IMG/VR virus record: IMGVR_UViG_2778261639_000001 | Span: 1 to 5,354 of that record | DNA length: 5,354 nucleotides | Source of the DNA: a virus | Lineage: Duplodnaviria; Heunggongvirae; Uroviricota; Caudoviricetes | Reading direction: 5' to 3' (one strand) | In this document: positions 1-5,354 of the stretch, piece after piece | Position numbering within the stretch: the stretch's first letter is position 1 | How the letters are laid out: each line of letters opens with the position of its first letter | Notes under the pieces: generated by a model | What the model was told of the DNA's origin: nothing | The model's input: the letters and a program-made list of their open reading frames with translations, nothing else | Database searches by the model: none | Translations under genes and position numbers: made by a program

Positions 1-184
1 TAACATTGGCTTACAACTCATAACAAAAGCAATTCAATGCCGTCAAGAGGTTACAGGCTAAAAAAACTCTATTACATTGCAGTCAGCATGTTTACTACAC
101 AAATACAATTCAGAGCATAAAAACTACTCGGCGGCAGGTTATTGAGACTCATCAATGACATGTAAAAAACGCCCATTATTGGTG

Positions 185-216
185 TCAAGTTTCCCCAAAG
201 TTATTCAAAAAGTCAA
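185..216 (-). promoter_or_regulatory. Putative late promoter pR' / qut region downstream of Q
   Basis: Minus strand reads TTGACT (plus 211-216), a 17-nt spacer, then GAAACT (plus 188-193). The first ~60 nt after the Q stop match my recollection of lambda up to the -35 hexamer; the -10 and initial transcribed region differ. The -10 is a poor match to consensus, so exact promoter elements are uncertain. Confidence 0.4.
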
Positions 217-258
217 TATTATGCCGTTAATATGTTGCCATCCGTGGCAATCATGGCG

Positions 259-882
259 CTAACGTGTGATCGCATTCAAAATGTTGTCTGCGATTGACTC
301 TTCCTTGTGGCATTGCACAACCAGAGCGTCATACAGCGGCTTAACAGTGCGTGACCAGGTGGGTTGGGTAAGGTTTGGGATTAGCATCGTCACAGCGCGA
401 TATGCGGCGCTTGCTGGCATTCTTGAATAACCGACGCCTTTACATCTTCCGCACTCTTTCTCAGCAACTATCCCCCACTGCTCTGTTTTGGCTATATCAA
501 CCGCACGGCCTGTACCGTGGCAATCTCTGCATCTTGCGCCCGGCGTAGCGGCACTACGGCAATAATCCGCATAAGCGAATGTTGCGAGCACTTGCAGTAC
601 CTTTGCCTTAGTATTTCCTTCGAGCTTTGCCACACCACGGTATTTCCCCGATACCTTGTGTGCAAATTGCATCAGATAGTTGATAGCCTTTTGTTTGTCG
701 TTCTGGCTGAGTTCATGCTTACCGCAGAATGCAGCCATACCGAATCCGGCCTGTGATTGTGCCATCCCCATAGCAGCCATCACATCAGTACCGGAAAGAG
801 AGTCAGAAGCCGTGGCCCGTGGTGAGTCGCTCATCATCGGGCTTTTTGGCGAATGAAATTTAGCTACGCTTTCGAGTCTCAT
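259..882 (-). CDS. Q: Late-gene antiterminator Q (lambda type)
   Basis: 207-aa product is near-identical over its full length to lambda Q as I recall it (MRLESVAKFHSPKSPMMSDSPRATASDSLSG...). ATG at 880-882 overlaps the ninH TGA stop (ATGA); TAG stop at 259-261. Confidence 0.95.
   Translation of the reverse strand: MRLESVAKFHSPKSPMMSDSPRATASDSLSGTDVMAAMGMAQSQAGFGMAAFCGKHELSQNDKQKAINYLMQFAHKVSGKYRGVAKLEGNTKAKVLQVLATFAYADYCRSAATPGARCRDCHGTGRAVDIAKTEQWGIVAEKECGRCKGVGYSRMPASAAYRAVTMLIPNLTQPTWSRTVKPLYDALVVQCHKEESIADNILNAITR
582..614 (+). promoter_or_regulatory. paQ-like CII-dependent antisense promoter inside Q
   Basis: Plus strand has TTGC-GAGCAC-TTGC (582-595), a perfect TTGC-N6-TTGC CII-binding motif, then 13 nt, then TAGTAT (609-614) followed by TTCC. 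This is the same geometry as lambda pRE as I recall it (TTGCGTTTGTTTGC-13nt-AAGTATTTCC). It lies antisense within the Q coding region, as lambda paQ does. Confidence 0.55.
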
Positions 883-1067
883 CGTCTTCCCCTCTTGCCC
901 TGTTTGACCATCAGGACGCCGTTAACTATTACATGACGCTCGCCTTTGCTGTCTCGGTTGTACTTGAGCACTGTTCCTCTTGCGCAGGAAAGCATCCTTG
1001 CCACTTCGGTCTGATTGCCTCGTGTATGGATAAGAAGCTCTGGTATCGTTTGAATTGTGGCGTTCAT
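879..1067 (-). CDS. ninH: NinH (small HTH protein)
   Basis: 62-aa product shares the core GNQTEVAR..RGTV.KY....G..H.IVN.VLMV with lambda NinH as recalled. ATG at 1065-1067 overlaps the rusA TGA stop (ATGA). Confidence 0.85.
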   Translation of the reverse strand: MNATIQTIPELLIHTRGNQTEVARMLSCARGTVLKYNRDSKGERHVIVNGVLMVKQGKRGRR

Positions 1068-1426
1068 GCGTTCTCCAGTTCGGTGATTTTTATTCCAAGC
1101 CTTCCGCCTGGTACTTTCACACCACGAATTACGCGAATGTCATCGAATTGCTCGTCGTCTTCCGCAAATCCGGCGTGGATAAGGGAGTCGAGTAAACCTT
1201 TCAGGATGTTATCGAGGTCGCGGCGGCGGGAGTCTGGAACGTCTGCGATGACTTTGATGCGGAGTCGTGATTTGGTGAAAATATCTAACTTGAGTTGGTG
1301 GATGATTTGCTGAACGTCTTTTCGGTATTTCTGGCCTTTATCGCTGATGTAGTATTGGCTTCCCCGTCTTCGCCAGTAGGTATTCAACGACGGCGGGTAT
1401 GGAAGCACAAACTGATATTCGTTCAT
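1064..1426 (-). CDS. rusA: Holliday junction resolvase RusA
   Basis: 120-aa product has RusA hallmarks (LP.PPS.N.Y, RRRDLDN, GGRL) and the same length as E. coli RusA. ATG at 1424-1426 overlaps the upstream TGA stop (ATGA). Confidence 0.9.
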   Translation of the reverse strand: MNEYQFVLPYPPSLNTYWRRRGSQYYISDKGQKYRKDVQQIIHQLKLDIFTKSRLRIKVIADVPDSRRRDLDNILKGLLDSLIHAGFAEDDEQFDDIRVIRGVKVPGGRLGIKITELENA

Positions 1427-1713
1427 GACTTAATCTTCCCCTCCTTCAGCAGTATCGCCTGCGTCCTGATCACGCCTTCGAGGTGGTAAAGTCTGGCATC
1501 TTTGTTGTCGATAATCATTGTGCGTCGGTCGATTTCATCGTGACACGCGCTACAAGCCCATGCGCCGATCAGGTCGTCAGGCTTCATTCCCGTTCCGCAA
1601 ATTCCAGCCATCCGGTAATGTGCCAGAACTGTAGTTTCAGGATTGCCATTGCATACGCCGTAAATACGTACCTGGCATTCTCTGCCGCGCGCTTCTTTGC
1701 GTAGGTTAGCCAT
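1423..1713 (-). CDS. ybcO: YbcO-like DUF1364 protein (putative zinc-binding nuclease)
   Basis: 96-aa product resembles DLP12 YbcO as recalled (RGRECQVR..GVCNGNPET.VLAH.R..G.CGTG.KP.DLI...CS.CHDEIDRR), with conserved Cys/His ligands. ATG at 1711-1713 overlaps the upstream TAA stop (TAATG). Confidence 0.75.
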   Translation of the reverse strand: MANLRKEARGRECQVRIYGVCNGNPETTVLAHYRMAGICGTGMKPDDLIGAWACSACHDEIDRRTMIIDNKDARLYHLEGVIRTQAILLKEGKIKS

Positions 1714-1982
1714 TATGGTTCACTCCAGTAATTCTCAATTGCAGCAGCCATTCTCTGCATCCACTCAGCCAGCTTTAACGCAGCTTCTCTTTCAGAACCA
1801 CATTTAGGGAAATCCTTCATTTCCATGCTGGCCTTATATGTTCTGAATGCCAGGTCTCCGGTAATAACCAACTCCTGATCAAGCACCGAGCGTTTATTCC
1901 GGTGTTGAACGTAATAGACAGATTCAGTCCGCATTTCTTCTCTGTCTTTTTTGAAGGAAATAAGCTCAGAGAAATCACTCAT
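1713..1982 (-). CDS. Hypothetical protein (89 aa), no family assigned
   Basis: ORF embedded in the operon: ATG at 1980-1982 lies 2 nt after the ninF stop, and its TAA overlaps the start of the next gene. I could not assign a family from memory. Confidence 0.6.
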   Translation of the reverse strand: MSDFSELISFKKDREEMRTESVYYVQHRNKRSVLDQELVITGDLAFRTYKASMEMKDFPKCGSEREAALKLAEWMQRMAAAIENYWSEP

Positions 1983-2145
1983 CGTCTTCTTCCTCGTACA
2001 TTGAGCTATTCGGATCGCTCATCAGTTCTGCGCAGCAGTGCTCACATACGTGAACTTCCAGCACATGCAGCTTCTGACCGCAGTTAGCGCACGTTAAAGC
2101 TCGCTCGACGCTTTCTTGTTCGTAACTTCGATTTTGGTCAATCAC
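1975..2145 (-). CDS. ninF: NinF (Cys-rich small protein)
   Basis: Product matches lambda NinF core as recalled ([45 protein letters not shown]). There is no ATG in frame. I place the start at GTG 2143-2145, which overlaps the ninE TGA stop (GTGA) and has GAGGA 7 nt upstream; the ORF track's 2187 start is also a GTG but has no such support. Confidence 0.75.
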
Positions 2146-2324
2146 CTTGTTTTCCTCGCACGATTTCTTAGCCACCGGATATCCCACAGGTGAGCCGTGT
2201 AATTGAAGGTTTTTACGTCAGATTCTTTTGGGATTGGCTTGCGTTTATTTCTGTAGCGTTTCGTTGGAAGGTATTTGCAGTTTTCGCAGATGATGTCGGT
2301 GAAACTTCGTCGCTGTCGCCTCAT
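2142..2324 (-). CDS. ninE: NinE
   Basis: Product from the internal ATG (2322-2324) is [52 protein letters not shown]..., which matches lambda NinE as recalled. AGGAGG lies 6 nt upstream, and the ATG overlaps the methyltransferase TGA stop. The ORF-track start at 2414 is a TTG inside the methyltransferase gene and is rejected. Confidence 0.85.
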
Positions 2325-2848
2325 GCCGCCCTCCTGACGCCCTGCCCGATCGCCATCAATGCCGCTTTGGATACGGTAGTAAACATCCGTCGAGGACTGA
2401 TGAACGGTCGCCAAATCAGCAGCATGGAGCCTTTACTGTTTCCCTTCTTCTCCAGCCCTGTCGATGGTTCGATAAAATTAATCCGTCCATCAGTGATAAT
2501 GCGAACTTCGTCAACACTCTCCAGAGCCTTGCTGAACCATCCGACAGACATATCCTCTGGCACAAGCATCACTACCGTCTGTCGCTGTTGTATGCACTGC
2601 TCAGCGGCTTTTTCCACCCACGGCCTGATATTGCTGTACGGTGGGTTATTCCAGATTGCACCGTGGCTTATCCACTCAGAATTGAGTGCGTCGTCGGCCT
2701 CAGTTAGCCAGTGAGCGCACAGAGCATTTTTGTCGCTCGCAGCTGAATCCAGCCAGAATCCAAACTCAATATCCAGCGCATCAAAAAGCCAAAGCGGCGT
2801 TTGCCAGCAGTCCTTGTCGTGTGCTGGTGTATTTGATTTGATAGTCAT
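2321..2848 (-). CDS. Phage-type DNA N6-adenine methyltransferase (orphan MTase)
   Basis: 175-aa product has the N-terminal DCWQTP motif and the NPPY catalytic motif typical of the phage Dam N6-adenine MTase family. ATG at 2846-2848 overlaps the ninB TGA stop (ATGA). No restriction endonuclease partner is present in the window. Confidence 0.8.
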
Positions 2849-3291
2849 GCAGCCCTACCTTTTCGTTGTGACCATTCATACTCTCGCCGGGAGTCATCAC
2901 TCCACCGCACGTTGCGCTCTGAGCCGAACCAAAACATGATTTCGATAAGCTCAGTCATGCTGGCCTTTCGCATTTTGCTGGTACGCACGCCAAGCATGAC
3001 AACGCCACCATCGATACCAGGCACACTTCGTTGCTCCAGTTTTTTGGTCTTAAGCCACAGGGCAGTGAACAGGTCTTTCCAGTCCTCCGGCGCAAGTCTC
3101 TGTCCATGCCAAAGCACCTGACGTGATACGTCCTGCAATAACGCCCACATAAGGCGGTTTTGAGGATTGCTCCGCTTTGGTTCTTTAATGTGGACTTCGT
3201 GAGGTGACTTGTCGTCGATCGGAAGTGAGAGTATTGCGTCTATGGCGTTGTTTCTGATTGCTTCGTTGCGAAGCATGTATATTTGCTTCAT
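2845..3291 (-). CDS. ninB: NinB (Orf-family recombination mediator)
   Basis: Product resembles lambda NinB as recalled (...NAI.A......P.....RS..QNR..WA.L.DVSRQV.WHG..L....WK..FTA......MRK....ELIE....FG.ER.V.WSD......EW..R.G.RAA). I take the ATG at 3289-3291 as the start, with GAGGTG 5 nt upstream; the track's 3297 start is a GTG two codons upstream. Confidence 0.85.
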   Translation of the reverse strand: MKQIYMLRNEAIRNNAIDAILSLPIDDKSPHEVHIKEPKRSNPQNRLMWALLQDVSRQVLWHGQRLAPEDWKDLFTALWLKTKKLEQRSVPGIDGGVVMLGVRTSKMRKASMTELIEIMFWFGSERNVRWSDDSRREYEWSQRKGRAA

Positions 3292-3298
3292 TGTCACC

Positions 3299-3505
3299 TC
3301 AACTCACAAAACGCCACGCCATTTTTGCTACAGCGACAGGCGCAACACCGATAATCACCCACAGGAAAATGCTACCGAAAAGCACACCAACCAGGTCTTT
3401 ACCTTCGCCTACCAGCCGGACAAAACTGCTGGCAACCACAATGAACGTCGCCACCATCCACATAGCACCGAGAATCCTCAATGCAGAAAAAATCAACTCA
3501 ACCAC
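3299..3505 (-). CDS. Hypothetical small membrane protein (68 aa, two predicted TM helices)
   Basis: Start is GTG at 3503-3505, preceded by a strong SD (GGGGGAGAG, 6-nt spacer); an internal ATG at 3461-3463 is an alternative. Two hydrophobic stretches (LIFSALRILGAMWMVATFIVVASSFV and LVGVLFGSIFLWVIIGVAPVAVA). TGA stop is 7 nt before the ninB ATG. No family recognised, and the overlapping plus-strand ORFs are low-complexity. Confidence 0.45.
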   Translation of the reverse strand: MVELIFSALRILGAMWMVATFIVVASSFVRLVGEGKDLVGVLFGSIFLWVIIGVAPVAVAKMAWRFVS

Positions 3506-3520
3506 GATTTACTCTCCCCC

Positions 3521-3552
3521 AAATAAAAAGGCCTGCGATTACCAGCAGGCCT
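3521..3552 (-). terminator. tR2-like rho-independent terminator between ren and the nin region
   Basis: Minus strand reads AGGCCTGC-TGGTAATC-GCAGGCCT, a perfect 8-bp stem (6 GC pairs) with an 8-nt loop, followed by TTTTTATTT. It sits 26 nt downstream of the ren stop, the same position as lambda tR2 as I recall it. Confidence 0.55.
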
Positions 3553-3577
3553 GTTATTAGCTCAGTGATGTAGATGG

Positions 3578-3868
3578 TCATCTTTTAACTCCATATACCG
3601 CCAATACCCGTTTCATCGCGGCACTCTGGCGACACTCCTTAAAAATTAGGTTCGTGCTCATCTTTCCTTCCCGTTCTTCCTTGGTAGCAAACCGGTAATA
3701 CACCGTTCGCCAGACCTTACCTTCGATAACCAGAAGACCTGCCCGTGCCATTTTAGCCGCGGCCTGATTTATGCTGGTTACTGTTGCGCCTGTTAGCGCG
3801 GCAACGTCCGGCGCACAGAAGCTATTATGCGTCCCCAGGTAATGAATAATTGCCTCTTTGCCCGTCAT
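3578..3868 (-). CDS. ren: Ren
   Basis: 96-aa product is near-identical to lambda Ren as recalled (MTGKEAIIHYLGTHNSFCAPDVAALTGATVTSINQAAAKMARAG...). ATG at 3866-3868 overlaps the P TGA stop (ATGA). Confidence 0.9.
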   Translation of the reverse strand: MTGKEAIIHYLGTHNSFCAPDVAALTGATVTSINQAAAKMARAGLLVIEGKVWRTVYYRFATKEEREGKMSTNLIFKECRQSAAMKRVLAVYGVKR

Positions 3869-4566
3869 ACACTTGCTCCTTTCAGTCCGAACTTAGCTTT
3901 GAGTTCTGCGATCTTCGCCAGAGCCTGTGCACGATTTAGAGGTCTACCGCCCATGACAGGAAGTTGTTTTACTGGTTCAGGGATCGCCTCACCACGGTTA
4001 ATTCTCGCAGTCATATGGACAAGCTCATCTGCGGCCTTACGGCGTAATTCCGCATCAGTAAGCGCATTGGCCCGCATGTTCTGATACAGGTTGGTAACCA
4101 GCCAGTAGTGCGCGTTTGATTTCCACGGATAAGACTCCGCATCCGGATACAGGCCTCGCTTCCGGCAATACTCGTAAACCATATCAACCAGCTCGCTGAC
4201 GTTTGGCAGTCCGGCGATAACGGATGCTTCTTCCCGGCACCATGCAACAAACTGCCCGGGTGATGGCAGGAATGGTCGATTCTGCCGACGGGCTACGCGC
4301 ATTCCTGCGTTAACCTGTTCCATTGTGGTGATCCCGTTTTCCCGGAAAGCCAGAACCCACTGGCGGCGGATTTCGTTCAGTTCGTTCTGGTCACGGTTAG
4401 CCAGGCTCGCCGGGAAAGTTGCCAGTAACTGGCTGAACACACCGTTGATGATCTGCGCTACCTGTTGTACCTGCGGCTTTTCGTCGTACTGTTCCGGCAT
4501 GTTGTTGGCGATCCGACGCATCTGCTCACGGTCAAAGTTAACCATCTGTGCGGCGATGTTTTTCAT
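3865..4566 (-). CDS. P: Replication protein P (DnaB helicase loader)
   Basis: 233-aa product is near-identical to lambda P as recalled (MKNIAAQMVNFDREQMRRIANNMPEQYDEKPQVQQVAQIINGVFSQLLATFPASLANRDQNELNEIRRQW...). ATG at 4564-4566 overlaps the O TGA stop (ATGA). Confidence 0.95.
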   Translation of the reverse strand: MKNIAAQMVNFDREQMRRIANNMPEQYDEKPQVQQVAQIINGVFSQLLATFPASLANRDQNELNEIRRQWVLAFRENGITTMEQVNAGMRVARRQNRPFLPSPGQFVAWCREEASVIAGLPNVSELVDMVYEYCRKRGLYPDAESYPWKSNAHYWLVTNLYQNMRANALTDAELRRKAADELVHMTARINRGEAIPEPVKQLPVMGGRPLNRAQALAKIAELKAKFGLKGASV

Positions 4567-5277
4567 AAATCCACCCCGTAAATCCAGTCAGTGTTTGTCA
4601 GGTCGAGTTTTGGTTTGCTGGCTGTCACGCCTGCCTGTTGCTTGTTACGGTTGATTTCGAGCTGGGTCCACTTGTCGCGGAGTTTGGCCGGACTCAGCAC
4701 GTTACCGGACCAGAAGTTGTCCTGGCAGGCCCAGCGGAAAAGCACACACATATCGCGGTGGTTACGTCCGTCACGTTCACGCATCAGGCGGATATCGTTA
4801 GCCCACCCTGCAAAATTCGGTTTTCTGGCTGATGGTGCGATGGTCTTCACCATGTCAAACATCCACTCTGCGGCGGTCAGGTCTTCTGCTGTTCCCCACT
4901 TGCTGCCGCTCTGAATTGCAGCATCCGGTTTAACCACAGAAAGATCGTTTTCTGGCTGGTCAGAGGATTCGCCAGAATTCTCGGACGAATAATCTTTTCT
5001 TTTTTCTTTTGTAATAGTGTCTTTTGTGTCCCCCTGTTTTGAGGGATAGCAATCCCCTAATTTGAGGGATGTTTTATCCCTCGTTTTAGGGGATTTTCCC
5101 TCGTTTTGAGGGATGTCCCTCATTTTAGGGGAACCTCCCTCGTTTTGAGGGATGCACCATTCTGAGATGTTTTTATTTGGTCCAAACATGCCGCCTTGCT
5201 GCTTGATAATATTCATTCTGACGAGTTCTAACTTGGCTTCATTGCACCGTTTGACAGGTAACTTTGTAATCTCGCTA
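4563..5277 (-). pseudogene. O: Replication initiator O, 3' portion; 5' part separated by an IS insertion
   Basis: Minus-strand frame encodes ...SEITKLPVKRCNEAKLELVRMNIIKQQGGMFGPNKNISEWC...DNFWSGNVLSPAKLRDKWTQLEINRNKQQAGVTASKPKLDLTNTDWIYGVDL, matching lambda O from about residue 76 onward as recalled. Homology stops at 5277, where IS sequence begins. The frame stays open into the IS but encodes a hydrophobic, non-O peptide. The ORF-track start at 5216 is only an internal Met. Confidence 0.85.
5029..5153. repeat. ori-lambda iterons (six O-binding repeats) within the O coding region
   Basis: Six ~17-nt palindromic repeats with consensus TCCCTCGTTTTGAGGGA start at plus 5029, 5053, 5077, 5097, 5116 and 5136. 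They are flanked at 4986-5028 by an AT-rich stretch (AATAATCTTTTCTTTTTTCTTTTGTAATAGTG) that fits the DNA-unwinding element. Lambda has four iterons as I recall. Confidence 0.85.
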
Positions 5278-5354
5278 TGAACCGCCCCGGGAATCCTGGA
5301 GACTAAACTCCCTGAGAAAGAGGTAAACAGAATGACTAAAAATACTCGTTTTTC
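5278..5354 (+). mobile_element. Left end of IS629/IS1203-like insertion sequence (IS3 family), truncated by the window edge
   Basis: TGAACCGCCCCGGGAATCCTGGAGACTAAACTCCCTGAGAAAGAGGTAAACAGAATGACTAAAAATACTCG matches the left inverted repeat and orfA start of IS629-type elements as I recall them. It begins abruptly where O homology ends. Confidence 0.8.
5332..5354 (+). CDS. IS3-family transposase OrfA, N-terminal fragment only
   Basis: ATG at 5332-5334 is preceded by AAGAGG and encodes MTKNTRF..., the recalled N-terminus of IS629/IS1203 OrfA. The CDS continues beyond the window. Confidence 0.7.

Follow-up and report, generated by a model that had tools for sequence, protein, structure and literature searches.

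As a sequence feature, the gene discussed here is not new; it is uncharacterised and ordinary. It is already known as gp51 of phage mEp235 (YP_007111627), and its family is catalogued as PHROG 1258, with the label 'unknown function'. The copy analysed here is 100% identical at the nucleotide level to that of phiv205-1 and 99.3% identical to mEp235 gp51, and further copies, annotated as 'hypothetical protein', are present in ECP1, SPN9CC, the 118970_sal4 group and E. coli prophages. These mEp235-type copies show 99-100% nucleotide identity and equal length and share the slot between ninF and a YbcO-type HNH gene along with an 8-nt and a 1-nt overlap, whereas the neighbouring modules vary between the phages. 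The label 'portal protein' attached to the phiv205-1 copy is a propagated error, transferred from a PHASTER-style note. A search of the literature, including the accessory-gene screen of Silas et al., found no study of any member of the family.

More distant relatives have been described under other names. BLASTP aligns the 89-aa protein with N15 gp44 at 35% identity over 85 aa (E=1e-17), and tblastn connects mEp235 gp51, N15 gp44, phiKO2 gp43 and HK225 gp58, reaching also the P1-like phage-plasmids RCS47 and SJ46 as well as Proteus and Providencia phages. The N15, phiKO2 and HK225 proteins are homologous over their whole length, with the signature TLEQ...DFP...E(A/S)xLKLA(D/E)W(L/M)xR(L/M)xxAIE and a W-S-x-P C-terminus, and they are alike in size, in being encoded by early-operon accessory genes and in the coupling to the next gene. 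The 89-aa protein, in turn, shows the length (about 90-110 aa) and the signature (TLEQ, DFP and the EAALKLA(D/E)W.R motif) of the family in alignments and per-column conservation. What differs is the place: the N15 gene comes after a Q-like antiterminator gene, an exonuclease gene and two further genes, many lambdoid prophages carry their members after Ead/Ea22-like genes, and others reside on P1-like phage-plasmids. The downstream partners differ as well, being gp45-like proteins. With the nin genes of lambda and P22 (ninA-ninI, ninX, ninY, ninZ) the present gene has in common the operon, the small size and the overlapping style of starts and stops; lambda has no gene at its position.

What is added here is the link between the nin-region gene, its paralogues in the ea region and N15 gp44, the exact joints of the cassette, a ribosome-binding site for the downstream gene that is embedded in it, and a high-confidence fold model without a solved relative. 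The window, by which we mean the whole stretch of 5,354 nucleotides that was analysed, covers the early-right region (replication and nin) of a lambdoid phage, on the minus strand, with near-identical annotated counterparts in mEp235 and phiv205-1. In minus-strand order, it comprises the following genes.

First gene of the minus-strand order in the window, minus strand: O, 3' part (ORF list)
3865-4566, minus strand: P (ORF list)
3578-3868, minus strand: ren (ORF list)
Between ren and ninB in gene order, minus strand: hydrophobic ORF of 68 codons (ORF list)
2845-3297, minus strand: ninB (ORF list)
2321-2848, minus strand: Dam-type methyltransferase (Pfam Dam, E=8e-65)
Between the Dam gene and ninF, minus strand: ninE (Pfam NinE, E=7e-41)
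1975-2145, minus strand: ninF, 56 codons, upstream neighbour of the ORF (Pfam NinF PF05810, E=2e-12; mEp235 annotation)
1713-1982, minus strand: CDS of the 89-aa protein (ORF list, ATG to TAA, 89 codons)
1423-1713, minus strand: ybcO/DUF1364, putative HNH-type nuclease, downstream neighbour of the ORF (Pfam YbcO PF07102, E=4e-44; PHROG 131)
1064-1426, minus strand: rusA (Pfam RusA, E=5e-16)
879-1067, minus strand: ninH (ORF list)
259-882, minus strand: Q (ORF list)

The cassette and its joints

The original prediction had placed an 89-codon ATG-to-TAA frame at 1713-1982, between ninF and the DUF1364 gene, with its TAA overlapping the next ATG, at a site where accessory genes are swapped. All of this holds, the strand, which had been left out, being minus, and the swap site being borne out by exact joints, by the presence of roi, gp60 or nothing in the same slot and by homology that breaks within 7 nt. 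One detail had to be corrected: the ORF does not start 2 nt after the ninF stop. Its ATG (1982-1980) lies inside the last codons and the stop of ninF (TGA, 1977-1975), as gATGAGTGA within GAC GAT GAG TGA, so that the two frames overlap by 8 nt, and the mEp235 record agrees on this overlap (ninF 3838-4008, gp51 4001-4270). The signals at the two ends of the cassette are these.

1989-1995, minus strand: Shine-Dalgarno-like GAGGAAG for the ORF, 7-13 nt upstream of the ATG
1975-1982, minus strand: 8-nt overlap ATGAGTGA of the ORF with ninF, the 5' joint of the cassette (sequence)
1723-1726, minus strand: GGAG, Shine-Dalgarno site for ybcO, within ORF codons W86-S87
1706-1715, minus strand: 3' joint of the cassette, TAATGGCTAA, in which the ORF stop and the following ATG share 1 nt

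The GAGGAAG is built from the acidic C-terminal codons of ninF, and GGAGG, GAGGAG or AAGGAG stands at the equivalent distance in homologues from other genera. At the other end, the minus strand reads CCA TAA TGG, which yields the TAATG of the ORF stop and the ybcO start at 1711-1715, and the GGAG lies 10-13 nt upstream of the ybcO ATG. In the family, the conserved C-terminal codons W-S-x-P-stop (CTGGAGnnnCCATAATG or CCATGA) hold both this GGAG and the next start codon, so that the cassette carries the translation-initiation signals for the gene downstream of it; the arrangement CTGGAG-nnn-CCATAATG or CCATGA is retained in nin-region and ea-region homologues regardless of which gene follows. 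Junctions of this kind are chained across the whole operon (ATGA, GTGA, ATGAGTGA, TAATG and then three times ATGA, from the coordinates and the mEp235 annotation), the GTGA being the overlap of the ninF GTG start with the ninE stop. A scan of positions 1300-2500 returned neither promoter-like nor terminator-like sites, and no Rfam family was matched in the window, from which it follows that the ORF would be expressed as part of the nin transcript.

Comparison of loci shows that the ORF is a discrete cassette in an exchange slot between ninF and the junction-nuclease module. In the neighbour census, the upstream gene is NinF in 83 of the 88 nin-type loci, and the downstream gene is YbcO, followed by RusA, in 62 of them and NinG in 23. 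The allele of the ORF is 98-100% identical in nucleotide sequence with either downstream gene, and the upstream NinF alleles show 75-99% identity. In comparison with NinG-type loci, homology reaches no farther than 7 nt beyond the ORF stop (TGGCTAA); in comparison with a locus that has a DnaB-type helicase gene upstream, it starts 7 nt before the ORF ATG. In the slot as a whole, the ATG of the cassette lies inside ...GAAGACGATGA(A/G)TGA and its 3' end is TAATGGCTAA or TAAATGGCTAA. HK97 roi (gp65) has the same joints, with the overlap ATGAATGA, a start in ...GAAGACGATGAATGA and an end in TAATGGCTAA, and so does the unrelated 70-aa gp60 of mEp043, with the overlap ATGAGTGA, a start in ...GACGATGAGTGA and an end in TAAATGGCTAA; in lambda, where the slot is empty, both linkers are fused (GAAGATGATGGCTAA) and ninF runs straight into ninG. 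The occupants themselves are unlike: Roi (HK97 gp65 and HK022 Roi; 241 aa) shows no sequence similarity to the 89-aa protein (BLASTP E=3.6), and BLASTP yields no alignment with mEp043 gp60. The common slot does not imply a common function. The locus is a clean example of lambdoid gene exchange, in which the joints of a cassette coincide with overlapping stop and start signals and the ribosome-binding site of whichever gene comes next lies within the outgoing one.

Conservation and predicted fold

Is the ORF a gene at all? Chance ORFs of 73-174 codons occur on the non-coding strand of the window (ORF list), so its length alone is not beyond chance, and what lifts it above chance is the conservation of the protein. 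The PHROG 1258 HMM matches residues 2-89 over profile positions 9-97 of 97 (E=4.7e-38, 130 bits) and is matched again by all of the 54 diverse relatives tested; a word-seeded search of a 5.8-billion-protein database returned 32 homologues, and an exhaustive profile search of 1.84 billion representatives returned 67 members. Homologues with 59-73% identity occur in six other enterobacterial genera, those from Rahnella, Yokenella, Enterobacter, Cronobacter and Cedecea at 62-73%. Codon-aligned comparisons across genera give a pN of 0.14-0.35 against a pS of 0.64-0.97, at which synonymous sites are saturated, and dN/dS is about 0.07-0.28 wherever dS could be estimated; this is strong purifying selection.

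A chance ORF, or a decaying remnant without function, might still be envisaged, considering that ORFs of similar length arise by chance on the other strand of the window and that a small number of database copies carry a frameshift or a truncation (P0010, P0021, P0024, P0027). This view, however, runs against the purifying selection, the full-length conservation across genera and phage types, a very confident predicted fold supported by co-evolution, and the conserved translation signals. Selection and the fold model together effectively refute it and leave it a negligible probability. The original expectation that the predicted gene is translated has gained from the PHROG match, the homologues, the excess of pS over pN and the Shine-Dalgarno site. 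On the comparative evidence it is almost certain that the 89-aa ORF codes for a protein and is a true accessory gene, carried by temperate enterobacterial phages and present here as a cassette in the nin operon.

The original prediction had also held back from assigning the protein to a lambda nin gene or to any family. The former part stands: none of the Pfam nin families (NinB, NinE, NinF, NinG, NinH, NinX) matches the protein even at E=1. The latter has to be amended, as PHROG 1258 is matched over the full length; the frame is conserved in homologues across genera, and the searches found no confident match to a characterised family. Pfam contains no family that matches at E<=1, the same is true of the PADLOC-DB 2.0 defence HMMs, and NCBIfam, PADLOC and PDB hold no credible match. 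A search of PDB sequences with the single sequence and with the 54-sequence profile gave one 24-residue match only (E=0.43), and viral scans with the single distant proteins P0064 and P0074 found nothing. Two hits were set aside as noise: NCBIfam NF008256 (E=0.016, 15 bits against a cut-off of 236 bits), which no other family member matches, and TIGR01881 Cmr5, matched by 4 of 54 members at E >=0.004. By sequence, then, the protein falls outside the named nin families, Roi and the PADLOC defence families.

The composition of the protein (10.5 kDa, pI 5.4, GRAVY -0.70) is that of a small product predicted to be soluble and mildly acidic, and neither the sequence nor the model has a membrane-like hydrophobic segment. 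With a family alignment of 54 sequences AlphaFold2 reaches a pLDDT of 95.6 and a pTM of 0.80 (pLDDT 79 with 13 sequences), and the predicted fold is a four-stranded antiparallel beta-meander followed by one 24-residue C-terminal helix (residues 64-87).

1821-1979, minus strand: beta-meander, codons 2-54, with strands at 2-13, 18-28, 33-43 and 48-54 (AlphaFold2)
1806-1814, minus strand: D-F-P motif, codons 57-59, before the helix (conservation)
1722-1793, minus strand: C-terminal amphipathic helix, codons 64-87 (AlphaFold2 and conservation)

The helix is the most conserved part of the protein, with the signature E-A-A-L-K70-L-A-(D/E)-W74-(L/M)-x-R77-(L/M)-x-x-A-I82. The meander holds the conserved H27-N-N...T32-x-L-E-Q36-x-L and W/Y49-x-A51, and of the D-F-P motif F58 is shared by 91%, and P59 by 87%, of the 54 representatives of the family. 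Among members that are only ~30% identical, conservation is found in the beta2-beta3 hairpin and beta3 (H27, N29, T32, L34, E35, Q36, L38), in W/Y49-x-A51 of beta4, in D57-F58-P59 and in the helix from E66 to A81-I82. The i/i+3/i+4 hydrophobic stripe of the helix (A67, L71, W74/M75, M78, A81/I82) presumably packs on the sheet, and E66, K70, D/E73 and R77 would then form an exposed charged ridge. The structural search gave recurring weak matches only, to cystatin/monellin-like and NTF2-like alpha+beta rolls and to polo-box-like domains of beta-sheet plus helix, in all of which, as in the model, an antiparallel sheet cradles one long helix; no convincing solved relative of the predicted fold emerged from the structural libraries covered, and an annotated structural relative may lie outside them.

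Genomic contexts of the family

The gene is present in 148 of 5426 complete E. coli genomes (2.7%), where PGAP labels it 'hypothetical protein', and several prophages of one genome sometimes carry copies. A scan of species-representative genomes gave only 5 loci; two of them lie on contigs of E. coli phages that had been wrongly assigned to Bacillota and Collinsella MAGs. Apart from the nin-type genes there is a second subfamily, about 40% identical to the ORF, in the early-left accessory region of many lambdoid prophages, in which the upstream gene is usually Ead/Ea22-like (a cluster of 48; Pfam PF13935) and the downstream gene usually encodes a gp45-like protein (a cluster of 66; PHROGs 60, 660 and 5117, all of which carry the label 'unknown function'). 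In a Plesiomonas phage, the member sits between a Dam gene directly upstream and a PHROG 757 methyltransferase gene directly downstream, with ninB further downstream.

A survey of co-occurring neighbours, as had been suggested for this ORF, covered 256 family loci with two genes on each side and yielded 236 sequence clusters of neighbours, of which 148 were scanned against Pfam; they match 66 different families, none of which dominates. These include NinG, YbcO, Dam, C-5 methylase, Rha, ANT, NinX, Q, lambda P, Mu GemA/DUF3164 and P2 GPA. Across the family there is no constant partner gene. YbcO and NinG cannot be taken as one conserved kind of partner either, since BLASTP finds no similarity between them (E=3.9). 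The constant features are a place in an early accessory region of temperate phages, an orientation shared with the neighbours and coupling to them, and an enterobacterial host. Several fused proteins were encountered, namely P0043 (a truncated exonuclease plus the domain), P0044 (the domain plus the downstream gp45-like gene), and P0057 and P0088 (an Ead/Ea22 N-terminus plus the last strand and the helix); they resemble chimeras produced by read-through or recombination between neighbouring genes and were discarded as 'Rosetta stone' hints of function. The family is spread over several unrelated types of temperate enterobacterial phages, always in early accessory regions prone to recombination. 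Such regions are the usual home of counter-defence and host-takeover genes.

What the product might do

The explanation that we prefer as a whole, and regard as somewhat probable on balance, is a genuine nin cassette gene whose product is an early binder of a host factor. As the ORF has no promoter or terminator of its own and its frame is chained to those of its neighbours, the product would be made with the delayed-early genes during lytic growth or induction, its translation being coupled to that of ninF and the ribosomes then being handed on to ybcO. By analogy with established lambda biology, we infer transcription from pR after N antitermination, so that the protein would be present only in lytic growth or induction. 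Its action would be non-catalytic, through the binding of a macromolecule by invariant polar positions around the helix and the beta2-beta3 hairpin, candidates being H27, N29, T32, Q36, D57, E66, K70, D/E73 and R77. That the target would be a component of the host is suggested by the complete variation of the phage neighbours and the constancy of the host clade (Enterobacterales); likewise, the lack of a catalytic-family signature, the occurrence of the same allele beside interchangeable phage genes and the spread of the family over different phage types within one host order point to a binder of a host component. Taken by itself, the proposal of a small, early-expressed binder of a host factor, serving takeover or counter-defence and not acting as the partner of a particular phage protein, is a tentative one, and the argument for a host target proceeds purely by elimination.

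Several other readings have to be weighed against this proposal. The nin-type members almost always stand directly before the gene of a structure-specific nuclease, which agrees equally well with a role in the phage's own recombination, and the product might be an accessory subunit or regulator of the adjacent nuclease (YbcO-RusA or NinG/Rap), kept in a fixed ratio by translational coupling and modulating junction cleavage or recombination. YbcO or NinG comes next in 85 of the 88 nin-type loci, in every case overlapping as TAATG or ATGA and with a Shine-Dalgarno site inside the ORF; a RusA-like gene follows a distant member in locus L162, HNH genes precede members in L089 and L126, and the nin region is rich in recombination functions (NinB, RusA, NinG). 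Yet an identical allele serves the two dissimilar nucleases without co-variation, lambda, P22 and HK97 run NinG or YbcO without the 89-aa gene, and no nuclease gene adjoins N15 gp44, the members of the ea-region subfamily or many others, all of which makes the nuclease connection improbable. A restriction-alleviation or methylation helper, that is, a form of counter-defence in which the protein would work with orphan DNA methyltransferases of the phage or with host modification enzymes to protect phage DNA, strikes us as quite unlikely. Methyltransferase genes do occur beside or near members in several independent contexts: the Dam gene of the window lies two genes upstream of the ORF, the Plesiomonas member is flanked by two methyltransferase genes, phiKO2 gp42 is a DNA methyltransferase, and L142, L125 and L162 have methylase-like ORFs, C-5 among them, upstream. 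Against this, methylases make up only 3 of the 148 neighbour clusters among the 25 most frequent Pfam families, early regions of this kind often contain such genes in any case, Dam is absent from many loci that carry the 89-aa gene, and the protein is not similar to any anti-restriction family present in Pfam.

Could the gene, instead, benefit the lysogen, as a prophage-expressed 'moron' for superinfection exclusion or defence? It is a sporadic accessory gene in a swap slot, sometimes present in several prophages of one genome, and the authors of the mEp235 annotation marked a promoter-like site (TTGAGA-15 nt-CATAAT) at the 3' end of gp51. The spacer of this site is 15 nt long, and the last base of its -10 element immediately precedes the G of the ybcO ATG, a position from which it could not drive gp51 or the 89-aa ORF. 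In lambda biology, the nin operon is repressed in lysogens. The gene is chained into this operon by overlaps with both neighbours, it has no match in PADLOC, and it lacks the flanking promoter and terminator that would make it a classical moron; a role in the lysogen accordingly retains but a slim probability. We give similarly little weight to a small enzyme or a 'sponge' binding a small molecule, for example a signalling nucleotide, by way of the polar cluster, the residues H27, N29, T32, E35, Q36, D57, E66, K70, D/E73 and R77 being invariant or nearly so in ~30%-identical members. NTF2-like and cystatin-like rolls, which are among the weak structural neighbours, often hold ligands, and the invariant polar residues H27, N29, E35, Q36, D57, K70 and R77 could equally mark a small active site or ligand pocket.

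To return to the binder of a host factor, the gene is a well-defined candidate for functional work, being small, under strong purifying selection and provided with a confident predicted structure that has no solved relative. A bolder version of this proposal, which we consider rather unlikely, would make the gp44/gp51 family a previously unrecognised class of early-expressed inhibitors or modulators with a new alpha+beta fold that target one conserved enterobacterial factor; should the family indeed be a new inhibitor of a host system, its interest would be higher. On that version, the carriers of the self-contained, translationally coupled cassette would be lambdoid, N15-like, P1-like, Mu-like and P2-like temperate phages, and the target might be, for example, a protein of defence or DNA repair, or a signalling molecule of immunity.

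Cassette exchange between ninF and ybcO or ninG

The position between ninF and ybcO or ninG, which in the window is occupied by the 89-codon gene ORF X, is a cassette-exchange site with linker sequences in common, the 5' linker at the ninF-side joint being GAGGAAGAAGACG|ATGA(G/A)TGA and the 3' linker on the ybcO/ninG side being TAATGGCTAA. Apart from ORF X, the occupants of this site include roi in HK97 and an unrelated 70-aa gene in mEp043; in lambda, by contrast, the site is empty and the two linkers are fused.

Features of the exchange site and of the 3' end of ORF X
window 1706-1715 and 1975-1995, minus strand: exchange-site linkers, also present in the compared loci L175, L176 and L177
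window 1716-1727, minus strand: W-S-x-P-stop codons with the GGAG sequence, also among the last codons of the homologues from L003, L005, L088-L090, L096 and L119
window 1712-1738, minus strand, and 4245-4271 of the mEp235 locus (L001): sigma-70-like promoter annotated in the mEp235 record

At the C-terminal end of the ORF X family, the conserved W-S-x-P-stop codons encode a GGAG Shine-Dalgarno sequence and overlap the start codon of the next gene, whichever gene that is. The apparent conservation of the extreme C-terminus of the protein may be due, in part, to a second role of these codons as an initiation signal. A different signal, a sigma-70-like promoter consisting of TTGAGA, a 15-nt spacer and CATAAT, is annotated within the 3' end of ORF X in the mEp235 record; it is absent from the output of our promoter scan of the window, which covered spacers of 16-18 nt only. 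This promoter is unlikely to serve ybcO because its -10 element stops one base short of the G in the ybcO ATG.

Paralogues, chimeras and mosaicism

Lambdoid prophages carry a paralogous subfamily, about 40% identical to ORF X, in their early-left accessory region, with Ead/Ea22-like genes upstream and gp45-like proteins (PHROGs 60, 660 and 5117) downstream.

L093-L172: early-left paralogues, for example L096 3965-4279 and L119 3968-4267

Several relatives recovered from protein databases are chimeric: P0043 combines a truncated Rv2179c-like exonuclease with the ORF X family domain, in P0044 this domain is joined to the downstream gp45-like gene, and P0057 and P0088 consist of an Ead/Ea22 N-terminus followed by only the last strand and helix of the family. 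These chimeras suggest recombination or read-through within the gene cluster, with a breakpoint just 5' of the DFP motif (codons 57-59 of ORF X).

Gene-by-gene mosaicism in the nin operon is exemplified by the Dam-type methyltransferase gene between ninB and ninE (window 2321-2848, minus strand), a present-or-absent cassette in otherwise near-identical nin regions (L001-L088), among which similar variation affects NinX-like genes and the allele type of ninB (about 45% versus 93-100% identity).

Annotation of ORF X and its neighbours

The 'portal protein' label attached to ORF X in phiv205-1 (MN340231.1, L002 4001-4270) and in some Proteus phage records is, for an 89-aa early gene, a propagated misannotation. 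Two contigs that each carry a copy 100% identical to ORF X, along with a nin region of the usual E. coli lambdoid type, are binned into a 'Bacillota bacterium' MAG (L086, JAEZIN010000021.1) and a 'Collinsella sp.' MAG (L087, JAIHTM010000136.1), placements that very probably reflect binning contamination.

The mechanically listed ORFs of ninE (from TTG at 2414; 2142-2414, minus strand) and ninF (from GTG at 2187; 1975-2187, minus strand) are over-extended. The true starts are likely the ATG at 2324 for ninE, where ATGA overlaps the stop of the Dam gene, and the GTG at 2145 for ninF, where GTGA overlaps that of ninE; both agree with the mEp235 annotation. Between ren and ninB lies a very hydrophobic 68-codon ORF (3299-3505, minus strand) that likely encodes two membrane helices and for which many related loci have conserved counterparts (44-100% identity).

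Follow-up and report, generated by a model that had tools for sequence, protein, structure and literature searches.

T4 Imm is a small hydrophobic inner-membrane protein that confers superinfection immunity and that is made early in lytic growth, not from a prophage. The exclusion genes known as 'morons', among them HK97 gp15, Cor and SieA, encode small envelope proteins with a role accessory to the core life cycle of the phage; a moron is a transcription unit by itself, with its own promoter and terminator, and is expressed from the prophage. Class II holins, which have two transmembrane domains (TMD) and include S21, are about 70 aa in length and belong to the late lysis cassette, where they are encoded next to the endolysin. 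In lambda, P22 and HK620, the interval between the replication genes and ninB contains ninA, a mini-ORF for a small hydrophobic product of 26-27 aa that holds the terminator tR2 within its frame. Translation of NinA starts just 5' of tR2, and a closely following ribosome represses this terminator (PMC4824070).

We analysed a stretch of DNA of 5,354 nucleotides (hereafter the window), an early-right segment of a lambdoid E. coli prophage with the replication and nin genes on the minus strand, and within it an open reading frame of 68 codons (ORF68). With T4 Imm, which belongs to another phage lineage, ORF68 shares a works-like analogy only, and no sequence or profile relationship was detected (no Pfam match at all). 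Its product resembles class II holins, including that of the same prophage, in having about 70 aa and two predicted transmembrane (TM) helices, but the gene is located in the early-right operon. Like the moron products, it is a small phage-encoded protein, assigned to the envelope by prediction and accessory to the core life cycle; however, ORF68 lies within the delayed-early operon behind tR2 and lacks both a promoter and a terminator of its own, and is therefore not a classical moron. With NinA it shares its small size, its hydrophobicity and the interval between the replication genes and ninB, but ninA is shorter, contains tR2 and lies upstream, and lambda and P22 have ninA without ORF68.

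Position of ORF68 in the early-right region

The genes of the window follow the order O (partial), P, ren, ORF68, ninB, a Dam-type methyltransferase gene, ninE, ninF, an 89-aa ORF, DUF1364, rusA, ninH and a Q-type antiterminator gene. ORF68 is thus the first full-size gene past the replication module in the lambdoid early-right ('nin') region, and in the matching prophage the holin, lysozyme and Rz genes are found about 5 kb downstream of it. The features around ORF68 are the following:

3578..3868, minus strand: ren, the upstream neighbour of ORF68, with its stop at 3578
3498..3581, minus strand: ninA mini-ORF, 27 aa (MTIYITELITGLLVIAGLFIWGRVNRG), hydrophobic, holding the whole tR2 hairpin
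3521..3552, minus strand: tR2 intrinsic terminator, with an 8-bp GC-rich stem (AGGCCTGC/GCAGGCCT), an 8-nt loop and the T-tract TTTTTATTT
3512-3520, minus strand: Shine-Dalgarno (SD) sequence GGGGGAGAG, 6 nt 5' of the ORF68 GTG; an identical sequence is used by ninB in lambda and P22
3299..3505, minus strand: ORF68 coding sequence, 68 aa, GTG start and TGA stop; member of PHROG 1165, identical to RefSeq WP_000229807.1
3299-3301, minus strand: TGA stop of ORF68, followed by GGTGACA (7 nt) and by the ninB ATG at 3289-3291
2845..3291, minus strand: ninB (Orf recombination mediator), the downstream neighbour, with its ATG 7 nt past the ORF68 stop

An earlier, sequence-only reading of this DNA had placed a 68-aa ORF at 3299-3505, with a strong SD sequence, a stop 7 nt before ninB and a terminator in the gap behind ren, and we found all of these elements in place. 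The same reading had described that gap as about 70 bp of non-coding DNA. The 72 nt that separate the ren stop (3578) from the ORF68 start codon are instead filled by the 27-codon ninA minigene, whose ATG overlaps the ren stop (ATGA) and whose TGA overlaps codons 2-3 of ORF68 (GTGGTTGA), so that the end of ninA and ORF68 overlap by 8 nt. The lambda counterpart of this mini-ORF is MTIYITELITGLLVIAGLFIWGRGKS, and in P22, HK620, SPN9CC and HK630 ninA is annotated as an ORF of 81-84 nt whose start overlaps the last replication gene (ATGA) and which contains tR2. Ribosomes translating ninA would cover the tR2 terminator. One tblastn row appeared to label ORF68 itself as ninA; this identity was ruled out, since annotation tables place ninA at the upstream 84-nt ORF. 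The frame in the window that has 26-27 codons, an ATGA start overlap and tR2 inside is that at 3498-3581, and not ORF68.

Two side observations concern this mini-ORF and its surroundings. Nucleotide conservation of ninA is so high that selection on the peptide and selection on the terminator are inseparable. In HK022 (L006:457-1150), the ninA-like ORF diverges past 'MTIYITELI', and HK022_57, an ORF of 203 aa resembling HNH/AP2-type homing endonucleases, is located between the helicase gene and the tR2-ORF68 cassette, an arrangement suggestive of a mobile insertion at this same boundary between modules.

A cassette of about 78 nt (ATGACC...AGGCCTGCTGGTAATCGCAGGCCTTTTTATTTGGGGGAGAG) was almost invariant at all the loci that we compared, whatever gene preceded it, and identical in lambda and P22. 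The tR2 hairpin that it includes was likewise near-invariant over all related loci and identical in those two phages. What follows the SD sequence differs: it is the ATG of ninB in lambda and P22, and the start codon of ORF68 in the window, HK620 and SPN9CC. In these last three, ninB begins 7-8 nt past the ORF68 stop, and in a few phages it stands behind further small genes. Since the same cassette is joined straight to ninB in lambda and P22, ORF68 is an optional gene slotted between the cassette and ninB, which bears out the previous description of the ORF as extra with respect to lambda. Among 88 loci that could be classified, the gene upstream of the cassette was a DnaB-type helicase gene in 50, ren in 31 and another gene in 7, and ninB was found downstream of ORF68 wherever that flank was present. 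To judge from these arrangements, ORF68 is not tied to one module type. No foreign-DNA signature was seen in its composition.

Another small ORF of the window, the 89-aa frame in the interval between ninF and DUF1364 (1713-1982, minus strand), corresponds to a hypothetical protein called by PGAP in an identical prophage (WP_001279421.1).

Conservation, distribution and selection

At 50% GC, any one frame has a probability of about 0.04 of being open over 68 codons, and the window holds 51 ORFs of at least 30 aa. Frame length alone is therefore not enough, and it is conservation that raises ORF68 above chance. We gathered 171 related loci from phage genomes, one E. coli chromosome and IMG/VR contigs. 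The frame was intact across exactly 68 codons in 163 of these, and the start codon was GTG in all loci except one, which has ATG. The alleles form two subfamilies that are about 47% identical and that align without a single indel: type A, found in the window, HK022 and HK75, and type B, found in HK620, mEp213 and Salmonella P22-like phages. Ratios of nonsynonymous to synonymous substitution (dN/dS, Nei-Gojobori) were 0.36 among type A alleles, 0.51 among type B alleles and 0.35 in comparisons across the types. Purifying selection on ORF68, as estimated from these ratios, is only moderate, as is usual for hydrophobic helices, in which many conservative replacements are tolerated. We discarded ninB as a control for dN/dS, its alleles being mosaic and having been compared without alignment.

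A profile search of 1.84 billion cluster representatives returned 25 matches only. The distant relatives among them, of 63-66 aa and about 30% identity, come from Erwinia, Serratia, Pantoea and Izhakiella, and they keep K/R10, W16, G53, P56, K61 and W64 as well as the turn VN.G.DP and the tail VKF.W.FI. Of the five distant loci that could be read, four have the relative directly 3' of P- or DnaC-type replication genes, where it heads a nin-like string of genes; in the fifth, it is located within a recT region of the early-left type. As length, motif and position are all kept at such divergence, we consider the coding question settled. The coding evidence, which had been rated as moderate when only the window was at hand, is strong in the light of the 163 intact frames, the dN/dS values and the distant homologues in the same position.

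Tolerated stops in related prophages, which the sequence-only reading had named as an argument against the gene, were seen in one lineage only, and the other loci keep the frame. H-19B (L007:1195-1401) and seven IMG/VR contigs (L170-L176) share a nonsense allele at codon 15 of a type-B ORF68, where the other type-B alleles have Gly. This allele looks like a single inactivation event tolerated in that lineage, and it shows that ORF68 is dispensable, not that it is non-coding. The absence of the gene from lambda and P22 leads to the same conclusion of dispensability. At the level of sequence comparison, these loci show ORF68 to be a genuine, conserved and non-essential accessory gene.

Within the family, the allele P0147 is a mosaic whose N-terminal half is of type A and whose second half is of type B. 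Synonymous divergence between the types was also uneven, with a pS of 0.41 over the 3' 30 codons (window 3302-3390 against type-B alleles) and of 0.73 over the 5' half. This pattern suggests recombination within ORF68 near the ninB junction.

The ORF68 protein matched the profile of PHROG 1165, a family with no function assigned, over its full length (residues 1-68 against profile positions 1-68 of 68, E = 7.5e-37). The position of the family, past tR2 or the replication genes and before ninB, was found at the 88 classified loci and for the Erwinia and Serratia homologues. Proteins 92-98% identical to that of the window are encoded in the same tR2/ninB interval of HK022, HK75, HK629 and HK630; the gene is annotated in these phages, in mEp phages and in Stx2 phage 86, it appears in databases under names such as HK022_58, HK75_43 and WP_000229807.1, and its product is called a 'hypothetical', 'phage' or 'membrane' protein depending on the source. 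The ORF had previously been presented as unassigned. This holds for its function and not for its annotation, given the RefSeq hypothetical protein, the entries in several phage genomes and PHROG 1165. ORF68 is thus an already catalogued conserved hypothetical gene, an ordinary accessory gene that adds no new category of element.

The exact protein was present on about 995 contigs. At the DNA level, 529 of 5426 complete E. coli genomes (~10%) gave a match, with near-full coverage in 416 and up to 4 copies per genome. Carriers include siphoviruses (lambda-, HK97- and HK022-like) as well as podoviruses (P22-like and Stx2a phages), and most records of Stx2a-converting phages in the collection carry ORF68. 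A scan of genome contigs yielded 4 loci only, two of which were in metagenome-assembled genomes (MAGs) labelled Cellvibrionaceae and Collinsella (L009 and L011) with 90-95% identity to the window protein; these two are most likely mis-binned enterobacterial phage DNA.

Predicted topology and expression of ORF68

The ORF68 protein (MVELIFSALRILGAMWMVATFIVVASSFVRLVGEGKDLVGVLFGSIFLWVIIGVAPVAVAKMAWRFVS) has a GRAVY of 1.53 and two hydrophobic stretches, at residues 11-29 and 39-60, where 19-residue Kyte-Doolittle means peak at 2.15 and 2.48, respectively. An approximate sum on the Hessa scale gave a dG of about 0 or negative for both segments. AlphaFold2 (AF2), run on an alignment of 17 sequences, modelled helices at residues 2-33 and 38-67 with a mean pLDDT of 91. 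The two TM helices proposed earlier are thus also predicted by hydropathy, by the approximate Hessa estimate and by AF2, although the modelled hairpin carries limited weight, given the shallow alignment and the fact that a pair of hydrophobic helices nearly always yields such a model. The predicted segments are the following:

3419..3475, minus strand: predicted TM helix 1, codons 11-29, flanked by R10 and R30, with conserved G13, W16 and F21; from hydropathy, AF2 and conservation
3392..3418, minus strand: loop, codons 30-38, RLVGEGKDL in the window and VN.G.DP in the consensus; predicted to be periplasmic
3326..3391, minus strand: predicted TM helix 2, codons 39-60, with a conserved stripe of L42, W49, G53, P56 and A60
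3302..3325, minus strand: C-terminal tail, codons 61-68, KMAWRFVS; conserved, basic and aromatic

When charges were tallied over 15 members of the family, the termini had +40/-6 and the loop +22/-24. Together with the positive-inside rule, this tally favours cytoplasmic N- and C-termini and a periplasmic location of the short acidic loop. We infer that the ORF68 protein would insert in the inner membrane as a hairpin with cytoplasmic termini and the VN.G.DP loop exposed to the periplasm. Conserved residues form one stripe along each helix (R10, G13, W16/M17 and F21 in helix 1; L42, W49, G53, P56, A60 and W64 in helix 2), and these stripes may represent either an intramolecular interface of the hairpin or a surface that binds a partner.

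We searched positions 3100-4000 for transcription signals. No sigma-70-like promoter was found on either strand, and tR2, located 5' of ORF68, was the only terminator on the minus strand. In all related loci, the tR2 hairpin and its T-tract lie immediately 5' of the SD sequence, and transcripts ending at the T-tract would consequently lack the ribosome-binding site of ORF68. Lacking its own promoter, and with its SD sequence beyond the tR2 T-tract, the gene should need read-through of tR2 for its expression, in agreement with the dependence on antitermination that had been anticipated from the sequence. In lambdoid phages, tR2 read-through is carried out by N-modified polymerase during infection or induction.

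According to the arrangement of these signals, ORF68 would be carried by N-antiterminated delayed-early transcripts from pR during infection or induction. It would be translated from the strong SD sequence that serves ninB in lambda and P22, and its translation would probably be coupled to that of ninA upstream, through the GTGGTTGA overlap, and to that of ninB downstream, across the 7-nt spacer. The nin region has been described as a 'chain of interlinked genes', which both the ninA overlap and the short ninB spacer fit (PMC8022706). The product would not be expected in a quiescent lysogen, and such lytic-only expression argues against a role of ORF68 in protecting one. Taking coding status, expression and topology together, we hold it to be probable that ORF68 is a real, delayed-early accessory gene for a membrane hairpin.

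In the prophage analysed here, the last 77 nt of the window (5278-5354, plus strand) come from an IS1203/IS629-type member of the IS3 family and comprise its terminal inverted repeat together with the first part of orfA (MTKNTRF...). The element is inserted in gene O, whose frame matches the reference protein only from 'SEITKLPVKR' on, and the same junction between the IS and the replication protein is annotated in the O157:H7 strains F8798 and AR-0430. With an insertion in gene O, this prophage is probably replication-defective. The IS may also be polar on the genes downstream of pR, and pR-driven expression of ORF68 may be blocked in this prophage.

Candidate functions of the ORF68 protein

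Scans of the ORF68 protein against Pfam, NCBIfam and PADLOC gave no match even at permissive E-values, and a sequence-profile search of the PDB detected no relative. Foldseek comparison of the AF2 model with BFVD and the PDB retrieved generic helical hairpins only (designed TM proteins and ATP-synthase c subunits, for instance), each of them with E >= 0.8. An Rfam scan of the window gave a sub-threshold chance match to a snoRNA elsewhere and none at ORF68, and our literature search found no paper on this gene. Hence neither homology in Pfam, NCBIfam or PADLOC nor a fold match in BFVD or the PDB below E = 0.8 links ORF68 to the exclusion families (T4 Imm-like, SieA, HK97 gp15). The features of Hok/Gef-like type I toxins were not found either: there was no match to the Pfam family HOK_GEF, the protein has two TM segments, and no Rfam antisense RNA was detected in the region.

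By analogy with T4 Imm, we tentatively propose that ORF68 encodes an inner-membrane modulator of the lytic phase that acts by helix packing and whose most plausible effect would be the exclusion of competing phage. The protein, made in the lytic phase, would pack the conserved stripe of TM helix 2 and the C-terminus, helix to helix, on a partner in the inner membrane. This packing would leave the infected cell refractory to a competing phage, as T4 Imm does, or would adjust the membrane otherwise. The spread of the gene over both siphoviruses and podoviruses weighs against an exclusion factor that is specific to one route of DNA entry. It is conceivable, though we would not press the point, that ORF68 and its relatives of 63-66 aa constitute a new family of inner-membrane factors that lambdoid phages of Enterobacterales deploy in the lytic phase, which would bind a specific membrane protein of the host or of a prophage and thereby exclude competing phages or disarm a membrane-based abortive-infection effector.

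Another proposal, which we regard as unlikely, is that the hairpin oligomerizes and partly depolarises or permeabilises the inner membrane, either stopping host functions during takeover or tuning the time at which the holin fires. The protein is indeed very hydrophobic, with two TM segments, and falls in the size class of class II holins and small membrane toxins; moreover, the weak GTG start is kept in 170 of the 171 loci despite the strong SD sequence, which is compatible with limiting a harmful dose. However, the early operon to which ORF68 belongs is distant from the lysis cassette, and the prophage already encodes a class II holin, with which the ORF68 profile aligned at a probability of only 0.7% (hhalign). 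The tail of ORF68 comprises 8 residues with K61 and R65 as the only charged ones, and is not the charged C-terminal tail of a holin. There is no dual-start motif, neither helix offers a polar or charged face suited to lining a pore, and no HOK_GEF or holin family of Pfam was matched.

Rather improbable, in our judgement, is a role in counter-defence, in which the hairpin would neutralise a membrane-located abortive-infection effector (a RexB-type channel or another TM protein) of the host or of co-resident prophages, and would thus serve a purpose like that of ren. ORF68 occupies a slot at the end of the replication module, beside ren or in loci where ren is replaced, its inferred expression is confined to the lytic phase, and it is common in E. 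coli strains with many lambdoid prophages, where several copies can coexist in one genome. Nevertheless, the reasoning is purely positional, homology to known anti-defence proteins was not detected, and the dN/dS values show no diversification of the arms-race type.

That ORF68 might be an evolutionary passenger, translated without a selected function and carried in mosaic exchange between two recombination 'linkers' (the tR2 cassette and the 5' end of ninB), appears very unlikely. Its dispensability, its dN/dS only moderately below 1 and the small, taxonomically narrow family (25 representatives in 1.84 billion proteins) would all suit a passenger. This explanation does not account well for a length and frame maintained without any indel at 47% identity, and motif and position are kept at about 30% identity even in Erwinia and Serratia prophages that do not have the E. 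coli tR2 cassette spacing, which would hardly be expected unless the protein were under selection. Finally, an opposite-strand or non-coding origin of the conservation, through the plus-strand ORFs 3209-3526 or 3258-3560 or an RNA element, is effectively refuted, because the two antisense frames, although stop-free in 56 and 34 of the 79 distinct alleles, are interrupted in the others whereas the sense frame is open in 78, because the region has neither an Rfam match nor a plus-strand promoter, and because distant protein homologues exist for the minus-strand product only.

The results on ORF68 provide a trustworthy coding call, its separation from ninA, an expression logic that can be read from the sequence and a defined distribution. 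If ORF68 and its relatives did form the family of partner-binding factors considered above, the spread or the outcome of induction of Shiga-toxin phages could be influenced, given that most Stx2a-converting phage records in the collection carry the gene. A demonstration of phage exclusion or counter-defence would add one more small lambdoid membrane effector, might have a bearing on the ecology of Stx phages, and would not create a new category.

Rescanning the neighbours of ORF68 in HK022, SPN9CC and the distant loci identified no shared neighbour family. PF26207 (Phage_phiTE_015), considered as a conserved partner gene because it is found near four distant homologues, was rejected, as it is absent from the window. 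In the Erwinia and Serratia prophages, the PF26207 gene is situated one to three genes 3' of the ORF68 homologue at four of five loci (L092, L096, L098 and L099).

Follow-up and report, generated by a model that had tools for sequence, protein, structure and literature searches.

An IS629-type element in the replication gene O of a lambdoid prophage of Escherichia coli

Zahn and Blattner, and Wickner and Zahn, are said to have located origin binding in the N-terminal part of the bacteriophage λ replication protein O. The λ origin (ori-λ) has four iterons; O dimers bound to these iterons form the O-some, which recruits P-DnaB, and even where O and P are provided in trans, replication still requires, in cis, that transcription initiated at pR pass through the origin (PMC3985674). 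Small-scale genome change in enterohaemorrhagic E. coli is driven mainly by the insertion sequence IS629. Published work describes this element as having no sequence-specific target and distinguishes three sub-types that are 4–5% apart (Rump et al.; PMC3271280). IS629 is also known from within an antiterminated phage operon, in the stx2::IS629 allele of the O157:H7 strain FRIK1275, where the insertion did not abolish transcription of the downstream phage genes (PMC7430833). Alleles of O that are interrupted by IS629-type elements are already present in public closed genomes, those of the O157:H7 strains F8798, AR-0430 and F6294 and of Z1323HEC0393, in which PGAP annotates O as two pseudogene pieces and the element lies at CTA, at the same nucleotide position as the one described here. 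The present insertion is thus an ordinary one of an already known kind, with a known IS, a known gene and a site already annotated as a pseudogene elsewhere.

The prophage segment and the junction within O

The stretch of DNA analyzed (the window, 5354 bp) is the whole of contig NLVG01000123.1 from the E. coli draft assembly GCA_002510355.1; a search of the literature found no paper naming that assembly. The minus strand of the window is the early right region of a lambdoid prophage (Table 1). It resembles the λ O/ori-λ region in its order cII-O-P-ren-nin-Q, in the N-terminal Phage_rep_O domain of its O protein, in the iterons that lie inside O, and in the λ-type P gene that follows them. It differs from λ in that there are six iteron-like units rather than four (PMC3985674), which matches an extra PQNEG-SPK peptide repeat in the O protein, and in that O is interrupted.

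Table 1. Features of the window (nucleotide positions; the strand is left empty where none applies)
Feature	Position	Strand	Remarks
Q antiterminator, λ-type	259-882	-	
Further genes of the minus strand		-	ninB, Dam-type methyltransferase, ninE, ninF, DUF1364/YbcO gene, rusA, ninH
ren	3578-3868	-	
P replication gene	3865-4566	-	Intact, directly downstream of O; PF06992
O, 3' part	4563-5277	-	Third base of codon 75, codons 76-312 and stop; identical to O of Z1323CEC0005
Longest remaining ORF in the O frame	4563-5216	-	Starts at Met96, 217 aa; lacks most of Phage_rep_O
Origin iterons within O	5030-5154		Six iteron-like units of 17-19 nt, all intact
CTA target triplet	5275-5277		From flank comparison; one copy visible in the window
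Left end of IS629-type element	5278-5354	+	First 77 of about 1310 nt; E 1e-31; 0/77 mismatches to the SLK172 copy
Left terminal inverted repeat	5278-5302	+	TGAACCGCCCCGGGAATCCTGGAGA; 23/25 positions match the right repeat of full copies
Ribosome-binding site and start of orfA	5320-5354	+	GAGG at 5320-5323; first seven codons of orfA from ATG at 5332 (MTKNTRF)

Positions 1–5277 of the window are 100% identical to NZ_CP148474.1 (strain Z1323CEC0005), in which O is intact, and also to the prophage of Z1323CEC0006; both strains are chicken isolates from South Korea. The prophage of SLK172, a human faecal isolate from Beijing, is likewise 100% identical to this stretch except for a 67-bp gap in the iteron region. 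Its O gene is annotated as frameshifted, and the absence of the 67 bp could be a true iteron deletion or an assembly error. The remnant of O in the window is 99.6% identical to genes called "replication protein O" in phages BP-4795 and P27 and in Stx phages.

The initial annotation, made from the letters of the window, had O homology running on the minus strand as far as 5277 and the junction falling inside an O codon at about Leu75, and it proposed comparison with intact lambdoid O genes. The O gene of Z1323CEC0005 (939 bp, 312 aa) is uninterrupted at this site, and its 100% match to the window ends exactly at 5277. In the alignment with NZ_CP148474.1 the sequences diverge after ...AATCTCGCTA; both are identical up to ...GTAATCTCGCTA, after which the intact gene reads AGTTGAGAATCGG and the window reads TGAACCGCCCCGGGAATCC. 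The empty site of the intact prophage is TCGCTA/AGTTGAG (the slash marks the junction), and the window reads TCGCTA/TGAACCGCCCC at this point. On the coding strand of the intact gene the same site reads GAT TCT CAA CTT AGC GAG, or D-S-Q-L75-S76-E followed by ITK; the break lies inside codon 75, of which only the third base of CTT is left in the window, and the CTA triplet spans codons 75 and 76. Translation across the junction reproduces the read-through peptide that had been proposed, EKRVFLVILFTSFSGSLVSRIPGAVH/SEITK (...FLVILFTSFSGSLVSRIPGAVH/SEITK), and both the boundary of O homology and the codon assigned to it were placed correctly.

The contig stops 77 nt into the element, so that the window includes neither the right IS end, nor the duplicated target, nor O codons 1–75. 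Among draft genomes that share this IS end, the contig or scaffold ends 74–77 nt into the element in 43 of 65 contig-end cases, a clustering that is the signature of a short-read assembler and its assembly k-mer. The contig appears to have ended because such an assembler could not resolve a multi-copy repeat, and not because the IS is itself truncated; a contig break at a repeat carries no information about truncation in either direction. The element thus accounts for the position of the contig end. Because an IS part of exactly 77 nt at a contig end is also a typical k-mer length, it might be suspected that the junction is artefactual, a chimera made by the assembler at the contig end, and that the real genome has no IS beside O. 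This is extremely improbable, since the break coincides both with the exact start of the IS terminal repeat and with a triplet that is occupied by the same IS family in closed long-read genomes; a random misjoin would not give both coincidences, and a de Bruijn contig requires reads that span the junction. A 33-mer that covers the junction had no match in the genome, metagenome and viral contig collections searched. We are confident that an IS629-type copy was inserted at the CTA of O codons 75/76 in a lambdoid prophage, with its transposase gene pointing against O. Copy-out/paste-in transposition by an OrfAB DDE transposase would have put the ∼1310-bp element at this triplet.

The insertion element

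From 5278 onward the initial annotation had recognized an IS3-family terminal repeat, a ribosome-binding site and the start of orfA, and had suggested an IS629-type element. Each of these parts is present: the left inverted repeat (IRL) begins with TG, and it is followed by GAGG and by the ATG of an open reading frame that begins MTKNTRF. A search of E. coli records matched the 77 nt to IS3-family elements in 5528 of them (E = 1e-31), far beyond chance. Of 5426 complete E. coli genomes, 3485 (64%) contain the 77-nt end, at 22,243 places in all, every one of them annotated as an IS3-family transposase gene. Members of the IS3 family have 5'-TG...CA-3' termini within imperfect repeats of ∼25 bp, and a pair of overlapping ORFs, orfA with an HTH and orfB with a DDE/rve core, that a -1 programmed frameshift joins. 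The left end in the window opens with TG and is identical to the IRL of full copies. The repeat start TGAACCGCCCC, the GAGG and MTKNTRF are all shared with IS629 and its isoforms IS1203 and IS3411.

The remainder of the element can be pictured from full copies that begin with these same 77 nt. They are 1310 bp long, have orfA and orfB joined by a programmed frameshift, encode HTH and rve domains, and are flanked by 3-bp target duplications. One such copy in SLK172, a strain with 13 copies, occupies positions 1601–2910 of the locus extracted from it (L009); it encodes a 108-aa OrfA with an HTH_Tnp_1 domain and the same start as in the window, and an overlapping OrfB with HTH_21 and the rve DDE core, and PGAP labels it an IS3 family transposase with programmed frameshift. 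Clean 3-bp duplications were found at 14 of 32 unique IS629-type insertions with both flanks readable.

The extracted copies fall into three sequence types that are 52–69 nt (4–5%) apart, namely the O157 type, which PGAP calls "IS3-like element IS1203 family", the type found in Z1323HEC0393 and Z1323PEC0008, and the SLK172 type, which is that of the window. Copies of the SLK172 type are 95.4–95.8% identical to those that depositors call IS629 (in phage BP-4795 and Stx phage records), and 94.7–95.3% identical to the two other types (61–69 of 1310 nt different, about 5%). ISfinder treats elements with at least 95% nucleotide identity as isoforms. Judged by sequence identity, the window's subtype should therefore sit at the border of this rule relative to the other IS629-type types. 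The distances among the three types agree with those among the sub-types of Rump et al., and "IS629-type" is therefore an apt name for the element.

The exact 77-nt variant in the window is a minority type, found at 100% identity (at least 99%) in 228 of the 5528 records. Many large plasmids carry this variant in or beside the relaxase gene nikB, a location that suggests a plasmid-borne reservoir for the window's IS subtype.

The presence of IS629 had also been taken as a hint of an O157-lineage host. This idea does not hold up, since the IS end is present in nearly two-thirds of the complete genomes, the O157:H7 copies examined have two mismatches to the window in 77 nt (those of the SLK172 type have none), and the chicken and human isolates with the identical prophage carry no O157:H7 label. 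The exact 32-nt left end of IS629 also turned up at numerous scaffold ends in an assembly that is labelled as the alphaproteobacterium Martelella alba (loci L015, L018, L024, L037, L054 and others), as well as in metagenome-assembled genomes of Lachnospiraceae, Clostridia and Planococcaceae and in Asaia platycodi; these occurrences reflect either contamination or transfer far outside the Enterobacteriaceae.

Consequences for replication and transcription

The Pfam domain Phage_rep_O (PF04492) covers residues 22–115 of intact O (122 bits), and the remnant in the window matches profile positions 57–95 only (34.5 bits, against a cut-off of 28.7). The initial annotation had the insertion separating the N-terminal, iteron-binding domain from the rest of O; the break is instead at about profile position 56 of 95, in the middle of Phage_rep_O, so that the domain itself is cut. 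In a model with the full IS inserted, the open stretch of the O frame reaches only 30 codons back from Ser76 and contains no ATG, GTG or TTG, which rules out an in-frame start within the IS that would give an O(76–312) fusion protein. Because the IS offers no start codon to rescue the downstream part, full-length O should not be made by this gene, and at best a fragment beginning at Met96, without most of the origin-binding domain, would be produced.

Lacking a full-length O, the prophage would be unable to initiate replication by itself, and judging from its sequence it could start at its own origin only if a resident prophage of the same O/iteron specificity supplied O in trans. Such help is conceivable, as the O allele is common, with 1767 empty targets in 1331 genomes and up to four in any one genome, and complementation between prophages has been documented in O157 Sakai (PMC2669165). 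The insertion might then be silent for replication, as it might also be if the Met96 fragment were active. We think this improbable, however, because the origin needs pR transcription in cis as well (PMC3985674), which is now 1.3 kb further off, and because the Met96 fragment is missing about three quarters of the conserved Phage_rep_O domain.

Transcription from pR would have to cross 1.3 kb of untranslated IS before it reached the origin, P, the nin genes and Q, and the transposase gene of the IS is antisense to it. Neither the junction nor a full IS copy gave any promoter or terminator signal above chance when scanned, and the pR strand of the IS showed no convincing intrinsic terminator; an Rfam scan of the window likewise gave nothing above chance. 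The lack of a convincing terminator on this strand, together with the read-through of IS629 in the stx2::IS629 allele, suggests that N-antiterminated polymerase probably reads through the IS to P, nin and Q. The two cases are alike in that an IS629 lies within an antiterminated phage operon; they differ in that the FRIK1275 insertion is in the late, Q-dependent operon and in a non-essential gene, whereas here a gene essential for replication is hit.

A prophage that replicates while it is trapped in the chromosome kills its host cell, a phenomenon called "replicative killing" (PMC3349717), and loss of O may for this reason benefit the host. The state of O thus matters for judging prophage induction, amplification of neighbouring DNA and killing of the host.

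Other insertions at the same triplet

If the window contains a simple insertion, the right IS end ...CCCGGGGCGGTTCA, as in full IS copies, would be followed by CTAAGTTGAGAATCGGTGATTC (CTAAGTTGAGAATCGG) and then by the first 225 bp of O. The statement of the initial annotation that the IS splits O is sound to the extent that the O frame is destroyed inside the Leu75 codon; the presence of the O N-terminus on the far side of the element was assumed, as the contig ends before that point. A search of complete genomes for both junctions found eight with an IS at the O CTA triplet. Four of these (F8798, AR-0430, Z1323HEC0393 and F6294) have both junctions and the CTA duplication. The other four have one junction, with one flank deleted or rearranged: Z1323PEC0008 keeps the C-side of O, which adjoins unrelated DNA, and EC-107 and the O145:H28 strains RM12761 and RM13516 keep the N-side, and in these three a deletion that reaches P or enters it has removed most of O together with the origin.

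That half of the occupied genomes retain a single junction, and that the far side of the IS is outside the window, raises the question of whether the IS here marks a rearrangement or an adjacent deletion, in which case the O N-terminus, cII and the immunity region would not lie beyond it and the prophage would be a truncated remnant. We regard this as a real but unlikely alternative, because the other half have both junctions with a clean CTA duplication, the closest relatives of the window prophage have a complete cII-O region, and the 88-aa N-terminal chimeric product predicted for a simple insertion is present in public data, though it is not tied to GCA_002510355.1. A simple insertion remains the preferred reading. 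The four alleles with both junctions differ from that of the window in IS subtype and in having different immunity, nin and Q regions.

The CTA triplet of O is occupied in both orientations and by three IS subtypes (loci L001, L002, L006, L007, L008, L129 and L130). The transposase gene points against O in F8798, AR-0430, Z1323HEC0393, EC-107 and the window, and along O in F6294, Z1323PEC0008 and the O145:H28 strains. The occupied prophages differ in their immunity and nin regions, and the CTA duplication is identical wherever both junctions survive. Proteins in which O(1–75) runs into one or the other IS end give a further view of such alleles; ten were predicted by combining two O alleles with the IS end variants observed at both IS ends, and eight of the ten were found in a public protein collection, on 40 contigs. 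Uniform insertion would be expected to give about 0.0014 occupied sites (from 22,243 IS places, 0.33 targets per genome and genomes of ∼5 Mb), an estimate that is generous to chance in that it takes every IS copy as an independent event.

Two explanations of this recurrence have to be weighed, real choice of the target and the spread of old alleles among prophages by recombination. Insertions in opposite orientations cannot share one event, and the different subtypes would need gene conversion of the whole element; several independent insertions are therefore the simplest reading. On balance we slightly favour the view that the CTA in codons 75/76 is a true, nucleotide-precise hot spot for IS629-type elements, hit independently in O157:H7, O145:H28, O80:H26 and other strains and in two O alleles. 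IS629 has been described as lacking a sequence-specific target (PMC3271280), and we found no target consensus among 14 sites with clean 3-bp duplications from diverse genomes. Targeting in the style of IS911, in which the target resembles the IS ends, was rejected: when IRL and IRR were aligned without gaps to the 117 bp around the site, their best matches were equalled in 1315–1962 of 2000 shuffles. The only local features near the triplet are a palindrome with 6-bp arms five bases away (AGAATC-GGT-GATTCT) and the iterons about 120 bp away. If target choice is real, some local feature would direct the IS3-family transposase to this site, candidates being the palindrome and DNA structure or replication activity near the iterons.

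A confirmed hot spot would offer a defined, testable system in which to examine target choice by IS629. It would further reveal a repeated route by which lambdoid prophages, including those that encode Stx, lose replication, and repeated knock-out of this kind would amount to a built-in route of prophage domestication.

Short O proteins marked "partial" in protein clusters were considered as additional IS junctions and rejected, as they are simply cut off by contig edges within the iteron region. IS629-type insertions were also seen elsewhere in cII-O (loci L010–L013). These are in 2013C-4830, with a duplication of GTG, in SJ7, inside cII and with a duplication of AAT, and in OK1 and a second copy in RM12761, both without duplication. 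The cII-O region as a whole is often hit by IS629-type elements.

Follow-up and report, generated by a model that had tools for sequence, protein, structure and literature searches.

The replication origin of bacteriophage lambda (ori-lambda, 39034-39118 of NC_001416) is located within gene O and has four iterons. Kozlowska et al. 2020 (PMC7466680) reported 6 iterons, against the 4 of lambda, in the origins of the Stx phages P27 and 933W, as a consequence of which the O proteins of these phages are 13 residues longer; the comparison between Stx and lambda iterons dates back to Nejman et al. 2009. In gel shifts, the lambda, P27 and 933W O proteins each bound every single iteron, and in vitro all three proteins bound both four- and six-iteron templates. 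When the entire six-iteron origin was footprinted with DMS, only the four iterons beside the AT-rich region were strongly protected, the two distal extra iterons being weakly bound. Transformation with a P27-derived plasmid was abolished when iteron 1, iteron 1' or the two together carried synonymous mutations (<10 vs. 5 x 10^4 transformants per µg). The authors proposed two roles for the extra iterons, an increase in the local concentration of O or the stabilisation of a looser O-some, and they also suggested that the 13 residues serve as a spacer by which the O-some is loosened. A lambda-type origin requires transcription that passes through ori or close to it (introduction of PMC7466680).

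The DNA analysed in this work (hereafter the window, 5,354 bases) corresponds to the early-right region of a lambdoid prophage in reversed orientation, as judged from its open reading frames and Pfam matches. The following genes were identified, all of them on the minus strand:

259-882, minus strand: lambda-type antiterminator Q (Pfam match)
879-1067, minus strand: NinH (Pfam match)
1064-1426, minus strand: RusA (Pfam match)
1423-1713, minus strand: YbcO-type protein (Pfam match)
2321-2848, minus strand: Dam-type methylase (Pfam match)
2845-3297, minus strand: NinB (Pfam match)
3578-3868, minus strand: Ren (without Pfam match; name taken from related loci)
3865-4566, minus strand: P, 233 aa, helicase loader acting with O at the origin (Pfam Phage_lambda_P, E = 5e-62; related-locus annotation)
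4563-5277, minus strand: O, 3' part, codons 76-312 of a 312-codon Stx/P27-type O (partial Pfam Phage_rep_O match; protein alignment)

P, which is encoded downstream of O, is intact according to its Pfam match, and no stx gene was found within the 5,354-base window. We are highly confident in the overall account given below, namely that the window carries a known six-iteron, O-dependent lambdoid prophage origin inside the minus-strand O gene, together with the mechanism, history and orphaned state proposed for it.

Iterons were searched with the 17-base consensus TCCCYNNWTTTNRGGGA, allowing up to 1 mismatch, across all 5,354 bases. Six matches were obtained on the plus strand (5030-5046, 5053-5069, 5077-5093, 5097-5113, 5116-5132 and 5136-5152), with start-to-start distances of 23, 24, 20, 19 and 20 bp, and the search returned no further site in the window. 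The number of matches expected by chance was 0.01, and the observed count was reached in 0 of 200 shuffles. An earlier pattern, TCCCYYNWWWWNRRGGGA, matched only 2 sites; it was mis-specified and was replaced by the 17-mer. The units, of about 18 bp each, have inverted-repeat character (dyad symmetry TCCCTC...GAGGGA) and are all located (5030-5153) inside the O reading frame (4563-5277, minus strand). On the promoter-distal side they are directly adjoined by an AT-rich region. The misc_binding features of 933W were placed on the window by adding 4162 to their locus coordinates, giving the following arrangement:

4981-5028, unstranded: AT-rich unwinding region (29% G+C vs. 50% in the window; same in lambda, 933W and phage 21)
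5030-5047, minus strand: iteron nearest the AT-rich region, lambda iteron 4, 933W 'ori iteron 6' (pattern match, 933W misc_binding mapping); same as in lambda
5053-5070, minus strand: lambda iteron 3, 933W iteron 5 (pattern match, 933W mapping); Stx-type 1-base difference from lambda (A for G, in the O sense), which is iteron 3* in PMC7466680
5077-5094, minus strand: lambda iteron 2, 933W iteron 4, first iteron of repeat copy A (pattern match, alignment, 933W mapping)
5097-5114, minus strand: lambda iteron 1 (1'' or 1 in the literature), 933W iteron 3, second iteron of copy A (pattern match, alignment, 933W mapping, PMC7466680)
5116-5133, minus strand: extra iteron 1', 933W iteron 2, first iteron of copy B, absent from lambda (pattern match, alignment, 933W mapping)
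5136-5153, minus strand: extra distal iteron, 933W iteron 1, same sequence as the iteron at 5097-5113 (pattern match, alignment, 933W mapping)
5077-5154, unstranded: 39-bp tandem repeat in two copies (5077-5115 and 5116-5154) with 4 mismatches (Tandem Repeats Finder, alignment)

Window positions 4940-5277 were aligned with the corresponding stretches of 933W, phage 21 and lambda. The window was the same as 933W at every aligned position, while exactly 39 bp were missing in lambda and phage 21, which otherwise showed only a few single-base differences, one of them in iteron 3. Ori-lambda shares with the window its location in O, the iteron consensus and the dyad symmetry, and the AT-rich region and iterons 1, 2 and 4 are the same; by contrast, the 39-bp unit with its two iterons and 13 codons is missing from ori-lambda, and iteron 3 shows a one-base difference. 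In GenBank, lambda and phage 21 are each annotated with four iterons. The 933W record lists six, named 'ori iteron 1' to 'ori iteron 6', and these map onto window positions 5030-5153. Over 156 nt (5020-5175) the window is 100% identical to 933W, P27, BP-4795 and many Stx1a/Stx2a phages, and the oriStx of 933W, P27, BP-4795 and H-19B have the same six iterons, the same spacings and the same 13-residue insert, IPQNEGGSPKMRD.

The initial annotation, made from the letters of the window, had placed a lambda-type origin in this part of gene O, with six iterons against four in lambda, and had considered it probably a known variant of Stx phages. The location was confirmed by the alignment, the iteron array and the AT-rich flank, and the consensus search and GenBank annotation agreed on the six iterons. 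Lambda was found to have four by both annotation and alignment, which settles the doubt expressed there that lambda itself might have six. The alignment with lambda, 933W and other Stx-phage origins that had been recommended assigned the window to the six-iteron Stx type, the 39 bp being absent from lambda. The variant was indeed known: the 933W record annotates six iterons, and PMC7466680 reports both the 6 iterons and the 13 residues for P27 and 933W. Judged by its sequence, the origin is the already known six-iteron form of the lambda replication origin (oriStx type), and no feature of the window speaks against this identification.

There are also differences. Unlike the Stx phages, the window is devoid of stx, the prophage closest to it in backbone is non-Stx and has a lambda-type Q, and the O gene of the window is interrupted by an insertion sequence (IS). 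The O fragment has Ser where 933W O has Gly, which identifies it as a P27-type O. As the P27 origin is 100% identical to the window over the 156 nt, the published results transfer to the DNA sequence of the window. The footprinting, the comparison of four- and six-iteron templates and the iteron-mutant plasmid tests that had been suggested for this DNA are already published (PMC7466680). Stx prophage replication is medically relevant, because toxin production depends on it, but the window adds no new information on the six-iteron variant.

The window origin would work in the manner established for lambda. Dimers of the O initiator would bind the 18-bp dyad-symmetric iterons (established lambda biology and PMC7466680), the bound O would wrap the DNA into an O-some, straining the AT-rich region at 4981-5028, and P would deliver the host DnaB helicase at the strained region. 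According to the published data on the same sequence, the four iterons beside the AT-rich region would be the strongly occupied core, and the distal pair, weakly bound as it is, would still be needed for replication of the P27 plasmid.

Tandem Repeats Finder detected the repeat with a period of 39 bp and 2.0 copies at 5077-5154 (89% matches, no indels). In the best register (5077-5115 vs. 5116-5154) the copies have 4 mismatches (5083 G/A and 5094-5096 TTT/ACC), one at an iteron centre and three at adjacent bases in the inter-iteron spacer. Period-39 matches were 35 of 39, compared to a best value of 24 of 39 in 500 shuffles of the window. The direct repeat had initially been described as 5076-5114 and 5115-5153 with about five mismatches; there are exactly 5 in that register, which is the codon register. 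It had also been described as in frame and as adding 13 aa to O, and this proved correct: the minus strand of 5115-5153 encodes IPQNEGGSPKMRD, which was present in 933W O and absent from lambda O and phage 21 O in the protein alignment. The six-iteron-type O has 312 aa, compared to 299 aa in lambda O, and its gene measures 939 nt (312 codons) in the closest backbone with an intact O; the O of the window is truncated.

None of the solved structures matches O by sequence, and for this reason the position of the insert was judged by the Pfam domain boundary. The insert corresponds to residues 117-129 of the 312-aa 933W O, and Pfam Phage_rep_O covers residues 22-115. The iterons of the O gene encode residues from 117 onward, just past this N-terminal domain. 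The 39 bp might have been kept for the 13 O residues, the extra DNA repeats being passengers without a role as binding sites. The published footprints, in which the two distal iterons were barely bound, agree with this, as does the suggestion that the 13 residues loosen the O-some as a spacer. However, the mutations in iterons 1 and 1' that abolished P27 plasmid transformation left the O amino acids unchanged, and each single iteron was bound in gel shifts (PMC7466680). We therefore regard a purely protein-level role of the 39 bp as very unlikely.

To analyse the distribution of the six-iteron origin, window positions 5020-5175 were used as the query, and matches with at least 99% identity were considered six-iteron. 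This threshold was reached by 72 of the 140 matching phage records, mostly Stx1a and Stx2a phages; the remaining matching phage records were four-iteron matches, either divided into two pieces or partial. In complete E. coli genomes there were 1327 matching records, and 357 of them reached it (approximately 27% of the lambda-type origins), and a single E. coli genome harboured up to 5 lambda-type origins. An assembly artefact, mentioned in the initial annotation as a possible source of the extra repeats, is hardly conceivable. Assemblers can miscount short tandem repeats, but the same 156 nt are present in phages sequenced independently over 25 years (933W, H-19B, BP-4795 and P27) and in the independently sequenced 72 phage and 357 E. 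coli records, and intact copies keep the O reading frame.

The best backbone match was E. coli Z1323CEC0005 (chicken, South Korea), with 100% identity over window positions 1-5277 (locus 9001-14277). Its prophage is lambdoid and has an intact O, and no stx annotation was found between Q and the lysis genes of this prophage. The presence of the six-iteron origin in this non-Stx prophage indicates that the variant is not confined to Stx phages; the 'Stx' belongs to its name and is not a property of the origin itself. Locally, it is useful to know that the variant is common, accounting for about a quarter of the lambda-type origins in complete E. coli genomes, and that it is not Stx-restricted.

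Among the phage records, the one named 'Campylobacter phage CJLB-4' (MW057783.1, 48,361 bp) had an origin match with the same coverage, identity and four-iteron two-piece pattern as lambda. This record, about as long as lambda, looks like lambda contamination or mislabelling.

The origins of the Salmonella phages ES18, g341c and Oslo are 87-96% identical to the window, and each has four iterons with the 23/24/20 spacing of lambda. Four iterons are thus widespread and six appear derived, a polarity that rests on three fairly close outgroups; the comparison favours six iterons as the derived, duplicated state. The opposite history, in which six iterons are ancestral and recombination or slippage between the copies removed one 39-bp unit from lambda, phage 21 and their relatives, was also considered. 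Mechanistically, tandem copies are lost by deletion as easily as they are gained by duplication, the differences at 4 of 39 positions between the copies indicate that the repeat is not recent, and the pair remaining in lambda is the same as copy A, as a clean loss of copy B would likewise leave it. On the other hand, the more distant origins of ES18, g341c and Oslo have four iterons with lambda spacing, and the six-iteron records examined all share one sequence, as expected for a single derived allele. We consider the loss of a unit unlikely. Under the preferred reading, the six-iteron form would go back to a single event, in which the two promoter-proximal iterons were duplicated in tandem as a 39-bp unit. 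The duplication would have been tolerated because 39 is a multiple of three, so that only 13 residues were added, directly after the DNA-binding domain of O. The form would then have spread by recombination among Stx and non-Stx lambdoid prophages, as the shared sequence of the six-iteron records suggests.

A second change in iteron number was found in E. coli O157:H7 Z1486 (locus 711-817), which has five iterons generated by a 23-bp tandem duplication of iteron 3 and its spacer. This five-iteron variant, present in a cryptic prophage of O157:H7 Z1486 and F6294, is an origin of the same type as that of the window, and its iteron number was likewise altered by local tandem duplication. By contrast with the 39-bp in-frame unit of the window, its unit has 23 bp, which is not a multiple of three, and O is annotated as frameshifted in Z1486. 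As the origin is also coding sequence, a working initiator is retained only if the length changes by a multiple of three, as with 39 bp. The second, independent change in Z1486 agrees with this and supports a frame constraint on changes in iteron number. In the distribution analysis, 75 E. coli records fell in the 80-90% identity band and may be this five-iteron variant.

The O gene of the window is interrupted. In the alignment with full-length O, its reading frame is matched only from residue 76 onward, and codons 1-75 are missing from the window. Matches to genomes with an intact O end at 5277, and from position 5278 the sequence reads TGAACCGCCCCGGGAATCCTGG..., with an ATG at 5332. In RefSeq, an IS1203-family element is located at the same junction in other genomes, and the IS portion of the window, comprising the terminal repeat and the start of the transposase, shares 97% identity with the IS1203 copies annotated at this site. 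The additional feature of the window is the following:

5278-5354, plus strand: left end of an IS3-family element assigned by sequence to the IS1203/IS629 type (terminal repeat TGAACCGCCCCGGG; transposase ATG at 5332)

Elements of this type are characterised by the terminal inverted repeat, by a transposase in two parts joined through programmed frameshifting, and by duplication of 3 bp of the target. The window contains one end of the element, and the far end and the CTA duplication were seen only in related loci. E. coli O157:H7 F8798 has a Stx1a prophage in which the 5' portion of O that the window lacks is present beyond the IS, with the CTA target duplication. The O fragment of the window covers only positions 57-95 of the 95 positions of the Pfam Phage_rep_O profile (the last 39), which indicates that the cut lies inside the DNA-binding domain. 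The IS at 5277/5278 therefore leaves the origin without an intact initiator gene in cis, P being intact. The truncation of O at this point was passed over in the initial annotation, and the 13 aa described there as added to O are, in this DNA, part of a gene fragment rather than of a complete initiator gene. A match in ETEC4085 was considered as a further case of the same IS junction and was rejected: its IS3 element lies in the nin region, O is intact and the origin has four iterons.

The origin of the window is intact as DNA, and the IS cuts it off from the upstream pR side. Most likely, it would be silent unless a co-resident lambdoid prophage supplies O, and the prophage is probably replication-defective unless another prophage does so; locally, the IS-broken initiator gene is useful in that it probably marks the prophage as such. 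It is also conceivable, with a modest chance of being right, that the origin is active despite the broken O, fired in trans by the O of another lambdoid prophage as a dependent replicon. Neither the iterons nor the AT-rich region nor P is damaged, an E. coli genome can carry as many as 5 lambda-type origins, and in vitro the lambda, P27 and 933W O proteins all bind templates with four as well as with six iterons (PMC7466680). Against this, the O protein is short-lived and is made in low amounts. Moreover, the IS separates pR from the origin, and an origin of the lambda type requires transcription passing through it or nearby (PMC7466680). An origin that would ordinarily be silent is the reading we retain.

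The same junction, in the same orientation and as an unbroken match, was found in 3 complete E. coli genomes among the matches listed (O157:H7 F8798, Z1323HEC0393 and O157 AR-0430) and in 4 Stx1a phage records (LC727896-LC727899). In F8798 the CTA site and IS ends are at positions 6580-6600 and 7890-7905 of the locus (L005), and the genes neighbouring the junction differ between F8798 and Z1323HEC0393. In O157:H7 F6294 (locus L012, 2535-2550 and 3845-3860), IS1203 is inserted at the same CTA in the opposite orientation, in the five-iteron prophage. The occurrence of both orientations at the same CTA indicates independent insertions, at least two, and suggests that the CTA in O may be an insertion hot spot for IS1203/IS629. 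A literature search for IS629 in the prophage replication protein O returned nothing.

The 77 IS bases of the window have 2 differences from each of two IS copies at the same junction (F8798 and Z1323HEC0393), in a mosaic pattern. Separate insertion events involving slightly different copies would account for this, as would gene conversion between IS copies. A broader proposal, to which we give a slim chance, is that the CTA at O codons 75/76 is a recurrent IS1203/IS629 target (at least 2 independent hits) whose interruption makes prophages non-autonomous, with an intact six-iteron origin and P that could be replicated in trans by the compatible O of a co-resident prophage. If this were true, IS hits at O codons 75/76 would represent a route to prophage domestication or to helper-dependent amplification.

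An internal ATG at 5216 on the minus strand (Met96 of full-length O, MNIIKQQGG...) opens a 217-aa ORF (4563-5216). Its product would be an O fragment without most of the DNA-binding domain and with the C-terminal part.
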